Source: Candidatus Undinarchaeota archaeon | Lineage (GTDB): Archaea; SpSt-1190; JASMDC01 | Direction: 5' to 3' | DNA length: 64,000 bases | Assembly: GCA_964519305.1 (NCBI GenBank) | Contig: CAZFHY010000017.1 | Coordinates: 17,577-81,576, forward strand | Part shown: in pieces, positions 1 to 64,000 of the stretch | Layout: each line of letters begins with the position of its first letter | Position numbering within the stretch: the stretch's first letter is position 1 | Notes under the pieces: model-generated | What the model saw: only the letters and a program-made list of their open reading frames with translations | Databases searched by the model: none | What the model was told of the DNA's origin: nothing | Translations under genes and position numbers: made by a program

Positions 1-474
1 TCCGACCCAGAGCTCGTAGAGGATGACCGCTGCTGCCTGGGAGATGTTGAGAGTACCGTACTCGGGGCTTGCCGGGATGGTGACGACCAGCTCGCATCGC
101 TCCAGCTCGTCAGCGTGGAGCCCTTCACCCTCCCGACCGAGCACGAGGGCCGTCCTCCCCTGAGCGCCCGCTAACCGCTCACCGAGCTGACGCGGACCGA
201 TATGGGACCGCCGGACGTTCCGCTCCGATGCGCGGATCGCCGTGGAACCCACCACCAGTTCACACCCCGAAACGGCCTCATCCCACGTCGCCACCGTGCG
301 TGACGCGTCCAGGACCTCGACCGCGTGCTTGGCCCGCCGCCGTGCCTCGTCCCCTAGCTCGCACTGAGGATCGAGGAGCACGAGTTCGGATACACCGAAG
401 TTCTTCATTAGACGACAGATTGCGCCGACGTTGCCCGCGGTCTGGGGCTGGACGAGCACGACAGTGAGGGACAT
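1..474 (-). CDS. trmJ: tRNA/rRNA 2'-O-methyltransferase, TrmJ/SpoU family (runs off the window edge; not in ORF track)
   Basis: Manual minus-strand translation from ATG 474: MSLTVVLVQPQTAGNVGAICRLMKNFGVSEL...LGREGEGL...YGTLNISQAAAVILYE, matching SPOUT motifs 1-3. Confidence 0.9.
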   Translation of the reverse strand, partial: MSLTVVLVQPQTAGNVGAICRLMKNFGVSELVLLDPQCELGDEARRRAKHAVEVLDASRTVATWDEAVSGCELVVGSTAIRASERNVRRSHIGPRQLGERLAGAQGRTALVLGREGEGLHADELERCELVVTIPASPEYGTLNISQAAAVILYELWVG

Positions 475-489
475 GAGGGACCCGGAATA

Positions 490-1038
490 TCAGGGTTCCT
501 TGAACTTGCTGTACACATCAGCCAGGAAGCTCTCCCGCTCGAGGAACGGCCCGACCAGGTCCTCCACTCGCATCTTCTTCATGCACCGGGAGATGAGGTC
601 GCGGGACACCTGCCGCTCGGGCGTGAGGTCGTACCGGGTGATTATGTCCAGTTCCTCGCCCACGCTCTTGGAGAAGCCCTTGAAGTCCTCCCCGGGGGTC
701 TTGCTCCGGGCCCACACGCCTAGAAGCTCGAGTGCTTCGGTGATGGTCAGGTGCTCGTCGCCCACCAAGATACCGCGGTCGGCGATCCACTCCTTGGTGA
801 CCTTTTCCAGGGCTGCCTCCTGCATCATCACCTGGATGATGAAGAAGTCCTTGTTGCGCTCACCGATAGGCGTGAAGATCTCCAGGACCTCCTTCTGGGC
901 GGCCACGGGCAGGATGTAGGCGTTCGACGCGAGCCGCAGGAAGGGGAACCTGCGCTTGCTATCGAAGCTCTCCATGACCTCGGACACCCGGGAAAGGAGC
1001 TTCTCACCGAACACTAGGAGGATGACGTTCTCGTCCAT
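490..1038 (-). CDS. hypothetical protein (~182 aa)
   Basis: Start trimmed to ATG 1038 (MDENVILLVFGEK); TATA-like element at 1061-1068; coding-like composition; 15 nt upstream of trmJ. Confidence 0.7.
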   Translation of the reverse strand: MDENVILLVFGEKLLSRVSEVMESFDSKRRFPFLRLASNAYILPVAAQKEVLEIFTPIGERNKDFFIIQVMMQEAALEKVTKEWIADRGILVGDEHLTITEALELLGVWARSKTPGEDFKGFSKSVGEELDIITRYDLTPERQVSRDLISRCMKKMRVEDLVGPFLERESFLADVYSKFKEP

Positions 1039-1069
1039 GGTGGAGAAGGGGGGATGAACCAATATAAAG

Positions 1070-1501
1070 CTACGGGTGGCCTGCCGGGTCGCACTCGAGC
1101 ACCACCCGGACGGGACCTCCCGCGCGGAGCCGGGCCACCAGCTCGCGGGACAGGTCCTTTGCCGCTTTATCGGCACCGATCGCCAGCGTCCTCCCGCAGA
1201 CGTACCCGCTACGGCGAACGACCATATCGGACAGGTCCTCGAAGCTGAGACCGGGAGCACCCGTCGCCGCAACGACATCGGAGACGTCGTCCGCCTCGAT
1301 GGTGATACGCAGCCGCCCACCTGCCCGGAGCGCGTCCTTCAGTTCATCGTCCAGCCCAGGGAGCGAGCGGTCCATCGCCACGACCACGAAGCAGTCGCCG
1401 CGGGTCGTCACGGCCTCATCCGAGGTGAACGCGAGGGTGTTGTAGTGGGTGGAGAGGATGTTCGGATGCCCCTTCCCATGCAACACCTGGCGGACCGTCA
1501 C
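1070..1501 (-). CDS. DUF371 family protein
   Basis: GHPNILSTHYNTLAFT...TTRGDCFV...DMVVRRSGYVCGRTLAIGADKAAKDL, typical of archaeal DUF371. Confidence 0.88.
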   Translation of the reverse strand: MTVRQVLHGKGHPNILSTHYNTLAFTSDEAVTTRGDCFVVVAMDRSLPGLDDELKDALRAGGRLRITIEADDVSDVVAATGAPGLSFEDLSDMVVRRSGYVCGRTLAIGADKAAKDLSRELVARLRAGGPVRVVLECDPAGHP

Positions 1502-1554
1502 GGACCGGCGGGTCCGCCAAACCTTTTTATGTCCTTGTGGGCACGCCCAACTCG

Positions 1555-2241
1555 ATGAAGGTACATATCGAGGGTAAGCTGGCGCCCATGGCCCAGGTCG
1601 ACCTCGATTCCGGCGAGCGTATCTACGCCCAGGCCGGTAGCCTTATGTTCAAGACCGGTTCCGTTGACATGGAGCCCACGGGCCGGGGTGAGGGTGCCAG
1701 CGGCATATTCAAGCGCCTGATCACCGCCGAGACCATCCTCTTCCTCGAGTTCAAAGGTCCGGGCACCGTGGGGCTCTCCCCCTTCTTCCCCGGTGAGATA
1801 AAAGAGGTAGTTCTCGGTGAGGGCGAGTCCATCCACGTCAACCGTGGCGCGTTCCTCTTCGCCGAGCGGTCCGTGAAGTACGACGTCGACTGGGTGAGTC
1901 GTGGATGGTGGCAGCGTGCCAAGATGGGCCTTCTGGGCGGCGAGGGGTTCTTCTTCCAGAAGCTCACAGGTCCCGGTCGCGCCTACCTCTATGTGTGCGG
2001 CGACATAGTGGAGACCGAGCTGGCCGCGGGCCAGACCGTCCAGGTGGAGCAGGGAGCACTGGTGTTCAAGGACGTCGAGGTAGGGTACGAGCTCGAGCGC
2101 GTCAAGGGACTGGGACGCATCATGTTCTCCGGGGCAGGTCTTTTCCTCGTCACGCTCTCCGGTCCGGGGAAGGTCGCTCTCCAGACCATGGACCTCAACC
2201 GGTTCGTCGGCCGCATCGTAGCACCCATCATCCGCTCGTAA
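1555..2241 (+). CDS. AIM24 family (TIGR00266-like) protein
   Basis: LDSGERIYAQAGSLM, GGEGFFFQKLTGPG, FSGAGLFLVTLSGPGKVALQT. Confidence 0.9.
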   Translation: MKVHIEGKLAPMAQVDLDSGERIYAQAGSLMFKTGSVDMEPTGRGEGASGIFKRLITAETILFLEFKGPGTVGLSPFFPGEIKEVVLGEGESIHVNRGAFLFAERSVKYDVDWVSRGWWQRAKMGLLGGEGFFFQKLTGPGRAYLYVCGDIVETELAAGQTVQVEQGALVFKDVEVGYELERVKGLGRIMFSGAGLFLVTLSGPGKVALQTMDLNRFVGRIVAPIIRS

Positions 2242-2295
2242 TCCCCGCTGCGAAAGGCTTTTCAATCATCAACGTACAAAGATGGACGAGCGCCC

Positions 2296-2508
2296 ATGAC
2301 CGACCAGACCGCTCAGACCGCTCAGACCGCCCAACCCCTTCCCGAGACGAAGGGCGGTGGGTTGAGCCTGCTTGACCTCATCGTCATCCTCATCGAGGTG
2401 GCTGGTGTCGCAGGGTTCGTGTACGTCGCGATGTGGCTCATGGGCGACTGCTACTCGTTCACCGTCGCCGGGTACAAGCTGAGCTGCTGTCCCTTTTCTT
2501 GCGGGTGA
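2296..2508 (+). CDS. small membrane protein with Cys-rich C-terminus
   Basis: 70 aa; QTA x3 repeat; one hydrophobic helix; ends LSCCPFSCG; fills the intergenic gap. Confidence 0.6.
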   Translation: MTDQTAQTAQTAQPLPETKGGGLSLLDLIVILIEVAGVAGFVYVAMWLMGDCYSFTVAGYKLSCCPFSCG

Positions 2509-2512
2509 GCGC

Positions 2513-3253
2513 TCAAGGCAGGAGGAACGACATCTCCGTGGCGACCATGTCATCGGAGAGCTTCTCCAATCGCTCGATCGATCCCACGTCGTACCAGAAC
2601 TCGTTGGTGAGATACCCGCGGACCTTCCCGCCTTCCTTGATGAGCTGTGGGATGAGATGTGCGTTCAGGTCCAGCACACCGTCCGGGTCCGTCCGCTTGT
2701 CGGCGAACGCTGCCGCACGCACGATGTAGACCCCGATGTTCACTGGCATATCGATCCGGGGCTTCTCCCGGAACCCATTGATCGTGGTCAGAGGCCCGTC
2801 CGTGTCGGTGACGTCCGCCACGCCCACGGGGACAGGGAAGTCCCTGGCCAGGGCGAGGGTCACATCGGCCCCTGCCTCCCGGTGGAGCGCCATCATCCTG
2901 CCCAGATCGATGTTCGAGAGGATGTCGCCGTAGAATATCACAACGTCCTCGTCCCCCGCGGCCAGTAGCGCGGGGAGCACGGCGTTGCCCGTGCCCTTGA
3001 GGTCCGGCTGGTCAAGATGGTAGCTCATGCGAGCCCCGAACCGCGAACCGTCCTCGAAGTAGTTAGTGATCTGCTCGGCGTGCGCCCCGACGAGCACGTT
3101 CACATCGCAGATACCATGGTGGCAAAGGAGCCTGACTATGTACTCCATCAGTGGTTTGCCCTGACGCCCCAGGGGCATCATGCATTTCTGGAAGTAGAAC
3201 GATAAGGGCCGGAGACGGGTGCCTTCGCCGCCTGCGAGCACGATGGCCTTCAT
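2513..3253 (-). CDS. NDP-sugar pyrophosphorylase / nucleotidyltransferase family
   Basis: MKAIVLAGGEGTRLRPL, KGTGNAV, YGDI, FREKP, WYDVG. Confidence 0.93.
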   Translation of the reverse strand: MKAIVLAGGEGTRLRPLSFYFQKCMMPLGRQGKPLMEYIVRLLCHHGICDVNVLVGAHAEQITNYFEDGSRFGARMSYHLDQPDLKGTGNAVLPALLAAGDEDVVIFYGDILSNIDLGRMMALHREAGADVTLALARDFPVPVGVADVTDTDGPLTTINGFREKPRIDMPVNIGVYIVRAAAFADKRTDPDGVLDLNAHLIPQLIKEGGKVRGYLTNEFWYDVGSIERLEKLSDDMVATEMSFLLP

Positions 3254-3284
3254 GCGTAGGGAAGGGCGGCCGAGTTTTAAATTC

Positions 3285-4517
3285 CTATGCAGACCTGTCG
3301 CGAGGCTCGCCGACCATCCATGGCCTGGTGCCCCGGAGATAGGCAAGGACCGCTAGCATGGTCAGGACGACCGCGAGGATGGCCGGTCGGGGAGAGTACC
3401 ACCGTCGCGCGCGGAGCGCGTACACGGTACCGTCCAGTGAGCCGATAATGATGAGGCCGTCAGACATAGCAGGGGTGACGCTCGCGGGACCGACGGAACC
3501 GGTCCGGCCCTGCAGAGCCCCTGTCCGTGCACCGATCACGTGGAGCTCACCCAGCTTCGAGCTCGCATAGACGGTCCCGTCCGCGATTGCGGGGGGCGCG
3601 TCAACTGCGCACTCCATCTCGCGTTGCCACAGCTCGTCCCCCGTCGACGCATCGAGGGCGTACAGGATACCACCGCTCGAGCAGGAGTACACGATCCCGT
3701 CCGCCGCGGTAGTGGCGCCTGCGGCACCCGCCAGTTCGTGTTCCCATCGGAGCGCACCGGTGCCCATATCAAGAGCGTACACCCGCCCGTCCAACGAGCC
3801 TATGTAGACTGTCCCGTCCACTATCGTGGGCGAGAACCAGTTGGACCCCGAGGTCATGGTCCGCCAGAGCTCGCGACCGGTCCTTGCCTCATGGGCGTAG
3901 ACGTACGCGTCGCTGGACCCGGCAACGACGGTCCCGCCGGCCACGGCGACGGGGGCACGAACGGGTCCGCCCATCAGAACGGTCCACCGCTGTGTACCGT
4001 TCCCCGGATCGAGAGCGAGGAGCCGGCCTGAGTTCGTGCTCACGTACACAGCGTCGTCGGTAGCCTGTGGCGCGGGCAGTTCCGAGGGTTCGTCGGTAAA
4101 GACCCTCCACCGACGCTCTCCCGTGCTCGCGTCCAGTGCATGCACGTGCATGTCCTGAGAACCGACGACAACGAGCCCGTCGGCAACAGCGGGCGAGGAA
4201 TGGTGCAGGAATCCCTTGGTCCGGAACGTCCATATCGGCGTACCGGTGAACTTGTCGAGGGCATAGAGATGCTCATCCGCAGCGCCAACGTAGACGATGT
4301 TCCCTGCTACGACGGGCGTTGTGGTGACCGGGGCCCCCGTCCTGAACGTCCATGCCAGCTCTAGGTCGCTCCCGGGACCACCAGTGGTCGCTCCCGTGTT
4401 CCTCACGTCATTTCTGGGCACGGGCCAGTCCGCTGCGATAACGAAGGCCATGACGAGCAGTACCGTCAGGATGACGAGAATGCCACCGGACCTGTTCGCT
4501 CGCACCACAACACGCAC
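3285..4517 (-). CDS. secreted, membrane-anchored PQQ-like beta-propeller repeat protein
   Basis: Signal peptide, repeated VY.GS.DG.VYALD..TG...W blades, C-terminal TM helix. Confidence 0.88.
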   Translation of the reverse strand: MRVVVRANRSGGILVILTVLLVMAFVIAADWPVPRNDVRNTGATTGGPGSDLELAWTFRTGAPVTTTPVVAGNIVYVGAADEHLYALDKFTGTPIWTFRTKGFLHHSSPAVADGLVVVGSQDMHVHALDASTGERRWRVFTDEPSELPAPQATDDAVYVSTNSGRLLALDPGNGTQRWTVLMGGPVRAPVAVAGGTVVAGSSDAYVYAHEARTGRELWRTMTSGSNWFSPTIVDGTVYIGSLDGRVYALDMGTGALRWEHELAGAAGATTAADGIVYSCSSGGILYALDASTGDELWQREMECAVDAPPAIADGTVYASSKLGELHVIGARTGALQGRTGSVGPASVTPAMSDGLIIIGSLDGTVYALRARRWYSPRPAILAVVLTMLAVLAYLRGTRPWMVGEPRDRSA

Positions 4518-4573
4518 TCGGCTCTGGAAACTATTTATGCTTGCACGTTGAGGTTCGGTACCGGAGGAGCGTT

Positions 4574-5641
4574 ATGGCGAAAGCCGGGAGCACGGATGAC
4601 GGAGCGTCCGGCGACGTCCGCCGCCGCCGTCTTCTGGCCCTGGCCAGCATCTTCGTCACCCTTCTCGCGGTCGAGCTTGTCGTGCGGATGATGCCGCCAC
4701 CACAGATGCGCGATCCCATGAGCTCCTTCGCCCTGCGCTCGAGCAAGGACCCGCGACTCGGGAACGAGTTCGTCCCGAACAGCACGTTCGCCACCATCTA
4801 CGATGGCGATCCGCGCGGTATCCTTCCCCCGGGCGGACGGGTCGAGTACCGGATCAACACCCTGGGCCTGCGTGGTCCCGAGCAATCAGTGATCGATGGA
4901 GCTGATGCGCGCCGGGTCCTGGTCCTCGGTGATTCGTTCGGCTTCGGTACGGGTGTGGCCCACGAGGGGACTCTCCCCGCACAGCTCGAGTCTGCCCTCC
5001 AGGAGCGCGCTCCCCCAGGGGTCCGTTACCAGTCGTTCAACGCCGGCGTTCCCGGTTACACGACCAGGCAGGAGCTCGCACAGCTCGAACGGTTCTCCCC
5101 CGTCGTACGCCCTCACGTTGTTGTCGTGGCCTACATGCTGAATGACGTCATGTCCGAGGAAGAAGCGCAGGCGGAGCTGCAGAACCTCTTCTTCGAGCGG
5201 ATGGACATGACGGGCGGAGGGACGCCGAGCGCACTTGTGAACCTCATCAGCTACCGGTTCCGCAACAGGCTACACGGGGGAAGGATGAACGACATGTACC
5301 GCTCCTACTACACGGGTGACCGCCGCGAGGAATGGGAGCGGACGGCGAGGGCGTTCGCAGAGATGGCAGAGCACTGCAAGGAGCGCGACATCCATCTTGT
5401 CGTCGCGGTCTATCCGTTCCTCCACGAGTTCGACTCGTACCCATATCGCGACGTCCATGACATGATCGTCAGGACCTGCAAGGAACTGGGGATCGACGTG
5501 ATAGACCTGCTACCTATGCTCGAGAAGTACGAGAATCGGGAGCTCTGGGTGCATCCCACTGATCCCCATCCCAACGCCCAGGCCCACGGTTATTCCGCCC
5601 AGGTCATAGCAGAAGTCATCGACGGGAAGCACGCGGCGTGA
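4574..5641 (+). CDS. membrane-anchored SGNH/GDSL hydrolase
   Basis: N-terminal TM helix; LGDSFGFG, NAGVPGY, LND, DPHPNAQAH. Confidence 0.9.
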   Translation: MAKAGSTDDGASGDVRRRRLLALASIFVTLLAVELVVRMMPPPQMRDPMSSFALRSSKDPRLGNEFVPNSTFATIYDGDPRGILPPGGRVEYRINTLGLRGPEQSVIDGADARRVLVLGDSFGFGTGVAHEGTLPAQLESALQERAPPGVRYQSFNAGVPGYTTRQELAQLERFSPVVRPHVVVVAYMLNDVMSEEEAQAELQNLFFERMDMTGGGTPSALVNLISYRFRNRLHGGRMNDMYRSYYTGDRREEWERTARAFAEMAEHCKERDIHLVVAVYPFLHEFDSYPYRDVHDMIVRTCKELGIDVIDLLPMLEKYENRELWVHPTDPHPNAQAHGYSAQVIAEVIDGKHAA

Positions 5642-5683
5642 CCGCCCCGGAGCACTTTTATTACTTGGCCTCCACAACGGACC

Positions 5684-6562
5684 ATGGTCGATGAGAGGCT
5701 CGTGGTATCCGTGGTCCAGCCCGTTCTAGAGCGGGGCGGTGACCAGAACCTCTCCCGCATCGTGTCCCTTGTGAAGAAGGCCACCGCCACCGGGCGTACT
5801 GATGTCGTTGTGCTCCCCAACCACCTGACACGCTCGGCCCCCGTCTCCCTCCCCTGCGAGCTGACCGACGCGCTGGCCGACCTCGCGCGGGACAATCTCA
5901 CAGCGATCGTGGGCGCTCTCCCGGAACGGACCGAAGAGTGTGCGTACAACACCGCATTCATCATCGGGAGCGATGGGCGGCTCATGGGCGTCCAGCGTAA
6001 GTTCATGCTCTCTCCTGTCGAGGCGTCTTCGTTGCGCCCGGCCCCTTCGGTGCGGGTGTTCGACACCGATGCCGCACGCTTCGGTGTCGTGGTCGGTGAG
6101 GACATCCTCTTCCCCGACTTCTCCCGGGTCGTCGGGCTCTCCGGGGCCGAGGTCGTGTTCTGTCCCTCCCTGGTCGCAGGCGAGCTCGTCCGCAGCCTGC
6201 GTACGGCCTGCTGCATCCGGGCGTTCGAGAACAGGATGTTCGTGGTGAACGCTAACGGCATCCCCGGCGAGGTCCGCACGACCAAGAGCCCCCGGGGACA
6301 GAGCACCATCGCCACACCGTACGTGGGCGACAACCTGCTGGCCAAGGGCCTTGCGAAGGAGGGCATCATCACCGCCGAGCTGGACCTGGCACGCTACCGT
6401 GAAGAGAAGGCCAGACCACCGGAGGCCCCCGGGAAACGCCGTGGACGGCGACGCAAGTACCGACTTGGACCGGACCCGCACAGGTGCCTTGAGCTTCTGG
6501 GCAGGGTGGGGCTCGAGCTAGAGGTCGAGATACGCTCGGTGAAAGGTGCGCCCGAGGAGTAG
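5684..6562 (+). CDS. carbon-nitrogen hydrolase (nitrilase) fold protein with degenerate active site
   Basis: YNTAFIIGSDG, QRK, IRAFENRMFVVNAN, GQSTIATP; catalytic Glu and Cys positions replaced. Confidence 0.85.
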   Translation: MVDERLVVSVVQPVLERGGDQNLSRIVSLVKKATATGRTDVVVLPNHLTRSAPVSLPCELTDALADLARDNLTAIVGALPERTEECAYNTAFIIGSDGRLMGVQRKFMLSPVEASSLRPAPSVRVFDTDAARFGVVVGEDILFPDFSRVVGLSGAEVVFCPSLVAGELVRSLRTACCIRAFENRMFVVNANGIPGEVRTTKSPRGQSTIATPYVGDNLLAKGLAKEGIITAELDLARYREEKARPPEAPGKRRGRRRKYRLGPDPHRCLELLGRVGLELEVEIRSVKGAPEE

Positions 6563-6603
6563 GGAAGGCCCCGGTGGGACCGGGACCATCCTACCCGTGA
6601 CCG

Positions 6604-6900
6604 TTACCTGCGCTTGGCCGGCCCCTTGAGGGCCGTGAGGATACGCTTCCGCCTAGTGGCGGGTTTTTTCGCCCTCTTGGCGGTCCCAATGCGCTTGGCA
6701 AGGGCCTTGTTATCGAGGCAGTAGGCTGCCCATACTGCAAAATCGTTGAGGTCTTGTCGGAGGTGGTACTCGATGGCGTCATCGTCCACCCCCTCCACGA
6801 GCTCTGCGAACTCGTTGACGGTCCGCGCCCGGCCCACCTCCGTAGCGGGATCGGTGCGGAACACGAACTCTTGTCCTGGGGGTACGGCTTGTCGTCCCAT
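6604..6900 (-). CDS. DUF5752-like small protein
   Basis: EFVF...ARTVNEFAELVEGVDDDAIEYHL...NDFAVW...LAKRI, with a basic tail. Confidence 0.7.
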   Translation of the reverse strand: MGRQAVPPGQEFVFRTDPATEVGRARTVNEFAELVEGVDDDAIEYHLRQDLNDFAVWAAYCLDNKALAKRIGTAKRAKKPATRRKRILTALKGPAKRR

Positions 6901-7273
6901 TGTAGACTGAATGGGTCGTTTCATGGTTTAAAAAACTACTATTTTATTAATAGTTATTAGGTGTTACTTAGGGTTGCGATACTGATCCATAAGCCCGTTA
7001 ATTTTGGCAATCGCGTACAACGTTTTTTCAGAAATTATCTGACAGGACCGCAGCAGGGTAACGTGCGGTATTATAAAGCATGAAACGAATTTCCTTGCGA
7101 TGCGTTCTTTCAGGGGGATCGCTCACGGAGTAGCCCGTGCTCTCATCTCCACCGGGATGGTGAGCCACGGTATCCTGGGCGACTGCCAACGGGTGTACGG
7201 TGACCTTCTCGTGCTCACGGGCGGGGTCATCGGTCACAGGTTCGGTCACCCTGATAATCACGCGGAACCTGTT

Positions 7274-8221
7274 TCAGAGCTGCTCCCTGAGCGTTTCGAG
7301 GACTGAGCCCGACTCGCGGTCCCGCGCGTTGACCACCTCGGTGGTCCCGCCATGTACCGCAAGATCTCCCAAGAGCAGTGAGAGCAGCCGTACGGCGTTG
7401 CGGGGCGTGTCGTCCACTAGTCCCTCGCGCCCGCGCCGGCGGACGACCTCGTCGGCATGGTCGAGGAGCGCATCTCGGTCCGGTTCGGTCCCCTTTGGCA
7501 GGGCAGGGATGCGGACGACCGTCCCTCGCTCCCAGTCGACCCGTACCAGGGACGTCTCCACATCGATCTCGCGCGGTTCGAGAGCATCCACCATGTCCGC
7601 GTCCGGATCGCGATAGTCCCTGGCGAGCTCCGCCTCAAGGGCCGCGATGAGCCCGAGACCGCTCCGGAGCACGGCGATGTGGGCAGGTCCATCGATGGAC
7701 CGTGCTGTCTCCACCACCCTGCGAAGGAACCGCTCCCTTAGCGGAGGGTCTGCCACGGTCTCACCGATGAAGGGTAGGGGCTCTCGCTCCCGTGCGGCGC
7801 ACCGGTCGAGCCACTTATGGAGGAAGGGTAGGCCTTCGAGCGAGGCCACGCTGTCGAGCGCGGCACATACCTCGTCCTCACCGACCATGGGACCCTCACC
7901 TGTCCCCGGGCACCTGAACATGGAGACTCGCGGCCTCCCGTCCGGCGTGGCCCAGAGCCTGAAAGGGAAGAGCCTGCAGAGGAGAGGCCGGCCGTCGTGC
8001 ACTCCGCACAGTGGTCCGTCGAGATGTGGGCATCGGAGCGAAGTGAGCGGGACGTAGGAACGGAAGAGCGGATGGGGGCTCGCCAGTCGCCGGAAGGGCA
8101 CACGCTGCGCGTCCTGTTGCGTAAGGTAGAGCCCCGTGAGCTCGGCACAGCACTTCCCGCACCGGACGCACTCGTAGCGGCGCGGAGTGAAGGCCAGATC
8201 GGGTGCGGGTACGGTCCCCAT
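7274..8221 (-). CDS. YkgJ-family Cys-cluster (Fe-S/Zn) protein
   Basis: CVRCGKCC...CPHLDGPLCGVHDGRPLLCRLFPF...CPG. Confidence 0.85.
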   Translation of the reverse strand: MGTVPAPDLAFTPRRYECVRCGKCCAELTGLYLTQQDAQRVPFRRLASPHPLFRSYVPLTSLRCPHLDGPLCGVHDGRPLLCRLFPFRLWATPDGRPRVSMFRCPGTGEGPMVGEDEVCAALDSVASLEGLPFLHKWLDRCAAREREPLPFIGETVADPPLRERFLRRVVETARSIDGPAHIAVLRSGLGLIAALEAELARDYRDPDADMVDALEPREIDVETSLVRVDWERGTVVRIPALPKGTEPDRDALLDHADEVVRRRGREGLVDDTPRNAVRLLSLLLGDLAVHGGTTEVVNARDRESGSVLETLREQL

Positions 8222-8278
8222 CAGGATTGACCATGCATAAAAACCTTAAAAAGGTGGCCTCGCTCTTGAGGCCTGCTC

Positions 8279-9376
8279 ATGGAGGAGTACGGTCGCATTT
8301 GGGAGCTTCCGGACATCGAGCCAAAGAAGGGATTCCGCTGGTGCTGGTGGTTCTGGCTGGTGTTCATCGACAACCCGGTCGACCCCGAGCGGCCCCGCCA
8401 GGTCATGATCCTGTGGAGCTTCAAGGACTCGCCGACCATAATCCACGACACTCACTACCACCCTGGCGAGGGAGTGGCACGTACCGCGGAGAAGGACAGC
8501 TTCCCCGGCGTCATCGCCGCCTGGTACTTCGACGGCGAGGAGATGGACCACGATTTCGCACTGGAGCAGGGTCCTGTCACGGTAGTACGTGAGCTCGACA
8601 AACCGGGGAACGGTCGCCTCTTCATCGACACGCCCACGGGCAACGACTACGTGTTCGAGGGCGCCCCTCGTGACTGGCGGCTGCGCATCAGGAACGAGAA
8701 GCACGACATGGACTACAACATCCGGCTGGAGGAACCCAACGAGTTCACCAGCCCCCTCTACCGTACCAAGCACTTCTTACGTGGACTGTTCATGTACAGC
8801 GTTGTCAAGCTCAACCGCTGCACGATGGAGGGCACGGTGGACGGCGAGAAGGTGACGGGCACGGCCTACCTCCAGCGCATAGGGATGAACAATCCCTGCC
8901 TCCCATGGTTCTGGGGCGTGCTGCACTTCGCCGACGGCTCGATCCTCAAGTACTTCTTCCCTCACGTCTCGACGGCCATCTTCCGTACCGACCCCGCCCA
9001 ACGGATGCCGGGCCACGAGCGGTTGTGGTTCCCGGCAAAGCGCGAGATGGAGTTCTACCACGCGCCAACCGGCACCCTACACAACTTCAAGCGTGGGAAC
9101 GTTGAGCGGCACGACCGCGAGAACGGGATGCCGGTGTTCGACATAACCTTCAGGTCGCCCACAAAGGACCTTACCGTCAGTATCGAGAGCTACGCTCACA
9201 CCCACTGGCGCTTTCGGGGGAAGCATCCTCTCGTCCCTATAAACGACCTCTATTACAACGAGTACCCGGTCAAGGTCACCAATCTGTCATTCACCAGTGG
9301 GGGGCGCGAGGTGACCCTGGCGGACACGGGCCCGGGTGCGGGGAACGCCGAGCACACCTGGGGCGGGTTGTTCTGA
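8279..9376 (+). CDS. hypothetical Trp-rich all-beta protein, possibly AttH/tocopherol-cyclase-like
   Basis: 365 aa with good codon usage; WCWWFWLVF, GTAYLQR...PWFWG, terminal EHTWG. Confidence 0.75.
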   Translation: MEEYGRIWELPDIEPKKGFRWCWWFWLVFIDNPVDPERPRQVMILWSFKDSPTIIHDTHYHPGEGVARTAEKDSFPGVIAAWYFDGEEMDHDFALEQGPVTVVRELDKPGNGRLFIDTPTGNDYVFEGAPRDWRLRIRNEKHDMDYNIRLEEPNEFTSPLYRTKHFLRGLFMYSVVKLNRCTMEGTVDGEKVTGTAYLQRIGMNNPCLPWFWGVLHFADGSILKYFFPHVSTAIFRTDPAQRMPGHERLWFPAKREMEFYHAPTGTLHNFKRGNVERHDRENGMPVFDITFRSPTKDLTVSIESYAHTHWRFRGKHPLVPINDLYYNEYPVKVTNLSFTSGGREVTLADTGPGAGNAEHTWGGLF

Positions 9377-9414
9377 GCGGGGCCGAAGTGCTCAATTTAT
9401 AATGTTTAGGCCAT

Positions 9415-9735
9415 GTGGTGACCATCGTGGCCAAAGAGCATCAGTTCAAGGAGATCGATATCGAGCTGCACATCTGCCTGCCCTGTCTGGATAAGGACAA
9501 GGTGCACGTGGAGTTCAGGGACGTCAAGGGCGAGGAGTGCCCCTTCTGCAAGGGCCCGCTCACACGCATAGGCCACACGCGCTCCCTTGACGGTGTGTAC
9601 GAGCGCCTCTACATCTGCCCCGAGTGCAAGGAGTGCTACAAGGTGGACAACGACGGCGACTACCTTCACATGGGCAACGCCTTCACCGAGTGGTTCCTCA
9701 AGATCTTCGGCGGCCATGGCGAGAAGGTCAAATAG
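9415..9735 (+). CDS. Cys-rich zinc-binding protein
   Basis: CLPC, CPFC, CPECKEC; TATA (TTTATAA) at ~9397-9403. Confidence 0.8.
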   Translation: MVTIVAKEHQFKEIDIELHICLPCLDKDKVHVEFRDVKGEECPFCKGPLTRIGHTRSLDGVYERLYICPECKECYKVDNDGDYLHMGNAFTEWFLKIFGGHGEKVK

Positions 9736-9749
9736 ACAGGTGAGACCGC

Positions 9750-10010
9750 ATGCCCCCGCCCCTGGAGGCCGACAAGGAGACCTGGGAGTTCGAGTGGAAC
9801 CCCAAGCGGCGCTTCGAGGAGTACTGCAAGCTCATCGAGGATTATAATCTCCTCCGCAAGCGCAACAAGGAGCTCGAGGTCAAGTACGAGGAGATGAAGC
9901 AGCTCATGCTCGAGCTGCGTGAGCAGGTGGAGAAGGGATCCAAGGACCAGCGGAAGCTGTTCGACCGGCTCAACGCCATCAAGACCATCGCCACGCCCAA
10001 GGACGTGTAG
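9750..10010 (+). CDS. small coiled-coil protein
   Basis: Heptad-like E/K/L pattern; strong GC3 codon bias; GGTGA upstream. Confidence 0.75.
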   Translation: MPPPLEADKETWEFEWNPKRRFEEYCKLIEDYNLLRKRNKELEVKYEEMKQLMLELREQVEKGSKDQRKLFDRLNAIKTIATPKDV

Positions 10011-10016
10011 GCGACC

Positions 10017-10496
10017 GTGCGCGAGTTCCGCTACGCGGGCTGGCGACGTGATTCCGTGTTCGTCCTGGTCATGGACGCCGTCATCCTCCCACCGCTCGTC
10101 GGCCTTTGGGGCGAGGTCCCCAAGACGCTGGGCGGAGTGCTCTTCTTGGTGATGATGACCACGTTCTTCGGCGGCCTCTGCTATGTTATAACCGACACGA
10201 TCAGAAAGTACCGTGGGATGAGTCTCGTACTTGATGATGAGGCCGTCGCGCTCGTCCTGCCCGGACCGAACATTGCATTACTGAACGCCAGTGTGGACCT
10301 CCCACCCGGGCCGTGGCGTGTGCGCTTTACGGACATACGGACCGTCGAACGGACCTCTCGCTTGTGGTCGTCACGGAAAGCAGGCAAACTGGAGACCCTC
10401 CGTATCGTCGACCGGGAGGGCAACGTCCACGAGCTGTCCCGGCCCTTCGAGGACCGGATCGACGAGATGGTAACTGCCATCAAGGGCCGCCTTTGA
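10017..10496 (+). CDS. hypothetical 2-TM membrane protein with C-terminal beta domain
   Basis: Two hydrophobic helices followed by a PH-like VRFTDIRTVE segment. Confidence 0.6.
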   Translation: MREFRYAGWRRDSVFVLVMDAVILPPLVGLWGEVPKTLGGVLFLVMMTTFFGGLCYVITDTIRKYRGMSLVLDDEAVALVLPGPNIALLNASVDLPPGPWRVRFTDIRTVERTSRLWSSRKAGKLETLRIVDREGNVHELSRPFEDRIDEMVTAIKGRL

Positions 10497-10565
10497 ACAA
10501 CGGTCGCTGGCGGTGGGGTGCGCAGGTTCACAGGCCTGACGCCGGGGGAAGATCCCGGTCCTTCC

Positions 10566-11363
10566 TCATACCTTCCTGCCGATGATGCCCAGGTGGCCGG
10601 CAGCCCCGACTATCGACGGCTCGGTGCAGTAGCGCAGCTCCAGCTCGACGATGCGCTCGTACAGTTCCCGGTCCGCGAGCAGCCGCTGGGCGTCAGCCTT
10701 CCCGAGCTTGTCGGCGATGACGTGCATGCCGAACACATCAACGACCTCGAGTCCATGACGCCTGAAGAGCGCCTCGAGCTCCCCGACCCGGAAGTTGTGC
10801 TGCGGGAACTCCATGGGGAAACGTGTCCGTCCCGTGCGCTCAAGCCGGTCCAGTTCCTCGAGCCGCTGCTCACGCACGATCTCCACCATCTGATGGAAGA
10901 ACGAGTCCACGGTGGCCATTACAGGCGCGCCGCGCTTCGCCACGCGGGATAGTTCGCCCATCGCCGCGTCCTTGTCTGTGCAGTAGGAGACGGGATCCCC
11001 CAGGGAGATGACGAGGTCGAAGGAGTCGTCGTCGAGCGTCCCCATGTCACAGATGTCCAGCTGGAGGATGGTGATCCTGTCCGCGAACCCGAGCGCCTCG
11101 ACCTTCTTGCGCGCGACATCGAGCATCCCCGTGGAAAGGTCGGTGAGGATGACGTCGTACCCCTTCTGCACCAGCTCGATGGCGAACTCCCCGGTCCCCC
11201 CTCCTGCGTCCAGGGCACGACCGCCCTTCGGTGGGAGGAGGGGTCCGAGCCTCGACCACTCGACACGGCGGGCGATGTCCCAGTAGCGGTCGTCGTAGGT
11301 GTCGTCGTACGCAGCGGCCTGCTCGGAATGGGATTGGGCCGCAGGGGATTCTTCCATCACCAC
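10566..11363 (-). CDS. class I SAM-dependent methyltransferase
   Basis: ALDAGGGTG, DLSTGML, DDSFDLVI. Confidence 0.9.
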   Translation of the reverse strand: MVMEESPAAQSHSEQAAAYDDTYDDRYWDIARRVEWSRLGPLLPPKGGRALDAGGGTGEFAIELVQKGYDVILTDLSTGMLDVARKKVEALGFADRITILQLDICDMGTLDDDSFDLVISLGDPVSYCTDKDAAMGELSRVAKRGAPVMATVDSFFHQMVEIVREQRLEELDRLERTGRTRFPMEFPQHNFRVGELEALFRRHGLEVVDVFGMHVIADKLGKADAQRLLADRELYERIVELELRYCTEPSIVGAAGHLGIIGRKV

Positions 11364-11369
11364 GCCCCC

Positions 11370-11873
11370 CTACAACCGTGCCCGCAGGGTGTACTGCCAG
11401 GGCAGGAGGCCCAGCTTGCGGTAGAACTGGACGGCGGGATTATCCTTGACCACGTTGATGGTGATCTCGGTGGCGCCCCGGGCACGGGCGTCGGCGATGA
11501 ACGCGCGCACCAGGGCCGAGCCGATACCCCGGCCGCGAAGGGTGGGCTCGACGTAGAGCGAGTCCACGTGCGCCACCGTCCCGCGCCGCACTGGGTCGTT
11601 GGCGATGAGGTACCCGAAGACGTATCCCACATGCTTCCCGTCGTAGTCGGCCACGATGACGTTGCGGCAGTCCGTGTTCATGTGGCCACGTACGTGACGC
11701 TTGAACGTGGCCAGCGCGTCAAGGTCGGTGCGGGTGGTCTCGGAGTGGACCGGCAGCTCAGCGATGCGTTTCCACAGCCAGCTGATGAACTCGACATCGG
11801 TCTCCCGGCCGTATCGGAGCTGGACCCGTGGACGCTCAAGGGGAGCGCTCACCGTGGCGGCACAGATGTCCAC
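11370..11873 (-). CDS. GNAT family N-acetyltransferase
   Basis: LYVEPTLRGRGIGSAL, NPAVQFYRKLG. Confidence 0.9.
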   Translation of the reverse strand: MDICAATVSAPLERPRVQLRYGRETDVEFISWLWKRIAELPVHSETTRTDLDALATFKRHVRGHMNTDCRNVIVADYDGKHVGYVFGYLIANDPVRRGTVAHVDSLYVEPTLRGRGIGSALVRAFIADARARGATEITINVVKDNPAVQFYRKLGLLPWQYTLRARL

Positions 11874-11966
11874 GGAAGTATCCTCGTTCGCTGATCATTT
11901 ATAAACATCCAATAGCGGCACGCCGCCCCCCGTCCGTACATAACGCATGACGACCTCAATCCTTCC

Positions 11967-12206
11967 ATGGAGGAGATCGGGACCCGGGTCACCATCAAGC
12001 CGCACATGGTGCGGTGGTCGCTCGACGGCACCCTCACGTTCTCGTCCGGAGGTACCTACCCTGTGCGTGCCGGCTCCATACGCGAGATCAGGGAGGCCGT
12101 GGTCCGGCGCCAGGCCGAGGAGATGGAAGGGCTGGAAGAGCGACAGCGTGAGCTTCGGCGCGAGGAACTGCGCGCGTCCCGGCGACGACGGCGCGCCGCC
12201 CCGTAG
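11967..12206 (+). CDS. hypothetical small protein with Arg-rich coiled tail
   Basis: 79-aa ORF filling the gap between the GNAT and the dehydrogenase. Confidence 0.45.
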   Translation: MEEIGTRVTIKPHMVRWSLDGTLTFSSGGTYPVRAGSIREIREAVVRRQAEEMEGLEERQRELRREELRASRRRRRAAP

Positions 12207-12239
12207 GGTATAAAAATGTGAACGCGCTGCCCGCGCCAC

Positions 12240-13724
12240 ATGACGATCGATACGCAAGCGCTCATCAAGGGAATTCTCGATGGCACATACGCCGTCTCCA
12301 TCCATGGACAGGGTTACGTCGGCATCCCCCTGGCGGCGCTGCTCGCGAAGCGGGGTGTGCGGGTCATCGGTGTCGACATCGACGCCTCCAAGGTTGACCG
12401 CCTCAACCGCGGTGAGTCGCCCGTGGACGAGCAGGACCCCAACTCTGTGCTCGAGCACGGCGCCGAGCGGTCGGAGCACAAGTGCGTCATCGACGGCATC
12501 GAGCTCTTCGTGTACAAGGGAGTGGTGTTCTGCCCCACATGTCTGCGCACCTACCGCATCACTGACGGTATCCCCGTCCTGACACAGGAGACCGTGGAGC
12601 TGCCCGCGCTGGCCACCGTGGACGACTACCTGAAGGAAGGATTGGCCGCGGGTAACTACCGCGCCACCCTGGACGCAGAGGGGGCCGTACGTGAGTCGAA
12701 GGTCCACATAATCACGGTCCCGACGTTCGCCGACTCCTACGAGCCGGTGCTCGCTGTGGCACGCGCCGTCGGCGGGTCGCTCGACGAGGACGGCCACGTG
12801 ATCATCAACAAGTCCACGGTCCCCGTGGGTGCTACTGACGAGGCGGAGGCCATCATCCGCTCGCTCACCGACCATGAGTTCGGGATAGTGCATATGCAGG
12901 AGCGCATCGCCGAGGGCCGGGCGCTCAAGGAGTTCCAGGACATCCCCCGCACCGCCGGAACCCGTGATCCGGAGGCCGGGAAGGTCGCCAAGGCGCTGTT
13001 CGACAGCCTCGGTTCGCCGGTGTACCTCTTCGACGATCCGCGGATCACCGAGGCCAGCAAGATATTCGAGAACGCCTACCGCGACTGCAACATATCCATC
13101 GCTAACGCGTTCGCCATATACTGTGAGAAGAAGGGCCTGAGCGTGTACCAGGTCATCGCGGCGGCCAACACCAACATCAAGACCCGGATATTCCAGCCCG
13201 GGATGGTCGGCGGGCACTGTCTCCCCGAGGACACCTACTACGTGGCCGAACCCATCAAGGACCTCGAGACCAAGAACACCATCATGGCAGGCCGCAAGCT
13301 CAACGAGTGGGTCCCCGGCCACCTGGTCGACCTGCTGGAACAGGGTCTCAAGAAGACGGGCAAGGGGCTTGCGGGCACCACCGTGTGCATGCTGGGCCTG
13401 GCGTTCAAGGGGAACACCGATGACACGCGCGAGAGCGGAGCGCTAATCATCGCTGATATGCTGGCCAAGCGCGGTGTCAAGGTGCAGATCCATGATCCAT
13501 GGGTGCCCGAGGCGGTCGTCGCTGAGCATGGTCGCCCCGTCGGTGTCGGCGAGGCGCTGAAGGCGGACGCTCTCCTGGTGGCCACCGAGCACACCCAGTT
13601 CTTCACCTTCCCCTACCGCGAGGCGTGGGCAAAGGTGGTCGTCGACGGTCGCAACATGGTGCCCCCCGAGGCACTGAAGGGCTCGGGCAAGGAGCTCTTG
13701 CGGTTCGGCGACGGGGCCCCCTGA
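12240..13724 (+). CDS. UDP-sugar 6-dehydrogenase (WecC/UGD family) with inserted Trm112-like Zn domain
   Basis: GQGYVG, TVPT, KSTVPVG, QERIAEG, EASKIFEN, GGHCL, GLAFKGNTDDTRES, VDGRN. Confidence 0.93.
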   Translation: MTIDTQALIKGILDGTYAVSIHGQGYVGIPLAALLAKRGVRVIGVDIDASKVDRLNRGESPVDEQDPNSVLEHGAERSEHKCVIDGIELFVYKGVVFCPTCLRTYRITDGIPVLTQETVELPALATVDDYLKEGLAAGNYRATLDAEGAVRESKVHIITVPTFADSYEPVLAVARAVGGSLDEDGHVIINKSTVPVGATDEAEAIIRSLTDHEFGIVHMQERIAEGRALKEFQDIPRTAGTRDPEAGKVAKALFDSLGSPVYLFDDPRITEASKIFENAYRDCNISIANAFAIYCEKKGLSVYQVIAAANTNIKTRIFQPGMVGGHCLPEDTYYVAEPIKDLETKNTIMAGRKLNEWVPGHLVDLLEQGLKKTGKGLAGTTVCMLGLAFKGNTDDTRESGALIIADMLAKRGVKVQIHDPWVPEAVVAEHGRPVGVGEALKADALLVATEHTQFFTFPYREAWAKVVVDGRNMVPPEALKGSGKELLRFGDGAP

Positions 13725-13854
13725 TACTACTGCTGGTCGTAACGAAGGCACTTAGCCGACGACAGCGTTCACAGGTATCGTGGACCCAGGCCGTCATGTA
13801 TCGTATGTCGTCCTCCCCCGCACAAGATCCGTACCAACCGTGCACCATGTGACC

Positions 13855-13888
13855 ACGCGTGCGCTGTCACGGCACGCGTCGGTTTTTC
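13855..13888 (+). terminator. hairpin plus T-tract downstream of the dehydrogenase gene
   Basis: ACGCGTGC-N9-GCACGCGT followed by CGGTTTTTC. Confidence 0.4.
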
Positions 13889-13935
13889 TGGTGGATATAA
13901 AAGCCCCTGATTGCTGGCCGGGTACGGGAGATACC

Positions 13936-15177
13936 ATGCAGACCCTTGAAAGCCTCTTCTCGCGTTCAGCACGGATGATGAAGGGATCCGAGATCCGGGA
14001 GCTCCTCAAGCTCACCCAGCGGAAGGAGATCATATCCTTTGCCGGCGGCCTACCAAATCCGGACGCTTTCCCCATGGAGAACATCCACAAGATGATGGAC
14101 CACGTGATGAAGAACCACGCCCGGGAGGCGCTCCAGTACGGGACCACCGAGGGTCACAACAAGCTGCGGCTCGCCCTGGTCCACGGGATGCAGCAGAACT
14201 ACGACGTGACCACGGACGTCCACAACCTGGCGGTCACAACGGGCTCGCAGGAGGCGCTCTATCTCCTGAGCAAGGTGCTCCTCGATCCGGGCGACACCGT
14301 GCTCACCGCAGCGCCCACCTACATCGGCGCCACATCTACCTTCCTTGCGCAACAGGCCAACATCGACTGCATCCCGCTCGATGACCAGGGCGTCCGCGTC
14401 GATCTCCTCGAGGACAAGCTCGAGTGGATGGCACGCAATAAGAAGCTACCCAAGTTCGTCTACCTCATCCCCACGTTCCAGAACCCGTCCGGAGTGACCA
14501 TCTCCCGCGAAAAGCGCAAGCAGATCTACGAGCTGGTGTGCCGCTACAACCTGCTCCTCGTCGAGGACGATCCGTACGGCCTGCTGCGGTACGACGGCGA
14601 TCCCGTGCTCCCGATCAAGGCACGCGACACCGAGGACCGGGTCGTGTACCTGGGCACCTTCTCGAAGATCCTAGCGCCCGGGTTCCGCATCGCATGGACC
14701 TGCGGTCCGGCCGAGCTGCTCAACAAGATGACGCTCGCCAAGCAGGCGGTGGACCTCTGCTCCAACACCTTCGGCCAGTACATCGTGTACGAGGCGATCC
14801 ACCACAACCTACTGTTCCCCCACATCTCGGAGATCAAGCGCATCTACAAGGAGAAGCGGGACGCCATGCTCGCCGCCATGACCGAGCACTTCCCCGACGT
14901 GGCCCGGTGGAACACGCCCGAGGGCGGGCTGTTCATCTGGGTGCGGCTGCCCCACTCGGTCAACACCCGGGACATGTTCCCCAAGGCGGTGGCCAACAAC
15001 GTGGCTTATGTGGTGGGCCAGGCGTTCTACCCGGATGGTTCGGGCTCGAACACCATGCGCCTTAACTTCTCCCACTCGTCCAACGAGCAGATCTGGGAGG
15101 GCATCGAGCGGTTGTCCAACGTCATCCAGCAGGAGCTGGACAAGAAGATAGAGCCCGAGCTCATCCACGTGTACTAG
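13936..15177 (+). CDS. PLP-dependent class I aminotransferase (LysN/Aro8-like)
   Basis: ISFAGGLP, LQYG, PTFQNPSG, EDDPYG, GTFSKILAPGFRI, MRLNFS. Confidence 0.93.
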   Translation: MQTLESLFSRSARMMKGSEIRELLKLTQRKEIISFAGGLPNPDAFPMENIHKMMDHVMKNHAREALQYGTTEGHNKLRLALVHGMQQNYDVTTDVHNLAVTTGSQEALYLLSKVLLDPGDTVLTAAPTYIGATSTFLAQQANIDCIPLDDQGVRVDLLEDKLEWMARNKKLPKFVYLIPTFQNPSGVTISREKRKQIYELVCRYNLLLVEDDPYGLLRYDGDPVLPIKARDTEDRVVYLGTFSKILAPGFRIAWTCGPAELLNKMTLAKQAVDLCSNTFGQYIVYEAIHHNLLFPHISEIKRIYKEKRDAMLAAMTEHFPDVARWNTPEGGLFIWVRLPHSVNTRDMFPKAVANNVAYVVGQAFYPDGSGSNTMRLNFSHSSNEQIWEGIERLSNVIQQELDKKIEPELIHVY

Positions 15178-15180
15178 GAG

Positions 15181-15230
15181 AAGAAAGGGAAGGGGGCGGT
15201 TCCCTGGCCGGGACGCCGCCCCCGTTCTTT
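15181..15230. terminator. bidirectional GC hairpin between convergent genes
   Basis: GGGGGCGG...CCGCCCCC with pyrimidine tracts downstream on both strands. Confidence 0.55.
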
Positions 15231-15235
15231 CGCGG

Positions 15236-15919
15236 TTATTCCTGCTCTTTGAGCTCGACGGCCCGAGCGACGTTCTTTCCCCTGAAGCTCAGGATTGGAT
15301 GGAAGATGTCGCCCATGTAATCAGGGGTCCCGTCGTACTTCTCCTTGACCTCGCGCAGGGCGCCCTCGATGCCGTTGACGTTCCCGTCCATGCTGAGGAA
15401 GAACCCGACGGTCTCGGAGGGGACATAGACACCGGGGTACCCTGTGGGGTACGTCCTGATGCGCTCGTTGGCCGACACCTCGATACCGTGCTTCTCTGAG
15501 AGCTCGGTGGCGTACGCGGCGAGCTCGTCCATGGTGCCCTCGGGCATGTCGGCGTTGTAGGCGACGTCGAGGTGGCCGTCCATGTCAGCTTCCTTTGCGA
15601 TCACATACGAGGAGAGCCGGAAGCCCTTCCACGATGCGATGGGATGACCCGGGTCGATGGCCGGGTTGGACGGAATACCGTGCTCCTTGGTCTCCTGCAC
15701 CAGGTACTCGGAGGCCGCCAGGACGTCCTTCTCGGACCCCTGGAACGTCACGCCCCTACCGTACTCGCCCACGCGCCGGGCCCAGAGCATTTCATGGTTG
15801 GCATTGACATCGTAGGTCGATTCGATATGGGATAAAGCCTGGTCAATGGCCTCGGAGCGGGCGTCGTAGCCCTCGCTGCCGGGACCACCATAGTACTCGA
15901 AGAGCGCTTCTGCATCCAT
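15236..15919 (-). CDS. unknown-family protein, paralog 1 of 3
   Basis: Shares HPI(A/S)..KGFRLSSYV..KE and HP..SFRGKNVA..VEL with the two neighbours. Confidence 0.88.
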   Translation of the reverse strand: MDAEALFEYYGGPGSEGYDARSEAIDQALSHIESTYDVNANHEMLWARRVGEYGRGVTFQGSEKDVLAASEYLVQETKEHGIPSNPAIDPGHPIASWKGFRLSSYVIAKEADMDGHLDVAYNADMPEGTMDELAAYATELSEKHGIEVSANERIRTYPTGYPGVYVPSETVGFFLSMDGNVNGIEGALREVKEKYDGTPDYMGDIFHPILSFRGKNVARAVELKEQE

Positions 15920-16017
15920 GACGAGTCTCGGCCCCGCGAGCGCTTTTTATACAGAACTTTTGGTCTACCGACTGACAAACAGTGTCATGATTGGGGTGCC
16001 GTATGGCGTTATTGGCC

Positions 16018-16710
16018 CTACTCGCGGTCCTCGAGCTCGACGACCTTGGCGACGTTCTTGCCCCTGAAGCTCTTGAACGGGTGGAGGGGGTCGCTGAGGT
16101 ACTGGGGCTTCTCGTCGAAGTGCTCTCTTGCCTCGCGCAGGGCCGACTCGACGCCGTCGATGTTCCCGTCGAGGCTGAGCCAGAAGCCGATCACCTTGGA
16201 CGGGGGCGGGCAGGCCGGGTAGCCTCCATAGGCGGGTTCGTACCGGTTCTGTGCGGTGGCCTTGATACCGTGCTTCTCGGCGAGACCGGCGGCGTAGGTG
16301 CCCAGCTCTTCAAGCCTTGCCTCGGCGTTCTCGTCCGTGAAACCGGCGTCGAGGAAGACGTCAGCGCCCTTTTCCTTGTCTAGCACGTACGACGATAGTC
16401 TGAAGCCCTTCCACGCAGCGATGGGATGGCAGATGTCGAAGCATGAGTTCCACGGCATGTCGTAGCCCTTGGCCTTGGTCTCGTTCACCAGGTACTGCGT
16501 CGCCTCCAGGACGTCCTGCTCGCTGCCCCGGATCATGATCTTGCGGTCGGAGAACCCGGTGTACGGCAGGAGTACGTCCTGCTGCTTCACGTCGATGTCG
16601 TAGGAGCCGCGCGCTCCCTCGAGCGCGGTGTCGAGGTCACGGTCCAGGGTGTCGTACGCCTCCTGGTCGAGCCCCTGGATGTTGTAGTTCAGGATGACCT
16701 CGGCTTCCAT
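16018..16710 (-). CDS. unknown-family protein, paralog 2 of 3
   Basis: Same two motifs; 3 nt from the stop of paralog 3. Confidence 0.88.
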   Translation of the reverse strand: MEAEVILNYNIQGLDQEAYDTLDRDLDTALEGARGSYDIDVKQQDVLLPYTGFSDRKIMIRGSEQDVLEATQYLVNETKAKGYDMPWNSCFDICHPIAAWKGFRLSSYVLDKEKGADVFLDAGFTDENAEARLEELGTYAAGLAEKHGIKATAQNRYEPAYGGYPACPPPSKVIGFWLSLDGNIDGVESALREAREHFDEKPQYLSDPLHPFKSFRGKNVAKVVELEDRE

Positions 16711-16713
16711 GGT

Positions 16714-17400
16714 TCATTCCTCCCGTTCGAGTTCGACTACGCGTGCCACGTTCTTGCCCCTGAAGCTCCTGATCGGGTGGAGGATGTCGCCGAAGTACTC
16801 CGGCTTGTCCTCGAAATTCTCCCGGAGCTCACGTGTAGCGCCTTCAATGCCGTTGACGTCTCCGTCCAGGCTGAAGTAGAAACCGACGACCTCCGACGGG
16901 ACCGCTACGGGTACGGGGGCCGCGACGGGGTAGACCTTTATGCGCTCCTCGACCTTGACATCGATGCCGTGCTTCTCGGCCAGCTCGGTGGCATAGGCGG
17001 AGAGGTCCTCCATCTTGGCCTCGGCCTCCTTGTCGCTGTAGCCGACGTCCAGGTGGCCAGTGAGACCCTCTTCCTTAGCGAGCACGTACGATGATAGCCT
17101 GAAACCCTTGTAGGCGGCGATGGGATGGAATGGATCGATGACCTTGTTCTCGGGCAACGGATGGCCGTTGTCCTTCATCTCGTTGACGATGTAGCCTGTG
17201 GCCTCCAGCAGGTCCTCCTGGGACCCTCGCAGGATGACCTCGCGGCCGTACGCTCCGACGTGCTGCGCCATCAAGGTGTTGTGCTGGGTCTCGATGTCGT
17301 AGCTCTTGTTCAGCTCGTCAAGGGTGCTGTTGATGTCCTCGTTTCGCTGGTTGTATTCATCGGTCGCACCGTAGAAATGAAGAATGACTTCCGCATCCAT
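16714..17400 (-). CDS. unknown-family protein, paralog 3 of 3
   Basis: Start trimmed to ATG 17400 (MDAEVIL, aligns with paralogs); TATA at 17425-17432. Confidence 0.88.
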   Translation of the reverse strand: MDAEVILHFYGATDEYNQRNEDINSTLDELNKSYDIETQHNTLMAQHVGAYGREVILRGSQEDLLEATGYIVNEMKDNGHPLPENKVIDPFHPIAAYKGFRLSSYVLAKEEGLTGHLDVGYSDKEAEAKMEDLSAYATELAEKHGIDVKVEERIKVYPVAAPVPVAVPSEVVGFYFSLDGDVNGIEGATRELRENFEDKPEYFGDILHPIRSFRGKNVARVVELEREE

Positions 17401-17493
17401 GGGATAACCTAGCTCAACAGGCGGTATATAAACCTTGTCATCACGAGGTAGTAACAAACTAAAAGGTCTCTGCCAAGAACGAGCGGGATATCG

Positions 17494-17521
17494 GCGGACG
17501 GTCCCGGGGGGGGCCGTCCGC
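17494..17521 (-). terminator. GC hairpin downstream of the 17543 gene
   Basis: GCGGACGGTCC...GGGCCGTCCGC. Confidence 0.45.
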
Positions 17522-17542
17522 CTGCTGGTGTGTAAGGGTTCG

Positions 17543-18091
17543 TTATTTCAGGGCGATAAGGATGTCACCGCCGTCCTTGTGGGTGTAGTGGCTGACACGA
17601 GCGCTGAACCCGGCGTCGCGGAACCCGGCGGCGGCCTCGTCCAGGGACTCGCTGTCCTTGTACGTGACCATGGCACGCTGGTAGGGGATGTCGGGGCAGA
17701 AGCTGTCCATACCCTTGAGGTAGCCCTTGGCCGCCTCGGCGATCTCGGAGAACCTCTCGGTGTCCGAGTGGGTAGGCTTACCGGCGTACTCGCTGTTCAG
17801 CTCCACGGTACCGCAGTTGGAATGGGGGTCGCGGTTATAGGCGCTACCGAACTCCTTCATGAGCGCCTCGTGCATGCCCATGTCGTCGGTTGTGACGACA
17901 GCACGCTGGACGAAGTAGGAAGGACCGGCATTATAGGAGGGCGCTTCGGCGTCCTTGAAGTGCTTGGCGAAAAAGCCAGGCTCATGATCCTTCACGTAAG
18001 CATCAAGTGTATCGCGGACGGCATCGTACTGCGACCCGCGGGCCACCATGCCATCGATGTATGCTGCGTCGATTTCCATGCGATCAGTCAC
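17543..18091 (-). CDS. hypothetical acidic protein with internal repeat
   Basis: Good codon bias; QRAVVT / QRAMVT repeat; TATA at 18111-18118; start could be ATG 18079. Confidence 0.8.
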   Translation of the reverse strand: MTDRMEIDAAYIDGMVARGSQYDAVRDTLDAYVKDHEPGFFAKHFKDAEAPSYNAGPSYFVQRAVVTTDDMGMHEALMKEFGSAYNRDPHSNCGTVELNSEYAGKPTHSDTERFSEIAEAAKGYLKGMDSFCPDIPYQRAMVTYKDSESLDEAAAGFRDAGFSARVSHYTHKDGGDILIALK

Positions 18092-18150
18092 CTACGAACC
18101 CTATGGTCCTTATATAGATTCCCTTGGGTTTGTCACCTGAGAGTGGTTAC

Positions 18151-18171
18151 AGTTATGAACCCTTCATAACT
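18151..18171. promoter_or_regulatory. perfect inverted repeat, candidate operator
   Basis: AGTTATGAA-CCC-TTCATAACT. Confidence 0.45.
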
Positions 18172-18207
18172 ACGGTCCCGGGAGGCAGGAAAAGGGCGTT
18201 AGGGGCC

Positions 18208-19578
18208 TCAGTTCCGCAGGCTCTTCACAGGAGCAGGGATGCGTCCGCCCCGTGCGATGAACGCCTTGGAGGCGAACTTTGAGACCGGCATGATTGTGGA
18301 ACCGCCGAGCAGACCGCCAAAGGAGACCGTCTCGCCCGCCTTCTTTCCGGGTACGGGGATGAGCCGGCTCGCGGTGGTCTTGTTGTTGATGACCCCGATG
18401 GCCGCCTCGTCGGCGATGATGGCCGACAGGGTCTCTGCGGGAGTGTCGCCAGGGACGGCGATCATGTCCAGGCCCACCGAGCACACGGATGTCATGGCCT
18501 CGAGCTTCTCAAGGGTGAGCGCACCTTCTGCTGCGGCCTCGACCAGACCCGGATCCTCGCACACCGGGATGAAGGCCCCGGAGAGCCCGCCCACGTAGGA
18601 CGTGGCCATGGCCCCGCCCTTCTTCACAGCGTCCGTGAGGAGCGCGAGCGCTGCAGTGCTGCCGGGAGCGCCCGCTCGCTGCAGGCCCATGGTCTCCAGG
18701 ATCTCGCCAACGCTGTCACCGCGTGTAGGGCTGGGGGCCAGCGAGATATCGATGATGCCGAACTCCACGTCCAGACGTCCGGCCATCTCGCGGCCGATGA
18801 GCTCACCGACGCGGGTGATCTTGAAGGCCGTGCGCTTGACCTCTTCCGCGACTGCACCCAGGCTCCTGCCCTCAAGCTTATCGAGGGCAGCCTTGACGGT
18901 CCCGGGGCCGGAGATGCCCACGCTCACCACTGCCTCGGGTTCCTCTGCGCCATGGAACGCACCCGCCATGAAGGGATTGTCTGAAGGGGCGTTGGCGAAC
19001 ACGACGAGCTTGGCGCACCCGATACCACCGCTGTCAGCGGTACGTGCAGCGATATCCTTGATGAGCGCACCGATACGGAGCACGGCGTCCATGTTTATGC
19101 CCGCCTTGGTACTGGCCACGTTCACCGACGAGCACACACGCTCCGTGGACGCGAGGGCGGCCGGAAGGCTCTCGAGCAGCATACGGTCGGCGTCAGTGAA
19201 TCCCTTCTCGACCAGCGCCGAGTAACCGCCGATGAAATCTATCCCTATACGCTTGGCCACATCGTCCATGGACCTGGCCACAGCGCAGCCGGCCTCCTCC
19301 GGATCGGCGTCCTTGAGCGGTGCCAGGAGGAAAGAGATGGGTGTGAGGGAGACGCGCTTGTTGACGATCGGGATGCCGTACCGCTCGGCGACGCCGTCGG
19401 CGGTGCCCACAAGGTTCCCCGCATAGCGGAGCACCTTCTCCTTGATCTTTGAGCACAGCGCGTCAAGGTCGGGATCGGCGCAGTCCATCACGTTGATACC
19501 CATGGTGACGGTGCGAACGTCCAGGTTCTGGACGCTGATCATTTCGATGGTCTCCATGATCTCTTCGGGTCTGTACAT
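18208..19578 (-). CDS. DUF711/UPF0210 (PFL-like family) protein
   Basis: [64 protein letters not shown]. Confidence 0.95.
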
Positions 19579-19590
19579 GGTGATCGCCCC

Positions 19591-19872
19591 CTAGACCCGG
19601 TGCATGAACTCGAAGATGTCGTGGTGCTGGATGTACACCTTGACGCCCAGCCGATCGGCCTCTTTCTCAAGTTCCTTCTTCAGTTCGGTGAGACCAAGAT
19701 CGGAACTGGCGATATCAGCGAGCACGATCATCGCGAAGAACTCCTGCATGATCGTGGAGTTCAGGTCCTCGATGTTCACACCCTGTTGTGCCAGCACGTT
19801 GGTGATGCCGGCAACGATGCCTGTCCTGTCCTTACCCACGATCGTGATGATGACCTGCTCCTTGTCGCTCAT
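19591..19872 (-). CDS. ACT domain protein (UPF0237)
   Basis: IITIVGKDRTGIVA...NIEDLNSTI...IFEFMHRV; usual DUF711 partner. Confidence 0.93.
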   Translation of the reverse strand: MSDKEQVIITIVGKDRTGIVAGITNVLAQQGVNIEDLNSTIMQEFFAMIVLADIASSDLGLTELKKELEKEADRLGVKVYIQHHDIFEFMHRV

Positions 19873-19927
19873 GGACCCGGGAACGGACGGTCAGAGTTAT
19901 AGGTTTGACGTGCAGGCACCGGTCCGT

Positions 19928-19941
19928 TGAAACCGGTTTCA
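19928..19941. promoter_or_regulatory. perfect palindrome, candidate operator
   Basis: TGAAACCGGTTTCA in a divergent intergenic region. Confidence 0.45.
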
Positions 19942-20007
19942 CCGTCCTGTTTTTAAGCTGTTTCTTACTTATACGGTAGCAGACGAGACCTGAACGGATG
20001 TGATACC

Positions 20008-20163
20008 ATGACAAGAATCATCAACCTGTGCAACGACGGCTGCTGTCCCGTCATCGAGATCGGCGAGCATGAGGTGCGCATCGGCGAGGAAGGGAACCTT
20101 TGTACCCTCTCCCGCGACGAGTGGAACACCCTCGTACATAAGATCAAGAACGACGAGATATAG
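20008..20163 (+). CDS. 51-aa Cys-rich protein (below ORF-track cutoff)
   Basis: MTRIINLCNDGCCPVIEIGEHEVRIGEEGNLCTLSRDEWNTLVHKIKNDEI; strong codon bias; followed by a hairpin. Confidence 0.8.
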   Translation: MTRIINLCNDGCCPVIEIGEHEVRIGEEGNLCTLSRDEWNTLVHKIKNDEI

Positions 20164-20171
20164 GTACCTGT

Positions 20172-20208
20172 GGGGCGGTGCCCTCGGGTATCGCCCCGTT
20201 CTCTCTTT
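20172..20208 (+). terminator. hairpin plus pyrimidine tract
   Basis: GGGGCGGTGCCC-TC-GGGTATCGCCCC-GTTCTCTCTTT. Confidence 0.55.
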
Positions 20209-20267
20209 CTTAGTGGATGGTCATTTACGGTACGATGCGCCTGACATGTCTCTATTAGGGATACCCC

Positions 20268-20310
20268 ATCAGTAGAATCAGAAAAATCAGAAAAGTATAA
20301 ATATTCAGAA
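20268..20310 (+). promoter_or_regulatory. BRE/TATA promoter with 9-bp phased direct repeats
   Basis: ATCAGTAGA ATCAGAAAA ATCAGAAAA GTATAAATA TTCAGAA. Confidence 0.55.
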
Positions 20311-20326
20311 CCCCTAACTCTTTGGT

Positions 20327-20611
20327 ATGTGCGGAGGGAACGATGAAGGTCAGTGCTGCGACGGCACCGGTGGTATCCTGGGAGGTTTCCAGGTCGATGC
20401 GGTCGTGAGCGTTGACGAGCGGGGCCAGATGGTGCTCCCCAAGGAGATACGACGCAAGGCCGAGCTCCAACCTGGTGACAAACTCGCCCTGGTCACGTGC
20501 GAGAAGGACGGTAAGATAACCTGCATAACCCTCATGAAGGTCGATGCACTGGCCGAGATGGTGCGCTCGAAGCTAGGGCCCGTGCTCAGGGAGGCCCTGG
20601 GCGACCAGTAG
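20327..20611 (+). CDS. AbrB/SpoVT-type DNA-binding protein, HgcC (HgcAB-associated)-like
   Basis: VVSVDERGQMVLPKEIRRKAELQPGDKLALV, N-terminal CC and C-x(7)-C. Confidence 0.82.
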   Translation: MCGGNDEGQCCDGTGGILGGFQVDAVVSVDERGQMVLPKEIRRKAELQPGDKLALVTCEKDGKITCITLMKVDALAEMVRSKLGPVLREALGDQ

Positions 20612-20620
20612 GGGGTGTGG

Positions 20621-21451
20621 ATGATGGACGAGAACAAGATCAAGAGAACAGTACGAAAGGAGTACGGGAAGATCGCCGCTGAGGGGAGCTCGTGCTGCAG
20701 CTGTGGTTGTGACTGCGGTCCGGCTGCCGACTCAGCAAAGACGATCAGCGCCGGGATCGGCTACACTGACGACCAGATGGGCGCAGTACCGGAGGGCTCG
20801 AACCTGGGCCTGGGCTGTGGTAATCCGACTGCCTTGGGTGCGCTTGAGCCGGGACAGACCGTGCTGGACCTCGGTTCAGGAGCGGGCTTCGACTGCTTCC
20901 TTGCAGCGCGGAAGGTCGGTCCGGAAGGTCGGGTCATCGGTGTCGACATGACCCCTGAGATGCTGGAGCGGGCCCGAGAGAACGCACGGAAGGACGGGTT
21001 CGATAACGTGGAGTTCCGGATGGGTGAGATCGAGCACCTGCCGGTAGAGGACGCGTCCGTGGACGTGATAATTTCCAACTGCGTCATCAACCTCTCGCCG
21101 GACAAGGAGCAGGTGTTCCGCGAGGCCTTCAGGGTGCTCAGGCCGGGAGGACGGCTCTATATATCGGACATCGTGCTCCTCAAGCCGCTCCCTGAAGCGA
21201 TCCTGAAGAGCGCAGGGGCCTACGTTGGATGCATCTCCGGTGCCATCCTCAAGGAAGACTACCTGTCGCAGGTCGGCGAGGCCGGGTTCGGGAGGATGGA
21301 CGTGATCAAAGAGACCGTCTTCCCCATAGAGCTCATGCTCAACGATCCCACGGCCCAGGCCATCATCAGAGAACTTGAGCTGACGGAGGAGGAGCTGAAG
21401 GGGCTCGCCGGTACGGTCGTGAGCCTACAGTTCACGGCGGAGAAGGTCTAG
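20621..21451 (+). CDS. arsM: arsenite S-adenosylmethionine methyltransferase
   Basis: [42 protein letters not shown]. Confidence 0.93.
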
Positions 21452-21501
21452 AGGGCAGGCACCGCAGGGTTCAAAAGGCTTGGTATCCAGGTCATCGACA
21501 T

Positions 21502-22137
21502 ATGCCTCGTCATCCGTTCGTCAACGTCCGGATAGCCGGGTACTGCGGCCTCGCCGCCTTCGCGGTCGCATTCGCCTGCATCATGCTCGCCACCACCGCC
21601 TCGCCCTGGTTCTCATGGACTGAGAGCTGGCTGAGCGACCTTGGGGGGCCCGAGGGTGAGAACGTGGTCGTGGCCGGCAACCTCACCGCAGCGAACCTGT
21701 TCAACAACGGCATCATGCTGGCCTCGCTGCTGGGCCTAGGTCTCGTGGGCGGGCTCTGGGGGTACCCGGGGCTGGACAATCCATGGGGCCAGCGGGGGCT
21801 CATCCTCCTGGCGCTCGACCTGGTGGCCCTGTTCGGCGTAGGATTGTTCCCCATCTCGCCTGATGGATTGCACGATCTTGCCGCTGTACCATTTTTCATC
21901 CTCATCCCCGCATCGTTGCTCGCGCTCGCGAAGGGATTGGGTGATTCGGGTGATGACGAGCATGCCAGGACAATGGGCGTGCTGGGGGCGATAGCCCTCG
22001 TCACCGTGCCCCTCATCGAGGTAGTTCCGCAGCCATGGGGCAACAATGCGTTCATGGAGGCCATTCCCTCGCTAGCGCTGGGGATAGCGAGCGTGGTGTC
22101 CGGTCGGTGGCTGCTCGTTGTGAACGAGGACGACTAG
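21502..22137 (+). CDS. DUF998 family membrane protein
   Basis: PWFSWTESWLSDLG, FNNG, VGLFP...LH; several TM helices. Confidence 0.8.
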   Translation: MPRHPFVNVRIAGYCGLAAFAVAFACIMLATTASPWFSWTESWLSDLGGPEGENVVVAGNLTAANLFNNGIMLASLLGLGLVGGLWGYPGLDNPWGQRGLILLALDLVALFGVGLFPISPDGLHDLAAVPFFILIPASLLALAKGLGDSGDDEHARTMGVLGAIALVTVPLIEVVPQPWGNNAFMEAIPSLALGIASVVSGRWLLVVNEDD

Positions 22138-24476
22138 GCCGGTTCCAACGCGGACCCGATTACACGACACAGCACATGGCCGAAGGGACCGCTCTGTTCA
22201 TCAGCGCAGGTCTTCAACCAGGCTGCGAACCTCTCCTCCAGCACGGTGATGGGCGGCACGATCATCAATGCTCCGATGAGGGCCGAGGTCACGCCGATGG
22301 AGAGGGTGAGCCCCATGCGGTCCATGCCCGGGTTGTCCCCTATGGTCATGGCCATGAAGCCCATTATGGTCGTGATGGTGGTCACGGTGATAGCGCTCCC
22401 TACCGAGCGGTAGGTCTGGGCCATGGCCTCGGAGGACGGTAGCGTCTTTCGCAGCCCGTGGTAACGATGGGCAAGGTGGAGCGAGAAGTCGATACCAAGA
22501 CCCATGATCATGCTGAACACGCTCGACGTTGCCATGGTCATGTGTATGCCCGCGTACCCCATGACGCCACGCACCCACACCATGCTGATCATCATCGGTG
22601 CAAGGCATACAAGGGCAAGGGCCGGTGAGCGGTAGATGAGGAACACGATCACCATGACGAAGATGAGACCCCACATGGTGGTCCTGGCCATATCACCGCC
22701 GATGAGCTTGCCGATGATCCGGCCGAAGGCGGGTCCACCGCTGTACGCCACGGTGATGTGCGATGGGAAGTTCATCTCTGCGACGTCACGCTCGATGGCG
22801 GTCATGAACTTCTCGTTCAGCGTCTGCTCGTTGCCTATGCTCGTGCCCACGGACATGAGCAGGATGTCCCGCTTCTTGTTGTAGTACCTGCCTAGCTTCC
22901 CACGGTCCTCGACGGCCTTGAGGAGCTCGCGCTCGTCGTAGGGGACGCGCTCACGCCCCGGGATGCGCCGCTCCTGGAACGCCTCCCAGGGATCGCCCAC
23001 GCTGTCCACGTGCTCCTCCCTGGCGATGAACTGGGACATCCGATGGAGCTCTTCAAGGAACTCACGGTCCACCAGCGAGTCGGGTGCAGGGTACACGTCG
23101 TTGAGCTGGAACACGATGAAGGCCGACTCGGCACCCCCGAACTCGTTCTCGAATGAGTCCATGGAGCGGACCACGGAGAGGCTCTTGGGGGAGTCGGCGG
23201 ACATGTCCGTGAGCGTCTTGACGTACTGTGCGCCGTTGGCCATGAACGCCGTGAACACGATGAGCACGACCATGGTGGTCACGGGCCAGGACTCGACCAG
23301 CGTCCCCACGGCCACGAAGAACCGGTCCAGGAACTGGACCCGGATAACCTCTACGGGTCCCTTGCGACCTTTCTCGGTGATGACCAGTAGTGCTACAAGT
23401 AGCACGAGCGAAGAGAGCATGCTGAAGAAGATGCCAAGTGCGAGGACGGTCCCCAGGTCCTGGATACCCGGCATCCGGCCCATCCTCATGGCCAGGAACC
23501 CGGCCATGGTGGTGGTGGCGGTGGCAAGCACAGCCATCCCAAGATCGGACAGGGTCTCCTCCACGGCCTCCTCTACCGACTTCCCTTCCTCACGCTCCTC
23601 CAGGTAGCGGTGGACCACGTGGATCCCGTAGTCGATGCCGATACCGATGAGCATGGCGCCGATCCCTACGGTGATGGTGGAGAGCGGGATGTCCAGCATC
23701 TCCATGAACCCGGCGGTCCAGATGACCGAGAGGATGATGGGGAGCATGGGGATGGCAGCTGTGGTCCCCGAGCGGAAGTAGAGGTAGAGCGTGATGAATA
23801 CCAGGAGGAGGCTGTAACCGATTGAGTCCCGGGCACCGCCCACGAGCACGATCATCATCACACGCATCATCGATGGCCTGCCAGTGATCTCGACGCGGAT
23901 TCCCATTGGGGGTTGGGCGAACTGGATGGCGTCCCTGACGCTGTCCTCGAACTTCTCAAGCCTCGTGGCGTCGACGCTCACGGCGCCGAAACCGAACACG
24001 ACAGAACGTGTGTATGCTTTGTTGTAGAAACGTCCCAGAGAGCCCATCTGGTCGTGGAGCGCGATGGATCCCTCCATGGTCGTAGGGAAGGGACGGTGCC
24101 GGTCGATGATGGTCTTTGCGGCAGAGTCCGCCGACGACAGCTCCTTCACGTCCTCCAGCCGCTCGCCGAGCGCCCGTGTGAAAGTTAGCACCCGCGGATC
24201 GCGCATGTCACGCACAGCATCGGGCTCGTCAACTGAGTCGTCCAGCTCCAGAAGGAGGATGACCGTGTCCTGGTTCCCGTACTCGTTGGAGATGAACTGC
24301 ATGGTCTGGAGAACGTCCAGGTCCTCGGGGATGAACTTGGTCATATCTGTCTCGAGCTTGAGCTTGATCGCGTGGGTGTAGACCACTCCGGTCGCCATGA
24401 GGAACACAGCCACCACGATGTACGGATGGCGGTAGATCTGGCGCCCCAGCCATCGCAATATCCTTTTCGCGACCAT
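22134..24476 (-). CDS. RND/MMPL family transporter (HAE3-like)
   Basis: Two repeats with GIGIDYGIH / GLGIDFSLH and TTMAGF / TTIMGF. Confidence 0.92.
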   Translation of the reverse strand: MVAKRILRWLGRQIYRHPYIVVAVFLMATGVVYTHAIKLKLETDMTKFIPEDLDVLQTMQFISNEYGNQDTVILLLELDDSVDEPDAVRDMRDPRVLTFTRALGERLEDVKELSSADSAAKTIIDRHRPFPTTMEGSIALHDQMGSLGRFYNKAYTRSVVFGFGAVSVDATRLEKFEDSVRDAIQFAQPPMGIRVEITGRPSMMRVMMIVLVGGARDSIGYSLLLVFITLYLYFRSGTTAAIPMLPIILSVIWTAGFMEMLDIPLSTITVGIGAMLIGIGIDYGIHVVHRYLEEREEGKSVEEAVEETLSDLGMAVLATATTTMAGFLAMRMGRMPGIQDLGTVLALGIFFSMLSSLVLLVALLVITEKGRKGPVEVIRVQFLDRFFVAVGTLVESWPVTTMVVLIVFTAFMANGAQYVKTLTDMSADSPKSLSVVRSMDSFENEFGGAESAFIVFQLNDVYPAPDSLVDREFLEELHRMSQFIAREEHVDSVGDPWEAFQERRIPGRERVPYDERELLKAVEDRGKLGRYYNKKRDILLMSVGTSIGNEQTLNEKFMTAIERDVAEMNFPSHITVAYSGGPAFGRIIGKLIGGDMARTTMWGLIFVMVIVFLIYRSPALALVCLAPMMISMVWVRGVMGYAGIHMTMATSSVFSMIMGLGIDFSLHLAHRYHGLRKTLPSSEAMAQTYRSVGSAITVTTITTIMGFMAMTIGDNPGMDRMGLTLSIGVTSALIGALMIVPPITVLEERFAAWLKTCADEQSGPFGHVLCRVIGSALEPA

Positions 24477-24501
24477 GGTCGGTGACCGTCCTCCGACGTT
24501 G

Positions 24502-26568
24502 TTACTTCTTCTTGTCGGTGTCGTCCGGCTTACGCGTCACGTAGTACACGAGACCACCGGCCAGGAGCACGACAGCTGCGATGGGAGCCAGCTGTGAGCT
24601 GAGGGGCGCATCCTCGCCGGCCATACGCCTGCCGCCTCCGGTGACGGCAAGGTTCTGGGTATCCTCGAACACGTACACGTTGGAATCGCCGATGTCACGG
24701 TCGCCGACCGCCCTGAGCTCGAAGGCGAGGCGGTAATCCTTGGGAGTCCCGTCGGTCTCGATCCTGCCCGCGAGCACGCCCACGGCGGTCTGGCCGGGAG
24801 CGATGTTGCCCAGATAGTCGCTCTTGGTCTCGAACACGAAGGGGACGTCGCCCTCCACGACCGCCTTGATCGATGCGGACTCGGCCTCCTCGCTACCGGT
24901 GTTCTGGACAGTGATCGTCAGCTCGAACTCGTCGCCCGGTCTGAGGGCCGAGGCTTTTAGCTCGCCTATGGAGAGCTTGGGCTTCTCGTTGACGATGAGG
25001 GTGTAGGTCTGCTGTCCGGTAAGGGCGGATCCTGCGGTGTCGGTGAACGTTAGGTCGATGGTGACGATGTAGTCGCCAGGCTTCGTGCCCTCGGGCACAT
25101 CGAACCTGAACTGGGCAGAGTTGCTTGTGTCCTTGGCCACGTTGCCCAGGACCGAGCGACGGTTGCCGCCGAAGTCAAGGGCGTCGGACGTGGCGACGGC
25201 CACGACGTTCTTGGCCATCCCCGTGCCTACATTGTTGATGTCGATGGCGAGGAGCACATCGTCGTCACCGGGTCGCACCTTCTCGGGATCCACGGACGTG
25301 TCTCCAAGACGGAGCTCGGGCTTACCCTGGACGGAGAGGCCGATGATGGACTCGGCGGAGCTCTCGGTCCCCAGCGCATCCTCGTAGGCGAGCGCGGCGG
25401 TCAGCTGGTATGCGCCCTCGGGTGTCTTGGGCGCGGCGTACACCTGGACGGCTAGTCGTGCCTCAGCGTCAGATACCAGTTCACGAACGAGGTACTGCGA
25501 CGAGCCCAGCGGGATGACGCCGTCCACGGTTACGGGCAGGCTCACTGAACCCACCATCTGGGCAGCGGAGGCCACCATGGCCATGGTCGGATCGGCCATC
25601 ATCGCCTGTGCCGCACCTGCGCCACCGGCACCCTGCTCCTGGCTCTGGTACGCGCTCACCCGGGTGAGCGAGAAGCGCACGTTCTTGGCCACGGCACTAC
25701 CGGCGTTGCGCAGTACGAAGACGAGGTCCTTGGTCTCGCCGGGCGTGAAGGTGTCAAGGCCCTCGATATCCGCGAGCTCGACGACCGGTTCTGTATTGTC
25801 GACGTGCAGGCCGAGCTGGAGCGTTGGATTGGTGGACCCGCTGTCGTCCTCGATGGTGATGGGGAGCGTGTAGAATCCCGATGCCCGGGCGCTGATCTGG
25901 AGCACGAGGTCGATGTAGGTAAGACGGCCGGGGAGCACATCGCCGAGGGCGAACACGTTCCCGGTCCCGCGGAGTGAGAAGAGCGTGGTGTCCTTGGAGC
26001 CTTCGGGCGTCGTCGCTACTGTCGCACGCACGTTCTCAGCGACCCCCTTTCCGGCGTTGCGGAGGGAGATGCGGAACTCGGTGGCGGTCCCTGACGGGAT
26101 AGTGTCCGGGATGGTGGTATCGTCGATGACAACGAGCGGATCGGCCTCGATCTCGAGGGTGAGCTCGGTCTCTTCGCGCAGCTCGTCGCAGGTGGGATGG
26201 CAGGTGACTATGTCGAGCTTGTAGGTACCCTCCTGGGCCCCCTCGTCCACGTCGAGGTAGAAGTCCTTGTAGATGACCGGGCGGCCGATAACGTCACCGA
26301 TGACCTCCACAGCGGGATGCCCCTCCCGTACTGAGAACGGATATTTTGGGTCCACGGCCAGGGTAAGGTCCTCCAGTGCCTTGTCGCCGCTGAACGTCAG
26401 CTTGAGCTTGAGGGTCATGGGCATACCCGGATTCAGCTCAGTGGGTTCGGTGGACACCTTAGTCACCGAAACGGCACCGTAGTCCTTGCCGGCGGCAGCG
26501 AGGCCGCACGGAGCGATAAGCATCGCGCAGAGCGCGAGGGTCAGTATCAGTAGGCTATCTTGTTCCAT
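24502..26568 (-). CDS. COG1361 S-layer-domain family protein
   Basis: Signal peptide, repeated Ig-like N.G...A.NV domains, C-terminal TM; usual RND partner. Confidence 0.85.
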   Translation of the reverse strand: MEQDSLLILTLALCAMLIAPCGLAAAGKDYGAVSVTKVSTEPTELNPGMPMTLKLKLTFSGDKALEDLTLAVDPKYPFSVREGHPAVEVIGDVIGRPVIYKDFYLDVDEGAQEGTYKLDIVTCHPTCDELREETELTLEIEADPLVVIDDTTIPDTIPSGTATEFRISLRNAGKGVAENVRATVATTPEGSKDTTLFSLRGTGNVFALGDVLPGRLTYIDLVLQISARASGFYTLPITIEDDSGSTNPTLQLGLHVDNTEPVVELADIEGLDTFTPGETKDLVFVLRNAGSAVAKNVRFSLTRVSAYQSQEQGAGGAGAAQAMMADPTMAMVASAAQMVGSVSLPVTVDGVIPLGSSQYLVRELVSDAEARLAVQVYAAPKTPEGAYQLTAALAYEDALGTESSAESIIGLSVQGKPELRLGDTSVDPEKVRPGDDDVLLAIDINNVGTGMAKNVVAVATSDALDFGGNRRSVLGNVAKDTSNSAQFRFDVPEGTKPGDYIVTIDLTFTDTAGSALTGQQTYTLIVNEKPKLSIGELKASALRPGDEFELTITVQNTGSEEAESASIKAVVEGDVPFVFETKSDYLGNIAPGQTAVGVLAGRIETDGTPKDYRLAFELRAVGDRDIGDSNVYVFEDTQNLAVTGGGRRMAGEDAPLSSQLAPIAAVVLLAGGLVYYVTRKPDDTDKKK

Positions 26569-26596
26569 TGTAGGTCACTCCTTTTTCTCGAATAGT

Positions 26597-27109
26597 TCAG
26601 TTCTCGCTCGATAATGCCTTTTCTCCGGCCTCGATGGTCCGGAGGATCTCCCGAGGGTCCTGTCGGCTCATGCGCTCGAGCACGGACAATAGCGCGACGG
26701 CCTTGTCGATGAGCTCATCGATGTGACCACACATCTGCGCATTACCCTCCTTGTCGTAGGCGCCCCGGATATCTCTGAGATGCCCGATGGCGATTGTGAT
26801 GGTGGGGATCGTCCTGAAGTGGATGGGTGTCATGAGGTCGGTGAGAGCGTGGCGACACACATAGTAACCGCGCCGGTCGCCCGGGACCTTGACCCTGTCC
26901 ACGTCCACGAATTCGCCCATCCCTGACAGGATCTTGGACACCTTGGGGACGGAGAAGCCCGTGAGCTCGGCGAGATCCTCCTGGGAGAGGGGCTCGTCGG
27001 CGGCGAAGAGGACGCCGTACACGGTAGCACCGTCCCCAGGGTAGCCGATGGCCTGACCGATCCTCATGATAAGGTTCACGAATCCTCGGTCTGCCTCCGA
27101 CAGCTCCAT
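26597..27109 (-). CDS. GbsR/MarR-like wHTH transcriptional regulator
   Basis: Start trimmed to ATG 27109; VYGVLFAADEPLSQEDLAELTGFSVPKVSKIL...VPGDRRGYY. Confidence 0.85.
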   Translation of the reverse strand: MELSEADRGFVNLIMRIGQAIGYPGDGATVYGVLFAADEPLSQEDLAELTGFSVPKVSKILSGMGEFVDVDRVKVPGDRRGYYVCRHALTDLMTPIHFRTIPTITIAIGHLRDIRGAYDKEGNAQMCGHIDELIDKAVALLSVLERMSRQDPREILRTIEAGEKALSSEN

Positions 27110-27140
27110 CAGGCGTGGCGGCGCACCACATGTTTTTAAG

Positions 27141-27160
27141 ATTTTCCAATTTTGGAAAAT
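27141..27160. promoter_or_regulatory. inverted repeat operator in a divergent promoter
   Basis: ATTTTCCAA-TT-TTGGAAAAT next to TTTTTAA. Confidence 0.6.
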
Positions 27161-27166
27161 TTCATA

Positions 27167-27757
27167 ATGGTCAAGAAGAGGAGCGCCTCGAAGAAGGGCA
27201 CGCGGAAGACCACACGGAAGCCTTCCTCGGATGTAGATAAGACCTCGGACGTCCGGGGCCCGACCTCTACCCCTGACGACCGCCTCGCCCGCGCCGTTCT
27301 CATTATCGCCGGTCTCGCCCTCCTCGTCGAGGGCTATGCGCTCGTGCGTCTCATGGCCATCACCGTGGCCGTCCCCGACCTGGCCGAGGTCGCTGCTTCC
27401 TTCGATAGCGCTGCACAGACCTCGTCGGCCATAACCGCCGCCATGGACGAGGTGGCCAAGAAGCTGGACGACCTGGAGGGAACAGCACGCACGCTTCCTG
27501 GTATGAGCTCGCTGGCAGCGGATATAACCCAGGTGAGCGGCAGGGTGCGCAAGGTGGGGAAGAGCACATCGGCGCTCGAGGGTGACCTGTCGGCGGCAGC
27601 CTCGTCGATGGCCGGTAGCGATTTCCGGTCGCTGGTGTCCCTGCACACCTTCCTTGTGGTGCAGACAATCGGCCTGATCCTCCTTCTAGTGGCCCTGCTA
27701 CTGGACGCGGCCATCCGGCTCGGTGTGGTCGGTAGGGACGCTGGTCCTAGCCCCTGA
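27167..27757 (+). CDS. 2-TM membrane protein with extracellular coiled-coil
   Basis: Basic N-tail, TM, Ala/Ser-rich helical region, TM. Confidence 0.7.
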   Translation: MVKKRSASKKGTRKTTRKPSSDVDKTSDVRGPTSTPDDRLARAVLIIAGLALLVEGYALVRLMAITVAVPDLAEVAASFDSAAQTSSAITAAMDEVAKKLDDLEGTARTLPGMSSLAADITQVSGRVRKVGKSTSALEGDLSAAASSMAGSDFRSLVSLHTFLVVQTIGLILLLVALLLDAAIRLGVVGRDAGPSP

Positions 27758-28340
27758 TCAGTCCCGAGAGAACGCGGTGCGCCGCAGGCCCGTCCACCTC
27801 GTCAACAACGAACAGGGTGTCCTCCCGGCAGGAGACGAACTCTGTGATGTTGATGCCCTCGCGCTCAAGGGCAGAGAGCAGGTAGGAGAGCACGAAGGGT
27901 GTATCCTCGAGCTCCATACCGGAGTGCAGGGCGATGAGCACCTGGCCGGTGCGCACCTGGTTCGACAGGGGGACGCTGAGCCACCTGCGTGGCATGTCGC
28001 TCTCGCGCAGGATGGACGTCCACCCGTGCGAGGTCCGGGTATGGGCGAGCACCGGAAGGTCCGGCTCGTCGTCGGTGAGCACCACGGCCATGCCGCTGCT
28101 GATCTCGAACCGCGAGCTGCGCAGCAACGCTTCTACCTTCTGGCGCCGCTGACGACGCTCAGCACGCACGGTCTCTGCTTGCCGTATGACCGCCTTCTTC
28201 ACCGCCTCGAAGCTCCCGCCCACGTCCTCCTGGGCCAGCCGGGCAAGGGAGCTGTAGTTCACCACGCCCTGTCCAACGGCCTCCACCAGTGACGGTTTCT
28301 TCGCAAGCCAGATGCGTACCTTTTCCTGGACGCTCGCCAT
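27747..28340 (-). CDS. HTH-ACT domain protein (archaeal amino-acid-binding regulator-like)
   Basis: GVVNYSSLAR...DTPFVLSYLLSALEREGINITEFVSCREDTLFVVDE. Confidence 0.8.
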   Translation of the reverse strand: MASVQEKVRIWLAKKPSLVEAVGQGVVNYSSLARLAQEDVGGSFEAVKKAVIRQAETVRAERRQRRQKVEALLRSSRFEISSGMAVVLTDDEPDLPVLAHTRTSHGWTSILRESDMPRRWLSVPLSNQVRTGQVLIALHSGMELEDTPFVLSYLLSALEREGINITEFVSCREDTLFVVDEVDGPAAHRVLSGLIRG

Positions 28341-28426
28341 GTTGCGTCCTAAATGGGACAAGATTAATAAAACTAGGTACGAATGAGCCAGTATAGTTAA
28401 AAGGGCTCCCACATTTTTCCCAGCCC

Positions 28427-28591
28427 ATGTATCCTCAAGACGTGGGCGCCGAGCGCAGGACGGTGGCGACCACGCTCAAGAAGTACGGGGCGGACACCAA
28501 GGCTCCCCTCTTCGACAAGATGCTCGCAAGCTCCTATCCGGCCCCAGGCTCGCTGGAGGTCATGATCTCGACCCTCTCCCAGCACGTATGA
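28427..28591 (+). CDS. putative 54-aa protein (not in ORF track)
   Basis: MYPQDVGAERRTVATTLKKYGADTKAPLFDKMLASSYPAPGSLEVMISTLSQHV; TTAAAA ~25 nt upstream; GC3-rich codons. Confidence 0.5.
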   Translation: MYPQDVGAERRTVATTLKKYGADTKAPLFDKMLASSYPAPGSLEVMISTLSQHV

Positions 28592-28672
28592 GCCGGGCCC
28601 GGGGAACGGGGGGATTGCGGGACACGGTACGGAACGGGGGAGGGTGGGGGCCCTCTCCCGATAATACCGGGT

Positions 28673-29284
28673 TCACTTCTCGCGGGCGAGCCGGTCCGCC
28701 CTCTCGAGGTCATCGGGATAGTCCACATCGACCAGCGTACCCTGCGGGAGCTCCACCTCGAGTAAGCGATCGGTGTGGCGACCTACGAGGTCGCGCATGG
28801 ACTCGTCCTCTCCCAGCGCCAGGACCTCGTCCAGTAGCGAGCCGTCCACCAGCAGCGGATGGCCCCGTCTGCCCTCGTGCACCGGGACCGCGAGGAGCGC
28901 GTCGCTCTTGTGCCATGCCGCCACCAGTGCGTCGATGCAGGCCGAGTCGATGAGGGGCACATCGCCCAGCACCAGTAGCACGGCGTCGATGTCCGGGGCA
29001 TGGGTGCGCACCTGGCGCACTCCCTGCTGGAAGGTGGTGAGCATCCCCTGCTCCCAGTCCTGGTTGACCACGCGGTCCACCTCCTCGTCGCGCAGCAGCG
29101 GGACAAGCTGGTCGGGATGGCAGCCGAGCACCACCACCGTGCCGTCGATGGACGAGCCCGTGCAGGCACCTACCACACGGCGGATGACGGGGACGCCGTC
29201 CAGGGGAGCTTGCAGCTTATTACAGCCCATCCTGGTGGAGGCTCCCGCTGCCAGCACCACGGCCCAGACGTGGCCCGTTCCCAC
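28673..29284 (-). CDS. mocA: molybdenum cofactor cytidylyltransferase
   Basis: VLAAGASTRMG.NK, NQDWEQGM, LGDVP, RGHP, DVDYPDD; at the end of the Xdh-family operon. Confidence 0.85.
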   Translation of the reverse strand: MGTGHVWAVVLAAGASTRMGCNKLQAPLDGVPVIRRVVGACTGSSIDGTVVVLGCHPDQLVPLLRDEEVDRVVNQDWEQGMLTTFQQGVRQVRTHAPDIDAVLLVLGDVPLIDSACIDALVAAWHKSDALLAVPVHEGRRGHPLLVDGSLLDEVLALGEDESMRDLVGRHTDRLLEVELPQGTLVDVDYPDDLERADRLAREK

Positions 29285-29293
29285 GACCGTCGC

Positions 29294-31561
29294 CTACCGG
29301 CCCTTTATGGCCCGGACGATGCGCTCCTGGGTCACGGGCAGGTCGTTCACTCTGGCGCCGATGGCGTGGGAGATGGCGTTCGTAACCGCACCTGGCGCCG
29401 CCATGAGCGACGGTTCGCCGATGCCCTTGGCTCCGTGGGGTCCCCTGGGGTAGGGGTGTTCCACGATGATCGGTGTGATGACCGGTGCGTCCTTGGTGGT
29501 CGGTACGAGGTAGTCGTTGAGCCCGGGATTGAGGATCACGCCGTTCTCGGACACTAGGTCCTCCATCATGGCGTACCCCATGCCCTGGACCGCACCACCC
29601 TCGATCTGGCCCTCGACGGCCATGGGATTGACGGCCCGGCCCACGTCGTGGGCGGCCACGATGGAAAGGACGGTGACCTCGCCGGTCTCCATGTCCACCT
29701 CCACCTCGGCGATGTCGGTGGCCCATGAGTAGGTCACGTACAGCTCGCCCAGGCCTGTCTCCTCGTCCCAGCTGGTTGCCGGGGTCCGGAAGAATCCCGA
29801 AGCGGCCAGGTGGACAAGCTCCAGCCAGCACTGAAGGGCCAGCGCGTTGAAGGCCATGCCCTCGCCACCGCCCTTGGGCGTTACCTGTCCCTCAGCGAAC
29901 TCGACCTCGTCGCACCCGAGCTTCTTGCAGGCCAGCTCGGCCATGCGTTCCCTAATCTGGCGGCAGCCGTCCATGACGGCCCGGCCTGACATCAGGGTGG
30001 AGCGTGAGGCTACCGTCGGTCCCGAGTCGGGGACCAGGGCTGTATCCACCTCGATCACGGTGATCCGGCCTACGTCGATGCCAAGCTCTTCAGCAGCGAA
30101 CTGTGCCATCACGGTCTTATGTCCCTGGCCCATGTCGGTGGTGCCGACAGCGACCAGAACCGAGCCGTCGGCGTGGACCTGGACAAGAGCGCCCGACTTG
30201 TCGAGCACCTTACCGGTAGCGCCGAGACCGACGCCGTAGTAGATGGTGGCGCACCCGATACCGCGTCGCTTGCGGACGTCCAGTGGCTGCGCGTCGTACT
30301 CGGCCCGCTTGGCTCCCCACTCACTGGACAGGGTGGCCTCGTCGATGCACTCGGCGAACCCGCACGACTCCTCGATGAGGTGGTCGGTCATGGTGCGCTT
30401 GCCGATCCCGAGCGCGTTCTTCCTTCGGAGCTCGAGCGGGTCCATGCCCAGCTTATCGGCGATAGCGTCCATGTGTGTCTCGCCAGCGAAGATGATCTGG
30501 GGCGAGCCGAACCCGCGGTACGCACCGCAGGGCACCCGGTTGGTGAGCACGCCATAGCTGTCCACCTTGACGTTGGCCACGTCGTAGGCGCCGATGGCAT
30601 GAGCGTTCCCTCGGAACAGCACGACCCCTGTGAGGGTGACGTACGCCCCGGCGTCGAGGATGTACTCGACCTCCTGGGCCACGATGGTGCCGTCCTTCAT
30701 CACACCGGTCCTGAACTTGGACACGGATGGATGGCGCTTGGATGAGCACTGCAGGTCCTCCTCGCGGGTGTAGATGAGCTTGACGGGGCGGCCGGTGGCA
30801 AGTGCTGCGAAGCCGGCATACCCGGAGAGCAGGGACGGGTAATCCTCCTTACCGCCGAACCCGCCGCCGGTGACGGTCTGGATGACCCTGACCTTGGCCA
30901 GCGGGAGACCGAGGCCCTGGGCCACGCCGGTCTGCACGTAGAACGGGCACTGACACGTGGCGTAAACGGTCACCGATCCGTCGGCGTTGGGCACCACGGT
31001 GGCACCCTGGGGCTCGATGTAGGCGTGCTCCTGGTAGTTGGTGGAGTACTCGCCTTCCACGATGATGTCGGCCGTTTCCATGGCCTTGGCAGCATCGCCC
31101 TTCACGACGCGGAAGTGCGAGATTACGTTGTCGCGATCCTCCTGGACCTGATGCGCACCGTCCTTCATGGCCTCCACAGGGTGGAACACACCGGGAAGGT
31201 CCTCGTACTCGACGATGATGAGGCCCACGGCCTTCTCGGCGATGGCCCTGGTCCGTGCGGCCACCACGGCGATGGCCTCGCCATGGTAGCGTACGATGCC
31301 GTCGGCGAGGAACGGCTGGTCGTCCTCGACCACGTGGCAGGCGTTCTCGCCGGGGATGTCGTTTGCGGTGATGACCACCTCGACGCCCTCTAGCGCGCGT
31401 GCCGCGGATACGTCGAGACGCAGGATACGGGCGGAAGCCCGGGTACTGCGCAGAACCTTGGCGTGGAGCATGCCGGGGAACGATACGTCGTCGGCGAACC
31501 GTGCCTTACCGGTCACCTTCTCCACTGCGTCGATACGGGGGACGGGACGTCCGACGGCCAT
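29294..31561 (-). CDS. xanthine dehydrogenase family molybdopterin-binding subunit
   Basis: Start MAVGRPV at 31561; QEHAYIEP, GGGFGGK, AYRGFGSPQ, MGQG, DSGPTVASR, GAKGIGE. Confidence 0.95.
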   Translation of the reverse strand: MAVGRPVPRIDAVEKVTGKARFADDVSFPGMLHAKVLRSTRASARILRLDVSAARALEGVEVVITANDIPGENACHVVEDDQPFLADGIVRYHGEAIAVVAARTRAIAEKAVGLIIVEYEDLPGVFHPVEAMKDGAHQVQEDRDNVISHFRVVKGDAAKAMETADIIVEGEYSTNYQEHAYIEPQGATVVPNADGSVTVYATCQCPFYVQTGVAQGLGLPLAKVRVIQTVTGGGFGGKEDYPSLLSGYAGFAALATGRPVKLIYTREEDLQCSSKRHPSVSKFRTGVMKDGTIVAQEVEYILDAGAYVTLTGVVLFRGNAHAIGAYDVANVKVDSYGVLTNRVPCGAYRGFGSPQIIFAGETHMDAIADKLGMDPLELRRKNALGIGKRTMTDHLIEESCGFAECIDEATLSSEWGAKRAEYDAQPLDVRKRRGIGCATIYYGVGLGATGKVLDKSGALVQVHADGSVLVAVGTTDMGQGHKTVMAQFAAEELGIDVGRITVIEVDTALVPDSGPTVASRSTLMSGRAVMDGCRQIRERMAELACKKLGCDEVEFAEGQVTPKGGGEGMAFNALALQCWLELVHLAASGFFRTPATSWDEETGLGELYVTYSWATDIAEVEVDMETGEVTVLSIVAAHDVGRAVNPMAVEGQIEGGAVQGMGYAMMEDLVSENGVILNPGLNDYLVPTTKDAPVITPIIVEHPYPRGPHGAKGIGEPSLMAAPGAVTNAISHAIGARVNDLPVTQERIVRAIKGR

Positions 31562-32034
31562 CAGCGACCACCTCCCTTCTTGAGGCGCTTCGCTGCTTCG
31601 AGCACCGCCTCCACGATCTTGACGTAGCCCGTGCACCTGCAAAGGTTGCCCGAGAGCGCTTCGCGCACGTCCTCCTCGGAGGGGTCGGGATTGCACCTGA
31701 GCAGTGCAAGCGATGTAAGTATGAGACCGGGGGTGCAGAAACCGCACTGTACGGCCCCTACATCGATGAAGGCCTGCTGGATGGGGTGGAGCCGGTCATC
31801 GCCGGCCACGCCCTCGATGGTGGTGACCTCGCGACCGCTGGTCTGGTGGGCGAAGATGAGGCAGGAGCAGACCGGCTCGCCGTCGAGGAGCACCGTACAA
31901 GCTCCGCACTCGCCGCTGGAGCAGCCCTCCTTGACCCCCGTGTAACCCAGCTCGCGGAGCAGGTCGAGCAGTCTGGTCTCACCGACCGGATCGACCGTGT
32001 GGTCACGGCCGTTGACCTTGAACGTGAACGACAT
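31561..32034 (-). CDS. xanthine dehydrogenase family 2x[2Fe-2S] subunit
   Basis: KEGCSSGECGACTV, QCGFCTPG, GNLCRCTGY. Confidence 0.95.
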   Translation of the reverse strand: MSFTFKVNGRDHTVDPVGETRLLDLLRELGYTGVKEGCSSGECGACTVLLDGEPVCSCLIFAHQTSGREVTTIEGVAGDDRLHPIQQAFIDVGAVQCGFCTPGLILTSLALLRCNPDPSEEDVREALSGNLCRCTGYVKIVEAVLEAAKRLKKGGGR

Positions 32035-32939
32035 CAGACCTCACCCCCCTGGGAGACGATGGCCTTCCTGAGTATGTCGCGGATGAGGGCGGCCACCATG
32101 GCGCGTCGGTACTCGTCGGAGCCGCGGACGTCGCAGATAGGGCACGCGTCCTGCCGGATGCGTTCCTCGGCGCTGGCGATTAGCTCGATGGCGGACCCTG
32201 TGTCGTGGGCGCATGCGCGTAGGTCGGCGCCTTCCAGCACCTCCTCCGTGGCGGCAGCGCGGACCGGTGTGGGGGCGACGGAGCCCATGGCGACACGGGC
32301 GGACACGACCAGACCGTCCATCACCGCGAGCCCCGCGGCCACGGACGTCACCGAGCAGCACAATGCCTTGCGCCTGCCCAGCTTGCGGGCCTCCTGGACG
32401 AACCCGGGCGGAGGGACCGGAACGATGACCTCTGCCAGCATTTCGTCCGGGCGGATGGCGGTCTTCCGGTTACCGATGAAGTACTCGTCAAGCGACACCT
32501 CGCGCTCGCCTTCCTTGGAGAGGAGCCTGACCTTGGACTCGAGCACCATCAGCGGCGGAGCCGTGTCGGCCGCCGGTGTCGCATAGGCGATGTTACCGGC
32601 CAGCGTCCCCCTGTTGCGGATGAGGGGCGATGCCATCTCGGCGATGATGTCCGTGAGGACAGGGCAGTGCTCGCGCAGCTCCTTCGAGTTCAGTACGTCC
32701 GTCAGGCTGGCGGTGGCGCCGATGCGGAATACGTCGCCGTCCCGCTTGACGTACCGCAGGCCGTCCACGGCCGTGAGGTCGATGAGCGTTGTCGCTGTGA
32801 CGGTGCCCTTCTGCATGAGGAGGTAGAGGTCGGTGCCGCCAGCGATGCAACGGGCGTCCGCTCCCTTGTCGGCGAGCACCTCGAGCACGTCTTTGATAGT
32901 CGAGCAGTCTGCGAACGTGATGCCTTCCATGGGTCCCAC
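32034..32939 (-). CDS. xanthine dehydrogenase family FAD-binding subunit
   Basis: IAGGTDL, IRNRGTLAGN, PAAD, DVRGSDEYR. Confidence 0.93.
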   Translation of the reverse strand: MGPMEGITFADCSTIKDVLEVLADKGADARCIAGGTDLYLLMQKGTVTATTLIDLTAVDGLRYVKRDGDVFRIGATASLTDVLNSKELREHCPVLTDIIAEMASPLIRNRGTLAGNIAYATPAADTAPPLMVLESKVRLLSKEGEREVSLDEYFIGNRKTAIRPDEMLAEVIVPVPPPGFVQEARKLGRRKALCCSVTSVAAGLAVMDGLVVSARVAMGSVAPTPVRAAATEEVLEGADLRACAHDTGSAIELIASAEERIRQDACPICDVRGSDEYRRAMVAALIRDILRKAIVSQGGEV

Positions 32940-32990
32940 GAGAAACGCGAACCGGTCAAAACAATTTATACCTTTCCAGATGGCCGCGGT

Positions 32991-33485
32991 TCAATCGTCA
33001 GCTGCCAGGAGGGTCGCAAGCTCCACTGCCTCTTTCGGTGTCCTTGCGGCCAGCACATAATCGTCCCGCCTGTCGTCGATGCGCTCGCCGCCCATGCGTT
33101 CGGCCCACCCGCCCGAAGTGACCAGGGCCACGATACGCTTGCCGTAGGCCCAAGCAAGACCCATCTCGGAAAGGGTACCGCACCCGCCGCCTACAGCGAT
33201 AACGGCATCCCCGGACAGCGCTACGCAGGCGTTCCGGGCGAACCCGATACCCGTGCGCACCTTCACGTCCAGGAAAGCGTTGGCGTCGCTGTCGTCCTCG
33301 CCGGGGAGGATGCCCACGACCAGCCCCTCGGCGTCCTTGGCGCCCTGGGCAGCTGCCGCCATGACACCGCCGCGGCCGCCGCACACCAGGATATGCCCCT
33401 GCTTTGCGATCTCCTTTCCCAGCTGGCGGGCCAGGCGCAGGGCCCGTTCATCGGCGGCCTCGCCACCGATCACCGCGATCTGCAT
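32991..33485 (-). CDS. TIGR00725 / LOG-family Rossmann protein
   Basis: MQIAVIGG, CGGRGGVM, GILPG, TGIGFARN, GGGCGTLSE. Confidence 0.9.
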   Translation of the reverse strand: MQIAVIGGEAADERALRLARQLGKEIAKQGHILVCGGRGGVMAAAAQGAKDAEGLVVGILPGEDDSDANAFLDVKVRTGIGFARNACVALSGDAVIAVGGGCGTLSEMGLAWAYGKRIVALVTSGGWAERMGGERIDDRRDDYVLAARTPKEAVELATLLAADD

Positions 33486-33486
33486 C

Positions 33487-34113
33487 CTACCACCCTCCGG
33501 ACTGCCCGAGAGAGACCGAAGAGACCTTTCCCTTCCGCCCGAGCTTGATGATGGCGTACCTGCCGTCCTGGGCGGGACCAGGATTGACGACGACAGTCTC
33601 CCCCAGCTGGAACCGTCCCGGTGACTCGTGCACGTGGCCGCACACGACAAGGGCAGGAGATAGCTGCGAGATGGCGCGGTGCACCTCGTCCGAGCCGATG
33701 TCCTGACCACTGGGGAGCTGGGCGGCGCCCGTACCGCTCGGGGGTGCGTGGGTCACGAGCACAAGAGGCCCGTCCCTATCACTGGCCGCATGGAGGATGG
33801 TCCCCAGGTCCGGATGCCCCCCGCCGGCACCGGCGAAGGTGATGCCCTTCACTGCTGTCGACCTCCCGTTGATGCCCCACGCGCTCCCGTCGAGGGCCCG
33901 GATGACGTCCCCGAGGTCGCAGTTGCCCGGGATGGCGAGCACCTGCTTGTCACCCAGGGCGTCCATTGCCTCCTCCAGCTCGGAGACCGGGCCGAAGTTG
34001 GTGACGTCCCCCGCGAAGAGCACCAGATCGATCTCTTCCAGGGGCACGGCCTCCAGGATGTTCCGGAGACCGGGAAGATAGCCGTGGAGGTCCGCGATGG
34101 CGAGCAGTCTCAC
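33487..34113 (-). CDS. metallophosphoesterase
   Basis: ADLHG, AGD, PGNCD, THAPP, GHVHE, NPG. Confidence 0.9.
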   Translation of the reverse strand: MRLLAIADLHGYLPGLRNILEAVPLEEIDLVLFAGDVTNFGPVSELEEAMDALGDKQVLAIPGNCDLGDVIRALDGSAWGINGRSTAVKGITFAGAGGGHPDLGTILHAASDRDGPLVLVTHAPPSGTGAAQLPSGQDIGSDEVHRAISQLSPALVVCGHVHESPGRFQLGETVVVNPGPAQDGRYAIIKLGRKGKVSSVSLGQSGGW

Positions 34114-35441
34114 AGGTCCTCACCCAGGACCTCGAGGACACGATCAACCTGTTCGCCTGCAGTGCCTATGTACGATTCGGGCCTGAGAGCGGCCTTCACC
34201 TCGTCCTTGCTGATGGCGCCGCCGGCCCGTTCAACGACCGCGTCGGCGAAGTCGCCTGCGTCCTTTGCGGCCATGCGGACGAGCTCGTGCGCCTCCTGAC
34301 GGTCCATGCCTTTTCCCACCAGCGCCGTCATCACGGCCTCGGCCATGTTGCGTCCGCCGGTGAGCGCGAGATTGCGCTTCACGGCCTTCTTGTCGATGGT
34401 GAGGCCGGCGAGCACGCCGGTCGTAAGGTCGAGTATGTAGTCGAGGAGGACACAGCACTCCGGTATGATGACCCGCTCCGGTGACGAATTGGTGAGGTCG
34501 CGCTCGTCCCAGAGGGGTACGTTCTCCAGCGAGGAGCAGCACAACCCCCGCACAACACGGGCCAGGCCGCATACCCTCTCTGCGTGGATGGGATTGCGCT
34601 TCTGCGGCATAGCGGAGCTACCCACCTGCCGATCTCCCGTGGGCTCGGCGACCTCGCCGATCTCGGTGCGCTGGAGCGTCCGGATCGCGACACACACCTT
34701 GTCCAGGGTGGCCGCCACAAGGGCGCAAAGGAGGAAGAACTCGGCGTACCTGTCCCGCTGGACCACCTGGGTGGACACCAGCACCGGCTCGAGCCCCAGC
34801 CGTTCCATCATCAGTTCCTGTACACGCCGGGCCTCGGGTCCCAGGGCCGCCTGGGTGCCCACAGCGCCGGTCATCTGGCCGACGAGCACCCGCTTGCGGC
34901 ACTGTTCGAGACGCTCCCGGTGCCTGCGGACCTCGCATGCCCAAACCGCGAACCGAAGCCCGTAAGTGGTGGGGACGGCATGCTGACCATGGGTGCGGCC
35001 CACGCATACCAGGTCCCGGTTCCGTCGCGTCCGCTCGAGGAGCACGCTCTCCAGTCGTGCCAGGTCGTCACCGATGATATCGCACGCTTCCGTCAGCTGG
35101 AGTGCCGTGGCCGTGTCGAGGATGTCGCTCGAGGTTGCCCCCAAGTGCACCCACCGGCCGGCATCGCCCGCGGATTCCGAAAGGGCACGCACAAGGGCCA
35201 CGACGTCGTGTCGTGTCTCGCGCTCGATCTCTTCGACGCGCTTGACGGTGACCTTCCCCGCGGCGATGGCTATGGCCTCGGCGTCCTTCTTCGGGATAGT
35301 GCCCACCTCGGCGTGCGCACGCACGAGCGCCACCTCGACATCGAGCAGCGCCCGGAGGCGCCGGTCAGGGGTGAACACGGTCCGCATGTGCTCGCGTCCG
35401 TATCGGAAATCGATGGGATGCACGGGCGGGAGGTCGGCCAT
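34110..35441 (-). CDS. purB: adenylosuccinate lyase
   Basis: Start MADLPPVHPIDFRYG; RHDV, HLGATSSD, GRTHGQHA, GSSAMPQKRNP. Confidence 0.95.
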   Translation of the reverse strand: MADLPPVHPIDFRYGREHMRTVFTPDRRLRALLDVEVALVRAHAEVGTIPKKDAEAIAIAAGKVTVKRVEEIERETRHDVVALVRALSESAGDAGRWVHLGATSSDILDTATALQLTEACDIIGDDLARLESVLLERTRRNRDLVCVGRTHGQHAVPTTYGLRFAVWACEVRRHRERLEQCRKRVLVGQMTGAVGTQAALGPEARRVQELMMERLGLEPVLVSTQVVQRDRYAEFFLLCALVAATLDKVCVAIRTLQRTEIGEVAEPTGDRQVGSSAMPQKRNPIHAERVCGLARVVRGLCCSSLENVPLWDERDLTNSSPERVIIPECCVLLDYILDLTTGVLAGLTIDKKAVKRNLALTGGRNMAEAVMTALVGKGMDRQEAHELVRMAAKDAGDFADAVVERAGGAISKDEVKAALRPESYIGTAGEQVDRVLEVLGEDL

Positions 35442-35544
35442 ACAACGGACCATCCGTGGAAGGCATAAAAATGTTTTGGCGGACGCGTCCGCCGTCCGGA
35501 GTTCCGAACGATATAAAAAACTTGGACAGCACAACATGTACGCA

Positions 35545-35922
35545 ATGATGCGTGCAGAACGTGCATTCGTATCCTCAGTGATCCTCATCCTGGCGCTCGC
35601 TGCCATCGCTGGCTGCACCGGGGGGAGCGATGCTGATGACGATGGGACCAAGAAGGTCGGGATCGGGATCATCGCAGGCAACGTGACCGATACCAGCGGG
35701 GAGCCGCTCCCGGGAGCCGCCGTCACCTTCGCCAATCCCACGGGCTACAATGACACTATGTTCTCGAACGCCAAGGGATGGTTCCAGTTCGACGTCGCAT
35801 CGCAGGACGGGCCCTACACGGGAACTGTCACCCTGCCCGACTACAAGACGTGGACGAAGGCCGATATAGTGGTCGAGAGGGACGAGATGACGATCGTCGA
35901 GGTAATCCTGCGGCCCGAGTAG
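35545..35922 (+). CDS. lipoprotein with carboxypeptidase-regulatory-like (Ig/transthyretin) domain
   Basis: Lipobox IAGC; IAGNVTDTSGEPLPGAAVT; TATA at ~35511. Confidence 0.8.
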   Translation: MMRAERAFVSSVILILALAAIAGCTGGSDADDDGTKKVGIGIIAGNVTDTSGEPLPGAAVTFANPTGYNDTMFSNAKGWFQFDVASQDGPYTGTVTLPDYKTWTKADIVVERDEMTIVEVILRPE

Positions 35923-35972
35923 AACAGGTCGCTCCCGAACGCAGGAGTCACCGTATCCGTTGCCACGGACGG

Positions 35973-37235
35973 TCACATCAGCTTGGACTTCTTGAGCAGG
36001 TGCTTCTTCCCGTAGTAGGTGAGCCTGCTGTGCAAGATGTCGTCCAGTTCATCTTTCTTGTGCCGCTCCTCGATCTCCCGATACTCCTTCTGCATCCTGA
36101 GGAAGTAGCGGACCAGGACCGGAGAAAGGGACGTTGTCACCAGCGAGAGGATGACGATGGACGTCAGCATGTCCTCGGAAAAGATACCCACCTCGCGTCC
36201 GAGCTGTGCTGTGGCTAGGGTGGTGGACAGCTGGGGGATGGTGGCCGAGCCCACAGCGAACGATTCGATGATCTCCCTGCCTGCGAGCATGGCACCTATG
36301 AAACCACTGATGATCTTGGAGAGGATGAGGCCCGCGATGATGAGCGCCGGGATGCGGATGCTGTCGGAGGACAGGATTACGGAGAAGTCGGTCTCCATCC
36401 CGATGAAGAAGAAGAAGATGGGCACGAACACGCCGTACCCCACGGTGTTGAACTTCTCCTCCATCCGCTTGTCAACGGCGGCCGAGCACGCGATGCCGGT
36501 GATGAAGGCAGCGATGATGAGGTGGAGCCCGAAGACCTCTGCGATGAACGTGACGAACAGGAGGGTGATGAAGATGAACCGGAACTTACGCTCGAAGACG
36601 TCCTCGTCCTCCTCATGGAACGAGGTGATGTACTTCTTGGTGAGCTTGGGCACGAAGTACAGCACGGTGAAGAGGAACAAGGAGATGAGCAGGAAGTAGG
36701 AGTAGGGATCGTTGACCTTGCCGGTCTGTGCGACGGTCTGGAGGATGAAGGTGAGCCCCACGAGGCTCAGGATGTCCTGGAGTACGACCGACGAGATGAC
36801 CAGGCGCCCCAGATCGGTCTTGAACACGCCAAGTTCGATGAGCGTGGGCACGACGATGCCCACGGACGATGAGACGAAGAGCACGCCCAGAAGGTAGTTC
36901 GCTGGATACTCGAGGCCAAGGCCGCCGGCTATCCACATGCCCACGAAGAACGGTATCAGGCCGTTGAAGAACGAGATGGTCAGCGCTGAGCGGCCCACCT
37001 TCCTGACGACGTCCATCTTGATCTCAAGGCCGGCCGAGAACATCAGGAACAGAAGGCCGATGATCGAGAAGTCGTGAAGGGACTTGTCGATGGGGATCGC
37101 CTGCATCCCGTGGGGGCCCATGATATAGCCCAGTAAGATGAGGGCGACGGCGTAGGGGATGCCCATCCGCTTGAAGACCGAGGGACCGACGAGGGAGAAG
37201 AAGAGGATGAAGGTGAACAGGAGAATGAAATCCAT
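35973..37235 (-). CDS. cation:proton antiporter (CPA2/Kef-like)
   Basis: GLLFLMFSAGLE, SSVVLQD, FVPIFFFFIG; many TM helices. Confidence 0.9.
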   Translation of the reverse strand: MDFILLFTFILFFSLVGPSVFKRMGIPYAVALILLGYIMGPHGMQAIPIDKSLHDFSIIGLLFLMFSAGLEIKMDVVRKVGRSALTISFFNGLIPFFVGMWIAGGLGLEYPANYLLGVLFVSSSVGIVVPTLIELGVFKTDLGRLVISSVVLQDILSLVGLTFILQTVAQTGKVNDPYSYFLLISLFLFTVLYFVPKLTKKYITSFHEEDEDVFERKFRFIFITLLFVTFIAEVFGLHLIIAAFITGIACSAAVDKRMEEKFNTVGYGVFVPIFFFFIGMETDFSVILSSDSIRIPALIIAGLILSKIISGFIGAMLAGREIIESFAVGSATIPQLSTTLATAQLGREVGIFSEDMLTSIVILSLVTTSLSPVLVRYFLRMQKEYREIEERHKKDELDDILHSRLTYYGKKHLLKKSKLM

Positions 37236-37310
37236 GCCATATTGTAAGTGGTTTTTATCGTTTATAAGGAGTACTTTTTCCCGCGCAACGCGATCCCGTA
37301 TCCCCGTCGC

Positions 37311-37781
37311 TCAGAGCAGCAGGTTCAGTAGCAGGAACATGAGGGAGATGACCGTCAGCGCGATGATGAACGCGCGGACCACGAGCGCGACACTGTCCTT
37401 CCCAAAGGATGCGATCAACAGGTTCGCGAGCAGTAGCAGCACCGCTACGACCAGGTACGTGATGAGGAGGATACCGCTCAATCCGTTCATGAAGAGCATG
37501 AGCGATGCGCGCAGGAACAGCCCGACATAGAACAGGAGGCTGATCAGGTTCATGAGGGAGCCCTTCATGGCCTCCGTGAACTCGCCATAGGTGAAGATGT
37601 ATATCGTGAGGAGGGCCATCGATGACATGAGGAGCTCGATGGTGAAGAGCGTCGAGAACGCGGGCATTGTGATGGGGTAGCGCATCGGCAGGAGGCCGCT
37701 GGTCATGACGGCCAGGTTCCTCTCCAATGAGAGGAGGACCAGAAGCGTCAGGACGAGGCCCAGAAGCTTCAATATGTTCAT
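37311..37781 (-). CDS. hypothetical multi-TM membrane protein
   Basis: About five hydrophobic helices; ATG 37781 or 37805. Confidence 0.65.
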   Translation of the reverse strand: MNILKLLGLVLTLLVLLSLERNLAVMTSGLLPMRYPITMPAFSTLFTIELLMSSMALLTIYIFTYGEFTEAMKGSLMNLISLLFYVGLFLRASLMLFMNGLSGILLITYLVVAVLLLLANLLIASFGKDSVALVVRAFIIALTVISLMFLLLNLLL

Positions 37782-37906
37782 CGCCGTTTCGGAAATTGCA
37801 CCCATGACCGTTCGATATGAAAAGAGACGCTAACACATAAAACGTTACCCGCCCCGCGCCCGCTCGACCAAACGCTTAAGTCTTTACGTGCCGCGAGCCT
37901 CACAGG

Positions 37907-38473
37907 ATGCGGGTACAGTTCGCTACATCGAACGAGCACAAGGTCACCGAGGCCCGTGGCATCCTGGCCGAGCTTGGCTGGGAGGTCGAGCGTGTTTCAA
38001 TCGACTATCCTGAGATACGCAGTCCGTCGGTCGAGGACGTCGCCCTGGACGGTGCACGGTACGTGGCCGACAGGCTCGGTGGTCCGGTGATCGTCGAGGA
38101 CACCGGTCTGTTCATTCGGGCGCTCAAGTGGTTCCCTGGCACCTACTCCAAGTACGTGCTCAACACCGTCGGCGTCCCCGGCGTGCTCCGACTCATGGAA
38201 GGTGTGGACGACCGGTACGCCGAGTTCCGGTGCGCCGTGGGCTTCTGCGAGCCCGGCGGTGAGCCCAAGGCGTTCGCTGGCGCCGTCCCTGGTACTATCA
38301 ATCATGCACCCATCGGCGACGGTGGGTTCGGGTACGATCCAATATTCCTCCCAGAGGGCGATGGCAGGACCTATGCCCAGATGCCCGCGGAGGAGAAGAA
38401 CGCAGTATCCCACAGAAGACGTGCACTGGCCGCTTTCGTGGCGTGGGCGCACGAGGAGATGCCCGGCAGGTAG
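37907..38473 (+). CDS. rdgB: XTP/dITP diphosphatase (Ham1/RdgB)
   Basis: FATSNEHK, EDTGL, FPG.YSK, GFGYDPIF, KNAVSHR. Confidence 0.95.
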   Translation: MRVQFATSNEHKVTEARGILAELGWEVERVSIDYPEIRSPSVEDVALDGARYVADRLGGPVIVEDTGLFIRALKWFPGTYSKYVLNTVGVPGVLRLMEGVDDRYAEFRCAVGFCEPGGEPKAFAGAVPGTINHAPIGDGGFGYDPIFLPEGDGRTYAQMPAEEKNAVSHRRRALAAFVAWAHEEMPGR

Positions 38474-38479
38474 ATCACC

Positions 38480-39850
38480 ATGGAAGGCGTGCTCCGCAAG
38501 CTCGAGGATCGGTGCGACTTCGCCGATGTGGGACGTTCCTTGGTTCGTTCTTCCTTCGTCGAGGCCAAGGACCGGCAGGTGCTCACCCTGGGCACGCTCG
38601 AGAGCGAGGGGTACGGTGTCCGTGTTCTCGTGAACGGGTGCTGGGGTTTCGCCTCAGTGAACTCAAAGGACCGGCTGGCAGATGCCGCGGAGCGCGCGCT
38701 CCGTCTGGCAAAAGCATCGGCGCGGTTCAACACCGTCACCGTGTCCTTGGACGAGTTCCCCGCCAGAAAGGTACGTCACAGCACCCCCTGGAGGGAGGAC
38801 GTTCGCGACGTGTCCCTGGAGGAGAAGAAGGACCTCGTGTCCCGGATGGAAAAGGCCAGTTACATCGATGACGCGATCCGGACCACGTCGTCGCTATACA
38901 AGGACACCCATGTCGAGCGTACGTACCTCGACACCGCCGGCTCAGACGTCGAGAGCGCCGTACAGCGTGTATTCTTCCGTTCGGTTGTGAAAGGCCGACA
39001 AGGAGACCTGATCCAGGAGACCACGGACGGTCACGCCGACGTGGGCGGGTTCGAGGTGGCGCGTCGAGGTGGCAGCGAGACTATCCCGGTGCACGCGGCA
39101 GAGCGCGTGCTGCGCCTGTTGGATGCAAAAGCCGCGCCCGGGGGAACGTTCCCCGTGGTGATGAACCCGGAGCTCGTGGGTGTGTTCGTGCACGAGGCCG
39201 TGGGCCACGCATGCGAGGCGGACCTGGTCCTAGCTGGCACTTCCGCGTTCGCGGGACGTGAGGGCACCACGGTGGGTAGCGATCTGGTGACCATCGTCGA
39301 CGATCCGACACTGCCCGGTTATGGCCACTACGAATACGATAGTGAAGGCATCGCCGGGGTCCGCACCGTCCTCATCGACGGAGGGACACTCATCGGTTTC
39401 ATGAACTCGAGGGAGAGCGCGTCGCGTCTGAGCGTCGCGCCCAATGGCCACGGACGATCTGGTTCGTACTCACAACCGCCGATCGTCCGCATGAGCAACA
39501 CCCACATGAGTGGAGGTGACCACGACCTCGAAGAGCTCTTCGAGGGCATCAAGCGCGGTGTGTACATGCGGGGCGAGTATGGTGGTGTTGTGAACACCAC
39601 CTCGGGCGAGTTCCTCTTCAAGAGCAAGGAAGGCCAGCTCATCGAGAACGGTGAGCTGACCGAACCGCTTCGGGACGCCGCCATGACCGGCCAGGTGCGC
39701 GAGACGTTGCTCCACGTCAGCCGTGTGGGGAAGGACATGCGTCTGGTGCATAAGCCGGGTGCTTGTGGCAAGCAAGGTCAGCATATCCCGGTGGACCTGG
39801 GCGGGCCACATGTCAGGGTAGAGGAGGTGCGCGTCGGTGGATCCGTCTGA
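38480..39850 (+). CDS. tldD: TldD metalloprotease
   Basis: HEAVGH, YDSEG, PIVRMSNT, CGKQGQ.IPV..GGP. Confidence 0.93.
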   Translation: MEGVLRKLEDRCDFADVGRSLVRSSFVEAKDRQVLTLGTLESEGYGVRVLVNGCWGFASVNSKDRLADAAERALRLAKASARFNTVTVSLDEFPARKVRHSTPWREDVRDVSLEEKKDLVSRMEKASYIDDAIRTTSSLYKDTHVERTYLDTAGSDVESAVQRVFFRSVVKGRQGDLIQETTDGHADVGGFEVARRGGSETIPVHAAERVLRLLDAKAAPGGTFPVVMNPELVGVFVHEAVGHACEADLVLAGTSAFAGREGTTVGSDLVTIVDDPTLPGYGHYEYDSEGIAGVRTVLIDGGTLIGFMNSRESASRLSVAPNGHGRSGSYSQPPIVRMSNTHMSGGDHDLEELFEGIKRGVYMRGEYGGVVNTTSGEFLFKSKEGQLIENGELTEPLRDAAMTGQVRETLLHVSRVGKDMRLVHKPGACGKQGQHIPVDLGGPHVRVEEVRVGGSV

Positions 39851-41132
39851 GCTCGTCGATGAGGTGGCACGGCGCCTGGACACGCCCTTCTTCGAGGTCG
39901 CCGTCGCCACGACAGGATCGACGACCCTTTCGACCGAGCGGGAGAGCATCCGCAACGCCGAGAGCAGTGAGAAGTTCGTCATCGAGGTGCGGGCCGCAGA
40001 CGGCGGTCGCGTCGGGTACGCCCGGAGCGTCGGCGGGGAGGCCGATGCCACCATACGCAACGCCCTTGAAGCGCTACGGCTGTCCAGTGTGGACGAGCAC
40101 TTCCCCGGCGTCACCGAAGTCGCGAAACTGCCGAAAGTGTCCGGGCTGTTCGACCCGAAGGTCTCAGACATGGGCCCTGAGAACCTCGCGGACACCCTGC
40201 GTGCTCTAATGGACGCTGCAGCATCGCCCAAGCTCGAAGTAGAGGAGGCTGCCATCTCGACGTCCGTGTCCACCTCGGCGTTCGCCAACTCGGCGGGTGT
40301 ACGTGCTGAGGAACGGGCCACTATGTGGTCGGCCGCTCTGGTGCTCGCTGGCGGGAAAATGAACGTATGGGACTACGACGGTTCGCGTGCGCTAGACATC
40401 GATATCGAGGCGCTGGGCCGACGTGTCCGCGACCTGACCTTGGCCAGCATGAAACCCAAGAAGATCGAGTCGGGACGGTTCGATGCGGTGCTCAGCCAGC
40501 ACACCGTCACCGAGCTGGTCTCCAACCTCTTGGCACCGGCGGTCAACGGTGATGTGGTCCAGCGGGGTGGTTCCCCTCTGGCCGAGCGTGTGGGTGAGGC
40601 AGTGGCGTCACATACGGTCACCATAACCGATGACGGGCTCCTGCCCGGTGGACTGGTGTCCCAGCTGTTCGATGCGGAAGGGACGCCGAGCCGCACGACC
40701 CCGTTGGTGACGAAAGGCGTGCTCAAAGGATTCCTCCACGACAACTACACATCGAGTAGGGGTGGTGTGGCAAGCACCGGCAACTGCTCGTCGCTCTCCA
40801 TCCGGCCCTCCATCCACCCGAACAACATCGTGCTCGCACCAGGCACCCTCTCCACGGAAGGTCTCCTGAGCGAGATGGGCGACGGGCTACACATCGAGCT
40901 GCCCATGGGCGGGTTCACTGCGAACTCCTCCACCGGCGACTTCTCGGTCCAGGTGCTCGCCGGGTTCCTGGTGAAGGGTGGCGAGGTGATTCACGCTGTA
41001 AGGGACGCCATGCTCTCTGGTAACTTGTACGAAATGCTCGGGAACGTGGAGGCCGTGGGGAGCGAGGTGCGCCAGATATCCCATGTCGTGGCGCCACCGA
41101 TACTGGTGCGGGACCTATCCCTGGTCTGCTAG
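39837..41132 (+). CDS. pmbA: PmbA/TldE protein
   Basis: FANSAG, FDAEGTP, TGN, TGDFS; no HExxxH; overlaps tldD. Confidence 0.9.
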   Translation: MDPSELVDEVARRLDTPFFEVAVATTGSTTLSTERESIRNAESSEKFVIEVRAADGGRVGYARSVGGEADATIRNALEALRLSSVDEHFPGVTEVAKLPKVSGLFDPKVSDMGPENLADTLRALMDAAASPKLEVEEAAISTSVSTSAFANSAGVRAEERATMWSAALVLAGGKMNVWDYDGSRALDIDIEALGRRVRDLTLASMKPKKIESGRFDAVLSQHTVTELVSNLLAPAVNGDVVQRGGSPLAERVGEAVASHTVTITDDGLLPGGLVSQLFDAEGTPSRTTPLVTKGVLKGFLHDNYTSSRGGVASTGNCSSLSIRPSIHPNNIVLAPGTLSTEGLLSEMGDGLHIELPMGGFTANSSTGDFSVQVLAGFLVKGGEVIHAVRDAMLSGNLYEMLGNVEAVGSEVRQISHVVAPPILVRDLSLVC

Positions 41133-41190
41133 CAGTTCATACCCCAAGGATCGGATTAAATAATCAGTTTACATAGGTGGATACCAGGAG

Positions 41191-42153
41191 ATGGTGGTCA
41201 TGGATCAAGAAACCAGCGCATACGTCGCAGTTCTTGCCACGATCATCCTCTGGAGCTCGGCTGCCGCGGTCGTCAAGACACTCATGTCGGACCTGCCATC
41301 CTACCTCGTCATGTTCTACGTGGCACTGTTCGCCGTCGCCGGCAACCTCGCGTTGGTGGTGCTCACCGGCCGGACGGAGCGGTTCTTCTCGTACAGCAGG
41401 AACGATCTGGCTGTTTTCGCCCTCATGGGCCTTTTAGGCAGCTACGGCTACTGCATGCTCTACTACAACGCGCTGGACATCGCGCCCGTGGTGGTGGTCA
41501 GCGTGGTCCAATACCTCTGGCCCATCATGACGGTGCTGTGGACCGCGGTCCTCCTAAAGGAGCGGCCCGGGCCCCGGGCGGTCACAGGGCTCACGATAAG
41601 TCTGACCGGTGTGATGATCGTCGCAACCGGGGGCGACCTGTCCGTGTTGTCCCTGGAACGGCTCATGGGACCTCTCATGGCGGCCGCGGCGGCAGTGTGC
41701 TACGGCCTGTTCTCGGCCATCGGCAAGCAGCGGGACGACGACAAGGTGTGCGCGATGGCGTGGTCCTTCATATTCTACCTGACTCTCATGGTACCCACGG
41801 TCCTTGTGTTGGTCCCGGGCGGGTTCGTTCTGCCAGGAGCAAGCACGCTCCTGGGCCTGGCGTGGATGGGAGTGGCCTGCTATGCCATCGGGTACAGCCT
41901 CTGGTTGTACGCACTGTCCAACGGGGATACAGCCTCCATCTCCAACATGACCTTCCTCGCCCCGTTCCTCTCGCTCATTTGGATACGCCTGCTCCTCAAG
42001 GAGCCGATCCCCTCGGCTGCCATCATCGGTCTTGTCGTCATAATCGTAGGTATCCTCGTGACGCGGAGCAGCAGGGTCCCTATCCCGGACGTTCCCTCCT
42101 CACGCATGCCCTCACCGGTGCCCGCGGCGGCGGTGACTTCTGACGAGACCTGA
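41191..42153 (+). CDS. EamA/DMT family transporter
   Basis: Two EamA repeats ending LLKE; about ten TM helices. Confidence 0.9.
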   Translation: MVVMDQETSAYVAVLATIILWSSAAAVVKTLMSDLPSYLVMFYVALFAVAGNLALVVLTGRTERFFSYSRNDLAVFALMGLLGSYGYCMLYYNALDIAPVVVVSVVQYLWPIMTVLWTAVLLKERPGPRAVTGLTISLTGVMIVATGGDLSVLSLERLMGPLMAAAAAVCYGLFSAIGKQRDDDKVCAMAWSFIFYLTLMVPTVLVLVPGGFVLPGASTLLGLAWMGVACYAIGYSLWLYALSNGDTASISNMTFLAPFLSLIWIRLLLKEPIPSAAIIGLVVIIVGILVTRSSRVPIPDVPSSRMPSPVPAAAVTSDET

Positions 42154-42200
42154 ACCGCGGGGCCTGCCTTTTTATGTCCTGCCGCTCTATTAACCAATGT

Positions 42201-45200
42201 ATGGACGGTGCTCGCTGGACCTTCGGTATCGACCGCGGAGGCACCTTCACCGACGTTGTGGCGGTGGCGCCCGACGGTACGCTCGTGACCGAGAAGCTCC
42301 TGTCAGAGGACCCGGGACGGTACGACGACGCCGCGGTGTTCGCCGTCCGCTCCATCCTTGGACTGGGGCCGGACGAGCCCGTTCCCACCGACAGGGTCGC
42401 ATCCATCTCCATGGGCACCACCGTGGGCACCAACGCTCTCCTCGAGAGGACAGGGGCCCGTGTGTGTCTGGTCGCGTCACGCGGGTTCGGCGATGCGCTG
42501 GTCATCGGACATCAGGCACGGCCGGACATCTTCGCCCTGGAAATCCACAAGCCACGGTCCCTCTACGAGGACGTGGTCGAACTGGACGGGCGTATGGCCG
42601 CCGATGGTACGGAGCTCGCCCCCCTGGACACTGAGCAGATCGAGCGGGAACTGAGGAGCGTCCTTGAGCGGGGGGTCCGGTGCCTAGCGGTGGTCCTGCT
42701 CAACAGCTATCGCGACGACGCGCACGAACGGATGGTCGGCCAGGTGGCCCGCAGGCTCGGGTTCGAACAGGTGTCCTTGTCATCGGCCACCATGCGGGTC
42801 CAGAAGATGGTGGGTCGTGGTGACACCACCGTCGTCGACGCATATCTCAATCCCGTGCTCCACCGGTACGTGGAGCGGGTGCGCCACGACACCGGCGACG
42901 TCCCGCTCCGGTTCATGCGCTCCAGCGGGGGCCTGGTGGACGCCGAGAGCTTCACAGGCAAGGACGCTATCATCTCGGGACCTGCTGGCGGTGTGATCGC
43001 AGCATCCCAGGTCGCCGCGTCCCTGGGCATCGAACGTGTCATCGGTTTCGATATGGGCGGGACATCGACCGACGTATCCCGGTACGAGGGTGGTCGGTGC
43101 GAGAAGGTGTACGAGACCGAGACCGCCGGGGTCCGCATCCACGCGCCCATGGTGAACGTCGTGACGGTGGCGGCGGGCGGAGGATCCGTCCTGCACTTTG
43201 ATGGCACTCGCCTGACGGTGGGTCCTGACAGCGCCGGGGCCGACCCGGGACCTGCCTGCTACCGTAACGGTGGGCCGCTCACCGTGACCGATGCCAACCT
43301 CATGCTCGGTCGCATCCTTCCCCACCACTTCCCACGGGTGTTCGGTCCGGGTCACGACCTGCCCCTCGATCCGGACATTGTCCGCAAGCAGTTCACCGGG
43401 CTGGCCGAGGAGGTACACCGGTCCACGGGGCGACGGATGACGCCCGAGGAGGTGGCCGAGGGCTACCTGCGCATCGCGAACGAGAACATGGTGCGCCCAA
43501 TCAGGTCCATCTCGGTGGCCAAGGGGTTCGATCCGCGGGACCACGCGCTAATGTGCTTCGGCGGTGCCGGGGCGCAGCACGCCTGCGCTATCGCTCGCGA
43601 GCTGGGCATGGACCGCATCGTGCTCCACCCGCTGGCAGGGGTACTCTCGGCCTACGGGATGCTCCTGGCAGATGTGCTCCACGAGGACGCACGAGCCGTG
43701 CTCCTGCCCCTGGAGGACGCGTCCGCACAAACCATGGAGGACGTCTTTGCCGACATGGAGCGGGCGCTCGCCGGGTGTGTGGCGGCCGACGGCATCGGAC
43801 CGGAACGGACCACCTGCCGGCGGTTCGCTGACGTACGGCCCCGGGGCGCCGATACCAGCGAGACCGTACCATATGACGGGATCGGTGCGTGCCGGGACAC
43901 TTACTGCACCGTCTACCGGCGTCATTATGGTTTCGAGCCACCGGTCGACCAGCTAGAGGTGGTCACGCTCCGTGTGGAGGCTGTGGGCGAGCGGCCCAAA
44001 CCCCCCGAGACCGAGAGCGAAGTGGTCCACCGTGAGCTGGGACCTGGCGACGCGTTGGAGGTCGCCCGCTCCTGCTTCCGTGGTGCATGGCACGACTCGC
44101 CCGTGTACCGGCGGAACGACCTGCATCCCGGCGACACGCTGCTCGGTCCTGCCATCGTGGTCGAGGATACGTCGACCATCGTTGTGGAGCCGGACTTCGC
44201 GGCCGTTGTGAACTCTCGGGGGCATGTGGAACTGCACCAGGTGGCACGGCCGCCCCGCGAGAAAGAAGGGACTGCGTGCGATCCGGTGCTATTGGAGGTG
44301 TTCTCCAATCTGTTCGCTTCGGCGGCGGAGCAGATGGGGAGCGCGCTCCAGCGAACGGCCCACTCGGTGAACATCAAAGAACGGCTCGACTTCTCCTGCG
44401 CGGTGTTCGACGCCAAGGGAGGGATGGTCGCCAGCGCCCATCACATCCCGGTCCACCTTGGCGCTATGGGCGCGTCGGTGCGCAACGTGCTGGCGGCCGT
44501 CGGAACCACCATGCGACAAGGCGATGTGTACGTCACGAACGATCCTTTCCATGGTGGATCGCACCTTCCGGACGTCACGGTGGTCACCCCAGTGTTCGCC
44601 GGTGACGGGCAGCTGCTCTTCCTCGTGGCCAGCAGGGGACATCATGCTGATATCGGCGGTACCACTCCCGGATCCATGCCACCGGACGCGACGTCACTGG
44701 AGCAGGAGGGTGTGGTGATCGAATGCTACCGGCTTGTTGCCGAGGGAAGGTTCGACGAACCAGGAATCACGCAGCTACTGTCGTCAGGGGCCTACCCCGC
44801 TCGTAACCTCCGCGAGCGGATGTCGGACCTAAAAGCACAGGTGGCAGCGAACGCCACGGGCGTGCGCGAACTACAGCGCCTGGTGACCGACCACGGGCTA
44901 GGGACGGTCCAGGCCTACATGGGCCATGTGCTGGCCCATGCCGAGACCGTGATGCGTCGCGCGATCGCCCGGCTCCCCGACGGCGCGCATACCGCTACTG
45001 ACCGGCTCGACGATGGTACGGTGCTGCACGTGACAGTCACCGTCGACGGCGATGAGGCTGTTGTGGACTTCGACGGGACCGGGCCGCAGCATCCGGGGAA
45101 CCTCAACGCCCCGTCGGCCGTGGCGATGGCCGCGGTGCTCTACGTGTTCCGTACCCTTGTGGACGAGGACGTACCGCTCAACGAGGGATGCCTGCGCCCA

Positions 45201-45815
45201 CTGTCGGTCCGCATCCCTGAGGGCTGTGTGCTCAATCCCCGGCCGGGAGCGGCGGTGGCCGGTGGGAACGTCGAGACGTCCCAGCGGGTGGTGGACGTGC
45301 TCTACCGGGCGCTGGGGACCGTAGCGGCCAGCCAGGGCACCATGAACAACCTCACCTTCGGTCCCGAGGACGGCGGGTACGGCTATTACGAGACCATCGC
45401 CGGCGGGGCGGGTGCGGGGCCCGGGTTCAACGGGGCCAGCGCGGTCCATACCCACATGACCAACACCCGCATCACTGATCCCGAGGTGCTGGAGCAGCGG
45501 TATCCCGAGGTGCGCGTGGAGGCGTTCGCGGTCCGCAGGGGATCGGGAGGGGACGGTCGGTACCATGGCGGGGACGGCGTTGAGCGTCGGTTGCGGTTCC
45601 TGGCGCCGTGCCGGGTGTCCATCCTCTCCGAGCGACGGCAGTTCGCGCCCTATGGGCTCGCGGGGGGCGGGGACGGCGCTACCGGCGAGAACGTCCTTGT
45701 CCGCGCGGACGGCACCGAGGAACAGCTCGGCGGGCGGGCAAGCGTATCGGTCCTACCGGGCGACCAGCTGGTCGTCAGGACGCCGGGTGGCGGCGGCTGG
45801 GGCGAAACCATTTAA
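42201..45815 (+). CDS. fused 5-oxoprolinase / hydantoinase A+B
   Basis: [70 protein letters not shown]. Confidence 0.93.
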
Positions 45816-45838
45816 TCCTCATCCTTCTCCTTACCGAC

Positions 45839-46105
45839 ATGGCCATCGAGATCCGCAAGCCGGGCGAGGGCGAGCTCGAAGAGCTCGGTATCGACGACTG
45901 GGGCACCTGGGAGTGCGCCGTGTCCGAGTTCCCTTGGGAGTACACCGACCGCGAGACCTGCTATCTTTTCGAAGGCGAGGTCACCGTCACAACCGACGAT
46001 GGCGCGGTCACCTTCGGTGCCGGCGACCTTGTAGTGTTCCCCAAAGGACTTGTGTGCACCTGGAAGATCACCAAACCGGTCCGTAAGAAGTTCCGGTTCG
46101 GCTAA
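45839..46105 (+). CDS. cupin protein (DUF861/EutQ-like)
   Basis: W.C.VSEFPWEY...ETCY..EGEV...GDLVVFPKG..CTW. Confidence 0.88.
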   Translation: MAIEIRKPGEGELEELGIDDWGTWECAVSEFPWEYTDRETCYLFEGEVTVTTDDGAVTFGAGDLVVFPKGLVCTWKITKPVRKKFRFG

Positions 46106-46165
46106 CGCCGCCGCGCACGCGGTCCGCGAGCACATATAAAGCTTGGGCGAGCCCTGCGATACCCC

Positions 46166-47764
46166 ATGCTCTCGCTGGTAGCGCTCGTCTCGCAGTTCCG
46201 AGGCAGCCAGCTCGAGACGCTACTGGCCACGACATGCCTGTTCCTCCTGCCAGCGCTGCTCGTCGCCGCCAGGCGCGAGTTCGCGACACTTATCCGGTAT
46301 AGGACAAAGCGTGAGCTAGGAGCGCTCCTGCTGGTGCTCGCCCTTGCGCTGGGGCTGCGTGTGCACCCTCTGGCAGATCCCTTTCACCAACGTGTCTTTT
46401 TCGACGAGTGGGAGTACATGGTCAATGCACGGTCCATACTCCTTGACGGCAGCGCGTCCATCTGCGTCAAGGGCTCGCTCGAGAACTGTCAGGTGCAGGC
46501 CGTGTCGGCAAACAACAAGATAGGGTACACGGTGCTCCAGGCGTTCGCGTTCTCGCTCGGCGGTGTATCCGATGCGACCGCCATGTACGTCACGCTCTCT
46601 CTCTCGGTCGCGTCCGTCGCCCTGGCATGGATGCTTGCAGCTTCCCTCTTCCCTGGTGGAAGGTGGGCCCCGATCGCGGCCGCTGTGTTCATGGCGGTGC
46701 TCCCGCTCCATGTCCGGTACAGTACATGTGCCGCCACGGACTCGGTATCGCTGTTCTTCGGAGGTCTGGTGATGCTCGCGGCCCTGGCCGACGCCCGGGC
46801 GCCATCGCGGCGGACGATGTACCTCGTGGCCGTTGCCCTTGTATTGGCCGTGACCGTCCGGTACGAGAACGTACTGCTCATCGTCCCCCTCGCCCTGGTC
46901 CTGCGGTGGAGAAAGGCCGCTCGCGGTCCGGCCTCGATCGCATTGGTGCTGATAGCATTGTTCGTAACGGGCTATACATCGTCGATAGATATGGACGATG
47001 GCTCGCCCTTCGCCACATCGCTAAGCATCATAGGACGGAGCGTGCGCTCATCGGTCCCCTTCTGGCTGGGCTGGGACCATCACCCGCTCATCCTCACGGC
47101 CCTGATGCTCGTCGCCCTGTGGCGGGCGGACGGGGACCGGTCACACAGGTTCCTCCTGGCGTGGCTGATGGTGTTCGTAGTTCTTTACTCGATCCACGAC
47201 TGGCCTATGGACATATGGGACCAGGACCGCCACCTCCTCCAGGGATACCTTCCAATCATCCTGCTCGCGGCCGCCGGTGTGGACGCGATGAGGGAGCTCA
47301 TGGGCAAGGGAAGTGATCATCTTGTGGGGCTCGTGCTACTTGTTGCGGTCGCAAGTTCGATCTCGCTCCTGGTCTCCTGCCCTGGCCAGGGCTGTACTGA
47401 CCACATCGTTCGCGAGCTCGAGTTCGCCCGAGCGTACCGCGATGTCCGGCCCGAGTGCATTATCGCCGCTCCGACACCCGTGTTCATCAACTGGGCATGG
47501 GGACGGCAGGCCGTATACTTCGAGCGCATGGAAGACATAGATGATATCCTAGCCCGGGGCGAGTGCGTGCTCCTTCATGAGAACCTCTACTGCGATCCAT
47601 CGGAGCTGGGTCTGGCAATCGTGTACTCACGTATCCCGCGTGTGTGCGCGACCTACAACGAACGGTACAGCATCAGAACCCTTGCGGAGGACACGGCCAA
47701 GCCGTACCCGATCCGGCTCTCGGTGCTAGGGCCACGGCGAGCCATGGCCGCAGGGAGAGAGTGA
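46166..47764 (+). CDS. GT-C fold membrane glycosyltransferase (ArnT/PMT-like), paralog 1
   Basis: FFDEWEY after the first TM helices, RYEN, DRH; many TM helices. Confidence 0.75.
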   Translation: MLSLVALVSQFRGSQLETLLATTCLFLLPALLVAARREFATLIRYRTKRELGALLLVLALALGLRVHPLADPFHQRVFFDEWEYMVNARSILLDGSASICVKGSLENCQVQAVSANNKIGYTVLQAFAFSLGGVSDATAMYVTLSLSVASVALAWMLAASLFPGGRWAPIAAAVFMAVLPLHVRYSTCAATDSVSLFFGGLVMLAALADARAPSRRTMYLVAVALVLAVTVRYENVLLIVPLALVLRWRKAARGPASIALVLIALFVTGYTSSIDMDDGSPFATSLSIIGRSVRSSVPFWLGWDHHPLILTALMLVALWRADGDRSHRFLLAWLMVFVVLYSIHDWPMDIWDQDRHLLQGYLPIILLAAAGVDAMRELMGKGSDHLVGLVLLVAVASSISLLVSCPGQGCTDHIVRELEFARAYRDVRPECIIAAPTPVFINWAWGRQAVYFERMEDIDDILARGECVLLHENLYCDPSELGLAIVYSRIPRVCATYNERYSIRTLAEDTAKPYPIRLSVLGPRRAMAAGRE

Positions 47765-47827
47765 TTATGGTACCCATGTCATCGACGCGTGCTGGCGGCC
47801 CATCATCGGCCAGCGGGAGGGGACCGC

Positions 47828-49381
47828 ATGGAGATCCTTAGAGCTAGCATTGTCGAATCCGGACTTGCCGGTGCGTGCTTCCTTGCTCTTCCGGCCCTCG
47901 TGGTCGTCTGCCGGCGCGAGCTGCGTGCCCTCATCCCAAACGCGTCCCGACGGGAGTTCGGGACGCTGGTGCTGGTGCTGCTGGTGGCACTCGCGATCCG
48001 CGTCAATCCGATGGCCGATCCCTTCCGCCATCGCGTGTACTTCGACGAATGGGAGTACCTTGAGAGCGCCCGGTCCGTCCTGCTCCACCACCGCGCTTTT
48101 ATCTGCAACTGGAACGATCCGGGAGGATGCCTGGTAACGGCCAGGCCCTGTAGTAACAAGGTAGGTTATTCCGTCCTTCTGGCCGGTGCATTCTCGCTGT
48201 TCGGCACGTCCGATACGGTGGCGATGACGCTCACGCTCGTGCTCTCGCTCGCCTCCGTGGCGATGGCATGGCTCCTTGCGGCCATCATCGCACCGGAGAG
48301 CAGGACAGCCCCCCTGGCCGCCGCAGTGATCCTGGCGACGCTCCCGCTCCACGTCCGGTACGCGAGCAGCGCGGCCACTGATTCGGTATCCCTGTTCTTC
48401 GGGGGTTTGGCCGTACTCGTGGCCATAGCCGCGGGCCGATGCTCGAGCAAGCGGAGCCTCTACCTCGTAGCCGCCGCGCTCATCGCGGCGGTCAGCATCA
48501 GGTACGAGAACATCTTCCTGCTCTTCCCCGTGATGGTCGTGTTCGGACGCCGTACTCCGGACCTGGGCCCGTTCGCCATCGCTCTCGTGGTGTCGTTCAG
48601 CCTCATACTGGCCTGGGCATCCAACCTGGACGTCACTGGCACCACTCCCCTATCGATCGATCCATCCGTCGTTGCCGGAAGCATCAGGAGCTCGTTCCGC
48701 CTCTGGACAGGAGGATGCCACCATCCTATCATCCTCACAGCGCTGGCCCTCCTCGCTCTATACCGGCCGCCAAGGGACAGGGTCCGCACCCTGCTCGTAG
48801 CCTGGTTCGTACCCTTCATCCTGCTCTACACTGTCCATGATTGGCCGCTCGACATGTGGAACATGGACCGTCACATGCTCCAGGCGTACTTCCCGTTCGT
48901 GCTCCTCGCGTCTGCCGGCCTCGCAGCAATTGAGCGGTCCGCGGGCGACCTGGGGGCCCGCTTGGTCGCGTTGTTGATGACAGTGATCGTGGCCAGTTCG
49001 CTCTTGACCGCGTACGACTGTCCGGGGCTCGGGTGCATGAACCGACTTGAAAGAGAGGTGCGCTTCGCCCGCGAGCACCGTGGGATACGTCCCGATTGCA
49101 TCATCGCCGCGCCCACTCCCACCTTCATCACATGGACATGGGAACGCGAGGCGATATACTTCGAGCGTATGGACGATGTACAGGTCCTCCTGGACCGGGG
49201 AACGTGCGTGCTCCTGTACGAGGACCTGTTCTGCAGCCCGGACGAGGTGCTCGAGAGCCAGAACGAGATGCCTGGAGTGTGCAATGCCTACTACCAGCGG
49301 TTCGGGGTCGAGCTTCTTGTAGAGGACACGGACGGCGCTTACCCCATCAGGTTGTCTGCCCTAGCGCCGAAAGAACCCTAA
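47828..49381 (+). CDS. GT-C fold membrane glycosyltransferase, paralog 2
   Basis: YFDEWEY, RYEN, DRH; colinear with paralog 1. Confidence 0.75.
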   Translation: MEILRASIVESGLAGACFLALPALVVVCRRELRALIPNASRREFGTLVLVLLVALAIRVNPMADPFRHRVYFDEWEYLESARSVLLHHRAFICNWNDPGGCLVTARPCSNKVGYSVLLAGAFSLFGTSDTVAMTLTLVLSLASVAMAWLLAAIIAPESRTAPLAAAVILATLPLHVRYASSAATDSVSLFFGGLAVLVAIAAGRCSSKRSLYLVAAALIAAVSIRYENIFLLFPVMVVFGRRTPDLGPFAIALVVSFSLILAWASNLDVTGTTPLSIDPSVVAGSIRSSFRLWTGGCHHPIILTALALLALYRPPRDRVRTLLVAWFVPFILLYTVHDWPLDMWNMDRHMLQAYFPFVLLASAGLAAIERSAGDLGARLVALLMTVIVASSLLTAYDCPGLGCMNRLEREVRFAREHRGIRPDCIIAAPTPTFITWTWEREAIYFERMDDVQVLLDRGTCVLLYEDLFCSPDEVLESQNEMPGVCNAYYQRFGVELLVEDTDGAYPIRLSALAPKEP

Positions 49382-50310
49382 GAGCGAGATGCCTCGATTA
49401 GGCGGATTATCATGTCCTCGTAGCCGACGGACATGATATGGGCGCCAGCTGCCTTGGTCTTGCGGATCTCGGTCAGCAGGTCGCCGAAGAACTCGAGGTT
49501 GATCTTGTCATAGGCCTGTCGCTGCTGGTCGCTGGGGAGGTTACGGGCCTTGCGCAGCCGCTCCATGAGCTCATCGGGGATGGACACGCCCGGTACGCAG
49601 GCATCGAACCCCTCAGCGGCGTCGAACGAGCGCAGCGGGAGCAGACCGATGAGGATGGGGATTGTGACGCCCTTATCGTCCGCCATCTCTAGGAAGCGGT
49701 CGACGGTCTCCATGTCGAACACCGCCTGCGTCTGGACGAACCGCGCACCTGCGATCTGCTTTCGCACTAGCTTGAGCATCTCGGGCTCCATAGGAGCGGC
49801 GTTGGGATTCGCAGCGACGCCCACGAAGAACCGTGGCGGCCCGTCGATGAGGTTCCCTTCCAGGTCGCACCCCTCCTCGTCCATCCTGGACATCATGTCA
49901 ACCAGCTGGGTCGAGTCCAGGTCGTACACGGGCATGGTGCCCGGGAGGTCGCCAAGGGACGTGTGGTCGCCCGTGATGGCAAGGACGTTGCGAAGTCCCA
50001 GGGCCCATGCGCCCAGGATGTCCGACTGGAGCGCTAACCGGTTGCGGTCCGAGCACCGGAGGTGGCACACGGTCTCGAGCCCGGTCTCGCGCTCTATGAT
50101 GTGGGACGCGGCGATGCTGCTCAGCCGCCCCATGGACTGGCAGTTGTCGGGAACGTTGCACGCCACGACCGAGCCCTTGACCTTCCTGGCCGCTTTGATG
50201 AGCGGGATGATGTTGGTGGAGCGGGCGGGCTCCAGCTCACCGGTGAAGGTGAACCTACCCTCTGCAAGAGCGGCCGAGAGACCGCTGTCAATGGACCGTT
50301 CGGGGCTCAT
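49378..50310 (-). CDS. metF: methylenetetrahydrofolate reductase
   Basis: FTGELEP, NVPD, DRNRLALQS, AITGD, GARFVQTQ. Confidence 0.9.
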   Translation of the reverse strand: MSPERSIDSGLSAALAEGRFTFTGELEPARSTNIIPLIKAARKVKGSVVACNVPDNCQSMGRLSSIAASHIIERETGLETVCHLRCSDRNRLALQSDILGAWALGLRNVLAITGDHTSLGDLPGTMPVYDLDSTQLVDMMSRMDEEGCDLEGNLIDGPPRFFVGVAANPNAAPMEPEMLKLVRKQIAGARFVQTQAVFDMETVDRFLEMADDKGVTIPILIGLLPLRSFDAAEGFDACVPGVSIPDELMERLRKARNLPSDQQRQAYDKINLEFFGDLLTEIRKTKAAGAHIMSVGYEDMIIRLIEASRS

Positions 50311-50954
50311 GTACCCTCGACCCCCGTTCGCGGGTGGCGTTCAGGTCGCCAATCCCGTGGTGGCTCTACGCGCATGAGCTGTCCTGCACGACCGAGCGCT
50401 GACAGGCGGCGCCAGATGAGCACCCATACGCAGGGGACTGCCTGTAGATCTACTTCGCACATCCCGTCGACCTGGCCGCCACAGGGGCCGTTGAGCAGAC
50501 CCTTGGGGCATCTGGCAAGGGGGCACAGTCCTGCGGTGCGGTCAAGGAAGCAGTTACCGCAGGCGCGACAACCCTCAAGTACACGGTCCTCCTCCTCATC
50601 GCCCTTGTAACCGATGAGCAGGGTGTCCGCGGCCGGTAGGACGATGTGGTCGGGGAAGGCGGTCACCAGCGCCTGGAGCCCCGCTCCACAGGCCGTCGAG
50701 AGGATGACCTGATGCTTACCGGGGACCAGACGGTCACCGACGAGGGCTAGGTCGCACTGTCGTGGGACGGCGGTGACGTCGATGGTATAGTTTTCCTCGT
50801 CGGAGGCAAGTGACTCGGCCAGGGCTTCGGCCTCTTTGGTACCGCCGGTGCGATGCACGGCCGTACAGGCGTTGCACGCGACCACAAGGATGGACGTGGC
50901 GTCGCCCAGCATGTCCTTTAGCCTACGTTGTTCCTTGAGCCTGGTAAGGATCAT
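50307..50954 (-). CDS. metV: MetV Fe-S subunit of methylene-THF reductase
   Basis: CRACGNC...CPLARCPKGLLNGPCGG...CEV...CVW; overlaps metF. Confidence 0.88.
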   Translation of the reverse strand: MILTRLKEQRRLKDMLGDATSILVVACNACTAVHRTGGTKEAEALAESLASDEENYTIDVTAVPRQCDLALVGDRLVPGKHQVILSTACGAGLQALVTAFPDHIVLPAADTLLIGYKGDEEEDRVLEGCRACGNCFLDRTAGLCPLARCPKGLLNGPCGGQVDGMCEVDLQAVPCVWVLIWRRLSALGRAGQLMRVEPPRDWRPERHPRTGVEGT

Positions 50955-51071
50955 GGCCGCTATACCGGCAGTCGTTGCAGGTATTTAAAGGTGAGGTGGC
51001 AGTCGGCCCGACGCACCCAAATCAATTTAATCACCGGTGCCATTCTATGGTCCACCCCTGGAGATCCCCCC

Positions 51072-51800
51072 ATGCGCTCTGAGCCCATCATCGTGGCAGG
51101 CAGGACCTACCCGGTCCGGGTCCACCTGGAGAGCCGTCGCAACTGCCGGGTGTCCGTGGGGAAACGGGGAGTGATCATCCGCATGCCGCGGTGGATGCCC
51201 CGGGCGGATAAAGAGAGGCATCTGGAGGAGCTCCGGGCCTGGGCCGTCGAGCGCATCACCCGGGAACCCGAGCGGTTCGTCCCGCGAGTCGGACGCGAGT
51301 ATCGCGACGGGCATGTTCTCCGTGCGGCCGGCGAGGAGTACATAGTCCGGTTCAATCTTGAGGAGCGGGTGACCTCTACAGGCCGCATCCGGGGGAACGA
51401 GCTCCACTTGCACCTTCCCTGGCGTCTTTCGACGGACGAGCTCAGGAAACGGAGCACTACGGTGATCAGCCGTCTGCTGGCGGACCGGCACCTGCCCCGT
51501 GTGAGGGACCTGGTCGACCGGCTCAATCGGGAGCATTTCCAGGCCGACGTCAACAAGGTTCGCCTCAAGCACCAGCGCTCACGATGGGGCTCCTGCTCCT
51601 CTCGCGGGAACATCAACCTCTCGACACGTCTTCTCATGGCGCCGCCAGGGGTGCTCGAGTACGTCATCATCCACGAGCTCGCCCACCTGAAGGTCCGTAG
51701 GCATGACCGCAAGTTCTGGCGACTGGTGGAGCAGGCAGTGCCCGATTACAAGGAGAAGGTGGCATGGCTGCGTGAGCACGGCCGCGAATGCGACCTCTAG
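51072..51800 (+). CDS. YgjP/DUF45 (M48-like) metallopeptidase
   Basis: RWGSCS, YVIIHELAHL, H..KFW. Confidence 0.9.
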   Translation: MRSEPIIVAGRTYPVRVHLESRRNCRVSVGKRGVIIRMPRWMPRADKERHLEELRAWAVERITREPERFVPRVGREYRDGHVLRAAGEEYIVRFNLEERVTSTGRIRGNELHLHLPWRLSTDELRKRSTTVISRLLADRHLPRVRDLVDRLNREHFQADVNKVRLKHQRSRWGSCSSRGNINLSTRLLMAPPGVLEYVIIHELAHLKVRRHDRKFWRLVEQAVPDYKEKVAWLREHGRECDL

Positions 51801-51806
51801 ATTGGA

Positions 51807-53717
51807 CTAGAGCAGTGCAACGCGGTCTGGCGACGGACGGTACACCATCCCTTCGGCCATCAGCCGCTCCACTGCCTTGGCCAGCACGTTCTCTGGTATG
51901 CCCTTTCCCTCGGCGGCAGCAATGAGCTCGTCGAGCCCCACGTCACTCCCATTCCGGTTGATATGGGTGACGACCCAGCGTACAACGCGGCTCAATGCAG
52001 GTCCGACCGGCCCGGACTCTTCGCGCAGGACGTCCTCCGGCCCAGAGCGGGCATCGCGTGCGGACGGCCGTGTACCGCTCTTCACCCGGAACCGAGCATC
52101 CCTCTCCCGGACGGTCCACCCCGGTGGCTCAAGGATGGGCGACCGCTCGAGCCTGATGTCGAACCCACGGTCCAGCTTGGAGACGATCCCTTTCATCCGT
52201 CGCTCCCGTCCCTGGCTGGCCCAGGCGTACGCGACGTCCACCGTCCCCCGACTTATGAGGATGTCCACCGCGCCGGCGTGCTTGCGACCGGTGCGGCCAC
52301 GTCGCTGGATGAGCCTGATCTCCGAGGGGATGGCTTCATAGAACACCACACGGTTCACGGCCGGTATGTCCAGCCCTTCCTCCGCGATCGATGTCGCGAC
52401 CAGCACGTTGTGCTCGCCAGCTGCGAACTGTTGTACCCGTTCGGCCTGTTCGCTCTGGGAAAGACCGACAGAGCCCTCACGGCTCGCCTGGCCAACGAAC
52501 CTGATAGGGCGCGCGCCAGGGACCTCTGTCAGAGCCTCGACGATGCGGTCGACCGTGTCCCTGAACTGGGCGAAAACGATGATGCGCGAGGCCGGCTCGC
52601 TGGCCAGCTCCTGCTCCACGAGATCAGCCAGCGCACCGAGCTTCGGATGGGGAACGTGCTCCCACCGCTTGGACAGGGCCACGAGCTCCTTGAAGCGGGG
52701 GTCCTGGCAGAGGCGCTGTGCGGTCTTTGAGGTCTTGCGCTCCATCTCCCCTAGGAAGCGTACGAGCACCGATATGTCCTGCGTGGTGAGCACCTCTAGA
52801 GCGTGCATGAGCGACATGGCCGTGGCCTGGAGCCCCAGCTGCCAGTACACCGGCCCCGTCTCCCCCGCGGCCAACCGCGCCTGGAGCTTGCGCCCCAGTT
52901 CGAGGATCTCACCCTTGGTGACACGTCCGCCCTTGCCGCGTGGCGGCCCGAGCACCTCCAGCCGGCGAAGACGTCCGATCACATCGTCCAGCAGGGACCG
53001 GATGATGTCCGCTAAGCGCTCGTAGTGGCGAGGGAGGTCCACATGATGGTACCGTTTCTCGATGGACTGGATGTAGGGGGCCACGTCCTCGTCCTCGTCG
53101 GAGCGGAACTCGATGGACTCGATGGAGAGCGCGTCGCAAAGGTCCTGGATACGTTCCCTGGTGCTCCCGGGTGATGCCGTCAGGCCCAGGATGCGCGGAT
53201 CCGAGCAGGTGTCGATGTAGCGCCGGGCGATCTCCGTGTAGGCATAGCTGGCTCGTGCACGGTGTGCCTCGTCGAACACGACCAGTGCGCAGGTGGACAG
53301 GTCGTACCGACCGGCACGCAGGTCGTTGCGCACTGTCTGTGGTGTGGCGAAGACCACCTTTGACGCGTCCCACACGAGACGACGGACCGCCTGTGGTATC
53401 CTGCCTGTGAGCATGCCGACCGCCTCACTGGGGACGTCACTGTTCAGGAACTGGGTGAAAGAGCGCCTATGCTGGTCGACAAGGGGTACCGTGGGAGCGA
53501 GCACGAGCACTTTCCCCCAAGGGTAGCGCTCTAGACGCTCCACCGCTACCATGAGGCTGATGACCGTTTTTCCCAGGGCGGTCGGGAGGATGACGAGCGT
53601 GTTGCCCCGAGTGCAGCTGGCAGTGATGCTGCGCTGGTAGAGGCGGTCCTCGATAGTGCCACGCCTGAGCAGGCGGTGGTCCACATAAGCGAGAACTGGC
53701 ACCTCCTCGGCCTCCAT
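51807..53717 (-). CDS. Hef/FANCM-like SF2 helicase, no ERCC4 nuclease, C-terminal winged helix
   Basis: RLYQ, PTALGKT, DEAH, TASPG, FVGQ, EEGLDIP, QRRGRTGR. Confidence 0.9.
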   Translation of the reverse strand: MEAEEVPVLAYVDHRLLRRGTIEDRLYQRSITASCTRGNTLVILPTALGKTVISLMVAVERLERYPWGKVLVLAPTVPLVDQHRRSFTQFLNSDVPSEAVGMLTGRIPQAVRRLVWDASKVVFATPQTVRNDLRAGRYDLSTCALVVFDEAHRARASYAYTEIARRYIDTCSDPRILGLTASPGSTRERIQDLCDALSIESIEFRSDEDEDVAPYIQSIEKRYHHVDLPRHYERLADIIRSLLDDVIGRLRRLEVLGPPRGKGGRVTKGEILELGRKLQARLAAGETGPVYWQLGLQATAMSLMHALEVLTTQDISVLVRFLGEMERKTSKTAQRLCQDPRFKELVALSKRWEHVPHPKLGALADLVEQELASEPASRIIVFAQFRDTVDRIVEALTEVPGARPIRFVGQASREGSVGLSQSEQAERVQQFAAGEHNVLVATSIAEEGLDIPAVNRVVFYEAIPSEIRLIQRRGRTGRKHAGAVDILISRGTVDVAYAWASQGRERRMKGIVSKLDRGFDIRLERSPILEPPGWTVRERDARFRVKSGTRPSARDARSGPEDVLREESGPVGPALSRVVRWVVTHINRNGSDVGLDELIAAAEGKGIPENVLAKAVERLMAEGMVYRPSPDRVALL

Positions 53718-53776
53718 CGTGGATGGATGGTCGTGTAGCTATTAAGGTGTTATGGTGCTGCCATGCCGCTATTCTG

Positions 53777-53816
53777 AGAAAGAAGTCCGGGCGGGGTCGT
53801 CGAGCGACCCCGCCGT
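53777..53816 (-). terminator. hairpin plus pyrimidine tract after the histone gene
   Basis: GGCGGGGTCG-TCGAG-CGACCCCGCC, then CTTCTTTCTC on the minus strand. Confidence 0.55.
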
Positions 53817-53842
53817 CGATACGCCAGGTCCTATCGGGAGTA

Positions 53843-54046
53843 TCAGGTCCGGAGGGCCAGCTTGATGTCCTTGGCCATAACGGTCTTGCGACCGCTGTGG
53901 CGGGCGATCTGGTTCGCCTGGTCGGCGACCTCCATGGCATACTCCTCGAGGATCTCCTGCAAGGCCTGAACACCGCTAACAGCGACGCGCTTGGCGCCAG
54001 CGTTCTTCATTAGGCGTGCAACGGCAGCGAAAGGTAGTTCTGACAT
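53843..54046 (-). CDS. archaeal histone (HMf family)
   Basis: MSELPFAAVARLMKNAGAKRV...ARHSGRKTVMAKDIKLA; 67 aa. Confidence 0.96.
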   Translation of the reverse strand: MSELPFAAVARLMKNAGAKRVAVSGVQALQEILEEYAMEVADQANQIARHSGRKTVMAKDIKLALRT

Positions 54047-54162
54047 AATCTCACCGGCACCCAGTAACTGATTCCAATTTATAAGAATTTCCTTTTTCTC
54101 GCAAGAAAAACGCCGAATCGTGCCTCTTTTTCCAGAATACCCGCTCAGAACGTCCCGGGGGC

Positions 54163-57100
54163 TCACTGCTGGGGATAGCGTCGCCTCTGCTGCTGACCCA
54201 TGCCCTGCTGTTGTTGCTGTTGGCCCATGCCCTGTTGTTGTTGTTGTTGGCCCATTCCGGCCTGCTGCTGTTGTTGAGGATAGCGCTGGCCGTACTGCTG
54301 CTGCTGGTAGCCGCGCTGGTAGTAGCCGGTCTGGGGGCGTCCCTGCATACCTGGTTGTTGTTGCTGCTGCTGCCCGCTGGGCTGTTGTGGCATGCCCGGT
54401 TGTTGCTGCATCCCGGGCTTCGGTGCCGCTCCTGCCTGCCCCCCTGCGGCCTGGGCGAGCTTGGCCTGGAACGCGTTCGCCGTTCCCGCCTCGCGCATGT
54501 AAGCGACGTAGCCGACGACGCCGAGGATGGACCCGAGGAGTACGAACACGACGGAGAACCGGATGACCTTCTGGAGAGTTGAGAGGTCCTCCGTGGGCGG
54601 TTTGATCGTGTTGGCTACGATGAAGTCGTTCTGTCGCGCGATCGCCTTGTTGATGGTGGCGAGGGCCAGATCGTAATCGCCTTCGAAATATTTCTCCTCT
54701 GCCTCATTAATCATCTTCTGGATCTCGAGACGGCCGTCCTCGTCCTCTACCTTCCCTATCCGGCTCTTTGCCTCTGAGAGCTTATACTCCACATCCTCTA
54801 CCATGGTCTCGTTCACCTCGCCGGAGGGCTTCTTCGTGGGCTTCGGCGTGGAGCTGGCGCCGGGCGAGGCGGACGGTCCCCCGCTCGGATCGGGTGTGGG
54901 AGCGACGCTAGGTCCGGATGTGGGCGAGGCGCTGGGCTTGACCGAGGGCTTCGGTGTCGACGAGGCCGATGGTGTGACCGTGGCATTTGGGAGGGTTGTG
55001 GGTGTGGCGGTCGCGTTGGGAACGACCGTGGCGTTGGGCGAGATAGTAGCGTTGGGCGAGATCGTGGCGTTGGGCGTGACAGTTGCGTTTGGCGTGACCG
55101 TGGCGTTAGGGAGGGGTGTGGGCGTGGCTGATACCTGGGGTGCTTCAATGATTGTCGTTGTATTGTCGCACCCTTCGTTCTCCAGGGTGTCCCGACAGCA
55201 CACCTTGATAGTCTGGTTGCCCGGAGGAAGGATCAGGATCCATGATGCAGAGGAGTCGGGCGAATCAATGGACGCGTTACCCTCGAGCATGGACGGAAGG
55301 GGAGCAGAGCCGTTGATGGTCACTGCGCACCGCTCCACGGGAAGGTAGGCGTCGGCGATGGACGTGACGTTGACGGTGAGGTTACCGGACACGGCCAGAT
55401 CGAACGTCGGCGGGTCCAGGTCCCGCACGAACACCGTCGTATTGGTGACCGAGTCGTAATCGCTGGAGCAGTTGACCTTCGCTGTGATGTTGCCCGCCCC
55501 GCTGATGCTGAAAGAAAGGTAGGCAGAACCCTGCTTCTTGTCGCCATCGAGCATTTCAAGGATGGGGCCCTCGGTTCCGTTCTCGTACACGAGCCTACCG
55601 GAGCACGAGGCAGTATGCTTGCTCTTGTAGTCGGCATAGATCATCGCTGTTCGGTCGGTGATCGGCTCGATCGGGCGCACGGTGACGTTGATCGTACCGT
55701 TGAGGCCGAGCGCCTGGAACGTGCTGTTGTCGGTGACGTCCCAGCGGCCGCCCTCGTTTATGACCCATGCCCGTACTGAGATGTAGGCACCTGCCTTGAG
55801 ATCGGCCTGGGCTATCGTGAAGGTGGCGTCGACGAGCCCGCTCTGTCCTGTAAGGTCCTTAGTGACGTTCTGGAACTCGCCCGTCGCGTTGTGCTCGAAC
55901 ACAGCGCTCTTGAGAGCTAGGGCATCCCCCGCCTTCACTTTGATATCGACGTCCTGGTCGGCCGTGGCACTGGCAGGTATGTCGCTGATGGTTATGTTCG
56001 GCTCTCCCGGGTACTGGAGCAGGGAGATGGTGGAGTTGTTATCACCAAGGACCCCCACCAGAACGTCGCCGTTGCTACCAAGGGCGATGGACGCGACGCG
56101 TTCGCCGGGCCATGTGCGGGTCGCCAGTTCGTTGAGGTCCTTGTCGAGCAGGACCAACTTGGCCCCCTCACCGGGCTTTCCTCCACCGGCCAGGAGCTCG
56201 ATCTCATCGGAGGAGACCGCACCTGTGATAAGGTCGCCGAAGGTGGCGATGGAGAGCGGAGCGATATCGGTCACCGGTGTGAGAGGTGTGCCTGTGCCTG
56301 AGTACTTGGTGATGTCCGTGACGAGCACGTTCTGGTCCTGGATCCCCAGGATAATCTCCTTGAACCCGTACTCGGTCCCGATGGGGCCATCGTTGTCGAT
56401 GATGTCGGAAGCTACGACTCTGCGGATATCGGTCCAGCTGGGATTGGTGACAGATTTGATCTCCTGGAAGTCCTGCAGCCCCCGCTGGAGGATCACCACC
56501 TTCGAGGTGTCTCCGTTGCTCAGTGCCACAACTACCTCCTTGGTGCCGATGGCCTCTTCGTAGAGGTTCTTGACATCGAGGTCCGTGACGGTGGTGTTCT
56601 CGTCCCAGGTCGTGAAGGGGATGCTGCCGTCGAAGAGCGCGAGTTCCTTGGTGAGGATCTTGAGGAAAGGTCGCTTCTCATCGGCCGCTTCTGGCAGGTA
56701 GTACCCGCCGACCAGGACCTCGAGTGTCGTGCTCGAGATCTCGATATCGGCTATGTGGAGGGCTGTCGCGTAGGTCATGCGTCCATCATGCGTCCAGTTC
56801 AGTTGCTTGACCACGGCGAGCTCCCGGTTGAACACGATCACCTGAGATGTGACGTTCGTCGGGTCGGTGGTGTTGTAGTTGAAGTTGGCCGTCACGACGA
56901 TCTCCTTGAGGTCGTCACCGTCGAGATCGAGCACCTCCATGTCAGTGAACTGGTAACCCCGTCCTTCCAGGTCCCAGTTCGACAGAGCCTTGACGGTGGT
57001 GGAGGGGTCGGCCTCGTTAGCGAAGAAGATGAACGCCTTATCCTTGGTCCCCGCAGGAGATAATATGTGGCCGGCCATGATGATGGTGTCCGGTTCGCCA

Positions 57101-57249
57101 GGCCCCAAGGGGGTCTTGGCCACCTTGAGTATCTGGATGTCACCTGAGGACGTATCACCGGCGGTCTCGATGAGCGTGTATACGGAGAGGGCCGGTCGTA
57201 GGAGTAACAGTATGAGAACTGCCAGTACCAAGAGGCGGCCCCTCTTCAT
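54163..57249 (-). CDS. large surface protein: FG-GAP-like propeller, Ig-like domains, P/T linker, TM, Gln-rich cytoplasmic tail
   Basis: Signal peptide; DLDGDDLKEIVV-type repeats; PNAT repeats; TM FSVVFVLLGSILGVVGYVAY; poly-Q tail. Confidence 0.9.
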   Translation of the reverse strand: MKRGRLLVLAVLILLLLRPALSVYTLIETAGDTSSGDIQILKVAKTPLGPGEPDTIIMAGHILSPAGTKDKAFIFFANEADPSTTVKALSNWDLEGRGYQFTDMEVLDLDGDDLKEIVVTANFNYNTTDPTNVTSQVIVFNRELAVVKQLNWTHDGRMTYATALHIADIEISSTTLEVLVGGYYLPEAADEKRPFLKILTKELALFDGSIPFTTWDENTTVTDLDVKNLYEEAIGTKEVVVALSNGDTSKVVILQRGLQDFQEIKSVTNPSWTDIRRVVASDIIDNDGPIGTEYGFKEIILGIQDQNVLVTDITKYSGTGTPLTPVTDIAPLSIATFGDLITGAVSSDEIELLAGGGKPGEGAKLVLLDKDLNELATRTWPGERVASIALGSNGDVLVGVLGDNNSTISLLQYPGEPNITISDIPASATADQDVDIKVKAGDALALKSAVFEHNATGEFQNVTKDLTGQSGLVDATFTIAQADLKAGAYISVRAWVINEGGRWDVTDNSTFQALGLNGTINVTVRPIEPITDRTAMIYADYKSKHTASCSGRLVYENGTEGPILEMLDGDKKQGSAYLSFSISGAGNITAKVNCSSDYDSVTNTTVFVRDLDPPTFDLAVSGNLTVNVTSIADAYLPVERCAVTINGSAPLPSMLEGNASIDSPDSSASWILILPPGNQTIKVCCRDTLENEGCDNTTTIIEAPQVSATPTPLPNATVTPNATVTPNATISPNATISPNATVVPNATATPTTLPNATVTPSASSTPKPSVKPSASPTSGPSVAPTPDPSGGPSASPGASSTPKPTKKPSGEVNETMVEDVEYKLSEAKSRIGKVEDEDGRLEIQKMINEAEEKYFEGDYDLALATINKAIARQNDFIVANTIKPPTEDLSTLQKVIRFSVVFVLLGSILGVVGYVAYMREAGTANAFQAKLAQAAGGQAGAAPKPGMQQQPGMPQQPSGQQQQQQPGMQGRPQTGYYQRGYQQQQYGQRYPQQQQQAGMGQQQQQQGMGQQQQQQGMGQQQRRRYPQQ
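54190..54410 (-). repeat. CAG/CAA-rich repeats encoding poly-Gln and GMGQQQQQQ units
   Basis: Runs of TTG/CTG on the plus strand. Confidence 0.85.
54973..55110 (-). repeat. 18-nt tandem repeats encoding PNAT(V/I/A)(T/S/V)
   Basis: PNATVT PNATVT PNATIS PNATIS PNATVV PNATAT ... PNATVT. Confidence 0.85.
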
Positions 57250-57579
57250 GTATACATTACCTCCTGTGTAGTATATATCCTTTACAGTACGACTTCTTAA
57301 GCCTCAATGATTTATAAAGCAGCCTTGGATTTCGGGGGAACGTTCGTCCTCCCTCTCCCCGTTCTTCTTTTCCTACGGACGCCTATCCTGCAACAGTGAC
57401 CTCGCTGGCAGCGCTTTCTGCCGTGATCGCCAGATAAAGGGCCAGGATCAGGAGGAACTGGAACAGTCGTGCTCGGGCTCCTATACTAGAATAAATGGCT
57501 TGCAGGGCTTTAAAACCGCCACTCTTTTCTAGGGTTGTCGCCCCATGGTCGTTCATAGCGAAAAGAAAACGTATTTATA

Positions 57580-58350
57580 GTGCCTCTGGGGCACGGCGTC
57601 CTCGTGGACGCCGGGTATGATATCGTGCTTAGTGACTTCGACGGCACGATATACCATGATGGTGAGGTCGATCCTAAGGTCGTCGAGGCCTTTCGTCGGG
57701 AGCACGAGGAAGGACGACGTGTAGGGATCGTCACGGGTGCCGGCGTTAACCACGTTCTTGACAGCCTTGAGGAGACCGGTGCTACCGAAATGCTTCAGTA
57801 CGTCGACTTCATCGCCACCCAGTCCGCTGCCGAGTTCCACACCCTCGAGAACGGTGAGGTGACCGAGAGCATCTATCTCGTGACCGACGAGGTCCGTGAG
57901 ATGGTGGCCGACCTACACCCGAGGTTCGAGGAGATCTGCGGAGGGTCCACTTTCAACTGGGGTGGGTCCCTTGGTTACATGACCGGCGACGATATCGAGC
58001 GACGCGACAGCATCGCCGAAGAGCTCAGGAAAGAGTTCACACCTTACGGGCTCAAGGTGCAGACCTGGGCCACCGGTGTGGGCGTCTCACCGGTGACCAA
58101 GTACGACGGACTGGACCGGTACTTCACCGAGCATGAGGGTGAAATACCTGTGGCCCTCGCTCTTGGCGATAGCGAGAACGATGTTCCGCTATTCACCTTC
58201 GCGAAGGAGCACGGTGGGTACGCTGGCCAGGTGGGGAACGGCCGCGACCTTGATTTCACGGTCGACTACAAGGCGACGGCACACGCCGGTGCGGGAGTTG
58301 CCGAGATCATCGACCAATACCGCGATATGCCGGACGAGTACGCTCTCTAG
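57580..58350 (+). CDS. HAD-superfamily (class IIB) hydrolase
   Basis: SDFDGT, VTG, TK..GL, ALGDSENDVPLF; true start may be GTG ~57604. Confidence 0.85.
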   Translation: MPLGHGVLVDAGYDIVLSDFDGTIYHDGEVDPKVVEAFRREHEEGRRVGIVTGAGVNHVLDSLEETGATEMLQYVDFIATQSAAEFHTLENGEVTESIYLVTDEVREMVADLHPRFEEICGGSTFNWGGSLGYMTGDDIERRDSIAEELRKEFTPYGLKVQTWATGVGVSPVTKYDGLDRYFTEHEGEIPVALALGDSENDVPLFTFAKEHGGYAGQVGNGRDLDFTVDYKATAHAGAGVAEIIDQYRDMPDEYAL

Positions 58351-58424
58351 AGCACCCGCCAGTGATTAACTATTTATACCGCCTTACCTGCCGAACCGGG
58401 CTGTCAGTCAGACGGTGATATGTC

Positions 58425-59660
58425 ATGCGCGACCTGATCGATCGGTTCCTGGATTATGTCAAGGTGGAGACTACCTCGGACGAGGGGTCTGACACCTTCC
58501 CGAGCACCCCCGGGCAGAGGGTGCTGGGGCAGAAGCTGGTGGACGAGCTGCATGGGCTGGGCATCTCTGACGCGGCCATGGACGCCAACGGTTACGTGTT
58601 CGCCACGCTGTCGGGTAATCTCGATGACAACTCGGCCGCTCCCGTGGTGGGCTTCCTCGCTCATATGGACACGTCCGACGGTGCATCGGGCAAGGACGTG
58701 AAGCCCATCGTGCACCGCGACTACCAGGGTGGCGACATAGTGCTCCCCGGCGATCAGTCGGTGGTCATCACCGAGGCCGACAACCCGGACCTCGCCAACT
58801 ACGTCGGCCAGGACATCATTACCGCCGACGGCACCACGCTCCTTGGCGCTGACGATAAAGCTGGTGTCGCCGAGATAATGACCGCCGTGGAGTATCTGCT
58901 CGCTCACCCGGAGATCAAGCATGGGGACATCCGTATCGGGTTCACTCCGGACGAAGAGATCGGCCAGGGGACCGACCACTTCGACGTGGCCGCCTTCGGA
59001 GCGGACGTGGCCTACACTATCGATGGAGGTCGTCTCGGTGAGCTGGAGAACGAGAACTTCAACGCCGCTACTGCCGTGTACACTATCAATGGCGTGAACG
59101 TCCACCCGGGCGATGCGTACGGCAAGATGAAGAACGCAGCCCTCATCACCGGCGAGCTCACTCAGATGCTACCCGCCGACGAGACACCCGCCACGACCCG
59201 CGACCGGGAGGGGTTCTTCCACCTCTACGAGATGAAGGCCGATGAGTCCGAGGGAACGCTCAAGTACCTCGTCAGGGACCATGACGCTGCGAGGTTCGAG
59301 GAACGTAAGGACCAGCTACAGCTGTACGCCGACTTCCTCAACGTCGTGCACGGTACCGGCACCGTCGAGCTCACTATCACCGACTCATACAAGAACATGA
59401 AAGAGGTGCTCGACCAGCACCCCGAGGCCACCGAGAACGCAGCTGTTGCCTACCGGAGGGCCGGAGTGGAGCCCGAGATCGTCCCGATCCGCGGAGGCAC
59501 CGATGGTGCCCGCCTCTCGTTCATGGGGCTGCCCTGTCCGAACGTGTTCACCGGTGGTCACAACTACCACGGGAAGCTCGAGTACATCCCGGTCCAGTCC
59601 ATGGAGAAGGCCGTTGATGTGATAGTCAACATCGCCGAGGTCTACGCCGAGGGCGTATAG
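58425..59660 (+). CDS. pepT: peptidase T
   Basis: AHMDTS, LLGADDKAG, FTPDEEIG, ENFNAA, IRGGTDG. Confidence 0.96.
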   Translation: MRDLIDRFLDYVKVETTSDEGSDTFPSTPGQRVLGQKLVDELHGLGISDAAMDANGYVFATLSGNLDDNSAAPVVGFLAHMDTSDGASGKDVKPIVHRDYQGGDIVLPGDQSVVITEADNPDLANYVGQDIITADGTTLLGADDKAGVAEIMTAVEYLLAHPEIKHGDIRIGFTPDEEIGQGTDHFDVAAFGADVAYTIDGGRLGELENENFNAATAVYTINGVNVHPGDAYGKMKNAALITGELTQMLPADETPATTRDREGFFHLYEMKADESEGTLKYLVRDHDAARFEERKDQLQLYADFLNVVHGTGTVELTITDSYKNMKEVLDQHPEATENAAVAYRRAGVEPEIVPIRGGTDGARLSFMGLPCPNVFTGGHNYHGKLEYIPVQSMEKAVDVIVNIAEVYAEGV

Positions 59661-59705
59661 GGCACCTTCCATACAGGATTAAAAGCACAAGCCTCCTTTC
59701 ATAGG

Positions 59706-60215
59706 ATGATGAGCGCTGACGTCAGGGGCCTGACATTTGTCACCGTTGTACTGGCGCTGGTCATGTTCTCAGGCTGTCAACAGGGACCTGCAGGACCTAC
59801 CGGGCCGTCACCGTCGTCCATCCCGGCAGCGACCTCTGAGGCGGTCATATCACCGACGGTAGTGCCCACACAATCGCCGACCGTGGCCGCTCCCGTCGTC
59901 CGGGACATGTCCCCCGGAGAGCTGCAGAGCAAGCTCGAGGGCGGTGAGAACCCGTTCATGCTCAACGTCCTGGGGTACGATATCCCTCAGATACCGGGCA
60001 CGGACCTCGCCATACCGCTGCAGAGGCTCGAGGGGCATCCCAAGCTCCCGGCACGGAAGGACGAGCACATAGTCGTGTACTGCCAGGCGGGAGTGACGAG
60101 CCGGACGGGCACTGACATCCTGCAACAGATGGGTTACACGAACATAACGAACCTCGACGGTGGTCTGGACGCCTGGGACCGCGAGTTCGCAGGGACCGAG
60201 TGGGCCAGTCGTTAG
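59706..60215 (+). CDS. rhodanese-domain lipoprotein
   Basis: Lipobox FSGC, P/T linker, IVVYCQAGVTS, LDGGLDAW. Confidence 0.85.
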   Translation: MMSADVRGLTFVTVVLALVMFSGCQQGPAGPTGPSPSSIPAATSEAVISPTVVPTQSPTVAAPVVRDMSPGELQSKLEGGENPFMLNVLGYDIPQIPGTDLAIPLQRLEGHPKLPARKDEHIVVYCQAGVTSRTGTDILQQMGYTNITNLDGGLDAWDREFAGTEWASR

Positions 60216-61258
60216 TCTTTTTTAAGGAAGCCACCCGCTACGAGGCGCTGCTTCGGATCGTTGAGCTGTGCTATAAGGAACCTGTCGTAAGCACGATAGG
60301 CGAGCTCCCTCGCGGTCGTCAGCGTGACCGTGCACGTGCTGCCCGGAGGCGCCTTGTCCGTCTCCTTACCATCGATCACGATACGTGCCACGGTGGCGGG
60401 CGAGGACTGGAGACCGACGAACAGGTGGACAGTATCTCGCGTGGCGAGCCTGGATGTGAAGGGCGAGAGCCGTGCTTCGATCTCGAACTTGTTACCGATG
60501 CTCTCCTGCGCCGATATGAGATAGCCCCGGTCGAAGTCCTTGGCCCGACCGCCCTTGAGACATAGGCCAACACGAGTCCCGGCAGGGGCCTTGTCCACGT
60601 CCTCGTCATTGCACTGGATGGAGCGTATCTCGACACCGAACTCCGGGGGGTAGACCATCATCGCGTCACGCTTGGCGATCACACCGCGGTCCACATGACC
60701 GAGGATGACGCACCCGACGCCCTTGACCGTGAAGAAGTGGTCCACAATGACCCGGGAGTGGTCATCGGCGAGCTTTGCACGGTCCTCCTTGGCCACGACG
60801 GTCAGCTCGGCAAGTCGCTCGTGGAGCAGGTCCATCCCTGAGAACGTAGTGGATGAGACCGGGACGATCCCCCAGTCCTCCATGGACGTCCCCTTGGCGA
60901 CCGCGGACACCTTGTCGGCCAGCTCTGTCAGGGCGACAGGGAACGACTCGTCCGCGCGGGTGAGGACGAACAGACCGCGCTGCTTCTCGAGCAGGTCGAG
61001 CGCTACGATGCACTCGCCTGTCCGGGCCGTGAGGCCGGAGGATGGGACGCACACTATGACGATGTCGGCCATGTTCGCCGCCTGGACCAGGCTCTTGATC
61101 GATTCCGGGTACTTCTTCACGTCAACGAAGGTGAACACGCTGTCACCCTTTACGAGGTTGAAGAAGGTGATGTCCGAGTCGGTCCCCTTCTTTCCCAACC
61201 TCCCGGCGAGCGTTGAGACACCGACCCCTTCATCGCCCACAATGGCAACTGTCGTCAT
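60212..61258 (-). CDS. archaeal SelB-like translation factor (aSelBL)
   Basis: LGKKGTDSDITFFN, YPESIKSL, DHFFTVKGVGCVILG, IRSIQ, GTRVGL. Confidence 0.85.
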   Translation of the reverse strand: MTTVAIVGDEGVGVSTLAGRLGKKGTDSDITFFNLVKGDSVFTFVDVKKYPESIKSLVQAANMADIVIVCVPSSGLTARTGECIVALDLLEKQRGLFVLTRADESFPVALTELADKVSAVAKGTSMEDWGIVPVSSTTFSGMDLLHERLAELTVVAKEDRAKLADDHSRVIVDHFFTVKGVGCVILGHVDRGVIAKRDAMMVYPPEFGVEIRSIQCNDEDVDKAPAGTRVGLCLKGGRAKDFDRGYLISAQESIGNKFEIEARLSPFTSRLATRDTVHLFVGLQSSPATVARIVIDGKETDKAPPGSTCTVTLTTARELAYRAYDRFLIAQLNDPKQRLVAGGFLKKD

Positions 61259-61323
61259 CGATACGAGCACGCGGCGAAAGAGGTAAAAACCTATTGCCGA
61301 CGACCGCCCCTGCGCACGGACAC

Positions 61324-62238
61324 CTAGAACAGTATGTGGAAGATGTACTCCGTGACCTCGACCTCTACGATGGCGGCCGTGAATAACATCACGAAAGCGC
61401 AGAGATAGGCCGGTGCTAGACGGGTCGCGACATCACGGGGACCCTCTGTAGCCTCCTTATCGACCAGTAGCCAGAAGACGGTACGCCACCAGGTGACGAA
61501 CACCGCGGCTATCAGGAATATACCCGGGAGCTCGAGCACGCCGTGGGGTACGAGCAGGGGGATGGTCATAGGGAAAGGGAGGTCATCATCCCCGGCAACG
61601 ACAGAGCCGACGACATACCCGTTGACCACCATCGACAGCAGGGGCATGAAGCAGGCGGCCGCGGCCATCATGGCCACGGCGACATAGGCGAGCCGACCGC
61701 GCTCCGCCATGGGACGATACCAATGAAAGACGCGGGCTACAAGGTAGAGCACCAGTCCCGGGAAAGTGAACGAGAATGATGACATCCCGAAGTTGTTGAG
61801 GAACAGGAAGATGTACGAGAGCTTGAACCCGCCATCCGCCGTCTCCTCGATGACATACTCGGCCAGGGGGGAGGCTTCCAGCAATGCGCGGATGGTGTCG
61901 AAGTCCACGGGCCATATGATCCCCACGATGGCCATCGCCATGAACAGGCCCGCGAGAGCGGCCCAGGTCCCGCGCAATCGCCGCACAGACCTGATCATCC
62001 TTGCAGGACCTGTACCGACTGCTGCGGCCAGCCCCATGAGCAGGGCACCAGCTGAAAGGACCGCGGCCCCTAGGCCGTGGACGGTCTTTATCATGAGCAT
62101 GGTGATATCATCGGGACCGACGGGGCCGTTCCATACACGAGCTCCGATCGAATGATGGACGAGCAGGATCATGACCAATGCGACGATGGTCCTTATCCAT
62201 CTGTCGACGGTCGCGTCCCCGCTGGTCGGCATCACCAC
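61324..62238 (-). CDS. SpoIIM/DUF95 family membrane protein
   Basis: IFLFLNN, VNG, LVPHGVLELP, AAIVEV. Confidence 0.82.
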   Translation of the reverse strand: MVMPTSGDATVDRWIRTIVALVMILLVHHSIGARVWNGPVGPDDITMLMIKTVHGLGAAVLSAGALLMGLAAAVGTGPARMIRSVRRLRGTWAALAGLFMAMAIVGIIWPVDFDTIRALLEASPLAEYVIEETADGGFKLSYIFLFLNNFGMSSFSFTFPGLVLYLVARVFHWYRPMAERGRLAYVAVAMMAAAACFMPLLSMVVNGYVVGSVVAGDDDLPFPMTIPLLVPHGVLELPGIFLIAAVFVTWWRTVFWLLVDKEATEGPRDVATRLAPAYLCAFVMLFTAAIVEVEVTEYIFHILF

Positions 62239-62352
62239 AGCAAAGGGGGGGAGGCAAACGGTTTAATCTGCATTGGTCCGGGAGCCCTTAGAGTTATCAC
62301 TCACCAGTGGTAAAATATATAAAGGGCAGATGGTTAGTCTCTTTCACTCGCC

Positions 62353-62964
62353 ATGGAACTAGGAGATGCCTCTTTCGGGATCGGCCTCCACCACGACGAG
62401 TGCTACGCAGGCGCCGGGGCCGTTTACTCGGAAGCGTACCAGTTCTACCAGGCAACGCCGGTGAAGGACGGCATACTCCTCTACCCCCATCATGATCCCA
62501 ACCTCGAGCAGGCCTACGTGCTCTCCCCCTACAAGACCGCACTTAACACCGGTGAGGTCGATAAGCAACGACAACTGGCGAGCGTGTTCCCCAGCGCTCA
62601 GTACCGCAACGACGTCCTCACCAAGTATACCGACCTCGTCATCACCGGTGGCGATGCACGGCACTGCATGGCGAACATGCTCGAAGAGCTCATCGAGAAC
62701 AGCGACCGTGAAAGGGACATCTACCTGGTGTCCGATGTGATCTACGACTCCTGCCAGACCATGGACCGACAGCTCGAGAAGCAGACCGTTGCCGAGCGAA
62801 TGTTCAACAACGGCTCCCATTACGGTGCCTTCGAGCAACTGAAGGTGCGCACACCCATCGACGTCTACGAGAGGGATGGGACGGTCACGCACATCGAAGG
62901 TGAGAAGGGCAGGCCAACGGTCCGGGTGCACGTGACGAGCATCGAGGACGTCATCGACAGATAG
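62353..62964 (+). CDS. hypothetical protein, divergent isochorismatase/cysteine-hydrolase-like
   Basis: TDLVITGGDARHCM...IYLVSDVI; TATA at ~62316. Confidence 0.7.
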   Translation: MELGDASFGIGLHHDECYAGAGAVYSEAYQFYQATPVKDGILLYPHHDPNLEQAYVLSPYKTALNTGEVDKQRQLASVFPSAQYRNDVLTKYTDLVITGGDARHCMANMLEELIENSDRERDIYLVSDVIYDSCQTMDRQLEKQTVAERMFNNGSHYGAFEQLKVRTPIDVYERDGTVTHIEGEKGRPTVRVHVTSIEDVIDR

Positions 62965-63036
62965 TCTCCGGACGGACCGGAGACGTAGCTTATTTAAGCC
63001 CGAACGCACTTCTTTCACTCACCTGGCGAGAGAGAG

Positions 63037-63843
63037 ATGGTGCGAGACCTCAAAGAGGACCGTGAGCGGTTACTACGGTTCGGGCCGGGGGACAGCCCCG
63101 TCATCCTAAGTGTACCGCACGGTGGCACGACACCCGTCCCCGGGATCGAGGGGCGGCGTGGGAATCCGAAGATCCCCGGAGACTGGGAGTACTTCACAGA
63201 GATAGATGTGAACACGCTCCGGCTAGGGGAACTGGTGAGAGAGCGGATGGCCGAGCATGAGGTGATACCCTTCACGGTCATCACTATGGCTCACAGGCGC
63301 GATCTGGACATCAACCGTAGCTGGGACCACAATCTCCGCGGGTACGAGGCCGCGGGCGTACCGGAGGATGCGATACGACGAGCGAAACACGTGTTCGACG
63401 GTTACCATGACACGATATCCGAGTACATCGGCGATATCCGGGAGCGGTTCGGGCCCAACCTGGTAGAGAACTCGTTCCTCATCGACCTGCACGGGACACA
63501 TCTTGCCAGCGGGGCCCAGATCGAGCTAGGTACTCTACATGGCGTGTCCGCCAAGATCGAGCTCGTCTACCCGGTCGCGTACACCGTGCCCACGCTCTGG
63601 GATGCTTTTGCACAAGCGGGCTTCACGCTCTCAGGGGAGCCGGTCCCCGAGGGAGAGGACCTAGAGGGTTGCTTCGTATCCGCACACCACGGGCGCTTGA
63701 ACCCGGGCGGTCTAAACGCCGTGCTCATCGAGGTCGATATCAGCCTTCGTCAGGAGGACGAGCTCCCACGGACAGCAGCTCGCATCGGTGACGTTCTGGC
63801 AGGTTCCGTTCGCGCAGCGATAGCGCGTGCGGACGTCCAGTAA
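63037..63843 (+). CDS. N-formylglutamate amidohydrolase family
   Basis: ILSVPHGG, HRRDLDINR, YH, LIDLHG, IELGT, IEV. Confidence 0.85.
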   Translation: MVRDLKEDRERLLRFGPGDSPVILSVPHGGTTPVPGIEGRRGNPKIPGDWEYFTEIDVNTLRLGELVRERMAEHEVIPFTVITMAHRRDLDINRSWDHNLRGYEAAGVPEDAIRRAKHVFDGYHDTISEYIGDIRERFGPNLVENSFLIDLHGTHLASGAQIELGTLHGVSAKIELVYPVAYTVPTLWDAFAQAGFTLSGEPVPEGEDLEGCFVSAHHGRLNPGGLNAVLIEVDISLRQEDELPRTAARIGDVLAGSVRAAIARADVQ

Positions 63844-63854
63844 AAGAATGGGAT

Positions 63855-63881
63855 GGCCGGGAGCGAAGAACTCTCCCGGCC
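63855..63881. terminator. hairpin between convergent genes
   Basis: GGCCGGGAG-N9-CTCCCGGCC. Confidence 0.5.
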
Positions 63882-63899
63882 TTTCCGTTGACGAGGTGG

Positions 63900-64000
63900 T
63901 TACTTCTTCTCGTCCTTCTTATCTTCCTCTTCCTCGGGCTCCTCTTCCTTCTTGTCTTCTTCTTCCTCTTCGTCGTCCTCTTCTTCCTCGGGCTCCTCTT
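63900..64000 (-). CDS. 3' end of a gene with a highly acidic low-complexity C-terminus (partial)
   Basis: ...EEPEEEEDDEEEEEDKKEEEPEEEEDKKDEKK-TAA. Confidence 0.7.
   Translation of the reverse strand, partial: EEPEEEEDDEEEEEDKKEEEPEEEEDKKDEKK

Follow-up and report, generated by a model that had tools for sequence, protein, structure and literature searches.

A probable p27-type zinc ribbon nested in the NAD-binding domain of an archaeal nucleotide-sugar dehydrogenase

The window, that is, the whole 64,000-nucleotide stretch of DNA that was analysed, contains at positions 12240..13724 (+) the gene for a WecC-like nucleotide-sugar dehydrogenase, P0001, which is recognised through Pfam, NCBIfam and PDB matches. 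Its reading frame is free of stops across 494 amino acids. All three UDPG_MGDP_dh domains score above their Pfam cut-offs: the NAD-binding domain (PF03721) with 120.2 bits against 27, the central domain (PF00984) with 66.8 against 25.4, and the UDP-binding domain (PF03720) with 77.7 against 30. The broader NCBIfam model TIGR03026 gives 307.7 bits (cut-off 189.8). The best equivalog, NF040825 for the archaeal UDP-ManNAc dehydrogenase, stays below threshold on P0001 (204.6 against 750), as does the WecC equivalog NF008286 (171.3 against 459). The top solved homologue in a phmmer search of the PDB is 4r16_A (E 6e-51).

The core motifs of the enzyme are in place. The dinucleotide-binding motif GxGxxG (G23-G28) lies at 12306..12323 (+), and C327, the cysteine of GGHC, at 13218..13220 (+); across 22 aligned sequences G23, G25, G28, C327 and K274 are invariant and N278 is nearly so. 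C327, K274 and N278 correspond to established catalytic residues of the UDP-glucose/GDP-mannose dehydrogenase family. An earlier note on this DNA had claimed that the dehydrogenase motifs GxGxxG and GGHC were intact, and on this point it was right. We would expect 12240-13724 to code for a functional, NAD-dependent nucleotide-sugar 6-dehydrogenase that belongs to the WecC-like branch. The UDP-ManNAc dehydrogenase group (P. horikoshii 4r16, S. aureus Cap5O 3ojl, NF040825) shares with P0001 its three-domain architecture, the GxGxxG motif, the GGHC cysteine and the conserved Lys and Asn of the central domain. The close clade of P0001 differs from other dehydrogenases in reading CLPEDT where they read CLPKD, and in a shorter loop before GGHC.

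A further difference from 4r16 lies within the NAD-binding domain. In the phmmer alignment, residues 19-64 correspond to 4r16_A 3-48 and residues 127-475 to 4r16_A 51-402, so that P0001 has about 60 residues where 4r16 has two. Pfam likewise breaks its match to the NAD-binding domain in two, with residues 128-250 (profile positions 52-184) as the second part, and the extra residues, 65-126, fall between profile positions ~50 and 52. The alignment columns of this insert (~12432..12617, +) are filled in 10 of the 45 best homologues (P0001-P0010) and empty in the other 35. The earlier note had counted about 57 extra residues; their presence is confirmed by 4r16 and the homologues without the insert, which lack them, and the coordinates 12441-12617 correspond to residues 68-126 of P0001, so that the full insert begins slightly earlier.

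Before interpreting such an insert, one should ask whether it could be an artefact, arising from a chimeric assembly or a frameshifted fusion, or else something like an intein, which the mature protein would lack. We give this next to no credence. Logan contigs from three runs in two studies each span 12100-13800 unbroken, with 0 differences and no joints, which contradicts the assembly chimera that the earlier note had itself raised; these three runs may be the source samples. A further run, X9, which holds a small share of the words, covers only 12983-13109, outside the insert. No RNA sequencing run was listed for this stretch. The same architecture recurs in independent records, namely in the MAG of a sister species and two metagenome contigs (L013, L018, L019), with an insert that is 93% identical. 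The search for other dehydrogenases with the insert, which the earlier note had suggested, yields besides the sister species 12 further distinct proteins of other origin; P0122 among them is a fragment of 258 aa, and the remaining 11 (P0003-P0010, P0124, P0145, P0153) are full length. Two other matches, L015 (Bacteroidales; 13 residues, E 1e-3) and L020 (40% over 26 residues), were left out as chance or unexamined matches.

The codons of the insert point the same way. Relative to the sister species it has accumulated 13 synonymous and 5 non-synonymous changes, giving a dN/dS of 0.108, and the other part of the gene has 0.071; purifying selection acts on the insert, and it is translated. The open frame, the independent records, the spanning contigs, this selection and a confident whole-chain fold led us to reject both an intein and a chimera. 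The insert in the dehydrogenase is real and no assembly artefact.

In the AlphaFold2 model of full-length P0001 (mean pLDDT 91.5; 82-94 over blocks 61-130), the insert is predicted to fold as a short helix and a five-stranded beta-ribbon (H67-73, E76-81, E88-92, E95-97, E104-108, E111-115). The helix, NSVLEHGA (residues 68-75; 12441..12464, +), ends in G74 and A75, which are invariant in 10 aligned inserts. The first knuckle, C82-V-I-D85, identified from the alignment, lies at 12483..12494 (+), and the second, C98-P-T-C101, at 12531..12542 (+) within an F-C-P-x-C that is invariant in the same 10 inserts. A strand pair resembling Trm112, Y105-R-I-T-D-G-I-P-V-L114 (12552..12581, +), follows. The letters that the earlier note quoted are indeed there, CVID at residues 82-85 and FCPTCLRTYRITDGIPVL at residues 97-114 of P0001. 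In the numbering of alignment A2, the invariant insert positions are G7, A8, C15, F23, F30, C31, P32, C34 and R36; surface positions, including those of the last strand, vary freely. An ESM Atlas look-up with residues 64-127 returned no usable match.

A set of four cysteine ligands is absent in the window's insert, where the corresponding residues are C82, D85, C98 and C101. The second ligand position of the first knuckle is Asp throughout the close clade (P0001-P0009 and the fragment P0122) and Cys in P0010, P0124, P0145 and P0153, so that four deeper-branching relatives keep all four cysteines. Since the Asp is retained across the sub-clade, we infer from the sequences a Cys3Asp metal site.

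These features bear out the earlier note in its reading of a zinc-ribbon module set within the NAD-binding domain of a nucleotide-sugar dehydrogenase. The family of the ribbon is another matter. When a profile of the insert is run against 1.84 billion representative proteins, it gives 77 matches at E<=1e-3, five of which are insert-bearing dehydrogenases; of the 72 others, 70 belong to PF06677 (Auto_anti-p27/SSSCA1) and two to PF03966 (Trm112p). Pfam itself reports PF06677 on inserts at the same site in relatives, above the cut-off of 24.1 bits in P0124 (37.7), P0010 (29.1) and P0145 (24.7), and below it in P0153 (23.8), P0009 (18.4) and P0003 (15.8); none of these scored inserts reports Trm112p. 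The window's own insert has no PF06677 match in Pfam, either in the whole protein or in insert pieces, and the case for its membership is therefore made by comparing profiles and by the homologous position of the inserts in the relatives.

In the profile-profile comparison (hhalign), the nine close-clade inserts, with P0010 left out, align to p27 domains with probability 98.9 and E 1.6e-17 over 45 columns that take in the helix, both knuckles and the hairpin; and a p27 HMM scores each of the 13 inserts higher (26.6-53.4 bits, the window's insert 26.6) than a Trm112 HMM does (0.3-20.0 bits), both comparisons being biased towards p27 by the choice of the p27 set among the matches of the insert profile. 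The PF06677 database tally and the Pfam scores are free of that bias. The sole Pfam row for the insert, ZNF512_C2HC, is at chance level (E 0.07-0.15) and was rejected.

Structural comparison is less discriminating. Foldseek superimposes the insert-only model on SSSCA1 (6hcz_A) with an rmsd of 0.8 A over 32 columns, a TMq of 0.50 and E 1.5. Its top six rows are 2jny, 2hf1 (two chains), 2pk7 (two chains) and 2jr6, with E 0.14-0.69 and prob 0.66-0.95; we take these four entries to be bacterial Trm112-like/UPF0434 proteins (PF03966), which their titles do not say. In VIA-align against 48,161 chains all Z-scores are at most 3.0, with 2jny at 2.9, 6hcz_B at 2.8 and unrelated folds tied. Judged from the model, then, structure search cannot separate the Trm112-like from the p27 family for this insert.

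The families can also be compared feature by feature. Like the Auto_anti-p27 proteins (human SSSCA1/ZNRD2, 6hcz, and archaeal stand-alone forms), the insert has an 'LL..GA' helix, which hhalign matches to the family's 'LL.kGA' helix, then the spacing of C-x2-C, next a hairpin some 12 residues long that closes with F/Y-x-G, and finally F-C-P-x-C. Unlike them, it is nested inside a globular enzyme, its second ligand is Asp rather than Cys, and it has one hairpin more, C-terminal to the second knuckle; its helix is also much shorter than the helical part of SSSCA1 that forms the dimer. The zinc ligands of human SSSCA1 are Cys53, 56, 70 and 73, and the structure paper reports the Auto_anti-p27 domain only beside disordered regions (PMC7070046). 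Elsewhere the genome has a p27-like protein of 109 aa that stands alone (L012:1315-1644). We conclude that the insert is very probably a p27-type ribbon nested in the dehydrogenase.

The earlier note had instead assigned the insert to Trm112. One part of that resemblance stands. The window's C98-x2-C101-x3-Y-R-I-T-D-G-I-P-V-L corresponds to the C-terminal knuckle and strand of Trm112; hhalign pairs the insert with 94 Trm112 homologues at probability 95.6 and E 1.3e-8, over only 23 columns (insert columns 26-48); on the Trm112 HMM the window's insert comes first among the 13, with 20.0 bits over 24 positions; and the top PDB sequence row in phmmer is 6zxw_H, a 60-aa chain (E 0.51). Membership of the family does not stand. 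Pfam Trm112p gives no match at E<=1 on the whole of P0001 or on a 75-aa piece, and none at E<=10 on insert pieces of 63 and 40 aa (gathering score 22 bits), so that the profile check which the earlier note had proposed came out negative. A PF03966 scan of the genome at E<=10 lists 10 places, and the insert is not among them; in all these searches HMMER filters may conceal matches that are very weak. Insert columns 2-25 align to p27 and not to Trm112.

Compared with Trm112/UPF0434 (YcaR-like) proteins, the insert is likewise a two-knuckle zinc ribbon of similar size, and it shares the second knuckle and the Y-x-I-x-D-G-I-P-x-L strand; the N-terminal half shows no alignment. Trm112 proteins stand alone or are fused to methyltransferases, and are not nested in dehydrogenases. 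Moreover, conservation of the motif does not extend to the other proteins with the insert: DGIP decays among relatives to ENIP, EGIP, EGFS, NGFA, NGAV, SSGV, SAGV, QFSV and QYGV, and in the four-Cys inserts of deeper branches the Trm112 HMM falls to 0.3-2.6 bits. From these comparisons only the last strand of the insert (YRITDGIPVL) appears Trm112-like, most strongly in this genus, and the likeness is gone in deeper branches.

If that strand nevertheless acted as it does in Trm112, then I111-P112-x-L114 would pair with beta-3 of a class I SAM methyltransferase and so tie sugar oxidation to methylation. According to one structural study, the interface core of AfTrm112 includes Ile50, Pro51 and Leu53 of strand beta-4, and the N-terminal half contributes Leu5, Leu9 and Ala10 (PMC7641767). 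The first of these elements speaks for docking. As regards the second, the Trm112-type N-terminal segment and first knuckle are not matched in the insert, and a p27 helix replaces this half of the interface. The six Foldseek rows count in favour of docking, as does the presence of class I methyltransferases less than 6 kb from the dehydrogenase both in the window and in L014, where the gene for a relative lies.

The neighbouring genes, on the other hand, offer docking little help. The earlier note had coupled the ribbon to the class I SAM methyltransferase at 10566..11363 (-), a protein of 265 aa with Pfam Methyltransf_25/11/31 matches that lies outside the insert-bearing gene. This coupling finds no support at the locus: the methyltransferase lies on the strand opposite to the dehydrogenase, beyond a divergent gene for a GNAT acetyltransferase of 167 aa (11370..11873, -). 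The GNAT gene is conserved in the sister species (L019), and beyond it PEBP and GH114 genes occupy the place where the methyltransferase has no counterpart. The methyltransferases of the window and L014 are not orthologous, sharing 27% over 124 residues, a generic SAM-fold similarity. In addition, the genome already has a canonical stand-alone Trm112 (L001:1483-1656) and a Trm112-methyltransferase fusion (L002). Together with the silence of Pfam, the short alignment and the decay of DGIP, these observations make docking of a methyltransferase very improbable. As for pathway context, L014 has the gene for the relative within a glycan cluster that also comprises four GT2 genes and encodes a deacetylase, an epimerase, a nucleotidyltransferase-dehydratase and a YfhO-like membrane protein. 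No glycan cluster surrounds the window's dehydrogenase, where a scan of the wider neighbourhood gave only a nucleotidyltransferase at 2513-3346.

Returning to the p27-type ribbon, we can ask how often it entered the enzyme. The architecture is found in 2 of 17 genomes of the phylum. In a tree computed without the insert columns, one change of state suffices for the 13 insert-bearing proteins; the nine proteins of Cys3Asp type group as one clade (support 100), and the deep branch that joins everything with the insert is supported at only 65. As far as these sequences allow, the rare distribution is compatible with a single origin. We propose that the ancestor of a small archaeal clade gained a nested Auto_anti-p27 (SSSCA1/ZNRD2, PF06677) zinc ribbon in the turn at the surface that links helices two and three of the Rossmann domain. 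Since its two ends come together at a bridge of two residues, the insert would form a self-contained knob standing on the NAD-binding domain, built in turn from the 'LL..GA' helix, the Cys82-x2-Asp85 knuckle, a hairpin, the Cys98-x2-Cys101 knuckle and a final hairpin. One zinc ligand would then have become Asp in the window's sub-clade and been retained, and the Trm112-like look of the last strand would have arisen within this lineage rather than by inheritance from Trm112.

What might such a knob do? It presumably takes no part in catalysis. We suggest that it offers a zinc-stiffened surface for protein contact, either for self-assembly of dimers or for docking a partner from a glycan pathway. 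On balance we favour a p27-type zinc ribbon nested in a surface loop and serving as a structural or protein-contact module; whether its role is contact rather than mere structure we regard as an even question.

The ribbon may, alternatively, have landed in a permissive loop and been kept because its removal would destabilise the fold, with neither a partner nor any regulation. This simpler account is in keeping with the alignment, in which the invariant insert positions are fold-determining and the surface, last strand included, drifts, and with the rarity of the architecture (five representatives in 1.84 billion proteins). It must also accommodate a dN/dS in the insert about as low as in the remainder of the enzyme, and the persistence of the insert across lineages at only ~38-57% identity, both of which fit a functional surface as well and so do not tell the two accounts apart. 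We consider a merely tolerated ribbon unlikely, though worth keeping in mind.

Another possibility is a metal or redox switch, in which thiol oxidation or zinc loss at the Cys3Asp site unfolds the ribbon, disturbs the NAD-binding helices and so tunes activity. The ribbon interrupts the Rossmann crossover directly between two of its helices, and from general metallo-protein chemistry Cys3Asp zinc sites are expected to be more labile than Cys4 sites. The deeper-branching relatives, however, retain a plain Cys4 site, and we give the switch little credence.

A dehydrogenase with a nested p27-type ribbon, which we did not find described in the literature searched, is, as an arrangement of domains, new and moderately interesting. 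It is rare and limited to a few uncultured archaea, and its wider impact is therefore modest. To our knowledge, no molecular function has been established for the Auto_anti-p27 domain (human SSSCA1/ZNRD2); a p27 ribbon nested in a well-understood enzyme would offer a tractable test of the role of this fold, be it in metal binding, oligomerisation or docking, with enzyme activity as the read-out. That a Trm112-like signature can arise inside another ribbon family also calls for caution in the motif-based annotation of small zinc ribbons.

Finally, the p27-derived ribbon might have converged, in this genus, on the methyltransferase-binding strand of Trm112 (I-P-x-L) and recruited a class I methyltransferase to the sugar dehydrogenase. 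We consider this highly improbable; if true, it would be the first Trm112-type activation outside translation-related methylation, by a built-in surrogate of Trm112. The Trm112-HMM score does peak exactly in the lineage of the window, at 20.0 bits against 0.3-2.6 in the deeper branches.

The nucleotide-sugar dehydrogenase gene occupies 12240-13724 on the forward strand as a single open frame of 494 codons, and its product, P0001, contains all three UDP-glucose/GDP-mannose dehydrogenase family domains (Pfam). It scores 307.7 bits on the NCBIfam subfamily model TIGR03026 (cut-off 189.8) and lies far below all equivalog cut-offs, the nearest being that of the archaeal UDP-ManNAc dehydrogenase (204.6 vs 750). 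The NAD-binding domain is matched by Pfam in two stretches, the second of which (residues 128-250) corresponds to profile positions 52-184. When P0001 is aligned by HMMER with its closest solved homologue, 4r16_A (E 6e-51), residues 19-64 pair with 3-48 and residues 127-475 with 51-402; thus residues 65-126 (window 12432-12617), about 60 in number, occupy a two-residue place in 4r16. The insert columns are filled in 10 of the 45 best homologues and empty in the other 35, while in a 22-sequence alignment G23, G25 and G28 (GxGxxG), C327 (GGHC) and K274 are invariant and N278 nearly so. Given the split match, the alignment blocks, the gaps and the invariant motifs, we conclude that the earlier note was right throughout in observing extra residues in the NAD-binding domain of an enzyme with intact dehydrogenase motifs.

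An assembly chimera, considered in that note, is contradicted by Logan contigs from three runs of two studies, possibly the source samples themselves, which cover 12100-13800 without a break and show neither differences nor joints. Our search for other insert-bearing dehydrogenases recovered the architecture from one MAG of the sister species (L013) and from two metagenomic contigs (L018, L019), where the insert is 93% identical; 12 further proteins, more distant and drawn from several sources, share it (P0003-P0010, P0124, P0145, P0153 and the fragment P0122). Of the changes in the insert relative to the sister species, 13 are synonymous and 5 non-synonymous (omega 0.108, compared with 0.071 for the remainder of the gene). 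The insert is real and used. In the AlphaFold2 model of full-length P0001 (22-row alignment; mean pLDDT 91.5, 82-94 within the insert) it is predicted to form a short helix (67-73) and strands at 76-81, 88-92, 95-97, 104-108 and 111-115, its ends joined by a small bridge between residues 65-66 and 125-126.

The insert had been described as a Trm112-like module. This description holds for the second knuckle and the strand Y-x-I-x-D-G-I-P-x-L, the only columns that hhalign matches to Trm112, but not for membership in Trm112p (PF03966), on which Pfam is silent. The Trm112p scan proposed in the earlier note reported no match on whole P0001 or a 75-aa piece at E<=1, nor on two shorter insert pieces at E<=10. 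Likewise, the insert is absent from the 10 places matched by PF03966 in a whole-genome scan (E<=10) that does recover the canonical Trm112 (57 aa) and a Trm112-methyltransferase fusion. A profile built from ten aligned inserts, searched against 1.84 billion representative proteins, gave 77 matches at E<=1e-3; apart from five insert-bearing dehydrogenases, 70 of these belong to PF06677 (Auto_anti-p27, the SSSCA1/ZNRD2 zinc ribbon, hereafter p27) and two to Trm112p. Moreover, same-position inserts exceed the PF06677 cut-off of 24.1 bits in P0124 (37.7), P0010 (29.1) and P0145 (24.7) and fall below it in P0153 (23.8), P0009 (18.4) and P0003 (15.8); Trm112p is reported by Pfam for none of these six.

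Two further comparisons agree, both biased towards p27 because the p27 set consists of matches to the insert profile: by hhalign, nine close-clade inserts (P0010 left out) match p27 domains with probability 98.9 and E 1.6e-17 over 45 columns covering helix, both knuckles and hairpin, against 95.6 and E 1.3e-8 over only 23 columns for the insert and 94 homologues of the genome's own Trm112, and 51 for p27 against Trm112 directly; and each of the 13 inserts scores better on a home-made p27 HMM (26.6-53.4 bits) than on its Trm112 counterpart (0.3-20.0 bits). Neither the database tally nor the Pfam PF06677 scores carry this selection bias. The two HMM scores are inversely related, the window's insert being the most Trm112-like (20.0) and least p27-like (26.6) and its four-Cys relatives the opposite. 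On these sequence comparisons the insert is best assigned to the p27-type zinc ribbons, a known orphan ribbon, rather than to Trm112.

The insert modelled alone has a pLDDT of 81.2. Its six best Foldseek rows (E 0.14-0.69, probability 0.66-0.95) are 2jny, 2hf1 (two chains), 2pk7 (two chains) and 2jr6, which we take to be bacterial UPF0434/Trm112-like proteins; SSSCA1 (6hcz) follows, with E 1.4-1.5 and rmsd 0.8 Å over 32 columns. In VIA-align no match exceeds Z 3.0, and 2jny (2.9) and 6hcz (2.8) stand about level among unrelated folds. The best PDB sequence row, 6zxw chain H (60 aa, E 0.51), is an entry listed in the AfTrm11-Trm112 paper (PMC7641767). These comparisons fit two related two-knuckle ribbons and do not demonstrate Trm112 membership; the structural ones do not tell the two families apart.

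On a dehydrogenase tree from which the insert columns were left out, one change of state suffices for the 13 insert-bearing proteins; since support for the uniting branch is only 65, a single origin is allowed rather than demonstrated. The nine whose first knuckle reads Cys-x2-Asp group together as a clade (support 100). The four deeper forms retain C-x2-C ... C-x2-C, the pattern of the human SSSCA1 ligands Cys53, 56, 70 and 73 (PMC7070046). We infer a single change from Cys to Asp, apparently retained afterwards, and hence a predicted Cys3Asp metal site. Only P0001-P0004 show a clear DGIP motif, the position reading ENIP, EGIP, EGFS, NGFA or NGAV elsewhere in the clade and SSGV, SAGV, QFSV or QYGV outside it; from this decay, the Trm112 look seems to be specific to the lineage. 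Such an architecture is rare, being present in 2 of the 17 genomes of the phylum, both of one genus, at two further loci among GTDB species genomes, and in five representatives of the 1.84-billion protein library.

It had also been proposed that the insert is a docking module coupling the dehydrogenase to a methyltransferase, which we now regard as very improbable. A GNAT gene separates the dehydrogenase from the class I methyltransferase gene (10566-11363), which is on the opposite strand; the sister species retains the GNAT gene, beyond which stand a PEBP protein and a GH114 hydrolase in place of the methyltransferase, and window 6000-11370 is unmatched at that locus. The AfTrm112 interface, as described in PMC7641767, requires N-terminal Leu5, Leu9 and Ala10 together with Ile50, Pro51 and Leu53, whereas the insert imitates only the second group. 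The relative in L014 does have a methyltransferase in its typical glycan cluster, beside four GT2 genes, a deacetylase, an epimerase, a nucleotidyltransferase-dehydratase, a YfhO-like protein and a radical SAM enzyme, but this enzyme is only 27% identical to the window's over the SAM fold. Between GNAT and dehydrogenase the sister species also carries an IS605-type TnpB gene (OrfB_IS605 plus Cas12f1-like TNB domain, 378 aa; L013:44-1180, L019:3409-4545), absent from the window.

Enzymes of this dehydrogenase family oxidise UDP-(N-acetyl)hexose with NAD through a catalytic cysteine, presumably C327 in P0001, and by analogy P0001 would do the same. The p27-type ribbon would form a self-contained unit at the Rossmann domain's outer crossover, with the predicted Cys3Asp site holding it together. 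Because the invariant positions of the ten aligned inserts are fold-determining and the surface positions variable, the insert would probably serve as a module for contact or stabilisation, stiffened by zinc and outside catalysis; a second dimer or a pathway partner would be candidate contacts. The SSSCA1 domain dimerises through its helical part (PMC7070046), whereas the corresponding part of the insert is much shorter.

Literature searches yielded no description of Trm112 in a UDP-glucose dehydrogenase or of a zinc ribbon in a nucleotide sugar dehydrogenase, and, on SSSCA1-type ribbons in archaea, nothing beyond the SSSCA1 paper itself. The domain architecture is new: a known enzyme bearing a known orphan ribbon.

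Elsewhere in the dehydrogenase, the close clade reads GGHCLPEDT (residues 324-332; 13209-13235) in place of the CLPKD of other members of the family (Lys to Glu), the loop ahead of GGHC is shorter, and the catalytic-Cys turn (324-327) has pLDDT <50 in an otherwise confident model; together these may point to an altered substrate pocket. Just downstream, and syntenic in the sister species, lies a class I/II aminotransferase (13936-15177, forward strand) that scores best on MocR/PdxR-type models; because the match begins at profile position 91, it lacks their DNA-binding N-terminus. Three tandem paralogous genes follow on the reverse strand (15236-15919, 16018-16710 and 16714-17457), whose products are acidic and 227-247 aa long and whose DNA sequences are about 66-71% identical to one another; the array is kept in the sister species. 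The first two products, which were scanned, have no Pfam family, and a fourth protein without family lies at 17543-18091.

The window's sole place in the PF03966 genome scan is a 106-aa protein with several CxxC pairs (9415-9735, forward strand; 18.6 bits, below the cut-off of 22). Elsewhere the same genome has a Trm112 (L001:1483-1656) and a p27-like protein (L012:1315-1644), both stand-alone, and, on its contig C1, a 292-aa protein (L002:1468-2346) that begins with a Trm112-like ribbon (27.2 bits on PF03966) and the remainder of which, judged by eye, is a methyltransferase body. The genome is 3.63 Mb in size (99.8% complete, 4.3% contamination) and that of its congener 3.8 Mb, exceeding the remaining 15 of the phylum (0.6-1.2 Mb) three- to sixfold; either this lineage is unusually large for its phylum, or its placement merits checking.
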